Below, piece by piece: positions 1 through 64,000 of a DNA stretch of 64,000 bases. A model generated the notes under the pieces. That model was not told where the DNA came from and ran no database searches. It saw only the letters and a program-made list of their open reading frames with translations. The stretch lies in the NCBI GenBank assembly GCA_951406725.2, contig OX597828.1, positions 53,568,001-53,632,000 of the forward strand, read 5' to 3'. Position numbers and translations under genes: made by a program. This stretch comes from Octopus vulgaris. Lineage: Eukaryota. Within the stretch, counting starts at the first letter, position 1. The number at the start of each line of letters is the position of its first letter.

Positions 1-447
1 AAGTCCCTATGCGTGGCACCTTGGGCAAGTGTCTTCTACTATAGCTTCGCGCCGACCAGAGCCTTGTGAGTGGAGTTGGTAGACGGAAACTGAAAGAAGC
101 CCGTCGTATATATGTATATATATATATGTATGTGTTTGTGTGTCTGTGCTTGTCCCCCCTCCCAACATCGCTTGACAACCGATGGTGGTGTGACTTCAAC
201 AATAGCCTTAGGCAGGCCCCTGTCTCATGAGTCCATTTGGCTGACGGCAAGTGTGGGGAATCCAGTCGTGTGTGAGTGTATGTGTGTGTGTGTTTGCGCC
301 AGTAACTTTGCGGCTCAGCAAAAGTGGACGATAGAATAAGTACAAGCCTTAAAAAAAACGTCGTGAGTTCGATACATTCAATTAAAAATTCTTCAGGGCT
401 GTATTCTGGCCTGGCCGCAGTCTAATGTCTGAAGCAAGTAAAAAAGA
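1..447 (+). mobile_element. SINE family A copy (5' end cut by window edge, internal insertion ~195-300)
   Basis: Matches the family A body gcgtggcaccttgggcaagtgtcttctactatag...gtagacggaaactgaaagaagcccgtcg and a diverged tail ggccgcagtctaatgtctgaagcaagtaaaa seen in many copies in this window. Confidence 0.9.
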
Positions 448-1075
448 TAGCAGTCTGAATGGGAAAATAAAGTACATAAATATAGAGTACAATAAACATG
501 AGAAATAATTTATAACGTTGGACAGAATGTTTCGCTATAGTTATTTCGATTCTTTGTAATGCGAGTTCCAGTCTCGCTAAAATCCGTTTTGCCGTTCATT
601 CTTTCTAGGGCGATTAAAAAATACGAAGCAGTGGATTAGTGGAACTGTGAGAACCTAGGACTAGATACCTTGCGATATTTGCTCCGACTCACTGCGCTCT
701 GTGTTCAAATCCGTCATGGTCTTACTTCGGTGGAACATTGAATCGGTCTCCTGGTTCCACACCACCACTTCTTTGGCCCCGCCAAGGTTTCATTAGCAGA
801 GTCCCATCTGTTAACAGCATTTGGGCCAAGTCTCCGCTTTAAGGGTACTTTATCCCCCACCTTCATCCTCCATTCTTCAAGCGGGTCATGGGCACTTTCT
901 TCTCTCCTGACTAAAGATAAAAATCAATAATTTATCAAATTAATTATGCACCTGATAGATTTTGTTTTACGAAATCAGCAGATTATTATAATGGAGCAGT
1001 GCAGCTCAGCAGTTTCAAGAAAAAATATAATTGTAGGAAAATGATAATATTATTTGATAAAACTGAAAACTTTAA

Positions 1076-1454
1076 ATAGCTTGCTTACGAATCACATGGT
1101 TCCAGGTTCAGTCTCACTGCGTGGCAACTCTACTATAGCCTCAGGCCGACCAAAGCCTTGTGAATGGATTTGGTAGACGGAATCTGAGAGAAGTCCGTTG
1201 TATATATGTATATATAAATATGTATATATGTATGTGTGTGTGTGTGTGTTTACATTTGTGTGTGTGTTTGTCGCCCCTACATCGCTTAACAACCGATGCT
1301 GGTGTGTTTACGTCCCCGTAACTTAGTGGTTAGGCAAAAGAGACCGATAGAATAAGTTCTAGGCTTACAAAGAATAAGTCCTGGGGTCGGTTTGCTCGAC
1401 TAAAGGCTGTGCTCCAGCATGGCCACAGTCAAATGACTGAAACAAGTAAAAGAG
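1076..1454 (+). mobile_element. SINE family A copy
   Basis: Head tagcttgcttacgaatcacatggttccaggttcagtctcactg, central (TA)/(TG) tract, tail ggctgtgctccagcatggccacagtcaaatgactgaaacaagtaaaagag. Confidence 0.92.
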
Positions 1455-2374
1455 TTCTGTTGTAAAACACTCATACCCCAGTTTATGTAGAGCATATTCA
1501 CTATTTGCTTAAAATCGAGTTAAAAAAAAAAGCTCTTTATAATATTTCCAATATTATTATGAATATTGCTAAGTTGTTCCTGTTTCAAAATTTGGCTACA
1601 GAACTAGCAAACAATACCAATTGTCATTGTTATAATCTCGATAAGCGTTCCTTAAACAGATTTCGACTGTCAAATCCCATTGTTTAATGCATCACGTTAT
1701 TAAAGGACAATGATCCTCCGTTCATCACCATTTTATATTATCTTGACTATAATATAATGATGACATTAGTTTGACTAAAAGCCTTTTAAAATTAAGATAC
1801 AATTTGACTGAAAAGCATTCTTAGAAATCCTGATTCAGTATTACGTTCTCTGAATACATTTCGATGCTGAAGAACAAGAAAATAACGAATTTTAAAAGTA
1901 TTTGAAATGCATAACAACAGCTTAAACAATAAACACAAAGAAATAAATTTTGTTTTCTCAACGTTGATAGAAGACCAAAATATTTCTCTCAGAAGTTTCA
2001 TCTTTATAATGCATTCACAGTTTAATATCAAAAACAAAACTTTGTTTAATCATTTCGACAATCTTAACACATGAACACTGAAGTATTTTGATCAAAATTT
2101 TGCAAGCGATACCAGCCAATCAAAAGTCTTCCAGTTGTGTAGTCACTTCTCTAATATTTCATTTATATTTAACAATTATTTTTTCCGTAAATATTTATCA
2201 AAGATCATTAGTTTATAATTCATATTATCGCCCGAAGATCGGAATTGTAAAGAATGGAGATACAATCTCTGAAGTTTCAGCTTTAAACATCTATAGGTAT
2301 GTATGTATGTATGTATGTATGTATGTATGTATGTATGTATGTATGTATGTATGTATGTATGTATGTATGCATGT

Positions 2375-2923
2375 CAGGTCACTTTCGAGTGCTACTGATA
2401 ACATGTAACCCAGTACAACCTGTTGCATGGTGGGAGTCGTCGGCGACTAAACTGGCAACCCCACCAAGCTTGCTTGGTGAGGAGAGTGTTTATTGGACAC
2501 CCTGCTGGATGAAAAACAAAACCCGTCAAAGGGCGGAGGAACTCTTGAGAGTCAAAGGCCATCCAATAAATGTCTTAAGGCTGTATCATGCGCGGTGGCA
2601 TAGAAATAATCGGACTGAATACCCGGTCGCGCGGTTAAACCATTGGGAGTGAAGGACTCCTAGCCTTTGTTAGGGCACCCTTCTAGGAGAAGGTAACTCA
2701 GGTAACTGGGATAACTCCTACATAAAACCTGCGGCTCAGTGGTTACCGATGATGTTGACTTGTTCTTCTTTTCGGATTATGGCTGCTGTTGTTTAGTGAG
2801 TGGGATTGACTCAGTGCACAGCCTTTCCTCACTTAAAAAATCTTCTTGCACAGGCATTGCACGATAACAACATTGATTAAGCTTCGTGCAATGGCCATAC
2901 TCGAAAACGAGGGGGCAGCCACC
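2375..2923 (+). mobile_element. Non-coding ~550-bp element resembling an RTE-type retrotransposon 5' UTR, inserted in an (ATGT)n tract
   Basis: Complex sequence flanked on both sides by (TATG)n. The motif gggcacccttctaggagaaggtaactc (2673-2699) resembles, from memory, a motif in RTE/RTEX 5' UTRs. No credible ORF. Confidence 0.5.
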
Positions 2924-3008
2924 ATGTATGTATGTATGTATGTATGTATGTACATGTCCATGATCTTATGCATATATGTAGGCACTTATCTGTATATTAA
3001 TGTGTATA

Positions 3009-3055
<47 letters not shown>

Positions 3056-3423
3056 GTGTTCCCTTTTTGTATCATCCAACTGTCTGGATGATTTGTTGTC
3101 GCCTGTTGCGTTCTTGTCCCATTATTTGCTTATTTAATAAATACATATACATACATACACGCACACATATTCAAGCAAAAGTTATAAACCTCATTAAGGG
3201 ATAATAAAATCCAATGAAAATTCTGGTTAGTTACCAATCCATAGAAAGTTCACCTATAAAGTCACCATATAAACCGTGGTTCGTGTATTTATATATTTAA
3301 AGAATAAAGAGAAAATGGATAGCTAATTAATAAAATAGTATTTATTAATTATAAAATAGGACAACATCTCTGACAGCTGTTTCGAGTCAGTAATCTTTAG
3401 ATAATTAATTTATAAAATTGAAA

Positions 3424-3753
3424 TCATTATAAGAAGCGGAAAGTGTAACTTCTCGAAAGAGCTGTTCTTCACTCCTGCTCCAGAGCGTCGGCTGCGGGGT
3501 CATTCCGAAAAGCTCTATCTGCGACGAATTCATCTCAATCGAAGGAGAGGGGATTTCTCCGTCTGGGTTGCGGATCCGTGGAATAAGCTGCCGGACGAGA
3601 TGATGAAGATGCCTACGACCGCTCAGTTCAAAGTCTCCCTTGACCACAAGTGGCCTGAACTCTTTACATGAACACCACCCTGTACATAACTCCATGTCCC
3701 CCTACATGGCCTTGCTTTTTGCTTTTCGAGCCAAAAAATTAACTAACTAACTA
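3424..3753 (+). mobile_element. CR1-clade LINE, 5'-truncated 3' end
   Basis: Open frame FSKELFFTPAPERRLRGHSEKLYLRRIHLNRRRGDFSVWVADPWNKLPDEMMKMPTTAQFKVSLDHKWPELFT* (stop 3669-3671) fits the CR1 ORF2 C-terminal RGH..KL...WN.LP...FK..LD pattern. Short 3' UTR and (TAAC)n tail follow. Confidence 0.85.
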
Positions 3754-4384
3754 AGATTAATTTCTTCAGAGGTAGTAAGGATATACCGATTAGAAATACA
3801 TGTTGAAATAACGGCTACAAATCGTTAACTGATAGCATTTATATATATACAAAAAGAGCGGGTTATAGAAGGCATCAATCCAAAATAGGGGCTGAAGGTA
3901 GTGTATATTTTATGCCTTAAAGAAAGAATGATTAATATAATATCACAGGGTATTGAGAAAGAGAAAAAGAAAAAGAAGAAAAACGCATGTATATATAAAT
4001 ATATAATAATGCCACATAATATCATATTTACCTATAATAATGTAATACAAAACAATTTAAAGTTATAAAATTTAAATGAAGTAGAAGCAAACCGTGGCAA
4101 TTATATATTAACCGAAGTCATCAGAAAAGGATTTATAATTTCTAAATATCATGATAATAATTTATTGGTTATGTTTATCATAACAATGACGTAAAATTTA
4201 ATGTAAATAAATAGGAAGTCTGGAATAAGAAGAAAAGAGGAAATATCAAAATACCTAATATGTCCTTACACCCATTAAGAAAATTTATTTCAAGCCTTTA
4301 AGGTAAAATAACAATAATGACAATCTATTGGATAGGATAGGAAAAAAATTTCTTTAATTTCAGACATACACCGTTCCTTTAGAG

Positions 4385-4604
4385 CAATGCTTTACAAACT
4401 TTTTTGCTGGAGCGGAACCCCAAGGAAACATTCCACTGGCTCGAGGAACCCCTGTGCAATAATTTAATAGTCTTATGCACACATATCTGCACAGGAGACT
4501 TAAAAATTACTGCCGATTTTAGCAGTTTTGTAACTTCTTGCGGAACCCCTGCACTGTACTGGCGGAAGCCTAAGGTTCCGCGGAACCCTGGTTGAAAACC
4601 ACTG
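4385..4604. mobile_element. hAT (Charlie-like) MITE
   Basis: Imperfect TIRs caatgctttacaaac / gttgaaaaccactg, 8-bp TSD ctttagag (4377-4384) / ctttagaa (4605-4612), internal ggaaccc subterminal repeats. Confidence 0.8.
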
Positions 4605-4629
4605 CTTTAGAAAAACCGGAAGTAAATAT

Positions 4630-5060
4630 GCTATGAAATTTTTAGGTGTTTCCTTAGACCTCAAAACTAATTCTTATAAGCCTTTCTATAAGACTAACGA
4701 GAAACTTAAATCTATTAATAAGCATTATTTTCATCCGCCTATTGTATTTAAGAATTTAATTTCATTTATTAGCCGTAAGATCACATGTCTTCTTCTAGAG
4801 AAATATTCGAAAAGACTGCCCAAGTTGTAATAAGGTTCAACAGGATGGCGGCCTTACTGATAAAATCTTTTACAATCCTCCACCTCCGATATCATCCAGT
4901 CATAGGTATATGTCTCGGAAAGTTTTAGTGTTCGACCCCCACTTACTCTCGTAATGTTTAGACAGCCGTAGGTAGAAGATTCTTGCACTTTCGTTGAACC
5001 AATAGAACACGATTGAAATTACCTTTTCTTGAATCCTTATGTTAAGCCATATATCAATAG
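4630..5060 (+). mobile_element. Penelope-like element, decayed RT thumb/linker fragment
   Basis: KFLGVSLDLKTNSYKPFYKTNEKLKSINKHYFHPPIVFKNL resembles the PLE FLDV.LDL....YKPY.K.N....YIN..SNHPP motif. Downstream frameshifted RKVLVFDP..YSRNV.TAVGRRFL resembles the PLE linker. Confidence 0.75.
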
Positions 5061-5937
5061 GCAACAGACGACTCAAGCCTACTCAGGGTGCACTTATAGG
5101 GACATATCAAAATGGCCCCTAAGGTAGAAAGGCTAATGATAATGAAGACGACGACGACGGTAGTGATGATGATGATGGTGATGATGATGATGATGTTGAT
5201 GATGATGATGATGATGATGATGAGGAGGAGGAGGAGGAGGAGGAGGAGGATAATGGTGATGATGATGATGACGATGGCGGCGGCGGCGACAATGACGACG
5301 ATGACTATATAACATGCTTTTTTCATGATAGAATCACGTGATTTGGAGATTTGGCTGCTATTTGTAGTTAGTCAAGAAATCATGGTTAGAGGAGTAGATT
5401 AGAGGACTATCAGGCAGACGAGAGAGACTTTATTAGGAGAGCAACTTTTATCACCGCCTTTCTTTTTATAAGCATGAAAAAAACTTGCAACGAAAAATTT
5501 AAAAAAAAAACAAACAATACCAACTGCAATAAAAAAATATCTAAAAATTTAACGAAAATAAAAACAAAAAGTACAATAAAAACCACCAAAAAACAATAAC
5601 AACAGATTCCAGTATTTGAACAAGATTTCTGTATTGGAAGTGTTATCGTTACTTCTACTGTACTCTTGTGGTTTGGTTGCTAAGTGCCACGTTAAGATGG
5701 TTGTTTGATGTGTTTAAGTGTGTGACGAGACAACAATCACAGCCAGAATTCATGCTGGGACAATTTATCCGGCAATAGATGAGAAATACAGGAGAAATTA
5801 ATTAGAAGCTGTAGCCATTGGTTGTGGCTATTAACTGTGGCTGGAGACGGCGATTTGGCAGGGGTGGTCAGTATGGTGGATAGAATGCCTCGCCGCTTTT
5901 GTACCGACACTGCGTTGTGAGATCAAATCAATTGGAT

Positions 5938-6343
5938 ACTCTTTTACTTGTTTTCAGTCATTTGACTGCGGCCATGCTGGAGCACCGCCTTTAGTCGAGC
6001 AAATCGACCCCGGGACTTATTCTTTGTAAACCTAGTACTTATTCTATCGGTCTCTTTTGCCGAACCGCTAGGTTACGGGGATGCAAACACACCAGCATCG
6101 GTTGTCAAGCGACGTTGGGGGGGGGGACAAATACAGACACACAAACACACCCACACATATTTATATATACATATACACGACGGGCTTCTTTCAGTTTCCT
6201 TCTACCAAATCCACTCACAAGGCTTTGATCGACCCGAGGCTATAGTAGAAGACACTTGCCCAAGGTGTGCCACGCAGTGGGACTGAACCCGGAACCATGT
6301 CGCTGGTAAGCAAGCTACTTACCACACAGCCACCCCTGCGCCT
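5938..6343 (-). mobile_element. SINE family A, full length
   Basis: Reverse complement runs from aggcgcaggggtggctgtgtggtaag (A box), through ggttcagtccc (B-box-like), to the tail tgactgaaaacaagtaaaagag. Confidence 0.95.
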
Positions 6344-6940
6344 AGAATGTTAACTTTCCCTTTTTTGCCTGGATGTTAACTTTCCCTTTTTCATTTCGGA
6401 ATTGTTTGAAGGGTCGAACAGGATATCTTGCTTTCTGACAACAACGTCTGATGCGAAGCTAAGTCAATGGACTTTCCTTAGCTTCAAACATCGATGAAAT
6501 AGATATACTTGTAGGTATGGCCAACATCCAGTCTTCCTCCAAAAATATTGCTCATGCGCAGATGAATGGGAAACACTGCCCGATGAATACCCAACGCAAT
6601 ATATGAACATTAGTTGTGATTATTAGCTATTTCATTGTAATACATATACCTGCAAAAGTGCATGGAATTGGTTGTTGCAAAATATATATGAGTACTGACT
6701 TGTTATTTGGACAGAAGCAGCAAACAGCAAGTGGAACGTGAAGAGAAAAATAAAGAGAGAGGAAAGAAGGAGAGCAAGAAGGGTGGCAGAGAGCGAAAGA
6801 CTGATTTTGTAATTGTGTTTTGGGGTTATTTTGTGAAATATGGCTTCTGGACTAAGAACTGGCTGATAGTATCCATGATAAGCGATAAGAATGTATCCGA
6901 GAAATCATACTAGTCTATCTGTTATATCACTGATTACACG

Positions 6941-6985
<45 letters not shown>

Positions 6986-7000
6986 AGACACACACACCCA

Positions 7001-7138
<138 letters not shown>

Positions 7139-7163
7139 TAGATAAACTGACCGACTGATACAC

Positions 7164-7205
<42 letters not shown>

Positions 7206-7359
7206 GTATGTATATATATATGCATGCGTTTATAAGTAAACGTATAAATAATGTTTCAGTGAAACAAGTACAACCCGGAGGTGCTCATCCATAGCCACTT
7301 CAAAAGCACCAAATAATTCTTCTAAAAGAAACAAACAACGACAAAACTCCTTCGCACCA

Positions 7360-7520
7360 AAGTCAGCAATATAATCTCGTTTAATCTCGAGTTCTGAAGA
7401 ACTTTACGACTTGAGTGACAAAACAATTCTTCCCATAAATCATTAGCAAATAATTCCTCAAAGACAAGAAGACTCATAAATTATTCAACAGAAAGAATAT
7501 AAGCAGCAAGTTATTTCACC
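7360..7520 (+). mobile_element. Penelope-like linker remnant
   Basis: Frameshifted SNIISFN...KDKKTHKLFNRKNI resembles PLE RNIIWFNPP...HKIFNRNT. Confidence 0.5.
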
Positions 7521-7764
7521 GACTCTTTTACTAAAGAGACTAATCTGTTGCATAGTGATCTAAACCTTCACTACAATACAAACAGATAACTGTAATTTTT
7601 GAAACAATCACTTATGTCCCTTGGATAACCATTACTTGAATAAGAGCATCGTATATCTTGCCATCCCAACTGGGGATAAAATCGATGCGTTACTGAGTTA
7701 ACATTGGTTAAAGAGGACTCTCAATTACGAGCTGATTTTTATCAACACATCAACTCTATTGCAT

Positions 7765-8408
7765 CACCGGTCACCAGTCTGTCCAAAAAGAGTGAGATGA
7801 GTTCACGAAAACGAAGAGAAGAGGAGATGTCCACTCGGGATTTGCGGTTGGCTTCAGAAAAATCAAGAAGCACTCATTTTCCGAGGTTTGGCACCTTCCC
7901 AAATTGTTGGAGATGGCAGTGAGCAGTTCGTCTGGCTTGAACGAAGCTTGCTTGCCAATTCTTCACGTGGAACTGCATGATCTTTTTCAAGTTCTGCCAA
8001 AAGGAGCTTATCATCAAACTCAATTGGATGTTCTATTGGGACATCATCTTCAAGACAGAAACCTCCACTTCTGAATTTTACAAGCCATCTTCTGCAAGTT
8101 CTTTCATTCAGGCACCCTCCTCCATAAGCTGAGTGAATATTTCGAATCGCTTCAGCTGAAGAGTTCAGTTTTTTAAAGTCATAAAGCATTAAGTGCTCAA
8201 ATGCTCCTTAAGCATTTTCATGTTTGAAGAGCTTTAAATTTGTGAACTTTCAAGTAGATTATCCTGCAAAATGAAATTTAATTAGTTTAAATATGTCAAA
8301 ATACATATAAATATTACTTGATGCCAATAGACATTCTAAAATGCTATTAAAGCGTTTGCAAAATGTAAACTATAGAACTTCAAACATTACTTGCGGGATG
8401 ACCTGATA
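7765..8408 (-). mobile_element. Mariner DNA transposon, 5' half with decayed transposase
   Basis: ORF 7863-8189 MLYDFKKLNSSAEAIRNIHSAYGGGCLNERTCRRWLVKFRSGGFCLEDD is a Mos1/SETMAR-type HTH. After a frameshift it continues FSEANRKSRVDISSSL...FLDRLVTGD (first catalytic D). A TIR-like end TA-tcaggtcatcccgcaagtaatg lies at ~8385-8408. Confidence 0.9.
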
Positions 8409-8494
8409 CACACACACATATAAAATAATATAAATAACGTATATATATATATATATATGCATATATACATACGTATAAGTACATACATCTATAC

Positions 8495-8574
<80 letters not shown>

Positions 8575-8579
8575 GCATG

Positions 8580-9050
8580 TGTGGGAACAGGACATTACGA
8601 AACGTGTACAACAGAAAAATAAGAAACATGAGGACATGGAACATGAGCTATTCTTTCGAACAACGTAAAACACAAATGGAAAACAAAACAAACAACATAA
8701 AGAATGACCCTTCATCAGTCGTTGGCTGTTTATCTAGTCTCGTATTTCGAGCATTTAACAACAATATACACTTTCAATAAAACAGTTGCTCCCGCGAAGC
8801 AAATTAAATAAAATTTGGGATTTTGCGGAGTGTCAAAATTGGTAACACAAACAGGACAGTGAAAACAAACGGGAAGGGCTGCTAAGCCTAAACGAGGTTG
8901 CGGTGGCGAACGCGTAAATCAAGATTGGACAGGAGACAAACAAGAACACGTCTGTTTGTGGTACCAAATTTTACACTCCGCAAAATCCCAAATTTTATTT
9001 AATTTGCTTCGTACTTTTTTGTTGTACACGTTTCGTGACGTCCTGTACCT
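8580..9050. mobile_element. PLE pLTR-like element with nested inverted repeats in (TA)n
   Basis: IR pairs 8587-8618/9016-9046 and 8795-8854/8952-9011. A homologous copy lies at ~51815-52200. Minus strand carries ctgatga and gaaa motifs. Confidence 0.6.
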
Positions 9051-9052
9051 AC

Positions 9053-9083
<31 letters not shown>

Positions 9084-9104
9084 CATACATACGTATAGAT
9101 GTAA

Positions 9105-9143
<39 letters not shown>

Positions 9144-9160
9144 CATACGTATAGATGTAA

Positions 9161-9196
<36 letters not shown>

Positions 9197-9859
9197 CATA
9201 TTATTATATGATTGAACGCCACGCATTCTCTTCCAAGAATATGTGTGTGTGTATATATATATATATATGCGTATGTGCGTGTTTCAATGCGCTTTTAAGT
9301 GCATGAAAGCCTCGGTGTTTGTGTGTGTGTGTGCGTGTGTGAATATCGTTTTATGTGCACGTAAGCCTGTGTGTGTGTATGGGTGCTTGTGTTTATGTGT
9401 ATGTGTGTATATAAATATAAACGGAAGCAGTTATAAAGGCGCAAATAAAACGCGTTGGAGAGAATGGGGAGGAGAAGTGGGAGTACAAAGATAAAACAGA
9501 AAGGCAGAGAGAGAATGAGAGAATGAGAGAGAGAGGGGGAGAGAAAGAGTACGTTGTTGGGATATGTGTAGTCTAAAGACTTTGTAATATTAGGACATTC
9601 CTCGTCGTCTACAAACAATAGACCAGTTGGCATGGAATCATTGCTATCCCAGTCTGCAATTGTTTGACTTCCAAAGCCGTCCTCTCTTTATTTGCTTTTA
9701 ACTTACAACACACAATTTTTGCAACACATGGTCACCAAAACACAGCGCGCCATTTCAAGTGAACAACCACTCTCTCACACACTCTGTCTCTCTGTCCCTC
9801 TCTTTCTCTCTCTCTCTCTCTTAGTCTCTCTCTACCTCTTTCTGTCTGTCTGCCTGTGT

Positions 9860-9901
<42 letters not shown>

Positions 9902-10012
9902 TCTTTCTCTTTCTGTCGCCGACACACTTCACATAGCAATAGCGTGGAGCAGCATTAGACCTATATGTATTTTTGTATATATATGTATGTATATGTATAT
10001 ATACATATACAT

Positions 10013-10071
<59 letters not shown>

Positions 10072-10127
10072 TGTATGTATGTATGTATGTATGTATGCAT
10101 GTATGTGTATAAATATATATATATACA

Positions 10128-10185
<58 letters not shown>

Positions 10186-10321
10186 ATATACATACATATG
10201 TGTGTGTTTGAGAGTGTGTATATGAGGATTGCTTGTTTTTTGTCTTTTTACTTCAATTCGTTTACAATTTCTTTTTTCTAATTTATTGACTCGCAGACGG
10301 ATGTTTGTGTGTGTGTCTCTG

Positions 10322-10364
<43 letters not shown>

Positions 10365-10439
10365 GTGTGTGTGTGTGCGTGTGTGTGTGTTTGTGTGTGG
10401 ATTTGTATGTATGTGTATTAGTGTGCAATGACGCCGGAC

Positions 10440-10684
10440 ATAATTGATGATGACAACTGTCTTGTTAAAGCTGGTGTTGGTAATGCTGGTGAGGATGATG
10501 ACGATGTTGATGACAACGACGACGATGATAATGACCACGACGAGGATGATGATAATGTTGATGACAATGAAAACGATGATGATGATGATGATGGTAGTGA
10601 TCATGTTGATGATGACGATGATAATGACGATGACGACGACAATAACGAAAACGACAACGATGACGACGACGACGACGATGATGA

Positions 10685-10718
<34 letters not shown>

Positions 10719-10793
10719 GGTGGGTGGTGGTGGTGGTGGTGGTGGTGGTGGTGGTGGTGGTGGCGATGATGATGATGATGATGATGATGGTAG

Positions 10794-10842
<49 letters not shown>

Positions 10843-10893
10843 GGTGGTGTTGGTGGCGATGATGAAGATGATGATGGTAGTGATGATGATGAC

Positions 10894-10938
<45 letters not shown>

Positions 10939-10947
10939 GGTGGTGGC

Positions 10948-11013
<66 letters not shown>
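10440..11013. repeat. Compound (GAT/GAC)n-(GGT)n microsatellite
   Basis: Seen directly; source of spurious poly-D/G/M/V ORFs. Confidence 0.97.
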
Positions 11014-11017
<4 letters not shown>

Positions 11018-11345
11018 GGATAGCGCGTGGGAAAGAAAATCGTAGAAGAAAAATCAAATTAGTTGTGTGAATAGAGACAAAGTGTGAACGGGGTTATGTG
11101 ACAGGATCATAGAGGTAATCGATAAGTCTTCTCGATCCGGCTTGATCGGGACCTGAACCACAGTATCGATGACGCAAGCGGAATGGCTACCCTTTAAGGA
11201 CACGTCCAAGTTATAATATGTCAATAACACTGATGCAAGCTGTAGAACTGTACTAAGTCGTGTTTAAATAGGGAAGGGCGCTGAAACAGCTGTAGAAGCA
11301 TCCGCAACAACAATAACAGCAACAACAACAACAAATTATTTGAAT

Positions 11346-11546
11346 ACTCTTTTACTCTTTTACTTGTTTCAGTCATTTGACTGTGGCCATGTTGGAGCAG
11401 CGCCTTTAGTCGAGCAAAGCGACCCCAGGACTTATTCTTTGTAAGCCTAGTACTTGTTCTATCGGTCACTTAGGCCGAACCGCTAAGTTACGGGGACGTA
11501 AACACACCAGGATCGGTTGTCAAGCGATGTTGGGGGACAAAAACAG

Positions 11547-11577
<31 letters not shown>

Positions 11578-11646
11578 CACACACATACATATACATATAC
11601 ATTGACGGGCTTCTTTCAGTTTCCGTCTACCAAATCCACTGACAAG
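11346..11646 (-). mobile_element. SINE family A, 5'-truncated
   Basis: Tail and body of family A on the minus strand, ending at caaatccactgacaagg. Confidence 0.92.
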
Positions 11647-12083
11647 GCGCAGGAGTGGCTGTGTGGTAAGTAGCTTGCTTACCAACCACATGGTTCCGGG
11701 CTCAGTCGCACTGCATGGCATCTTGGGCAAGTGTCTTCTACTATAGCCTCTCGCCGACTAAAGCCTTGTGACTGGATTTGGTAGACGGAAACTCAAAGAA
11801 GCTCGTCGTATGTATGTATGTATGTATGTATGTATGTATGTATGTATGTATGTATGTGTCTGTATGTGTGTATGTTTGTGTGTCTGTGTTTGTCCCCCTA
11901 GCATTACTTGACAACCGATGCTGGTGTGTTTATGTCCCCGTCACTTAGCAATTCGTCAAAGGAGACCGATAGAATAAGTACTGGGCTCACAAAGAATAAG
12001 CCCTGGGGTCGATTTGCTCGACTAAAGGCGGTGCTCCAGCATGGCCGCAGTCAAATGACAAACAACTAAAAGAGTAAAAGAGT
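11645..12083 (+). mobile_element. SINE family A, full length
   Basis: aggcgcaggagtggctgtgtggtaagtagc...ggcggtgctccagcatggccgcagtcaaatga...aaaagagtaaaagag. Confidence 0.95.
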
Positions 12084-12869
12084 GTTTAATACATCTTTTA
12101 CTCAAGGTACTCTGAACGTATTTGTAAATTAATCTTATAAAAATCCACGCGATATTTAATACACATATTCAAGCACTGTTATAGATGGCCCAGGGAAATG
12201 TTCAGAAAAAGAAATGAACATCTATGGTGAACTAATATGAAACAGATCTCTCCCTGGCTATAGATCTTCGTTCGTAACTATTATCATGGGAACATTGTGC
12301 TATATAAATACGGATTTCCACAAAATCCAAGAAATGCTAGAATTTTCTCAAAAGGAGTAAAAGTAATTACCGTGTAATCTTCAAGTCCAAACTATCAGTA
12401 ACACTCTTATAACATTGTAAGATATTTCAAAGATGTTCCTTCCGAGATTCTCTCAATAAATACATGCACAAATTTGGTTGTGTACATCTGCAAAGACTCA
12501 TATGTAAAATGAAATCGTGTACACAGAGAGATAGAGGGGAGGGAGGGACAGAGGGAGAGGGAGAGAGAGAGGAAAATGGAGAGGGAAAGAAAGAATGAGA
12601 TAGAGAGAGTAACGCAGCATAAATACTTAAGTACTAAATAAATATGTCCACAGACAACATAAACGCGGGTGCAAGCACAAATTCAACCGCATAACTATCT
12701 TAACCAAAAAGTCATGTCGCTTTGTTTTCGAACGGTTTCAGCTCCATCAAGAACTTAAATACATACAAACACATACATACGTACATACATACATACATAC
12801 ATACATACATACATACATACATACATAGTGCATGCATGCATACATGCATACTTACATGCACACACATGC

Positions 12870-12914
<45 letters not shown>

Positions 12915-12916
<2 letters not shown>

Positions 12917-13035
12917 ATAGAAATGGTAAGACAACAAAAGAATGAAAGTGACCTCGATATTATGTAAATAGAGGAATTTATCTGTAAATATAATATGTGA
13001 CAATTATTCGGTAGCCATGATAAAACTCTGAGTTT
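12915..13035 (-). mobile_element. PLE pLTR-like fragment, same family as 58305-58620
   Basis: Near-identical reverse complement of ~58498-58615 (gaaactc.gagttttatcatggctac.gaataattgtcacatatt...ttgttgtcttaccatt), abutting (TA)n. Confidence 0.8.
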
Positions 13036-13505
13036 CACATATCATTTTGGTTTCAATTTGTGGGAAGAAATTTAAGACGAGAGTAAAATTCGTAGGTTTT
13101 CTATCGAAAGTGTCTGCTGCTATGAAAAAATGTTTTAGAGAAGAACAGGACAACTCTTCAGATGAATTAAATGAAAATGTTACAGCTTTAATCTCTAGTG
13201 AGGTAAGTGCTGGTCATTTCGTTCGGTACATAAAAGGATTTCATCCCTTCAAAAGTGGTCATCATACCCTCTGATATATACCCATACGTAAATCCTAAGA
13301 TAGATTTAAAAAAAAAGAAAAAGAATCTTCCTACAATTCCAAGTGGTATAAAGTAATGCACAAAAATTCTATCGGGGCTATTCATTACTAGTTTTGCTAG
13401 AATGCCAACCAAGATGTAATATATTCTTCAATGAAAAAAAATATTCTATACCTCTTTATAAAAAAATGTACAAAAATAGCAAGAACAACAACAATAATAA
13501 TTAAA

Positions 13506-13507
<2 letters not shown>

Positions 13508-13545
<38 letters not shown>

Positions 13546-13780
13546 GGTGGTGGTGGGTGGTGGTGGTGGTGGTGGTGGTGGCGGTGGTGGTGGTGGTGGT
13601 TGTGGTTGTGGTGGTGGTGGTGGTGGTGGTGGTGGTGGTGGTGGTGGTGGTGGTGGTGGTGGTTGTGGTTGTGGTGGTGGTGGTGATGGTGATGGTGGTG
13701 GTGGTGGTGGTGGTGGTGGTGGTGGTTTTGTTGGTATCAGCAGCACTAATAATAAAAATAATAATAATAACAATAATAAT

Positions 13781-13819
<39 letters not shown>

Positions 13820-13842
13820 AATAATAATAATAAAAATAATAA

Positions 13843-13906
<64 letters not shown>

Positions 13907-13908
13907 TA
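13508..13908. repeat. Compound (GTA)n-(GGT)n-(AAT/AAC)n microsatellite
   Basis: Seen directly. Confidence 0.97.
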
Positions 13909-14169
13909 CTGCTGATTCTTTTCTAATGTATACCGTTTTAGGTTATTTTACAACTTACTTTCCTTTTCGTCCCCCCTTTTCTCGGTTTCCCTGGCCTTGC
14001 GTTACGTAGTGCAAATATATTTCTTTTCTGTTCTCGTCTTTTTTTTTTTTGCCTCCTGCTTCATATGTAACAATGAAAGTCATCAAAGGGAAACTTTGAG
14101 AGACCGGAAGTTAATTATTTATTGGCAACCATTTTGTAATTTTGACATAATAAATCTATTTTACTTCTG

Positions 14170-14216
<47 letters not shown>

Positions 14217-14220
14217 CATT

Positions 14221-14254
<34 letters not shown>

Positions 14255-14585
14255 TTGTTGTTGTTGTTGTTGTTGCTGTTGTTGTTACCGTTGTTTTGTT
14301 TATTGAAATGAAATTTAAACAAAAAGAAACAACAACATTTGAAGAGGTCACGGCTATTCATGAAACAACCCAGAACCTGAGATTGCAATAACAACATCGT
14401 CAAGAAGAACATCATCAAACACAATAACAATTTCGAACCTAACAATTGCCAACATAAAACAAGAATTAATGATTTTTTTTTAAATCTAAAAATAATGACA
14501 ATAATAAAAAAAAACAATAAAATTTATAATGAGCGCGAAAATATAAAAAAATTTGAAACACAACATATCGCTAATAATACAAAGA

Positions 14586-14622
<37 letters not shown>

Positions 14623-14955
14623 CGACGACGATGATGATGATGATGACGACAACGACGACGACGACGACAATGATGATGATGATGATGATGATGACGACGA
14701 CGACGATGATGATGATGATGATGATGATGACGACGACAATGATGATGATGATGTGGAAAGTGGTGGTGGGGGTGATGATGATGATGATGACGACGACAAC
14801 GATGACGACGACAACGATGACGACGATGGTGTGTGATGATGACGATGATGGCGATGATGATGAAGCAGATGCTGATATAGATGACAACAACGATGATAAT
14901 GATGATGATGACGATTAGCAGTAGTAGTAGTAGCAGGAGGAGGAGGAGGAGGAGG
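14586..14955. repeat. (GAT/GAC)n compound microsatellite
   Basis: Seen directly. Confidence 0.95.
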
Positions 14956-15657
14956 ATGGTGGTAATGGTGGCGTTGATGTGGATAAAATTCCTTAGCCAT
15001 CATAAACTATAATGAAAATTATACGTTGTGGCGCAGATAATTTCCTCGAGGCTTCAAACTATGCAATTTCAAAAGAATTATCCTCAACCGGAAATCGAAA
15101 CCGTGTAGCAAACACAGCAGGACGGGAGGATGCTTCTTTATCACTTTCATCACCATCGTCATCGTCATTATCGTTGTCGTCGTCGTCGTCGTCATCCTCG
15201 TCTTCATCGTCGTTGTCGTCATCATTATCATGTCGGCATCGTCTTCGTCATTCTCACCAGTACCAACAACTACGTGGTCTCCTGACTTGCTAGAAACTGG
15301 AGCTAAATCTCTCTTAAATTACACCGCAGTTCTCTTGCAAAGGAAGGGACACGTGATGTAATGGCGTCGTGCGTATATGTTGGAATTCCTTGTTTCATCT
15401 TAATGCCTTGAATCATTATAATTCTATTTCAGAAAGGATCTGAGGCAAGACAACAATAAGAACAACAATGCGTAAATGTTGGACCAAAGAAATAGCTTAT
15501 GACCGGACATCAGACATGCAAGAAATGGCAGTCAATTCTCCTTCAAATCACGCAATACTATCTTAAAGAGTGATATAATGAGCAATGTGGTCCGATCTGG
15601 ACAAACAGACGGGATGGTCATAGTTTAAATTACTGTGTATCTCCTGGTGCTAAGTTA

Positions 15658-15992
15658 AGGTGCATGGCTTAGTGGCTAGAGCGTCGGGCTCACAATCATG
15701 AGGTAGTGAGTTCGATTCACGGATCGGGCTCTGTATTGTGTTCTTGAGCAATACACTTTATTTCACGTTGCTCCAGTTCACTCAGCCGTAGAAATGAGCT
15801 GCGATGTCACAGGTGCCAAGCTGTATCGGCCCCTTTGCCTTTCCCTTGGATAACATCAGTGGTATGGAGAGGGGAGGTCGGTATGCATGGGCGACTGCTG
15901 GTCTTCGATAAACAATCTTGTCTGGAATTGTACTTTGGCGGGAAACTTTCTAGGTGCAATCCCATGGATATTCATAGTCGAAGGGGTCTTTC
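15658..15992 (+). mobile_element. tRNA-derived SINE, family C
   Basis: A box tggcttagtgg, B box gagttcgattc, then ttgtgttcttgagcaatacactttatttcacgttgctccagttcactcagc, which resembles conserved central SINE domains (CORE/V/Meta type; class not determinable by eye). Confidence 0.8.
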
Positions 15993-16254
15993 CCTGGTGT
16001 TAAACGACATTAACACTAACAACAACAAAAGTTGTTCTTTTTTCACGTTGTTTTAATGACGCGAAAGTCAAGGTGAAAATCGATTCAGAATCACCTCCAG
16101 TGAATGACTGGTACTTTATTTTATCGAACCCCGTTTGAATAAGAGTCTAAGTCCATACGAGTGGGATTAAATATGTATATTACAATATAACAAGGCCATA
16201 CTCCCCGTTACTAGCATTACTGGTATCTTATATGTGGCAGAGAAATCCATCAAC

Positions 16255-16620
<366 letters not shown>

Positions 16621-16947
16621 AAAAACAGCAACAACAACAGTAGCAAGAAAAGCCTTCGACAATAACATTACACCCTACCGACTCCGGCACCGCGTATTCA
16701 CAACAACACCGCCCAAAAGAACACCAGTAATTTCTTAAAAGCTATTTCATTGTAAATCTTTCTTTTCAACCAAAAATATTCCAGAAATAATCGCAACAAC
16801 AACAACACCACATTTAATAGATTAATTTCTTCATTATTATAGTTTTTCTTCTTCTTCTGAGATGGGTTTTTTTTATCGCGAAGTTGTCTTTTATAAAATT
16901 TCTTTCTTATTATCTTAGTTTTCATTCATTTCATTATATTTCAAAGA

Positions 16948-17099
<152 letters not shown>

Positions 17100-17109
17100 G
17101 CGGACAGAC

Positions 17110-17163
<54 letters not shown>

Positions 17164-17499
17164 GTAGGTGTGTGTATATATTGATGTTATAAAATCATTT
17201 ATATATATATATGTATCATTGCATTATAATTCATTCATTTATTCGTTCTTCTTTATTATTATTGTTATTATTATTATTATTGTTGTTGTTGTTGTTGTTA
17301 ATTATATATTTGCCCCAATTACGTCTATGAAACTCGAAACTCACTTGCTGACATAGCTATTCCCACCGAAATGTTGGCAGAAACACGCGCGTGCACAAGC
17401 ATACCCTCGCACACATTCACACACAAAGCAGCTATATATATGATAAATATGTTTCAATAAACACAAAAAGGCTGGATGCAACGAGCTAAATAGACGTTG

Positions 17500-17975
17500 A
17501 ACGAGCGCTCAAAGGAATAATGCCCGACATACAGTATTCTATCTTGAGGGCTAAACAACTTGCAGTCATTTTATTTCTCTTCAAGAATGAAGATCTGGCC
17601 ACCAAACCTTCCGCGTTCTTGTCGGACCGATAAATATGCTCCCCATCCCATATTTATGGAGGAGGACAGTAAAAGTGAAGATCTCAGGGATGCTACTTGA
17701 GGTGAATGTATGATGGATTTTAGCATGCATTGTCTTAGAAGGAAGTAACAGCCTCCTTAATGGGAAGCGAAGTCATTGTGAAAACAGGTTAGGGATCAGC
17801 ATGAAGGTGCTACCTCACTTCAAGTCACACATCACCCGCATGACCCCAGACCACACTCGCTATCCGTGAGGGAAGGAGCTGCATGTTATGGTCGAGGGTA
17901 GGTCTCGGTGTCACCTGTGTGGGGAGGATGGTCACATAAAAGCTTTCGGCTCTCAACAGAAGGCAGATGACCACA
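17500..17975 (+). mobile_element. Decayed non-LTR retrotransposon ORF1 (gag-like zinc knuckle; Tx1/L1-like)
   Basis: KELHVMVEGRSRCHLCGEDGHIKAF at ~17873-17947 fits CX2CX4HX4(C) preceded by a V.GR motif. Upstream frame has stops and frameshifts. Confidence 0.55.
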
Positions 17976-18977
17976 GGAACTTCTTATTGCTAACACCAGG
18001 TCCCCAAGTAGACCCATACTAAACGAGTGAATACTACTTTACTGTTTTAGTAAGATTCTGCTAACAATTGGCCACCTGAAGAGATATGCTCTTACACGTC
18101 ATTGAAATAAACTACATCACACACCAAAGTGTAGGAAGACTAAAACAGTCACAAAACTATAATGCAACGAATGAGCATTCCTCAACACAAGTGAATGCAT
18201 AACTCATTCTTTTCTGCATATTAAAGGGACAAATTTCGATTTCAGCTTGTGACGTCAGGGTAGACATTGACAAGGACTAAGAAGGCCTAAACGCTTTTTA
18301 CAGTCTCTGTGTCACTTCGACAACGCTGTGCGCCTCGCTCTGATAAACATTGTGCTTTTAGAGCGATGGCTCAATGAAGAGGTTTGCTCTCAGGCAAAAT
18401 CTGCAACATCATGCCTTTCAATGGTGTATATACAGAGATGGTAATTGCAATTTTATGTTGTCCCAGTTGCATACACCGAGTTTATTACAGTTCGGCAAGC
18501 TTTCTGCAATAACAGTGCTTGTACACACAAACACCGCCACCCCACACACGCACACGCATACACAGGCTCACACATGCACACACATACACACATACACAGG
18601 CTCTCACATGCACACACACATATATATATATATTACTATGTGTGTGTGTGTGTATGTTTGTGTGTGTATGTGTGTGTGTATGTGTGTGTGTGGTGTATGT
18701 GTGTGTGCACGCGCGCGCATAAATGGCGGACACTCTTGCAGAAACTTGAAAGGTTAGCGACATCGAATCCTTGAGATGAGCTACTTTAGGGCAAAAATTT
18801 CGCCAGCACCCTTCTTACACTGGAAGGGAATCGAGAAAGACAATCAATAAAATTTGAATTATACGAATATATATGTGTGTGTGTGTAAGTCTTTGTGTGT
18901 AGTGCACGTGTGTACACTTACGTGTATTTATCCTCGCAGATCATCATCATCATCATCATCATTCTCATCACCATCAC

Positions 18978-19036
<59 letters not shown>

Positions 19037-19578
19037 GTATCATCATATCGACCGTCCAGAATTTACATAGTCAAAAACGTCTAGTACGACCCAGAAATTA
19101 TCACGTGGTGTATATGGAGGAAGACGTCAATTCGATATTTCTAAGTTTGGTGTTTGTGTGTGTATATGTTTAATTACTCCCTTACTTCATCTTGCTTTCT
19201 TGTACTCCCCCCTCTTCCTTTAGAAACCCTGAGCCCACACTTTCCGTAATCTTCAATGACAGAAAATTAAGACGGTAATTGCCAGACTTAGCCAATAAGC
19301 CGATGCGCCATCTTACTACCGCATCAACAGAAAATCCTCCAGCCACCATACACACATGAGCGCGCGCGCGTGTGCATCCCTTCTCCTCTTCTCCGCTAAC
19401 ACACAAACGCACATTCACACACAAATACGCCTACATAGACATACACGACACCTCACACCGACAGACCAACTTCAAAGAAATATTTGATGCATCCTTATTA
19501 TTTTTTGATTGACACATCAAAAATAAGGGTGAGTCCGGCAAAAGGGCCGTTCTCATTCTTCCTATTTTTTTTTATTTA

Positions 19579-19787
19579 CACTCTTTTACTCTTTTACTTG
19601 TTTCGGTCATTTGACTGCGGCCATGCTGGAGCACCGCCATTAGTCGAGCAAATCGACCCCGGGACTTATTCTTTGTAAGCCTAGTACTTATTCTATCGGT
19701 CTATTTTGCCGAACCGCTAAGTTACGGGGACGTAAACACACCAGTATCGGTTGTAAAGCGATGTTGGGAGGACAAAATAATACACAG

Positions 19788-19880
<93 letters not shown>
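19579..19880 (-). mobile_element. SINE family A, 3' half
   Basis: Tail and body up to the internal (CA)/(TA) tract. Confidence 0.92.
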
Positions 19881-19885
<5 letters not shown>

Positions 19886-19886
<1 letters not shown>

Positions 19887-20137
19887 AGAGGTCTACCGGG
19901 CATTCTATTTCAATCTCCTACAGCTATTCGTCAATATCCTGGCTTACTCTTCCCAACTCATCAATTATTATAGGCACAACCTTTACTGTTGGCATGCCCC
20001 AAATACTTCCTTTTTCAAACTTTAAGGGATAGTATTTTTTTGTTTGTTTTCTTCCTCTTTCTTTAGGGTCCTGGAATCAATTGGGAATGATGTGTCGATA
20101 AGTAACTTTCGCTTTTCCTTATCTAAAATCGTTATAT

Positions 20138-20138
<1 letters not shown>
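19886..20138 (-). mobile_element. R4/Dong-like non-LTR retrotransposon, restriction-like endonuclease remnant
   Basis: Minus translation DITILDKEKRKLLIDTSFPIDSRTLKKEEE..YYPLKFEKGSIWGMPTVKVVPIIIDELGRVS fits the PD..D..KE.EK..KY..W...VVPIIIGALG pattern. Confidence 0.8.
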
Positions 20139-20200
<62 letters not shown>

Positions 20201-20753
20201 GAGTGAGAGAGCAGTGCATGCCATCAAAGTGACACTGGGGTAAAATATACGAAGCCCAATATACCCATCATGACTACCCGTCTGATAAGGGTACACCAGG
20301 CACATGCATCACAACCATATGTGCGCGACATGGTGATCTCATATCAAGATAAACAGCACATGAACTTGCAGGTGGGGCCCAATTAGAATTTTCTTCAGGT
20401 TGAGTAGCCCATCCCGCTCAAAAGGTCCCTGAATAAGGGTTGTTTAAGGATGTTGAAAGAACCACCCATGTTTCCAGAGGTGAATTATTCAAACCCCAAA
20501 GAATCCCTCTCAACACATGGCTATGATGCTCCCCCACTACTTCTGCTCGTGATCAGAGATGCACATATAGTCAGCCACTAAGGGACATGCTCAACTGGTT
20601 AAGGTCAAAGAACTGACAAGCAAATCTGTGGTATTGAGCAGAATATTTGCTGTAGCCCATCTTTTATACCAAGACAAAACAATGTACATGATAACACTTC
20701 CAATCAGTTAAGATCAGAAGCCATGAGAGCCACTGCCTGGTACTGCATCAGGG

Positions 20754-20756
<3 letters not shown>
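20201..20756 (-). mobile_element. Non-coding (AAT)n-embedded element, family E
   Basis: ~555 bp of complex sequence with (ATT)n on both sides; full-length diverged copy at 27040-27635 in the opposite orientation. Confidence 0.88.
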
Positions 20757-20825
<69 letters not shown>

Positions 20826-20920
20826 CATTATTGTTGTTGTTGTTATTATTGATGTTGTTGTTGTTGTTATTATTATTATTATTATTATTATTGTTGTTGT
20901 TATTATTGATGTTGTTGTTG

Positions 20921-20957
<37 letters not shown>

Positions 20958-20979
20958 CATTATTATCATTATTATTGTT

Positions 20980-21190
20980 AGGCGAGCTGGCAGAATCGTT
21001 AGCACGCTGGACGAAATGTTTGCCGGTATTTTGCCCGCCGCTCAGTTCTGAGTTCAAATTTCACCAAGGACGATTTTGCCTTTCATCTTTCGGGATCGAT
21101 AAATTAAGTACCAGTGAAACACTGGGGTCGATGTAATCGGTTAGTCCTCTCCCCACAAAATTTGAGGCCTCGTGCCTCCAGTAGAAAGGA
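20980..21190 (+). mobile_element. SINE family B
   Basis: ggcgagctggcagaatcgttagcacg head, gagttcaaatt B box, gcctttcatctttcgggatcgataaattaagtaccag central domain. Confidence 0.9.
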
Positions 21191-21212
21191 TTATTATTAT
21201 TATTATTATTAT

Positions 21213-21244
<32 letters not shown>

Positions 21245-21660
21245 TTGTTATTATTATTATTAGTGTTCGTCTTCTTGCTGTTATCCTTGTATAACAAACG
21301 CGATATATATAAACATACAACAATACAGAACATGCAAAAGAACTAAAACGAATATTAAAAAAAAAAAACAGTTAGTAAACACTAAAAAAAACTACAAAAC
21401 CAAAATATGAATTACAATACGAAAAAATGTCTGATATCGGCTGAGTCCCTTAAGTGGCATTAAGGTTGGGATCGATCTTTTATCTGTTATATCTCACTCG
21501 ATTGATACTAAATGGATAGATAAGGTGATGGATTAAGGATTAAAGGGTTTCCGGTTTAGTTTGTTGTAAATCTACTTATATAGATTCGACTCTTTAGAAG
21601 ATCATGGCCGACATTGTAAATATGAGTAGTGCGCATGTGTAGATTATGTGTGTGAGCGTG

Positions 21661-21698
<38 letters not shown>

Positions 21699-21967
21699 TG
21701 TGTTGGTTTCTTAGTGTAATCGTGTGCATTGTAGGATGTGTGTCTTGGCTAAGTGTTCTATGTTATATGTGGTGTGTATATGCACTCATATACGTCTGTG
21801 TGTCTGTATGAGTGTGTACATACGCTTGTGAGTATGTGTGCCGTGTCTTCTGAGATGTCACTGTCTTTTTGTCTTTAGAAAACGTGTTGCATGTTGTTTT
21901 TACTTGCACGCGACTATGTATGCCTGTATGTATAGATATATACACACATACATATTTATTTATCTAT

Positions 21968-22011
<44 letters not shown>

Positions 22012-22068
22012 GAGAGATTGACATAAAAATACACATATACACATCTGCTTATATATTTATAAACGCAA

Positions 22069-22104
<36 letters not shown>

Positions 22105-22254
22105 TTGTTTATGTTTTCCAGTTTCAGCTCTTGAGCTGTGGCCATGCTGGGGCACCGCCATTATATACAAATAAGGAAATAATTTTATTAGCAAACACAG
22201 GATAATGCCAATGATATAGAATGAACAGGATAAGCTTTTGCAGAAAAAAACTTT

Positions 22255-22330
22255 TGGCGGCTAGCCATGAGATTCGAACTCACATGCATGTGATTACGCG
22301 TCAAGTGCTTTACCATTAAGTTAAACTGCC
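22255..22330 (-). pseudogene. Degenerate tRNA-like sequence (anticodon CGT, Thr-like) with encoded CCA
   Basis: Minus strand: GGCAGTT TAACTTAATGGTAAAGCA CTTGA CGCGTAA TCACA TGCAT GTGAG TTCGAAT CTCAT GGCTAGCC G CCA. T arm intact; D and anticodon stems imperfect. Confidence 0.65.
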
Positions 22331-22503
22331 CAAACGACAGCTTCTTCTGCAAATTTAGAAAGTAGAAATCAAGCTTTATAAAACGGTATCGTATGTTGAA
22401 AGTCAAGAATCAAAGAAATAGGTTGCAGTGAGTTTGTGAATGTTTCTGTGAAAATGTCTGAATCTATTGATATTCATGTATAAATGCATATTATACAATC
22501 AAT

Positions 22504-22552
<49 letters not shown>

Positions 22553-22555
22553 TCC

Positions 22556-22980
22556 TATATATACATCTAGAAAATCCTAGAAAAGCTTGTACCTAACTTT
22601 GGCTTTGTCGGCTACACAAGCAACTGGACGAGTCGCCACTGCATAGTACCAACATTCCTAACAGTGTCATCAGGATACAGGACCAAGTATTGCAACAGCC
22701 TGGTCTTCTAAGACCTACAGCTCTTCAATATCCTCCCACAAAGCCTGAGAGACCTGCATGGCGTGGATGTAAGCATTTGAAAAATAAACAAAGCTAGATC
22801 TCCTTCTGTGAGGAGTTCCAGATGAACTTATCTCAGGGCAAGAAGCACAGATTAGGGCAGCCACGTCAAACTCCCTCATCCACCATGTCTCATATCAGAG
22901 GCGCTTCAGTGAAAGTGTGGCAAAGTAAACGGCGGTGCCCCAGCATGGTCACATTCCTCGGACTGATACTTAAAGCAAAA
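22556..22980 (+). mobile_element. CR1-like LINE 3' end (second family)
   Basis: YI*KILEKLVPNFG...RHCIVP...YCNSL..QLFNILPQSLRDLHGVDV...TKLDLLL*GVPDE...RAATSNSLIH with stops and a frameshift. Tail ggcggtgccccagcatggtcac at 22931. Confidence 0.8.
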
Positions 22981-22993
22981 TATATGTGTGTGA

Positions 22994-23027
<34 letters not shown>

Positions 23028-23283
23028 TTGTGTGGGGGTGTATTTGTATGTGTGTGAAAGAGAGAGTATGGGTATATGTGTATATGCACATGTATGTATG
23101 TATGTATGTATGTGTCTGTGCGTGTGTGGTTTGTGCGTGTCTCTATACTTATTTCTCTCTATTGATCGATCGATCGATCGATCGATTGATCTATGTCAGT
23201 CTGACTGTCTATCTGACTGACCGATTGGTTCTCACACATCTCTCTTCTTACTCATTCACATTCTCTGTCACTCTCGCCTACCA

Positions 23284-23334
<51 letters not shown>

Positions 23335-23720
23335 ATCTGTGTCTCTTATACTCTCTTGTTTTCTTTTTATCTCTATCTCTATTAATCTGTCTATTTAACT
23401 CCCTCTTACTCTCACTATCCTATCAGACTCTCACCTGCTCTCTTATCTCCCTTACCACCACAGACAAAATTGATGGTCTACGTATACCGGGCTCTCTCTC
23501 TCTCCCTCCCTCTCTCCCCTCTCTTTCTATCTATCTATCTACCTCCCCCTCTCTCTTTCTTTTTATCTCTCACTTTCTTTATCTCTATCTCTCTCCCCTA
23601 TACTCCTATGCACTAGATGAACTCCTAAATGCAAGATTATACATACCTTAAGTATAATGGCTAAACGCATTTATACGTAAATATAAGAGATGTTACAGAC
23701 ATGTATATATGAATGCATTC

Positions 23721-23763
<43 letters not shown>

Positions 23764-23879
23764 TGTATATACATATATATGTATATAAATACGTACATAT
23801 ATGCGTATATGTTTTATATACATACATATTTACGTGTATACGTGAATGTATGCATGTATGTATAAGTGAATTAATGTCA

Positions 23880-24023
<144 letters not shown>

Positions 24024-24072
24024 CTATCTACCTATATAGACAGACAGATAGATAGATAGATAGATAGATAGG

Positions 24073-24128
<56 letters not shown>

Positions 24129-24621
24129 AAGATAGATAGATAGATATATTAGATAAATAGATATGACCTGTACAAATCTACATACCACACGTACCCGTTC
24201 ACACACACAGTGTATTTATTATATATCAATATATCTATATCTAAATACAGTGACATGGGTTTCCCTGAGCTTGGCGATGCTATCAGAATATCCATAACTC
24301 TGATAAAACATTTACGTAATAAGTAGAAGAATAAAAGAGGATGAAGCTAAGATCAGCCCGTTCTTGTTTTCGTACAACACATCCCACAAATACATATATA
24401 TGTATGTGAAAATGTGTGAGTGTTTGTGTGTGTGATGGATTTTTATACGTGCATAAACGCATAAACACTTATTTGTGTGTACATGTATGCATCAATACTT
24501 ACCTAACACACACACATATGTGCAGAGCGAAAACGACAGACAAGCAAACAAAGAAACAGATAGATAAATAAATAGATAGATAGATAGATAGATAGACAGC
24601 CATATATATATACACACATCA

Positions 24622-24657
<36 letters not shown>

Positions 24658-24680
24658 CACATATATATATATACACATCA

Positions 24681-24748
<68 letters not shown>

Positions 24749-24819
24749 CACATATATATATATATATGGAAAATAAAGTCAAGATAGAAAATGCTAAAAT
24801 AATTTTATAAAAAACATTT

Positions 24820-24855
24820 CAGTACCGGTTTCAGTCATTGAGACTTTTTCAACTG
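24820..24855 (-). ncRNA. Minimal type I hammerhead ribozyme fold, U3-A8 core variant, in a PLE pLTR-like repeat (~24766-24930)
   Basis: Minus strand: cag-TTGAAAA-agtc(tcaat)gact-GAAA-ccgg-TA-ctg. Stems I and II pair, stem III is the palindrome ACCGGT. Confidence 0.7.
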
Positions 24856-25199
24856 TAACAATTAAATAATTAAATTTAGAAAAATTTAAACAAAAGTTTT
24901 TTTTAAAGAATATTTGTATAGTGTTCAAATACAAGTGGCATTTTCCTTGTTTCTGTCTGTCTCTGTCTCTCTTGTTTACTCTTGTGGGTTCGATACATAT
25001 ATATATATAAACTTAAATGTTGAAGTGAATCGAACGGCTTTTGTGTGTTTCTTAAATGGCTTACAAACACCTTCCACGCTGCAATTGTTTTCGTTCCAGC
25101 TCACGATCTCAGATCAAATCACTTGCTATGCGAGTACATCTCCTATATATATATATATATATATATAAGAATGAATGTTTTTATATATAATGAACGAGA

Positions 25200-25920
25200 A
25201 ATACAGGAAGGGACGAACACGGAACACAGACAAATCATTCGAAGCCTTCAATCTTCAGTCAGACACCGAATCATCATAGCAAATTTCGGCTGTTCAATTC
25301 TGATATTTGCTCCAACTCGGCCAGCCCCAAGAAAAAAAACTAAGCTGTAAGCATTAGATTTCTTGGTAGAAGACAGGAATGTGAACGCACAAGACGGATG
25401 TGAATACAAGAGACGAAAACGAAATTGAAAACAGTAATGAAAAAACAAAACATATATAACGGTGGTTGTCATACGACTTTAGACCAAATGAGACAAAACA
25501 ACAACAACATAGCAGCTGGCGTAGAAATAATTACCGTTTCGGTAGCGGGGACACATGTTGGTCGAGATACGAAGGCCAACAGAATGGTTGAAGAAGCAGC
25601 AGGTCGCAGGAGAGAGAGAAAGAGAGACAGAGAGAGAGGGAATCAAAGAGGGTGGAAGGCAGGGGACAGAATCAGTGACCAAGAGAGGAGAAAGAAGGGA
25701 TTAAGGAGGATGGGAGGAAGAGAGGGGAAGAATCGGAGGGCGCCAAAAAGTTTGGTGAAGAAGCAATGGCGGGTAGTAAAAGACAGTGTGTATAGAAGTC
25801 GTGCAGGGTTTGAGAGGTTTTGGTATCTAGAAGACCCGAAATGGAAGGTAAGGCGATGTAAATGCTACAGAAGAATCGCTGTTAGACTCCCGGTTCGATA
25901 ATAGTATGGGTGAGGATTCT
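25200..25920 (-). mobile_element. Probable PLE 3' region/pLTR remnant
   Basis: 25200-25330 is homologous to 43200-43292 (cattcgaagcc.tca.tc.tcagtca...gcaa.ttcggctg) and abuts (TA)n. Coding similarity is weak. Confidence 0.4.
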
Positions 25921-26210
25921 AATGCAGGTCGTGTTTGAGGATGTATATGTTAAATACAAGGAGACAACAAAGACAAGTTAGTGTGAAATTTTTAGGACAT
26001 TTATAAAATTTTGATCACATAGGATAGTCGATCACATCGATGATATTTGATCACATCAACCCCTGTGCGTAACTGGTACTTATTTTATTACCCCAAAAGG
26101 ATGAAAGGTGAAGTCAATCTCGTAACGTTTCTGCCAGTTCATCAACTTAACAACAACAACAACAACAATATTAACAACAGCAATAACAACAATAACAGTC
26201 ATAAAAAATA

Positions 26211-26440
26211 ATGGTATGCGATAAGGAAGAAGGAAAAGTCGATAGATATGACAGGTTAGTTGGGGAGGTTAAGCAGTTGGGGGGGTTGCTGAAAAAAGTG
26301 GCAGTAGTACACAGCACTGCTTGGAACCGCCCGAATACTCCGGAAGGTGCTCGAAAAATAAGAGGTGTTACCTTAAGTTCACTGGTAGTGAACAGCTGAC
26401 ACTCTAGTACATCTCCAGAGTTACAAGCTGTGTAAAGGCA
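26211..26440 (+). mobile_element. R4/Dong-like 3' end, internally deleted
   Basis: KEEGKVDRYDRLVGEVKQL..KKVAVV joined to ALLGTARILRKVLEK*, a short UTR, then (AAT)n. Confidence 0.82.
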
Positions 26441-26509
26441 ATAATAATAATAATAATAATGATAATAATAATGATAATGATAATGATAATATTAATAATA
26501 ATAATAATG

Positions 26510-26573
<64 letters not shown>

Positions 26574-26585
26574 TAATAACAATAA

Positions 26586-27030
26586 TGGAATGGTAGGACA
26601 AGGGACTGATTGCTACCTGTCTCAGATACTCGGACATCCAAATATGGAAGAAATTCAAAAAAATAGTAATCATAAGAACTGCTCATATTCCACGAAAAAT
26701 ATTGTCAATGTAATCCCCAACACATTTTAATCTGTAAACATTGTCAAAGCTACTTTTAAATGTATACAATAGCAAGCGCATTTTACTGTCATCTTAGCAT
26801 CACACTATCATCTTGTCATCAAGTTACTTTTAAAAGAGATTTCTAATTTTCTTCTTATATTTTCACAAACATTTTCTGGGACAATACTCTGTGCAAAACC
26901 AAAAATATGGCATCCTAGTAATAACACCAACTTGAACTTGTAACTTCATGTCTCTTGAGAGGTCTCTGGCTGAGACTTGAAGTCAACTTGTACAAATACA
27001 TATTAAAAGCAAGCATATTATAAAGATAAT
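26586..27030 (+). mobile_element. R4/Dong-like 3' end (another family)
   Basis: GMVGQGTDCYLSQILGHPNMEEIQK/IVIIRTAHIPRKILSM* resembles the GALG...IPG.P...EIQKIVL.GTAHILRK terminus. Starts and ends in (AAT)n. Confidence 0.78.
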
Positions 27031-27039
27031 AATAATCCT

Positions 27040-27635
27040 CTGATGCAGTACCTATGTCATGATGCAGTACCATGCCCTGATGAAGTACCATGCCCTGATG
27101 AAGTACGAGGCAGTGGCATTCATGGCTTCTGATCTTAACTGCTTGGAAGTGATATAATGTACATGTTTTGTTTTAGTGTAACAGATGGCCGACGGCAAAT
27201 ATTCTGCTCCATACCACACATTTCTTTGTCAGTTGCTGGACAATAACCAGTTGAGCATGTCCCTTAGTGGCCTACAATATGTGCTTCATTGATCATGAGC
27301 AAAGGTAGTGGGGGAGCATCGTTAAAAAGGATTCTTTGGAGTTTAAATAAATCACCTCAGGTAAGATGGGTATTTCGTTCATAATCCTTAAGCAACCCTT
27401 ATTCAGGAACCTTTTGAGTGAGATGGGCTACTCGACCCGAAGACAATTCTAAGTGGGCCCCACTTGCAAAGTCATGCGGTGTTTCTCTTGATATGAGCTC
27501 ACCATGTTATGCACATATGATTGTAGTGCATGTGCCGAGAGTACCCTTATCAGACGGGTAGTCAGGATGGGTATATTGCGCTTCGTATATTTGTACCCTA
27601 GTGTCACTTTGATAGCATGCGTTGCACTGTCACTC
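27040..27635 (+). mobile_element. Family E element, diverged copy
   Basis: Reverse-complement homolog of 20201-20756; ends ...cactc-aataataat. Confidence 0.88.
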
Positions 27636-27712
27636 AATAATAATAATAATTACTGAGTAAACTACTGAATCATTTACTCACCTAATTTATACTGAGTAAT
27701 ACAATATATATA

Positions 27713-27746
<34 letters not shown>

Positions 27747-28649
27747 GATGGATGGATGGATGGATGGATGGATGGATGGATGGATGGATGGATGAGTACA
27801 CATATATACTTAACTGTATTCTCCAGTATTTTCAACTCTCGTACAAAATTTGACATCTACAAACAAACTTGGAGAAGGGGAACATGCATATTACATTATT
27901 CACCTGCTTCTAACTCAAAGATTTTTTTTTGTGCGGCCTTATTATCCATTAGCAAATAGATTCTATATTATTCATATATACTTCAAGCAAGCAGTTTTGA
28001 ATGCATATAAAAGTGGGACAGCAAAAACTGCGAACAATCGATCTCCATCGTCCACGTTCAGTTCCATTACGATTTCGTTTCACCTAGTTTTGAAGTATAA
28101 TATGTTACTTTTTAAATTAAAGGGACCTTTCTTAGATGCAATTACTGCAACTACAAACTTTTACAAAACAAAGGAACACAGAAAAATCGCACACAATAGG
28201 TGGACAGGCACTTCCATCTTCAACTATCGTCCAAAAATCATAACACCTTCGTGCATTTCACGATAAGATTGTCCATTTTTGGTCACCTCAACAGCAAAAA
28301 ACTGTTGGGAATAAAAGAGCAAACGTAGAGAACGGGGAGAAAACTAAACACACGACAAAGGATGACAGAATAAGCAAGAAAACGGAAAACGACGCAGGTA
28401 ATTGGTACGTATAAAATATTTGCGTACAAAAAAAAGAGGCCTCACAGCAATGAGGTTTCTTTCGTGCAAGACGTGTAGATTTATATGTAGGAACGTGTGT
28501 GTACTGAAACGATTGTGTTCTCAGCGCTTACCTTAAAACCACAGATATTTCTCATGCAGCCCCAGCTCCCTCCCACTCTTTCAGTATAATTACATAATAC
28601 ATACATACACACACACACGTGTTATGCATGATATATACACACCTAAGTT

Positions 28650-32160
<3,511 letters not shown>

Positions 32161-32314
32161 TCTCTAATTATGCAGATTTAAAACCATCCGAAGTATATAT
32201 AACTTGCATGATTGTATGCGCGTGCGCGTGAATGCTTGTTTACGCGCTTGCAAACCTAGAACAGTGATTATGGCGAAGCGTTCTTAATAAATCGCTCTTG
32301 ATCCCTCTAATATA

Positions 32315-32348
<34 letters not shown>

Positions 32349-32707
32349 TTCATATATATATATATACATACACAAACATATACATGCATCTATACAGACA
32401 TTTTCATAAGCAGACATTAATTGTGTGTGTGTGTGTTTGCGAGAATGTTAGTATGTACGCGTCGGTATTTTTCTTTTCTGGCAGACATGCGCATTGACAC
32501 GAGTGATCTCCTCGAACAAATGAATTACATCTTGAGTGAGTTTATTGGAGGTTTATAGTAAAGAATATTGTATTTGCTGATCTCTTCATTTACCGACAGA
32601 CAGAATCGGAAACAATATAATTAATATAATATGTAATATATACATGCATGCACATGCACGCAAACATACACACACATACACACACATATATATATATATA
32701 TACACAC

Positions 32708-33045
32708 GTGGTTGTGTGGTAAGAAGCTTGCTTCCCAACCACATGGCTCCGGGTTCAGTCTCACTGCATGGCGCTTTGGACAAGTGTCTTTTACTATAAC
32801 CTCGGGCCGACCAAAGCCTTCTGAATGGATTTGGTGGACGGAAACTGAAAGAACCCCGTCGTATATGTATATATATGTATGTGTGTTTATGTCCCCATAA
32901 CTTAGTGGTTTGGCTAAGGAGACCGATAGAATAAGTACTAGGCTCACAAATAATAAGTCATGGAGTCTTCAACTAAAACCCTTTAAGGCGGTGCCCCAGC
33001 ATGGCTGCTGTCAAAAGACTGAAACAAGTACAAGACTAAAAGAAT
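32708..33045 (+). mobile_element. SINE family A, internally deleted
   Basis: gtggttgtgtggtaagaagcttgcttccc head; ggcggtgccccagcatggc tail. Confidence 0.9.
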
Positions 33046-33061
33046 ACATACGTACATATAT

Positions 33062-33162
<101 letters not shown>

Positions 33163-33671
33163 AGACCAAAATGTACGTTCGCCGCTATATATATATATAA
33201 TCTGGTGCTTGCCTGAGGAAAGAAAACTTCGAATGAGACGTCCATGTTTTCTTTGTATCGTCAATCTGGATGTTTTTTTTTGTCCCATTTTTGTATCACC
33301 TTGCTGTCCGAATGTTTTGCGTTCTTGTCCCATTTTGCACTATGTATATATATATATATAGTGTTAATAACGAAGTTTTAGTATTAATAAGGAAGTTTGA
33401 CTTACAAAAACGGCCGAAGTTGAAAACCCTGATAAAACTGCACTGGCCATGATGTTAAGTTGTATATCCAACAATATACAATCGCTGCAGTAGAAATAGG
33501 TGTAGGTCTCGAAAGGATGCTGTAAATAATGTTTAAATAAAATTATGGATGTCAAGAGTCTCAGTACTCCTTATGTTCATTCATACTTATTACTTACTCT
33601 ACGGAACATATGCAGTCCTGAATAGGAAACTCAGAGTTACTCAGCGAAAAAAGTTACCATAGCGCAACAAC

Positions 33672-34046
33672 TATAGATGTTGCACAGATTGTAGTCGAAC
33701 CAAGAAAGGAAGGTCAGGTATGGCCGGACACAGACCATGTGGGGAGAGAAGAGAGAGGTAGAGGCAGAGAGATAGAAGCATTAAGGAGGAGCGAGGAAGA
33801 AATTAAAGGGACACAGTGCAACCCTTCCACACTCACTTTATTTCACTCTTCGTTTATTTCACTCTTCGTTCTTTCGTTTCCTCTCTCTCACATTTCCTGG
33901 CCTTCGCTTCATGCTCACTTCCCCTCTTTCACTTCATTGTGCCCCTTTAATTCTTCTATCCCTCTGCATCTACCTCTCTCTCTCTTCTCTCCCCACGTGA
34001 CTGGTGTTTGGCCAAGCCTGACCTTTCTATCCATGCAACATCTATA
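33672..34046. repeat. Imperfect inverted repeat, ~110-bp arms
   Basis: 33672-33786 (tatagatgttgca...aggtcaggtatggcc...gtggggagagaagagagaggtaga) mirrors 33944-34046. Confidence 0.7.
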
Positions 34047-35010
34047 TTTCTCTATGTGCCTGTCAAATCTTATGTCCCTGCCGTAAGGATTTACTTCCTC
34101 ACACGCCAGCAGCTTAATTTAATTCGTCCTTAGTCGAAAGTCACCTGTTGTTATGTCCTGTTATTTGCATTTGTATTTGTGTAACATAAGTACTAAGCTT
34201 TCAAAGAATAAGTCCTGGGGTCGATTTCTTCGACTAAAAAAATATCGTTTAAGGCGATGCTCCAGTATGGCCGCAGTCAAACGACTGAAACAAGTAAAAG
34301 AATATATGTGCGTAGATATGGATATGCATACATAATCTTATGCATATACTGATCGCCAGATTGTGGGTTCGATTAGCGAACCGGACGGCGCGTTCTATTC
34401 TTGAGCAAAACATTCCATGTTGCTCTACGAGTGGGAGGGTGGTAGAATCATTGACGCGTCGATGGAGGTGTTTTACGGTATATCTTCCGGTTCTTTACAT
34501 TCTGAGTTCAAATCCCACCTGCTTAGAGAAGATAACGGGAAACTCACTCCAGTATTAATCATATGTCTTGTCATGGTAGCTGAAGTTCTTGTAATTTAAT
34601 TAACGGCGGCACAAGAGAGTAAGGCCCTCCCAGGTCGTTTAGAGTGTGCTGGAGAAGGCTTACGTGCACAAGACCTGCCCAGGGGCAGACCACCGACCGA
34701 CTAGACTAATATGTATAAGGCTGTGCCCCAGTGTATTTATTCTTTCAAAATTGATTAATTTAGATCTATTTTGTTTTTCATTCTTTTACTTTTTCTGCCA
34801 TAGGAATGTGGTCATGCTGGAGCAGATCCATCAAGAATTTGAATAATAGTTGTGAGCGTATTATATAAATATTTCTAAATTAGGGACAAGGCCTGAAATT
34901 TAGTAGGGAGAAGACAGTCGATTACATCGACACCAGTATATAACTGCTGCCTTACGTATCCACCCCGGATAGATGAAAAGTAAAGTTAACGTTTTACTTT
35001 TTCAATTTAA

Positions 35011-35418
35011 AGGCGCAGGAGTGGCTGTGTGGTAAGTAGCTTGCTTACCAACTACATGGTTCCTGGCTCAGTCCCACTGCGTGGCACCTTGTGCAAGTGT
35101 CTTCTACTATTGCCTCGGCCAACCAAAGCCTTTGGTAGACGGAAACTGAAAGAAGCCCGTCGTATATATATGTATGTATATATGTGAGTGTGTGTGTGTT
35201 TGTATGTTTGTGTTTGCCCCCCCAACATTGCTTGACAACCGATGCTGGTGTGTTTACATCCCTGTAACTTAGCGGTTCGGCAAAAGTGACCGATAGAATA
35301 AGTACTAGGCTTACAAAGTATAAGTCCTGGGGTAGATTTGCTCGACCAAAGGTGGTGCTCTAGCATGGCCACAGTCAAATGGCTGAAACAAATAAAAGAG
35401 TAAAGAGAAAAAGAGAGT
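35011..35418 (+). mobile_element. SINE family A, near full length
   Basis: Complete head and tail. Confidence 0.95.
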
Positions 35419-35579
35419 CAGCGGGGTTCGAACTCAGTGCACAAATAGCCAAGGGTAATGGCGGAAAACCATTTTTACTTCTCTCTAAGGATTGTGATAA
35501 TACACCACCTTGCGTAGCATCAATAATAATGATTTCCGACCTAAACACAAGGTTGCACGTTTGGAGAAGAGTTAAAATC

Positions 35580-35812
35580 CCTATTTCTTTACTACCCACA
35601 AGGGGCTAAACAGAGAGAGGACAAACAAGGACAGACAAACGGATTAAGTCGATTGTATCGATCCCAGTGCGTAACTGGTACTTATTTAATCGACCCCAAA
35701 AGGATGAAAGGTAAAGTCGACCTCGGCGGAATTTGAACTCAGAACGTAGCGGCAGACGAAATACCGCTAAGCATTTCACCTGGCGTGCTAACGATTCTGC
35801 CAGCTCGCCGCC
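35580..35812 (-). mobile_element. SINE family B, full monomer
   Basis: Reverse complement of ggcggcgagctggcagaatcgttagcacg...gtgggtagtaaagaaatagg. Confidence 0.93.
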
Positions 35813-36343
35813 CTAAAGAGTTAAAATACCTGGGATTAAATCACCCACTCACCTCGCCTCGTGCTTAAATGTTACTTTATCGAACCCTGGAAGAGTGAGC
35901 GCAGTCAGCTTTAAAGGGGACGTAACGTTAATTCGACCCATAAATTCTTCCAACACAATCCACCATCACCTAACAATCAACCAAGTTCATTTCTCTTAGA
36001 TGAAATAATAAAAAAAAGCAAGAATTACACATTAAATAAGAATACCCAAACTAATAATGTCTTCGTTGAAGTGTGGAATGGTTTAGGATTTTCCGTGTAA
36101 TTGGAAAGGATTTCTAATGATTTCGATTCCATTTTGTGATGAAACCAAAAAAGAATATGTATAATAGCAATAAAAAAATATAAAAATGAAAGTAAGAAGA
36201 AGAGAAAAGAAGCTGTGTTGGTTGTTTCTGCGATCAGTTGTGGGTTGTAACATTGGTGGAACTGAAGGCAATCAGTGTTAAAGCAAATGTTTGGTAAAAG
36301 TGTTCAGATATCAAAAGAAAGGCCCCAAAACAACAACAACAGC

Positions 36344-36381
<38 letters not shown>

Positions 36382-36497
36382 ACATCAGAAAATACAACAT
36401 AAATGGAACTGCAGTGTGCGTGTATGTGTGTAGGGATGTGTGAGTGTGTCAGTGTGTGTTCACATGTGTGTCGTATGTACGTGAATGTGTGTCTTTG

Positions 36498-36536
<39 letters not shown>

Positions 36537-36699
36537 GTGTGTGTGTGATTTATCTTACATCCTCATAAAGTTAGCGAGCTATTTTAAACCGAAAAAAGAA
36601 AAAAACATAAGTATTTATGTATGCATGTATGTACGTATATATATATACGTGTGTATATGCTTGTATATAAATATATGTGTGTGTATGCGTGTACGTATG

Positions 36700-36741
<42 letters not shown>

Positions 36742-36775
36742 GTAAATGTCTAATACACACACACACACACACATA

Positions 36776-36809
<34 letters not shown>

Positions 36810-36856
36810 GCATACATATATGCATGCATACATACATATAAACAACGCATATATGC

Positions 36857-36913
<57 letters not shown>

Positions 36914-37192
36914 CACGCATGCCTAAAAAAAACTACAGAAATAAACAAACTGCGAACAAATCTCCGAACGATTGAGAACGAGGCTCGAAATGTGAAGCCG
37001 AATAAAAGAGGTGTGAGGCGCGATTGCTAAGTAGCGAGAAGCCACATTATGAAACAATCAATTTAGAGGAAACCAACTCCAAAAAATGTACATAGTCATA
37101 AAACTGAACATCTTACAACTGGCTTGGTCATAATAACTATCAGGAATCAAACTTCAAACGATGTAGGAGAATTAAAGCATTGGACTATATAT

Positions 37193-37242
<50 letters not shown>

Positions 37243-37267
37243 CCACACATATACATATATATATATG

Positions 37268-37321
<54 letters not shown>

Positions 37322-37453
37322 CTCTCTCACACACACACACAATCACACAGATGTATATATGAACAATTTGAAAAAAAATCAGCCTTTCTACCCTTCAAAA
37401 AGACCGTGAAAATAGCACCGCAATTTTTGTGACAGACATAAAAACGACATTTT

Positions 37454-37508
<55 letters not shown>

Positions 37509-37824
37509 CATATAAACATATGCATACATATTCACATATACTTACATATATTGATACATGTAACCATACATACATACATACATAAATACATACATACATA
37601 CATACATGCAAGCATGCATACATACATACATATATACATACGCACACACACGCAAATACAGATGTATATATTGAAAAAAAGTTCGGGTTTGTGTACACGT
37701 GTACGGTAGAATAAGTACGCGTTGTATACGTTCTTGTATATTACGGATGCAGAAGCATATTTTACATCTTCCATTATATGTACTATGGATATTCGTTCGT
37801 GACCGCCTGCATACGTCTACATAT

Positions 37825-37926
<102 letters not shown>

Positions 37927-38048
37927 CAGAGTAAGCACATAAAGGCGAAACAAGGTGGACGAACGGCAACGTTAAACTCTGAGTAACAGTTTTTGTGATA
38001 TTTTTGCGGCTTTTAATAAAGTATATATATATATATTCTAAATTAAGT

Positions 38049-38108
<60 letters not shown>

Positions 38109-38111
<3 letters not shown>

Positions 38112-38239
38112 GGTGTCCCAAAAAAATGTATACACATAGTGGTTCGGCAAAAGAGAACGATAGAATAAGTACTAGGCTTACAAACAATAACAAATTTACA
38201 ATTATTTAAGGTGTGTATACATTTTTTGGGGACACCCTG
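38109..38239. mobile_element. Tc1/mariner-type MITE
   Basis: ~28-bp TIRs cagggtgtcccaaaaaaatgtatacaca / tgtgtatacattttttggggacaccctg with TA flanks. Confidence 0.88.
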
Positions 38240-38240
38240 T

Positions 38241-38271
<31 letters not shown>

Positions 38272-38338
38272 CGTATATATGGTATGTGTGTATATATATA
38301 TCTATGTGTGTGTGTGTGAGTATGAATGTATGTATGTA

Positions 38339-38408
<70 letters not shown>

Positions 38409-38694
38409 CAGATATACATTTACACATGTGTGTCTTTACAGTTCTTTTCATGAATTTGGATTTCAGTGTTGTGTGACTTCATATAACAACCAAAACAAAA
38501 CAGCTGGTTGGGGCCTGTACGACTTGAAAAAACGTTCTCTAGCTTTCCATTTCTACGTTAATAGAATCAGATTACTGTTACTCACATTACTACATCACTG
38601 TTAGATTACTTTGTAAATCACCGTATAACGTTTATACGTCTTTCTTCTTCCATTCTTCCCTTGTTTTTTGGTGGGATCATATACATTTTTGCAT

Positions 38695-39715
38695 TCTTTT
38701 CTACTCTAGGCACAAGGCCCGAAATTTCGGTGGAGAGGGCCAGTCGATTACATCGACCCCAGTACGCAAATGGTACTTAATTTCATCGACTCTGAAAGAT
38801 GAATGGCAAAGTGGACCTCGGCGGAATTTGAACTCAGAACGTAGCGGCAGACGAAATACCTATTTATAGAGAGGACAAACAATGACAGACAAACGGATTA
38901 AGTCGATTATATCGACCCCAGTGCGTAGCTGGTACTTAATTTTATCGACCCCGAAAGGATGAAAGGCAAAGTGGACCTCGGCGGAATTTGAACTCAGAAC
39001 GAACGTAACGGCAGACGAAAAATGGCTACGCATTTCACCCGGCGTGCTAACGTTTCTGCCAGCTCACCGCCTCCGCATATTTTTGTATTGTTTCGTTCGC
39101 AAATTTACCACAAAACTACACCTTGTCTTCTGAATAATAATAAAAATTATGATACATTCAAATTTTGACATAAGGCCAACGATTCTAGGAGGAGAGGATA
39201 AGTGAATTACCTCGACCCCAGCGTACAACTGGTACTTTTTTTTCTCAGCCCCGAGTGCTTGAAAGACGGTTGACCCCGACAGTATTTCAACCCAGAACGT
39301 AAGACCGGAAGAAATGCTGTTAAGAATTTTGTCCGAAGTACTAAGAAATCTACTAGCTTACCAAAATAATAATAATAATAATCTTTTCAACTAAAGGCAC
39401 AAGGCGTGAAATTTATGAGGAGGGGGTCTAGTCGATTACACCAACCACAGTGTTCCTCTCGTACTTAATTTATCGACCCCGGCGGAATTTGAACTCAGAA
39501 CGTAACAACAGGCTAAATACCTATTTCTTTACTATTTTGGGGGAGGGAACCAGCCGATTAGGTCGACTCCAGTACGCAACTGGTACGTTATTTATCGAAC
39601 CCGAAAGGATGAAAGGCAAAGTCGACCCCGGCGGAATTTGAACTCAGAACATAATAACGGGTAAAATACAACTAAGCATTTTAACCGGCGTGCTAACGAT
39701 TCTATCTCCTCACCA
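38695..39715 (-). mobile_element. Cluster of ~5 co-oriented SINE B units
   Basis: Repeated cggcggaatttgaactcagaac and tcgaccccagt...ggtactt blocks. Confidence 0.9.
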
Positions 39716-39747
39716 ACTTTGCCAGTTCAATCTTAGACAAACGTGTA

Positions 39748-40333
<586 letters not shown>

Positions 40334-40873
40334 GTTTCCCCCCTCTCCCTCTCTGTCTCTCTCTCTCATAATAATTTCATCAAAGAAGAACTACAACAAC
40401 AATCTAAACAACATTAATAAAGTTATTGCTATAATTATTTCCATGGTTATTGTTGATAATATTGTTATTATTGCCATGGCTTTTGTTAGTGAGGTTCTTG
40501 CCGCTGTGGCTACAATCGTCATCGTTGACCCTCGACGTCATGTAACGACCTGTACAGACACCATCTGTATCCTGCCCAACGACCGATACACCATACGCCA
40601 TCTGGTGGTGGGCGACAACCGGCGTCGCTGTTTGTTGAGATGGCTTGTGGGGGAAGTTTGGTGGGAATGGAGGTAGGAAGAGTAAGCGGTGATGGTGGTG
40701 GTGGGAATGTTGTGATTGCATATCGTGATAGTGACGGTGTGGTGTTGGCGAGGTTGGCTGCCATATTGTATGGTGGTGGTGGTGGTGGTGTGGTGGTGGT
40801 GGTGGATATTGCAGTTCCAGCATTATCATCATCAGCAGCAACAGCAGCAATAGCAACACTAGCAGCAGCAGTC

Positions 40874-40907
<34 letters not shown>

Positions 40908-41037
40908 TAGTAGTAGTAGCAGCAGCAGCAGTAGTAGTAGTAGTATTAGTAGTAGTAGTAGTAGTAGTAGTAGAGGTGTTGTTGTTGTTGGTGGTGGTGG
41001 TGATGGTGGTGGTGGTGGTGATGGTTGTGGTAGTAGC

Positions 41038-41071
<34 letters not shown>

Positions 41072-41120
41072 TACTGTTGTTGGGATGATATTGTAGTTTG
41101 GTCGAGGATGGTGCAAGTAA

Positions 41121-41518
41121 AGGCGGCGAGCTGGCGGAAACGTTATCACGCCGGGCAGAATCCTTACCGGTATTTCGTCTGCTGCTACGTTCTGAGTTCA
41201 AATTCCGCCGAGGTCAACTTTGCCTTTCATCCTTTCGGGGTAGATTAAATGAGCACCAGTTACGCACTGGGGTCGATGTAATCGACTTAATCCGTGTGTC
41301 TGTCCTTGTTTGTCCTCTCTGTGTTTAGCCCCTTGTGGGTAGTAAAGAAATAGGTATTTCGTCTGTCGTTACGTTCTGAGTTCAAATTTCGCCGAGGTTG
41401 ACTTTGCCTTTCATCCTTTCGGAGTCGAAAAATTAAGTACCAGTTGCGTACTGAGGTCGATCTAATCGATTGGCCCCCTCCCCCCAAATTTCGGGCTTTG
41501 TGCCTAGAGTAGAAAAGA
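41121..41518 (+). mobile_element. SINE B head-to-tail dimer
   Basis: Full monomer 41121-41354 fused at agaaataggtatttcgtctg to a second unit with an alternative tail (gtgcctagagtagaaaag). Confidence 0.92.
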
Positions 41519-41691
41519 GGATACTACAAATATATGACAGTACTTGGGGTGATTGAATGGGTAGTTGAATTAATTAGTGGAATGGCTTCTTTACTGCAGT
41601 AACAAATTGTTTCGTTCTTACGTCCAGACATCTGTGTGTCCGCGCTCGTGTTTCTCTGCGTGTGAATGACGTGGTCTGTGTTTTTACCAAC

Positions 41692-41774
<83 letters not shown>

Positions 41775-41776
41775 TC

Positions 41777-41997
41777 TTTGAGGGTATCATGAAAATTCCC
41801 AGCTTAAGGATATCCCGAAAGGCCTAGTTGGAGGCTCAACCTTCTGAGTTCTTTTACAGGGCTTAGAAAAACTGAAAGACCGCTGTAATATATGTGTGTG
41901 AATCTGAGAGGGGAATATGTTAAATAAAATCATAATTAACTGATCCTCCTGTATTTTATTTTACTCAAATTCAGGAAAATTTCAGAACCCTTTCGTA
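41777..41997 (+). mobile_element. Mariner-derived MITE
   Basis: Degenerate TIRs tgagggtatcatgaaaattcc / ggaaaatttcagaaccctttcg-ta. Internal GLEKLKDRCNICV..LRGEYVK* resembles the mariner transposase C-terminus. Confidence 0.75.
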
Positions 41998-42009
41998 GAT
42001 AGATAGCTT

Positions 42010-42043
<34 letters not shown>

Positions 42044-42045
42044 AA

Positions 42046-42200
42046 AGGAGAATTCACAAAAAAAAACAAAAGACAAAGACAGGTTGTGTAGACAACAAAA
42101 AGATGTATTAGTATAACGCTCGGGGAGTGAAAAAATCTTTAACGTTTCGAGCCTACGCTCTTCCAAAAAAAGGAACACAGAAAGAAACAAGGAGAGAAAA
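42046..42200 (-). mobile_element. Short PLE pLTR-like repeat with HHR-like motif
   Basis: Reverse-complement homolog of 47968-48126; contains gagc(gtag)gctc-GAAA-cg-tt. Confidence 0.65.
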
Positions 42201-42874
42201 TAAATAAATATAGAGTGGCTAACGATAGATAGAGAGAGATAGATAGAGAGAGAGAGATAGATAGATAGAGAGTGAGAGAGAGAGAGAGAGAGGGAGAGAG
42301 AGAGTCAGAGAAGTAGAGAGAGAAGACAGACTGACAGACAGAAACAGTGAAGTGCGTGCATGCTTGTGTGTGTTTGTGGTGCGAACGATATACATACAGT
42401 GCATAATGCGATCGCAATTAACGGCTGTAGTTTATTAATTGCCAATTTATGTAAATAGCTACGACCTTTATACTGTATTTGATCAAGCGCTTGTAAGAAA
42501 TGGCCGTATGTTCGCATTTTGGCGTTTCCACAAAATCAAATGAAGTAGAAACGAATGAGAAAATAAATTTCATGAAAACGCATTAAAAGCAAACACATTG
42601 AAAAAAGGACCATAAATGGAGCCCCACCCATTTTTTGTATAAAAGGACCAACACTTGCTCCTAATAAACAACAATGATGAGATTGCACCTTTGTTCCAAT
42701 TACTAGGTTTAATAATGTACACACCAAACCGCAAATATAATTTTCAACGAAAAATAAATATATATATATGAAATTAATATAGTAAATAATAGAAATGATC
42801 ATATTTAGATAAAAATAAACAAATGATCAGCAAAAAAGCTATGCCACATTCAAATAATATATATATGATATATA

Positions 42875-43123
42875 ACCGACCAGGCTATCAGAGTTGCTAC
42901 ACATCGCTGGTCACAATGCGCTTCGCATTGTTTTAAGCGAGCAGGCCAACAGAAGAAAGAGTGAGAAAAAGTTGTGGTGAAAGAGTACAGCAGGGATCGC
43001 CACCACCCACTGCCGGAGCCGCGAGGAGCTTTAGGTGTTTTCGCTCAAATAAACACTCACAACGCCCGGTCTGGGAATCGAAACCGCGAGTCCGCTGCCC
43101 TAACCACTGGGTCATTGCGCCTC
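42875..43123 (-). mobile_element. tRNA-derived SINE, family D (resembles the octopus tRNA-Arg-derived OR families, from memory)
   Basis: Minus strand: gaggcgcaatgacccagtggttagggcagcggactcgcggtttcgattcccagaccgggc with A and B boxes. Confidence 0.8.
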
Positions 43124-43704
43124 TACATGATATATATATATATATATATATAGGTAAACAGTAAAAATAATTACAGACATGGACAAGAACATGAAACGCC
43201 ACAGAGACGACACAAGAACCACAGGACGGGACATTCGAAGCCCTCAGTCATCAGTCAAGAACCAGATCATCTTAGCAATTTCGGCTGATTAATCTATATA
43301 TATATATATATTTCCCCACATGCACATACGTACTCTCTTACACACACGCGCACATATATACATATGTATATAAACAAAATCTTAACGCACATACACAAGG
43401 TATGTGTGTTGTTAGTTCGTGGACGGCTGCGGTTTTGACGCGTAAGAGAATATGTCTATGTACTTGGTGTAAAAAGCACTTGAATGTACAAGTCATATCC
43501 AAGAGAGACAACCCACATCAGTCTCCTCAGAGCGACAGACATCGATGTTTCGTCATTGTTGTAACATCAATTCCGCATACCGAACAAGGTCCGGTAAATC
43601 TATCAGTAACACTGACGTTGGTTGTAATATTCAACGATGTTTACTATTAATGCAAAATTAGGATTAATACTGGTTTACATGAGATTTAACATTAGGAGTA
43701 TTTA

Positions 43705-44395
43705 AGGCGGCGAGCTGGCAGAAACGTTAGCACGCCGGGCAAAATGCTTAGCGGTATTTCGTCTGATGTTACATTCTGAGTTCAAATTCCGCCGATGTCG
43801 ACTTTGCCTTTCATCCTTGGGCATCGATAAAATAATTACCAGTTAATCACTGGGGTCGATGTAATCAAACTCATCCCGACCTCCCCCAAACGGCCCGTGT
43901 GGCAAAAGTTTAAAATAATTATTAATAATAGCTACAGAGTTAGTACTACTTTTAGAATTAGTATTATTTATATTATCAGTACTGATTTCGAATTTTGACA
44001 CAAGGCCAGTAATTTCAGGAGCTGGTACTCATTTTATCAATACTGACAGGATGAAAAGCAGAGTAGACCACGGTGGAGTTTAAACACAGAACGTAAATAT
44101 GAAATGCTGCTAAATAATTTGCCCAGTGTGCTAACGATTCTGCCCGCCCGCCGCTTTGCACCTTATTATGAATACAAGAAAAGGCGGTAAATCGTAACAC
44201 GTCGGGGAAAAAACGCCTAGCGGCATTTTGTCCGTCTTTACGTTCTGAGATCAGATTCTACCGAGGTCGACTTTGCCTTTCATCCGTCCGAGGTCCATAA
44301 AAATTAAGTACCAGTTTAACCTTGGGGAGGGGGGGGGTCGATGTAATTGACTATTATCCCTCATCCGAAATTACTGGCTTGTGCCGAAATTTTAA
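43705..44395. mobile_element. Three SINE B copies (+ 43705-43915, - 43985-44153, + 44182-44395)
   Basis: Family B head and central domain in alternating orientations. Confidence 0.88.
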
Positions 44396-44456
44396 AACAA
44401 CATTAGAATGAGATTTGTGCTAGAATTAATAGAAATATAAACAAAAGCAGTATAAC

Positions 44457-44513
<57 letters not shown>

Positions 44514-45127
44514 CTGCAGCAACAGTAGCAGCAGTAGTGGTAGTAGTAGTAGTAGTGGTAGTAGTAGTAGTGGTAGTAGTAGTAGTAGTAGTAATAGTAG
44601 TAGTAGTAGTTCTGTTGTTGGTAATGATGATGATGATGATGATGATGGTGATGTTGGTGGTAGTGGTGGTAGTGGTGATGATGATGTTATGGCAGACGTT
44701 ACCAGTAAGCGATTGGGAAAAAAAAACACAGAGGACTTAAATACACAAATACACACACATACACACACATACAAAAACACATACACATACGCCCCCCCCA
44801 CACACACACACACACACATACACATCAAATAAAGCAAAAGCCAAACAAAGTAAAAAAAGAAGAAAAAAAGAAAGAAAGAAGAAGACAGTGCCATAATATA
44901 TCGCATCCGATTCCAGCACAATGGTTTGGTTAAGTTTCTGCTCTACTAAAAACTGTTACCGGAAGTAGATTCACCAAGTGAGTACCTCATAATGGCGGTA
45001 ACTTCCGTCACAACAAATTGAAGACCGAATCGCAATGATGTTTAATTAGAGACAGAAAGGCCTGATGTGTTTTTACTGCTTGTTTCTACGCCGTCATAGC
45101 AGGGTGGGACACACAGGTGTGCGTGCG

Positions 45128-45204
<77 letters not shown>

Positions 45205-45324
45205 GTGTGTGTTAGTGTGTGAGTTTGTATGTGGAGGATGTCTGACTGCTCTGTATAAGTGTCCGCCTATATGTATGTGTATGTGTGTGTGTTTGTGTAC
45301 TTACATATTTATATTCACCTATCA

Positions 45325-45365
<41 letters not shown>

Positions 45366-45477
45366 AGTGTCTGTGTGTACATGTGTGTACGTGAATGTGT
45401 GCGTGTGTGTATGTATGTATGCATGTGAAAATTATATATATATAAATATATAATGTACATATACCTGTATGTGTATA

Positions 45478-45521
<44 letters not shown>

Positions 45522-45547
45522 TACATATATATAATATACATATATAT

Positions 45548-45591
<44 letters not shown>

Positions 45592-45605
45592 GTATGTATA
45601 TATGG

Positions 45606-45655
<50 letters not shown>

Positions 45656-45728
45656 ACAAACATATATACGTATAGATATACACACGACCATACACGCACC
45701 TACACACATATACATATATATGTATATG

Positions 45729-45836
<108 letters not shown>

Positions 45837-46116
45837 GATGAAGGCCGTAAATGTTTATAACTTTTACAGTCTCAGCAGATAACTTGTAACGCTGCCTCTC
45901 CTCCGACCAAACCATCCCTACCCTCCCACCACCACCACCACCACTGAATAACCTCCTACCCCTACAGAACATCCTTCTCCACCCACCATTAAATCAATCG
46001 TGTTTTTATGTTCTGTTTTCTTTTTCTTTTTCTCTTCTTTTTTTTCTCATTATAAATTTTTCCCCTTTTATAGCAAAACCAGTGTCTCTCATTTAATTTC
46101 TTTACATATTTTAGAG

Positions 46117-46169
<53 letters not shown>

Positions 46170-46358
46170 AATGCCTCTATGTGGTTATTAGGTTTGTTAC
46201 AAATAACAGCCAAATATTCCTCAAATCACTCATTTCACTCCTGAATTAAAAAAGAGTCCATAAGTTAATGTCCTACCTAGTCCCAAATCTTCGAGATGTC
46301 TAAGGTTGAAATCTGCTGAATTTCTCCATTAAGCAACAACAACAATGACACGTGAGTA

Positions 46359-46400
<42 letters not shown>

Positions 46401-46550
46401 CACATACATGCACGCACACATGTTTATACAAAAACCACCTGTTTACTGATACGCAAATTCCTTGTCGCTACTTTCCTTCCAAGCACCAAGGTAGTTGAAA
46501 AGTAATTTCCTTAAGTTATTTTCCATTTCTATGAATAAGGTGGATTTCTT

Positions 46551-46699
46551 TACATTATTTACAATCGACGGATATTTGTCCTCATCTTGTTTGTTGTTAA
46601 CACAATGTTTTGGCTGATATACCTTCCAGCCTTATATCAGGTGTCTTGGGGGAAATTTCGAACCTGGGTTCTCATTCCTAAGGTATTTTTCGATGTTGT

Positions 46700-46740
<41 letters not shown>

Positions 46741-46940
46741 TAATAATGATAATGATAATAATGATAATTATTATTATTATTATTATTATTCAGGTTACTG
46801 CCTGGAATAGAGCTCGGAATCTTGGGGTTAGTAGCCCGCGCTCTTAACCACTATGCCATATGCCCGTGGCACAATATCCGTCAATTGTAAATAATGTAAA
46901 TAATGTACATAATTCCTCATCTCTTAAATATAGAACTGTA
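46551..46940 (-). mobile_element. Composite element: tRNA-like head + (AAT)n + degenerate HHR, bracketed by an inverted repeat
   Basis: Head 46791-46866 with A box tggcatagtgg; HHR-like fold 46599-46645; IR tacattatttacaatcgacggatatt (46551) / aatatccgtcaattgtaaataatgta (46873). Confidence 0.65.
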
Positions 46941-46959
46941 TTATCTAATCGGTAGGGAA

Positions 46960-47530
46960 CCGACATTAGACTTCAATGGCGACATATAGAGAAACTCCAT
47001 CAAAAAACAAAGTGGATTTCGCTGTTCAGGACCTTGATTGAATGTTTGATATTCGGTTCTATCTGAGTTACAACAGAGGCCAACTTTTGCTGCTTCAAGT
47101 TCTAGTCTGCTGAGTATTTCCTGTGTCCGATATATCTCTTCAGAGATTCGACCAATATCGACTGCAAAGTCCTGAGCTGAAAGCATTTTTGGTGTAACTC
47201 ATCTACTTCTCCGTCTTTCTAACTCAAATCCCAGTTCTACTTCTTTTCTTTCTAAGGTCTTGTGGACCACATAGTCTAGTACCAGAAGAAACAGATATGG
47301 CATAAGAGAAGAGTAAGAACTGCTGGTCATTACGTCAGGCATCCAGAAAAAAACCATGAGTGAACCATCTTTTGGCAGTCAGTTGAAAGAAGAATCATGA
47401 GAGGAATAAAATGTCTAACCTATGTGGACAACTTCTTTAGGACAGTGGAATGGCAAATACTGAAGAATTAAGAACATACTTAGGAGACCGTGATGGATGG
47501 CGTGCGCGTGTGAAATCAATGGGAGGATGG
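46960..47530. mobile_element. RTE-like LINE remnant with internal inversion
   Basis: Minus 46960-47300: PYLFLLVLDYVV...LGFELERRRSR...QDFAVDIGRISEEI...EAAKVGL (RT core, FADD-derived). Plus 47305-47530: AGHYVRHPE...LTYVDN...ELRTYLGDRDGWRARV (RTE C-terminus). Confidence 0.8.
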
Positions 47531-47967
47531 ATAAACTAAAAAGCTAAGAACTATAGATACGCGCAAATATTATCGTTCCATAACTTATATATATATATCA
47601 GAAATACTAAATTTCTTAATCTCTCGTAGAGATATGTACGGTGGTGGGGCGATAGAATGGTTGTATACTGTCAATCTAACACGAACGTGACAGTAGGGGG
47701 TACACCACCGCTGTTTAGCCCTAGGAAGTATCGACGCCTCCTGATGGCTTTGAGACATTTTTCCTGTGTCTTTATATACATTTACGAAGGGGAGACAAAT
47801 ACCCCCAGCCGCTCAGGCTGCATCTAGGGACACGTGTTTCAGGATGTTATATATATATATATATACATACATACATACATACATACATACATACATACAT
47901 ACATACATACATACATGCATACATACATACTCTCTCTATGTATATATATATACACACTACACACACT

Positions 47968-48126
47968 ATTTTTTCTCTCCTTGTTTTTTTTCTGTGTCCC
48001 TTTCCGTAGAAGAGCGTAGACTCGAAACGTAAAAGACTTTCTCTATTCCTGAGCGTTATACTAATACATCTGTTTGTTTTGTACACCACCTGTCTTCGTC
48101 TTTTGTTTTTTTCGTAAATTCTCCCT
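47968..48126 (+). mobile_element. Short PLE pLTR-like repeat with atypical HHR-like motif
   Basis: cttt-ccgtagaa-gagc(gtag)actc-GAAA-cg-TA-aaag at 48000-48035; second copy at 42046-42200. Confidence 0.65.
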
Positions 48127-48236
<110 letters not shown>

Positions 48237-49077
48237 GGAGAGAGAGAGAGATACACGGTGAGTATATAGGAATAAATTATGCAGGAGTGTACCGTACGAG
48301 CACTCACGTATAGTCTAGGTTCAGGCTAACCGCGTCGAGTAGTAGGCAGCCCCTAGAAATACTTAGCGTGAGCAATTCTATTGCGATTCATCCGATGGGT
48401 AAATCCTGGGTTCGCTTCACTTTATTACGAACATTTGCGGTAGTGTTAATCCAAAACAATTACAAAGGATACGGAGACTGGTACATCTTCATATTTATTC
48501 TTTTAAATTTAATTTTCATCAAAAATGCCACCACCAATTTTACCACCATCAACATCAATGTCATCACCACCACCACCACCACCACCACCACCACCACCAC
48601 CACTATCACCGCCGCCGCCGCTGCCACAGTCATTCACAACATTTCCACCAGCCACAATATCAACCCCACCACTCCCTCCCTACGAAATTCACCATACCAC
48701 AACTGACACTACAACAACCTTCACTTGTCTTAAAATCACCACCACCACCACCTCTACCACCAATACTTACACCTAACTTATATTCCTTACACTCCAGTAA
48801 CATTCACAACTCCATATCACCACAACCTCCACCACAAAAACAACCAATACTCCTCCACCAACATCACCACCAACAATACCACCACCACCAACAACAACAA
48901 CAACAACGCCACCACACGGCCGCTACTTTCACTTTCCTTTTTATTTCTTCTTTACTCTTCTCCAAACTTTGATAACTTCCTCCTTTCTTCGTGGTTCCAT
49001 TTACAACTTTTTATCACTTCACTTTCCGCCCTATAAATTCCCCCATACACTACACAAAGTATTTACACACACACACA

Positions 49078-49157
<80 letters not shown>

Positions 49158-49373
49158 CACACACACATACGCATGCACACATTTATACACGCACATATCT
49201 GTGCTTCTGATATGCGTTTATACACACATGTACACACACTCACATAGAAACATATATACACCATCTTGTAATGTCTCTCTTTCTCTCTCCCCTCTCTCTG
49301 TCTCTTTCTCTCACGTGTATATATAGACTCGATCGCACACATGCACATACACTTGCACATATAGAAACACACC

Positions 49374-49419
<46 letters not shown>

Positions 49420-50140
49420 AGAAGTACATAAAATGTATACACAAGCAGATAGACGTATATGCATGTACGTACATACAGAGGCACACAATCACTCATACTG
49501 CACCCACAATCACAAGCCCCAGTTTAAAGTGAAACAAAAGAAACAAAGTATAAAAAAAACTCAACATTTAAAACATTTACAGTAGTTATTCTTGTTTGCT
49601 TGAAGTTGCAGCAAAATCTGTCTGATATCACACCCTGCCTCCTTCAAAAAAGAACACACTGCTTAATGCACTTAATATGCACCAAGTCTGATAAAAAGGA
49701 TGAGCTAGCGTTCAGATCACACTAAAAATGGATGTTAAATTTCACTCAACACACCACTAGATATTTAAAAGTTAACGGGCTTCAAAGGGCTTTTGTGAAT
49801 GGCATGTTACCTAAATGATTGGGAGGTCATGTCTAGAACGCTTTTGGTAACAGTTCCGTTCGTTAAAATCAGGACTGGATTAAGGATAAATAACAGCAGC
49901 AAAAATACTATACGCTCCATAGAAAAACTTATATATAGCCCTCAATATAGCCCTCAATCACACCTTAGTGTCTTAAAGAAGGTGAGCATCATTGGATGAT
50001 GTAAACTTAGATGTGCTCTGCTTTAGGAGATAATCATCTTTTGAATTCCTTTTATCATTGGTCTTCATCAAACCAAACTTGTTGCTAAGCAGTAAAAATA
50101 GCAGAGCGATGTGCACAATATATTTTTCTCTCTTCCTCTT

Positions 50141-50248
<108 letters not shown>

Positions 50249-50477
50249 GCGCGCGTTCAGTTTCTGCTCCCTCTACTTTCGCAACGTATTTACGCGTTCG
50301 GATAAATTCTTTAATTCTTTATTGGTCTCACCCAGAAATTGTGACAATGCTGTGTCAGAAACTGTGATCATGTGTGTGTGTGTGTGTGTGTGTGTTCGTG
50401 TGTGCGTGCGTGAATGTGCGTATGTGTGTATGTGTGTGTGTGTGTGCGAGTGTGTGTGTATGCATGTATTTTTTTCA

Positions 50478-50695
50478 TCAAGTTTCAGCTCACGAGCTGT
50501 GGCCATACTGGGACATCACACATTTGGTGTTGCAACATAATTTTACTTCACGAATGCTTTTTAGTAATTGTCATTTGGTGCATGAGAGGGTTCGATGCAG
50601 CTGCCCTCATCTGCACCTCTTGCCACGAAGTTGGTTCATCTGGGACACCTGACAGGTGTCTTATTACTGGTCTTGTTTCTGTCCTTGAGGCTTTG
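50478..50695 (-). mobile_element. CR1-like LINE 3' end (same family as 22556-22980)
   Basis: LSGVPDEPTSWQEVQMRAAASNPLMHQM plus tail cccagtatggccacagctcgtgagctgaaact. Confidence 0.75.
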
Positions 50696-51084
50696 TAGCT
50701 GTTGCTGATGTTGTTGTTTTTGTAATTATTATCATTTATATTTTCATTATCATCTTTTTTTTTTCAATTCTGTTTCCATTTCATGCCGAGTGTCTTTCTG
50801 ACACCTAGGGTAGAGAAATGCACTGTATACATTGGTAGACTATTAAAATAAATACACCAGATTACAAAGTCATGTGATAGAGAAAAACGGGAAGAAAGAC
50901 AGAGAGAAAAAGGAAAAACTAAAAATAAAATAAAAAAGTAAACAAAGAAAAAATAAAGGAGGAAAAAAGGAAAGAAAAATTCACAGCGACGATGCTCTTC
51001 TCAATACATGTGACGAACCAGTTAAGACAATCTCTTGCACATCCATGATAAACCAAGGATCATTCTTAAATAATTTTTAGTTCC

Positions 51085-51385
<301 letters not shown>

Positions 51386-51680
51386 CCGTTGTTGTTGTTG
51401 TTGTTAGGAAAGGGTTAGCCCCAAATTGAATAGACAGACAATATAATTCAATTTATTTTGGACAATGAAAAGTCAATCCTGAAAAACCAAATCAGAAATA
51501 AATAAATAATGAAAAAAAAAATTAGAAACAAAAAAAAAAGGAAATATGATTAGGAAGAAGAGAAATATGAACAAAAAAAATTAATACGCTCCCACCAACC
51601 CTTCCGCCAAAACTCTCATCCCACATCCTCGGAAAAATTCTTGTAAAGGAACGGAGCTGAAAACAAAATGTGCATTATTT

Positions 51681-51806
<126 letters not shown>

Positions 51807-51814
51807 TATATGGG

Positions 51815-52200
51815 TTCAGGATGTCACCAACTGTGTAAACAACATGAAGAACGAAAACAAACGAGTTAAATACGCAAACAACGGGAGAGAAAAAATGGAA
51901 AATAGGAGAAATAAACACATAGAACGACCCTTCATCAGTTATTGGCTGCCTAGCTACGCCTTATTTCGAGAAATCAACGACAATATGAGTCTTCAAAGAC
52001 AGTTGCTCCCATAAATTCTAAAATAAAATTTTGGATTTAGTGGAGGGTCAAAGTTGGGAACAAAAACAGAACAGTGGAGAGATACGAGGAAACCGAACAA
52101 ATATGGGGGTTCATTAGACCAGAACGAGAGGAAAATAGTGAAGGCTGGGAGAAATGCTTTCTTTGTAAAAAGAAAAGATAGAAAAGAGAGAAAGAAAACG
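51815..52200. mobile_element. PLE pLTR-like repeat, homolog of 8580-8900
   Basis: Shares gacccttcatcagt..ttggctg...atttcgag...acagttgctccc...aataaaattt.ggattt with 8706-8830; abuts (TA)n. Confidence 0.65.
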
Positions 52201-52264
52201 TCCAGAGAGAGAGAGGGGGGGAGAGAGAGGGGGGAGAGAGGGGGAGAGAGAGAGTGGGGGAAAT

Positions 52265-52600
52265 AAAAATTCCTAACATTTTGTTGCAGAAATTTCGCCT
52301 CTTATATTAGCCAGCATAATAGGAATCTGATTGATATTAAGCATGGTGCCGAGCCCCTTAAGAAATGCAATTGTAAAAATGAATCCTGTCCGTTGGAAGG
52401 GAAATGACTAGTAAAAGAGGTCGTTTATAGAGCCAAGATACAAATAGAAGGCTCATCAGAATACAAGACCTATACAGGGGCTTCAGAAAATTCATTTAAA
52501 ACGCGATTTTATTCGCATAAAAATTCATTTAGATACCCAGAAAATAGGAAGAGGACCAGCCTAGCAAAATATGTCTGGGAACTATAAGAAAAGGAAACCC
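52265..52600 (+). mobile_element. Penelope-like GIY-YIG endonuclease remnant
   Basis: ISQHNRN...KKCNCKNESCPLEGK*LVKEVVYRAKI...KTYTGASENSFKTRFYSHKNSF...TSLAKYVWEL* shows the Zn-finger, VVY/YxG and FK.R..H motifs. Confidence 0.9.
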
Positions 52601-52604
52601 CACA

Positions 52605-52816
52605 ACAAATAACCTTAGATGCGAAGAACCCTCCTAAATATTTTAGCTGTCCCTGTTTTCTGCAGCTGTACTAAACTGGATTTTATGTCTATTTCCTCTA
52701 TTCATCCGTTCAAATCTTTAGAGATAGTTCCCAATTCACCTACGACTGCTGGCGCACATTTTACCCGCACTTTCTATAGTCTCTGTAATTCAATGGCTAG
52801 GTCCATTTTTTCTAAA
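52605..52816 (-). mobile_element. R4/Dong-like 3' end
   Basis: DLAIELQRL*KVRVKCAPAVVGELGTISKDLNG*IEEIDIKSSLVQLQKTGTAKIFRRVLRI*, preceded on its own strand by (AAT)n(TAG)n. Confidence 0.82.
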
Positions 52817-52817
52817 C

Positions 52818-52874
<57 letters not shown>

Positions 52875-52897
52875 TTATTATTATTATTATTATTATT

Positions 52898-53325
52898 ACT
52901 CTTTTTACGCTTTTTACTCTTTTACTTGTTTCAGTCATTTGACTGTTGCCATACTGGAGCACTGCCTTTAGTCGAGCAAATCGACCCCTACTTATTCTTT
53001 TTAACCTAGTACTTATTCAATCGGTCTTTTGCCAAACCGCTAATTTACGGGGACGTAAACACACCAGCATCGGTTGTCAAACGATGTCCGGGGTACAAAC
53101 ACAGACACACAAACACACACACACACTCACATATATATATATATATATACGCATATACATATATACGACGGGCTTCTTTCAGTTTCCGTCTACCAAATCC
53201 ACTCACAAGGGTCTGGTTGACTCGAGGCTATAGTAGAAGACACTTGCCCAAGGTGCCACCCAGTGGGACTGAACCCGGAATCATGTGGTTGGTAAGGAAG
53301 CTACTTACCACACAGCCACTCCTAC
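52898..53325 (-). mobile_element. SINE family A, full length
   Basis: Complete family A body on the minus strand. Confidence 0.94.
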
Positions 53326-53329
53326 GTCT

Positions 53330-54030
<701 letters not shown>

Positions 54031-54494
54031 AGAAGATGATTGAATGTCCTTGTAGCTATAAAGCTATTGTGAAATATATGGGTAAATATGTATCCTTCTT
54101 TTTTTTCCTTCCAGTGTCCCATCTGCATCTTTACTGAATAGCTTTCCGTAAATTATTAGTTTTAAATTATATCGAGGTGGCATAATTAGTGGTTTGCATC
54201 GGCTGGGCATAGTATGGCGTGGCGTGTAGCGGTTTGTTCGACGTTCTGTTGTAGTCACTATTAACGCTTTATTGCTTAGCAAATGTCTATGATAATTTCC
54301 CCACTCTCTTACTCTCAATTTCTTATAATGGCAAATGGGGAACATTTGGGTTTGGCATTTTTTACGGTTGGCGTGGCATCTTGTAGGTGTGGGCGTTAGA
54401 CAAGTTGAGCATGTGAATTTCAGAGGTGATTACATTGGTAACGAGGACGATAATACTCATCATCATCATCATCATCATTATCATCATCATCATC

Positions 54495-54860
54495 GGGATG
54501 TGGTAAGAAGCTTGCTTACCATCCGCATGGTTCTGGGTTCAGCGCTTGGCTTAAAAAGTATAAGTCTTGGGTTTGATTTCTTCGACTGAAACTCTTCGCG
54601 GCAGTGCCCCAGTATGGTTGCAGTCAAATGAGTGAAACAAGTAAATCATCACCAGCAAGGCGACAAGCAGACAGGGTCGTTAGTACACTGGACTAAATGG
54701 TTAGCAGCATTTCGTCCGTCTTTACGTTCTAAGTTCAAAATCCGCCAAGGTCAACTTTGCCTTTCAACCAATCGGGGCCGATAAAATAAGCACCAGTTAC
54801 ACAGTGAGATCGATGTCATCGACTTGGCCCCTCCGCCGAAGTTGCTGGCCAAAATTTGAC
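54495..54860 (+). mobile_element. Deleted SINE A (54495-54645) followed by SINE B (54657-54860)
   Basis: Family A head joined to its tail, then a diverged family B copy. Confidence 0.8.
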
Positions 54861-54944
54861 TAATGATAAAAGGTGGTCCATGGCTGACTAACCCAACTAA
54901 ATTGTCTAAAGTGTCCTTCCTTTTTTAATATGGTAGTGAGAAGT

Positions 54945-55040
54945 TTCAAATGTGGGCGTATAGGAGAAGGCTATATGTCTCTTACAATGACTATGGGACA
55001 AATGAATGGATGTTACAAGTAGGTGAAAGACAACTCTGAA
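54945..55040 (+). mobile_element. RTE (BovB-type) LINE micro-fragment
   Basis: FQMWAYRRRLYVSYNDYGTNEWML resembles FEMW.YRR.L.ISW.D..TNE.VL. Confidence 0.5.
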
Positions 55041-55799
55041 CAGGAGGAGATGCAAAAGGCTTTTCACCATTATTTCGCCCGATTGTTCGGGGAGAGCTTA
55101 AAGGAGTACAGTGTAACCGGTGAACCTCACGGTCATGGTGTAAAATTTTAATTTTATCTAATATAAATCATATTTTTAAAGTCTCGTTAAACGAACTCAT
55201 GAACACTATTTGTTTGTAATGTCCTGTATTGTCCCCTCTATGTTTTGATATGTTATTATCATAATAAATAATAAACCTCTGTTATTCTGTGCTGATAAAG
55301 GGAGATAACCCAGAAGCCTCGATACACAGATATTGTTTTGTGCTGAACGGGGATGCTCAAACTCGCTTCTTCGAAAATATAAGGACACGGATAGTGTGTC
55401 CTATAACCAGCTGGAGACGATGTTTCCTGAGGGCTAAATAACAGTAACATTCATCCTAAATCAGGACTGTCAGGAGCTAGTTGGACAAGAGTGGCAAGGA
55501 AGCTAGAGAACACGGGCTTAACCGGGAAGACATTCTGTAGCGACATCAATGAGCTGCAGGCGTTCTATAAATGACAACAAAGGGGGGGGGGGATTTCAGG
55601 GAGAATTCTAGCAGACATCGTTTGTACTTTCATTGATCGAAAGACTGGCTTGTTTGTTGTTGTTGTTTTTAGTTTAGCGCCAAGTCAGGTCCGCCTTGTC
55701 AGTCTTATGGTCAACAAACACACATTCTATCCGCGTCTGTTTAGAGTCTGTAGGTCAACATTGTCTAATGTACGTTCTCTCCTCGTTTATGAAAACAGC

Positions 55800-56210
55800 A
55801 CTCTTTTACTCTTTTACTTGTTTCAGTCATGTGACTGTGGCCATGCTGGAGCACCGCCTTTAGTCGAGCAAATCGACCACAGGTCTAATCCTTTGTAAGC
55901 CTAGTACTTATTCGATCGGCCTCTTTTGCCGAACCGCTAAGTTACGGGGACGTAAACACACCACCATCAGTTGTCAAACCATGTTGGGGGGACAAACACA
56001 GACACACAAACACACACACACACATATATACATACATATACATATACATATATACGATGGGCTTCTTTTCAGTTTCCGTCTGCCAAATCCACTCACAAGG
56101 CTTTCGTCGGCCCGAGGCTATAGTAGAAGACTCTTGTCCAAGGTGCCACGCAGTGGGACTGAACCCGGAAGCATGTGGTTTGTAAGCAAGCTACTTACCA
56201 CACTGCCACT
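55800..56210 (-). mobile_element. SINE family A
   Basis: Near-complete copy on the minus strand. Confidence 0.94.
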
Positions 56211-56579
56211 GTGGTTTTTTGGAAGATTTACCTGCTATTACTAGCATGTGAGGCTTTCACGTAGTGGAGTTGGTGTTAACTGTGGTAGTGGTGGTAGATG
56301 TGGTGGTGATAGTAGATGTCGCCATTGTTTAAGATGTGGTGGTGAGGACGGGGCTGGCGGGGAGGCACGGTTGATGTTTTATAATTGAGATTGACACTAA
56401 CGAGGAGAGGAAAAAAATCGCAACAAAAAGAAAAGAAGACAATAAACAAAATTTAAGAAAAAAAAAAACAAGCAGAAAATTTAATTTTATTTGATTTAAT
56501 TAATCAAAACATCTGTTTTATTGTGTGTTAGTTACGGTCTTGGCGGGGACTGTGGTAATCGTTCTGTTCAAGATTGGGT

Positions 56580-56960
56580 TGATGATGAAGGTGGCGGCGG
56601 CGGCGGTGGCGGAGGTGGAGGCGGCAGTGGCGGCGGCGATGGCGACGGCGGTGGTGGTGGCGTCGGCAGTGGAGGCGGCATTGGCGGTGGCGGCGGCGTT
56701 GATGGTGGTGGTGGTGGTGGCGGCGGTGATGGTGGCGGCGACGGCGGTGATGGTAGTGGTGGCGGCGGTAGTGGTAAAGTTAGATCTGGCAGTTGGTGAC
56801 ATTAGATAATTAGAGGAGAGGTGGTGATGATAGTGGCGGTGTAGGTGATGGAGCGGTTGTCGGTGTTGATTATTATCATTGCACTACTACAGGCGATGAT
56901 GGTGGTGATGGTAATGGTGGTGGTGGTGGTGGTGGTGGTGGTGGTGGTGGTGGTGGTGGT
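56580..56960. repeat. Degenerate (GGT/GGC)n low-complexity tract
   Basis: Seen directly. Confidence 0.85.
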
Positions 56961-57538
56961 CGACGTCAAGATGTTGACGACAAAGATGATTATAAGGTCA
57001 GAGCTGGTGGGGTGGTGAACCAGGTAATAGTGGAAAGTGGTGATGGTCGTGGCTGGGATGGTAGGTAGGGGAGTGAATGAATATTCAAGGTTAGTATTTT
57101 TCTAACACGTTTCTACAGCACCTAGACATTGCAATGGCGATGGTGGCGGTGGCGGAGCCGGCAGTGGCGCTGATGCCTTGGTGATTCTTCAAGTTAGACT
57201 AAGTCACATATACTGACATTGTAGAGAACAATGACCCCCACTGGTTAATGTCTAAACGGGTGTTGTTATTGCTCTCGATGCAATTTCGTGTATATACAAT
57301 GAAGATGGGTTATAAGCAAGACAGACGGTTTGGCCAAAACGGAACAAGACGTCAAAACACGTTGCTAGCCCTGTGTGCCATAATTGTTACAATAATGGTC
57401 TTAATGGTACCCATAGATTTCATGTTGGAAGAGCTGGAGAAAGCTTGAAATATGAAGGAATAAAATACACGCAATCTTACAAATACACAAATGTACATAT
57501 GCACCTATGCAAGCATACACAACTATATATATACGTAC

Positions 57539-57573
<35 letters not shown>

Positions 57574-57574
<1 letters not shown>

Positions 57575-57811
57575 GGTGCATTTTAGAAAAACAAGTAAGG
57601 AGTCGATATCCCCCAACATCACCACTACAAGAACTGGAAACTGTTTTAGCTGAAGAATGGACAAAAAATCCTGTGGAAACAATTCAAATTTTGTACGAGT
57701 CCATACATCGTACAATTCAAGGTGTAATTTCTACCAAAGGCGGTCCTTCCCCATATTAAAATGAATTTGTTTGAAATTTTAAGGTGTTTCCATTATTTTG
57801 TCCAACCCCTG
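57574..57811 (+). mobile_element. Tc1-like transposon 3' end
   Basis: WCILEKQVRSRYPPTSPLQELETVLAEEWTKNPVETIQILYESIHRTIQGVISTKGGPSPY* is a Tc1 DDE C-terminus. TIR-like end cattattttgtccaacccctg. Confidence 0.88.
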
Positions 57812-58247
57812 TGTATATTCATAAATGAAATAAATATTCAAATAAATACTTATATAGATATTATTTTTATTGGTAGTAGTAAATAAATAACAGTAATAAT
57901 AATATGTGGCCAGCAAGCATTAAAGCCAAAATTGATAATTATAATTGACGGTACAGGAGGTACCAGAGTTGCTGTAAAATAATAGTCGAAATATCGCCTA
58001 ATAAGCCACCAATTCACTGAAAATTTAAAAGGCCGACAGAAATCGAGCAACGAGCAAAGAAACTAACTTACTATCGCGGCTGATAGCCACAGAATGAGGC
58101 AATAGATATCCTTGTATCATATGATTTCGAAGTTTGAGATTACTCCCTTAATTCGCATCACCATATGTTTATATATATATGTATGTGTGTATATATATAA
58201 TATATATATATATATATGTGTGTGTGTCTCTCTCTCTCTCTCTCTCT

Positions 58248-58304
<57 letters not shown>

Positions 58305-58310
<6 letters not shown>

Positions 58311-58620
58311 GTGAAAATTATTCGGTAGCCATGATAAAACTCCGAGTTTCGAATGCCGAGTTTAGGATGCCGGAGTGGAAATCCACGCCGCCATCTCTTC
58401 AGTTATCCGGCCTTCAGAAAAATGCATTTTCGGATGGCCGTATATCTGAAGAGATGGTGGCGTGGATTTCCACCCCGGCATCCTAAACTCGGCATTCGAA
58501 ACTCGGAGTTTTATCATGGCTACTGAATAATTGTCACATATTACATTTACAGATAAATTCCTCTATTTACATAATATGGAGGTCTCTTTCATTCTTTTGT
58601 TGTCTTACCATTTTTATAAA
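58305..58620. mobile_element. PLE pLTR-like element with a 239-bp palindrome and an HHR-like fold on each strand
   Basis: 58305-58543 is self-complementary about atgcat (axis 58424/58425). Each arm has CTGAAGA...GAAA-ctcggag-TT. Confidence 0.8.
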
Positions 58621-58661
58621 TATATATATATATATATATACATACACACACACACATACAC

Positions 58662-58764
<103 letters not shown>

Positions 58765-58765
58765 A

Positions 58766-58842
<77 letters not shown>

Positions 58843-58870
58843 AAGTTTGTTTGGTAAAGCACGTGGGTGA

Positions 58871-59502
58871 ATATATAAGAAAATAGTAAAGTGTGAAAAA
58901 ACGACAGAAGGCTTAAATGTTAAAAAATATATATATTTGTGTCAAAATGTCTGGAGAATATTGGAAAAATTTTTTTTCCTTTCCTTAAAATGACATAATT
59001 TTAAAATTTTTAAAGAAATTACCGGTTTCGCGCAAAGCAACTACTGTCACAATTTTTAATCTTCCCATTTTACCAATGTGCTTTCGGATCATCAACACAA
59101 ATGAGACTGAACAAGGAAACATTCTTCATTGAAAAGTACAAACCCAGACTCAACCATCCGAACATACTGACACAGAGAAATTAACAAGGAAAAGGGAAAA
59201 AAAAAAAAAAAAAATTTTTAAGCGATTATCTCCCTTACACCGGAATAAATCACTTACTACCTCCCCTTATTTAGAAATCTCCTGGAAATAAAAACAACGA
59301 TAACTCCATGCAATATAAACATAACGTCACAAGAAATTTGAAAAGCTACACGCGAAACCGGTAATTTCTTTAAAAATTTTAAAATTATGTCATTTTAAGG
59401 AAAGGAAAAAAATTTTTCCAATATTCTCCAGACATTTTGACACAAATATATATATTTTTTAACATTTAAGCCTTCTGTCGTTTTTTCACACTTTACTATT
59501 TT

Positions 59503-59512
<10 letters not shown>
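58871..59512 (+). mobile_element. 5'-truncated Penelope-like insertion: inverted pLTR part, GIY-YIG C-terminus, pLTR
   Basis: ~161-bp near-perfect IR (58871-59032 / 59351-59511). Internal FLIFPFYQC...RLNKETFFIEKYKPRLN (stop 59182-59184). Ends in (TA)n. Confidence 0.88.
59331..59370 (+). ncRNA. Minimal type I hammerhead ribozyme fold, U3-A8 core variant
   Basis: aagaaat-TTGAAAA-gc(tacac)gc-GAAA-ccgg-TA-atttctt: 7-bp stem I, 2-bp stem II, palindromic stem III. Confidence 0.72.
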
Positions 59513-59555
<43 letters not shown>

Positions 59556-59652
59556 TTTATTTAATAGCATATACTAAATAAAGCATATTACTCTACTCTT
59601 GGTATTTGAGTACTCTTTTTTCCACCTTGTTTCACATTTATGTGTTTACTCC

Positions 59653-59719
<67 letters not shown>

Positions 59720-59907
59720 CTATTCTGTGTATATATACCATTCTGTAACGTGGATATACTGTACAGAGCCAGAAAACTGCGGCACTCGCCTCGAGAAAGC
59801 AAGTTGCGTTACGTACACGTCTAGTCCTGAAACATATAGTATACCAATGCTCAGCTAATTTGAATTAATACGGCTTCTGTGCGTATTAATCTAATAACGT
59901 GTATAAT

Positions 59908-60069
59908 GGTTTCATACGAAGAGAAATCACTTTTTGCCATGGTTTGTTTTCATTTTATGTTCGTGTTTGGTGCTCATCCGGTATTTAAGGAAGCCGGATG
60001 AGCACTCAACAGAAATACGGAATCAAGACAAACCATGGAGAAAAGACATTTCTCTTTTACACGAAACCA
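59908..60069. repeat. Imperfect foldback (MITE-like hairpin)
   Basis: tggtttc..agagaaat..ccatggtttgt..gtgctcatccgg / ccggatgagcac..acaaaccatgg..atttctct..gaaacca. Confidence 0.75.
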
Positions 60070-60404
60070 CTGATTAGACATGTTAACCAACAAATAAAAA
60101 TATTTATCCACGAATGAGGTGTTGAACTCTCATTCTCACTATATGAGATTAGAGTATACACCCGTATGTGTGTCTGTGTGCGTGCGTGTGTTTGTGTGTG
60201 TGTGGATGGATGGATGGGTGTATATATGTATATGTATGTATGATCGAATACCAGTAGGTACTATACAATTCGTCAAATGATATCTATGGTGGCTAAGTTC
60301 ATTCTTTCACATCAAAATCTTTGTTAACCTTATACAAACATTCTAATATATTAATGTATTTAATTAAGTAACTAATGTATATCTATACATGCTTGCAAGC
60401 TTGC

Positions 60405-60470
<66 letters not shown>

Positions 60471-60801
60471 ACATACATATAGATAGGTAAACAGATAGAC
60501 AGATATATATATATATAATGTATATATTAGAGATGAATATATATACGCACGTAGAAATATATATATATACGCTTCATGCTTATGTATATGTGTGTGCGTG
60601 TGTCCCTGTCTCTGTCTGTGTGTATGAGCGAGCGAACAGGCGTGTGTGTGTGTTTGTATGTATATATGTATGTATGTATGTATATTCACAGGCATATATA
60701 CAATGATGCCGGATTTATAAACTTCTTTTGTAAATTATTTGTCTTCATAAGTTTATGTGCGTGTTTATATGTGCCTGTGCGTTTGTGTGTGGGTATAGAA
60801 A

Positions 60802-60850
<49 letters not shown>

Positions 60851-61156
60851 TCATAATGAGATAAAGCGATATACAAAAAGACACATACATATACACATCA
60901 ATACATGTGTATCTATCTATTTCTCTATGTATCTACCTATCTTTATCTACACACACTCGTACGCGTGCGCGCGCGCACACACACGGTTCCCCAGATAATT
61001 TTTACAAGAGATGGATGATTGGGACTTCGAAGTTTCGTCCATGAAGACATCGCCACCATGGTGGTTCTACAGTGAGGGAAACTTAGATTCCACTAACAAC
61101 TACTTCTTTGCAAATACATTAATATATTTACAATAACACGCACACATGTATGTATG

Positions 61157-61220
<64 letters not shown>

Positions 61221-61318
61221 TGTATGTATGTATGTATACATACGTGTGTATATATATATGTATATATATATACATGTGTATGTCTCTCTGTGGGTATATA
61301 TATATATATACATATATA

Positions 61319-61351
<33 letters not shown>

Positions 61352-61450
61352 CATGTTTTTAATGCATTTATGTATACATAAACTACTATATATTTATATA
61401 AATATACATGCATATCTATTTTTACGTATATGTGTATAATTTGTCATATA

Positions 61451-61494
<44 letters not shown>

Positions 61495-61579
61495 TATCGA
61501 CAGCCGAGAATAATATCCTTAATGCAACCCGAGTAATGAAGGTTATTTATTCTTGAAAATCTTTTACAACAAACAATAG

Positions 61580-61614
<35 letters not shown>

Positions 61615-62145
61615 ACACACACTACGCGTGCACACACTCACAAGTACATATACATACACACACAAACATACAAACATGCATACACATGCACACACACACA
61701 CTACCCCCCCCCCCCCACCGATTCCAGCAGTTCTAATTACTACCATTAATATCGTGATGAATGCGACTCTACAATATGTAATCAATGTTTGGAATTACAC
61801 AACATTTAAAACTACCACTGCTACTACTACTACTACTACTACTACTACTATTTATCCTCGTCATCATCATTATCATTGTTGTTGTTGTTGTTGTTATAAG
61901 GAACTACTAATATTTGATAATTATGATAATGAGGTTGATGGCATCGGCGACGATGTTTATATTGATCATCACATTCATTCTGACGGCAGTTGTAATGATG
62001 GTGGAGGCGGTGATGACGACGACCATGACGCCGGGGTGGTGGTGGTGGTGGCGGCGGCGGTGCTGGAGGAGGAGGAGGTGTTAGTGGTGGTGGTTGTGGT
62101 GGTGGAGGTGGTTGTGGTGGAGTAGGAGGTGGTGGTGACGTTGAT

Positions 62146-62395
62146 GAAGAAGAAGAAGAAGAAGAATGAAGAAGAAGAAGAAGAAGAAGAAGAAGAAGAA
62201 GAAGAAGAAGAAGAAGAAGAAGAAGAAGAAGAAGAAGAAGAAGAAGAAGAAGAAGAAGAAGAAGAAGAAGAAGAAGAAGAAGAAGAAGAAGAAGGAAGAA
62301 GAAGAAGAAGAAGAAGAAGAAGAAGAAGAAGGGAAGAAGAAGAAGAAGAAGAAGAAGAAGAAGAAGAAGAAGAAGAAGAAGAAGAAGAAGAAGGG
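62146..62395. repeat. (GAA)n microsatellite, ~250 bp
   Basis: Seen directly; homopurine mirror repeat. Confidence 0.97.
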
Positions 62396-62667
62396 GAAGA
62401 AGCGAGGGAAGACGAAAAGTAAGGGAACGCCTAATATATCCGCCATTGTTTCCTACTTCTCTTAATTAACCTCAACATTTCTCAGAAAGTTTATTTCGCG
62501 TTTAAAATACGCCATGATGCTTTACCTCAGCAAACATGCTATGTCCCGCTGATTTCCTCATCAAAGACCTACCTATATGCTGCATGATTATTGCTCAACG
62601 TAAATTATTACCATTATTACCATCATCATCATCATCATCATCATCATCATTATCATCATCATTTTTA

Positions 62668-62890
62668 TTAGTACGCCGGGCGAAATGCGTAGCCGTAATT
62701 CGTCTGCCGTTACGTTCTGAGTTCAAATTCCGCCGAGGTTGACTTTGCCTTTCATCCTTTCGAGGTCGATAAATTAAGTACCAGTTACGTACTGCGGTCG
62801 ATGTAATCGATTTAATCCGTTTGTCTATCCTTGTTCGTCTCCTCTATGTTTAACCCCTTGTGGGTAGTAAAGAAATAGGTAAAATTTGAA
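62668..62890 (+). mobile_element. SINE family B
   Basis: Body and tail ending gtgggtagtaaagaaataggt. Confidence 0.92.
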
Positions 62891-64000
62891 ACCAACACTA
62901 ATTAGCAAAGATGCTAGTTCTAAAATCTCTCTACTGTGATTTGTAGTTAAAAAATCGCTGTAGAGTCCGCTCGAACAAATATTACTTGTCAATATTAATT
63001 ACTTGAGGTTCTTTAGGACAATCGAAATTATACTAGTATCCCTTTTGGTAATTGATCCGCCCCGTCATGAGCATATATACCTTTGTTACTTTGGACATCG
63101 TAAATTAAGTGAAGTAGAGGTTGGTTCATCAGAAAACTATAACGAAAGAATCTGTTGTTCTAAAAAAAATAGCCTGACATAGAAATAAATAAACAAATAA
63201 GGAAACATATGAATAAACATGGCGCGTGCCGCCGTCGATTCGCTTCTTAAGAGAGAAAAAAAAACTATGCTAAATGCCATATTGACCTTTAATATTAACC
63301 TTTCTGTGTAATGTATGTCAAATTGTTGAGACTACAACAAGTGTTTTTATTGGACTTATTCAAAAATATGTTTTTTTTTGGGGTTTTTTTTGAGGGTAAA
63401 ATAGAAAAGGAAAATTAAGTAGTTACCATAAGATTTATAAAAAATATTGTATTGTTTTGGGATAAAGGTGATATATTTTGGGGGATAGATTTGTGAATCT
63501 GACGTAGCATTAACATATAAGGAGGAGGAAAAAGCAATTTCTAAACAGATTATATATTTTGAGCAAAATATTTTCTTATTCTATGCAACAATCCTGACGC
63601 TGTTCTTTTTTGTATGTTTTTTTCTTTATTGTTATTGTTGTTGTTGTTGGTGGTGGTGGTGGTGGTGGTGCCTTTGTTGTTGTTGGTGGTGTTTTTGTTG
63701 TCGTTGCTTCTACTGTTGTTTTCACTTAAGAAGATAAAAAAAAATACAGTAGATTTTCTTTTCAAAAATTGGTATAAAGGCCACGGAGTTATAGAGTAAA
63801 AGATATCGGTCGGTTGAATAATTGATCCCACAGCATATGACAGGTACTTAATCATTTTATTGAGAATCTTCTCGACGAGTGAAAGTCAAATTCGACTCAG
63901 CAAGTATTTGAACTTACAACGTAAAGAATAATAACTAAATGCCACAACTCTACTAGTTCAGCCATTCCAATTACCCTTTTAAAAAATCACTTTCTTATAT

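Follow-up and report, generated by a model that had tools for sequence, protein, structure and literature searches.

A motif on the minus strand of the window (the whole 64,000-nucleotide stretch of Octopus vulgaris DNA that was analysed), at positions 24820-24855, is best explained overall, at a probability of roughly 0.8, as a minimal hammerhead with a U3-A8 core that lies in the 3' repeat of a Penelope-like retrotransposon (PLE) of the Neptune type and that would cut in vivo after GUA and have its ends re-ligated. The motif by itself is ordinary, and the interest rests on a junction record: elsewhere in the genome, U6 snRNA and the 5' halves of other hammerheads stand joined to copies of the element at the bond predicted to be cut. 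The record bears on whether PLE hammerheads cut in vivo.

The motif in the window and its host element

A reading made earlier from the letters of the window (the sequence-only reading) had placed a U3-A8 hammerhead at 24820-24855, and the minus strand, taken from 24855 to 24820, is as it described: cag-TTGAAAA-agtc tcaat gact-GAAA-ccgg-TA-ctg. The features of this motif, of the element around it and of a second copy in the window are as follows.

24820-24855, minus strand: minimal type I hammerhead motif, from the letters and a descriptor scan
24855-24853 with 24822-24820, minus strand: hammerhead stem I, 3 bp
24852-24846, minus strand: core U3-U4-G5-A6-A7-A8-A9
24845-24833, minus strand: stem II
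24832-24829, minus strand: GAAA box
24829-24824, minus strand: palindromic helix III, ACCGGT
24823, minus strand: A17
24823/24822, minus strand: predicted scissile bond (after GUA); at this bond, chimeras found elsewhere in the genome have U6 or the 5' half of another hammerhead attached
24768-24993, minus strand: 5'-truncated 3' end (pLTR/3' UTR, 226 bp) of a Neptune-type PLE, family F1; its 3' end lies 55 nt after the cut
24625-24767, no strand: (TA)n microsatellite on the 3' side of the insertion (target)
24994-25011, no strand: (TA)n on the 5' side of the insertion
59331-59370, plus strand: homologous F2 hammerhead with a 7-bp stem I, a 2-bp stem II and the same core
59030-59504, plus strand: direct 5'-truncated F2 copy (GIY-YIG domain end, 3' UTR, hammerhead), ends approximate
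58839-59032, minus strand: inverted F2 copy with an optional tail, beginning about 13 nt before the cut and without the 5' hammerhead half, ends approximate

UUGAAAA...GAAA fits the core N3-U4-G5-A6-N7-N8-A9 / G12-A13-A14, with positions 3 and 8 forming a Watson-Crick pair, U3-A8. The A15.1-U16.1 pair (A-CCGG-U) and an NUH cleavage triplet (GUA) are present, and stem II begins directly after A9, with no extra base between positions 9 and 10.1, in families F1, F2, F4 and F5. The usual G10.1-C11.1 pair is absent from the 24820-24855 copy, which has A-U instead; this pair is described as a tendency and no absolute rule in PMC3088659, where earlier work is cited for the activity of U3-A8 cores in vitro.

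A strict type I descriptor (stem I of at least 3 bp, stem II of at least 4 bp) matched the whole window once, at 24820-24855, and matched none of 100 dinucleotide-preserving block shuffles of the window. A looser descriptor added one window site, 59338-59363, and the scan confirmed that the core, ACCGGT and GTA are identical in the two window copies. Rfam scans of the window and of 24780-24960 returned no hammerhead match, a blank that is uninformative because Rfam also misses canonical tandem hammerheads of the same genome (L097, L099). We are almost certain that the motif is real. The monomer hammerhead fold is at +1.5 kcal/mol and the ACCGGU duplex at -8.3 kcal/mol, and function as a dimer would fit this unfavourable monomer fold and favourable duplex. 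In a cofold U3 pairs with A17, extending stem I; this register would be inactive and may slow cutting. Elsewhere in the window, at 27040-27106, a tandem 18-mer (3.7 copies) starts with CTGATGA, a hammerhead-core-like word, and the descriptor scan gave no full motif there.

The F1 copy in the window is a promoterless dead fragment. When the genome (2.8 Gb in 227 contigs, microsatellite-rich) was searched with 24766-24935, 1,705 first-look candidates were obtained, the best 40 at 95-100% identity. The whole motif is retained in 19 of the 30 closest copies; in 29 of 30 fetched copies the 3' end falls at a TA run 53-58 nt beyond the cut, and the 5' ends of F1 copies vary. A long F1 copy (L061) carries a decayed RT and a GIY-YIG domain upstream of the motif (RVT_1 E=0.0015, below the cut-off; GIY-YIG E=0.00012, above it), and an AGTC-type or near motif follows the same ORF in 9 of 20 further long loci. 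A sister subfamily (L136) has an intact frame of 784 aa, with the linker CGRPNCGIC (CX4CxxC) and a CCHH as CSGC...H...H; the linker of L046 is CGRSNCATC. The hallmarks of PLEs are present, namely an RT followed by a C-terminal GIY-YIG, 5' truncation, a fixed 3' end, tandem and inverted copies and an optional tail. Because the CX4CxxC linker and the CCHH match the marks given for the Neptune/Nematis clade (a CX2-5CxxC linker before GIY-YIG, plus CCHH; Craig et al. 2021, PMC8557442), we assign the element, from motifs only, to a Neptune/Nematis-type PLE.

Two further observations concern these elements. In the F1 lineage and in F2 alike, a conserved TTTTTTA heptamer marks the overlap of ORF1 with the RT-EN frame (L143 minus 1106, 5753; L136 2182; many of L175-L202; L218, L219, L221). 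This overlap is likely a programmed -1 frameshift, and a frameshifted ORF1 is noted for some PLEs in a figure legend of PMC8557442. In addition, the motif contains two ACTGAAA repeats, and the GAAACCGGT box that separates them has been lost recurrently, with microhomology (L244, L247, L250, L251, L266).

The second window copy belongs to F2, a young family with copies 99-100% identical and intact ORFs, and the layout of 58839-59032 and 59030-59504 is a typical PLE inverted arrangement. Within this insertion (58839-59504) the optional 40-bp tail is found on the inverted arm and none on the direct arm, and the arms are joined at a short CGC microhomology. An independent origin of the two window motifs was considered and rejected, the ORFs being homologous. 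Since the F1-lineage and F2 proteins are 52-59% identical, the motifs at 24820 and 59331 are homologues. The two had been called sequence-independent, which holds for their stems and fails for their families. The AT-rich ending that they had been said to share is weak: the A of 'tattttc' is missing from most relatives, and the distance from the cut to the 3' end is 55 nt here, as against about 140 nt in the family of the 59331 copy.

Conservation of the core and compensatory change in the stems

The genome was searched with the pattern TTGANAA-N7-22-GAAACCGGTA, and the reversed pattern served as control. The U3-A8 core with GAAACCGGTA gave 6,749 matches across several PLE families, as against 33 for the control, whereas C3-A8 gave 109, scattered. 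U3.G8 gave 224 matches, and a wider C3-G8 pattern gave 297, a number equal to its control that includes a 359-bp tandem retrozyme. On these counts a canonical C3-G8 consensus for the family was rejected, and U3-A8 is the state of the family, not a product of decay.

Among representatives, the stem I pairs are cag/ctg, gag/ctc, ttag/ctaa, aagaaat/atttctt, ttactt/aagtaa, gatat/atatt and aaccac/gtggtt. Pairing is best within the lineage concerned, and at most 3 pairs form between unrelated lineages; five stem I sequences that are unrelated to one another each find their best match in their own partner. Pair 10.1-11.1 is A-U, G.U or G-C within the F1 lineage and G-C in F2, F4 and F5, F5 being 88% identical to F2 and not independent of it. 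Compared at the level of families, stems I and II are kept paired by compensatory change. The sequence-only reading had proposed structure kept under sequence turnover in related (TA)n-inserting PLEs. The compensatory changes, the link to PLEs, U3-A8 as the family state and the chimeras at the cut site all speak for this proposal, which is qualified by a U3.G8 subfamily that amplified with a slipped stem I, described below.

Junctions at the predicted cut

In all, 79 F1 copies do not have the usual ten bases on the 5' side of the cut, and the flanks of 50 regions from them were read. In two (L249 and L267) the 3' end of U6 snRNA, confirmed with Rfam, is joined exactly at the predicted cut. A search from the U6 side gave 224 matches; among the 100 listed, 5 rows (4 loci) run into CTGAAAT and 1 into the F5 cut product (L274). 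With a pattern that allowed 31 junction positions (within 30 nt) of the F1-lineage tail, all five of the U6 3' ends found were at the predicted bond GTA|CTG, and a like-sized control window upstream of the motif had no U6 joins. The junction reads TTTTT|CTGAAAT, with five Ts and no microhomology, against the native CCGGTA|CTGAAAT. The chance of five hits at a pre-set position is, if they are independent, (1/31)^5 or about 3e-8; with three independent events it is about 3e-5. Including L249, six U6 loci are known at the F1-lineage cut, of which C2:153482664 rests on a 12-nt U6 match. Because the 3' partners of U6 carry different subfamily variants, there were several separate U6-joining events. 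U6 is near full-length in six chimeras, and the same junction is found in both arms of inverted insertions (L268, L273, L276, L277, L312).

Twenty U6 regions were fetched. Six of them have hammerhead-linked partners (F1 in three, F5, F6, F7), and the other 14 gave no match to any PLE locus collected. U6 is thus found at the predicted cut in three families beyond the F1 lineage, two of which were found blind: because of their inverted PLE layout, two U6 partners of unrecognised kind were predicted to be hammerhead cut sites, and both were then found to be hammerhead-like. In the first, U6 is joined at 2 loci and the native GAAACGATCGTA| precedes the junction point; in this family the CTGAAGA core is complete and stem I has 6 bp, the full box being present in only 2 native arms. 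The second (208 matches) is natively preceded by GTAAACCATGGTC or ACCAATTGGTT and has a palindromic helix III and an altered GAAA box; here the 3' half alone was read. In L277 and this 208-match repeat family the hammerhead-like box is GTAAA-CCATGG-TC, with a U that stands either inside the GAAA box or ahead of it; subfamilies have longer palindromes, and U6 is at the predicted cut.

U6 is not the only partner. At 2 loci (L256 and L268/269) the 5' half of another hammerhead, that of a retrozyme, ending GAAACTGCAGTC, is joined to CTGAAAT. The retrozyme-like family with ACTGCAGT has 527 matches, and its native continuation is CGTGCG in nearly all of the 100 listed, so that the retrozyme/F1 junction corresponds to the cut of both partners, with one base ambiguous. 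A third hammerhead-like 5' half is joined at the F1 cut in L298.

Other arrangements of U6 and of retrozymes were also seen. Most U6 3' ends are fused to what appears to be the 5' end of a SINE (judged by eye, some 70 among the 100 listed), U6-U6 head-to-tail dimers occur (L290), and a 7-copy U6 array lies at G000:C1:139.42 Mb. A retrozyme 5' half is joined at its own cut to another sequence at G000:C1:162632409. The 359-bp retrozyme occurs in tandem (L097-L122, e.g. G000:C1:20002278-20004542), and its hammerhead has the canonical C3-G8 core together with the ACCGGT palindrome that is also present in the PLE motif.

Hammerhead cleavage yields a 5'-OH and a 2',3'-cyclic phosphate. The 3' end of U6 consists of five U with a cyclic phosphate, which RtcB ligates to RNA carrying a 5'-OH, the product then being retrotransposed (PMC6789731); RtcB also circularises retrozymes (PMC7229834). 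The fusions fit hammerhead cleavage leaving a 5'-OH, followed by RtcB-type ligation; template jumping to a cut end may also have played a part. The reading of a ribozyme cut from junctions has a precedent in R2 (PMC3774820).

Probable cleavage and re-joining, and known systems

In the mechanism that we propose, the U3-A8 hammerhead would cleave PLE RNA in vivo after GUA, presumably slowly and as a dimer paired via the ACCGGU palindrome, and the short 3' piece released by the cut would carry a 5'-OH. This piece would then be re-joined by a cellular ligase, probably of the RtcB type, usually to a hammerhead 5' half and more rarely to RNAs with a 2',3'-cyclic phosphate end, such as U6 snRNA or a cut retrozyme. 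The RT of the element would start 55 nt past the cut, copy whatever stands upstream and insert at (TA)n. We hold cleavage in vivo to be quite probable on the evidence of the junctions. Its likely purpose, suggested tentatively and at slightly less than even odds, would be that tandem read-through transcripts are cut to unit length and may then be circularised, giving partial tandems; that it has a required role in unit-length or circular RNA is, likewise, a little less probable than its opposite. We lean towards the broader view that PLE hammerheads, U3-A8 forms included, cut in the germ line and that their ends enter the RtcB pool, allowing end swaps with U6, retrozymes and other PLE families as well as circularisation. 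The U6 junctions would then map, as fossils, where active ribozymes cut, and would reveal variants not yet recognised, GUAAA-CCAUGG-UC among them.

Against a strict need for cutting, nearly all copies span the cut site intact. The 3-bp stem I of the window copy and its A-U pair at 10.1-11.1 also count against the preferred reading. In an ordinary copy the sequence continues across the cut, which means that the template was either uncut or re-joined. Self re-ligation would be traceless and could account for the intact sites and the partial tandems; uncut templates could do so equally. Of 46 F2-type tandem junctions found, 44 were aligned; 30 of the 44 cross the cut and 14 start downstream, none within 5 nt of it, with no pile-up of 5' ends. 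For F1, roughly 30 of the 79, counted by eye, begin no more than 2 nt from the cut, which is about 1% of at least 3,163 tails, and the comparison with a control is swamped by T-run indels; about 25-30 of the 79 were left out of account as internal deletions or single-base indels. Contigs from four presumed-RNA runs cover the motif stretch, and those listed have no loose end at the cut, although contigs cannot show RNA ends. The U3.G8 core offers a natural test of the need for cutting. A young subfamily (L143-L146), which makes up 60 of the first 100 of the 224 U3.G8 matches and whose protein is 97% identical to that of F2, has a slipped stem I with no pair in register; it has amplified despite its core, with near-intact ORFs and many inverted pairs.

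Its amplification, together with the lack of a pile-up of 5' ends at the cut, favours the view that the hammerhead cuts but is a passenger or a brake, with cleavage dispensable for transposition and the chimeras arising as by-products of RNA repair. So do the one PLE reconstituted in vitro, for which PMC11167929 describes normal insertion by hammerhead mutants, the ribozyme being dispensable, and gives no RNA-seq ends at the cut, and the Naiad PLEs, which are described as thriving without canonical hammerheads (PMC8557442). However, the core and the paired stems are kept between families whose proteins are only 52-59% identical, and this needs selection on the element. Such a view shares the claim of catalysis and differs in purpose only; we regard it as possible but rather doubtful.

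It is improbable, in our assessment, that the fold is a signal for protein binding or dimerisation, and that a protein endonuclease cuts, or the RT stalls and jumps template, with no ribozyme chemistry. The U3-A17 pairing in the cofold, which draws stem I into the inactive register, would suit such a signal; U6 chimeras are known to arise by template switching (PMC11838501), and one PLE hammerhead is described as needing an element protein to cut (PMC11167929). A stall would nonetheless be expected at the foot of the stem, whereas the junctions are at N17|1.1 in families with a stem I of 3, 6 or 7 bp. Moreover, each 5' partner stops at its own cyclic-phosphate end, the two arms of the inverted insertions listed above share one junction, and a template jump would still require an RNA end at that bond. 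Lastly, a chance match in AT-rich DNA or the decay of canonical C3-G8 copies, for which the short motif, its 3-bp stem I and the Rfam blank could be invoked, is refuted by the shuffles, the genome counts against their control and the rarity and scatter of C3-A8, as well as being at odds with the chimeric junctions at the predicted cut, and its probability is negligible.

The reading that we prefer, a U3-A8 hammerhead that probably cuts in vivo and is re-ligated, belongs to a known class of ribozyme. Minimal type I hammerheads of metazoan PLEs, with a palindromic helix III and the U3-A8 core, were published in 2014 (Cervera and de la Pena, PMC4209133), the U3-A8 core being reported there in Schistosoma with about 1,300 hits. 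Like the PLE hammerheads of that study, the motif lies in a pLTR, has a palindromic helix III and AU-rich flanks, is found mostly in single truncated copies and has stems that covary by family. Unlike in that set, as it is described there, U3-A8 is here the majority (6,749 against the 297 of the wider C3-G8 pattern, itself equal to its control), N17 is A, the stems are very short, positions 9 and 10.1 have no added base between them, and the genome holds evidence of cutting. The same study describes low activity in vitro and states that in vivo evidence was absent, and PMC8557442 calls the function of PLE hammerheads 'still unclear'. Titles and abstracts were searched, with subscription papers largely outside the search, and gave no account of PLE hammerhead sites fused to U6 or to a retrozyme; the genomic record of cutting and ligation in vivo is, provisionally, probably new. 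Fixed chimeras provide base-exact evidence of such RNA ends in germ-line cells, joined to cyclic-phosphate RNAs. The search for a U6 end followed by a repeat is cheap and usable on any animal genome, and here, with no descriptor in use, it picked up two families that are hammerhead-like.

The PAc Poseidon hammerhead of Anolis (PMC11167929) is similar in that it lies upstream of an internal RT start in a PLE with two alternative 3' ends (tail); it differs from the motif described here in its C3-G8 core, which overlaps the start codon, and in that the account there has no in vivo ends detected. Non-LTR retrozymes (PMC7229834; bioRxiv 10.64898/2026.07.22.740005) share the type I hammerhead, the palindromic helix III, RtcB-type ligation and (TA)n flanks. 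They are present in the same genome, where they serve as chimera partners, but are short non-coding tandem repeats with a C3-G8 core, whereas the 24820-24855 motif belongs to an autonomous RT-EN element. The junctions themselves resemble the U6/LINE-1 chimeric retrocopies (Moldovan et al. 2019, PMC6789731), in which U6 is often full-length, ends in its U-tract, is fused 5' of the 3' part of a retroelement and has been retrotransposed. In the U6/LINE-1 case, as described in that paper, the junctions vary and the nuclease behind the 5'-OH was not identified; here one bond is used, and the element's own ribozyme would supply the 5'-OH.
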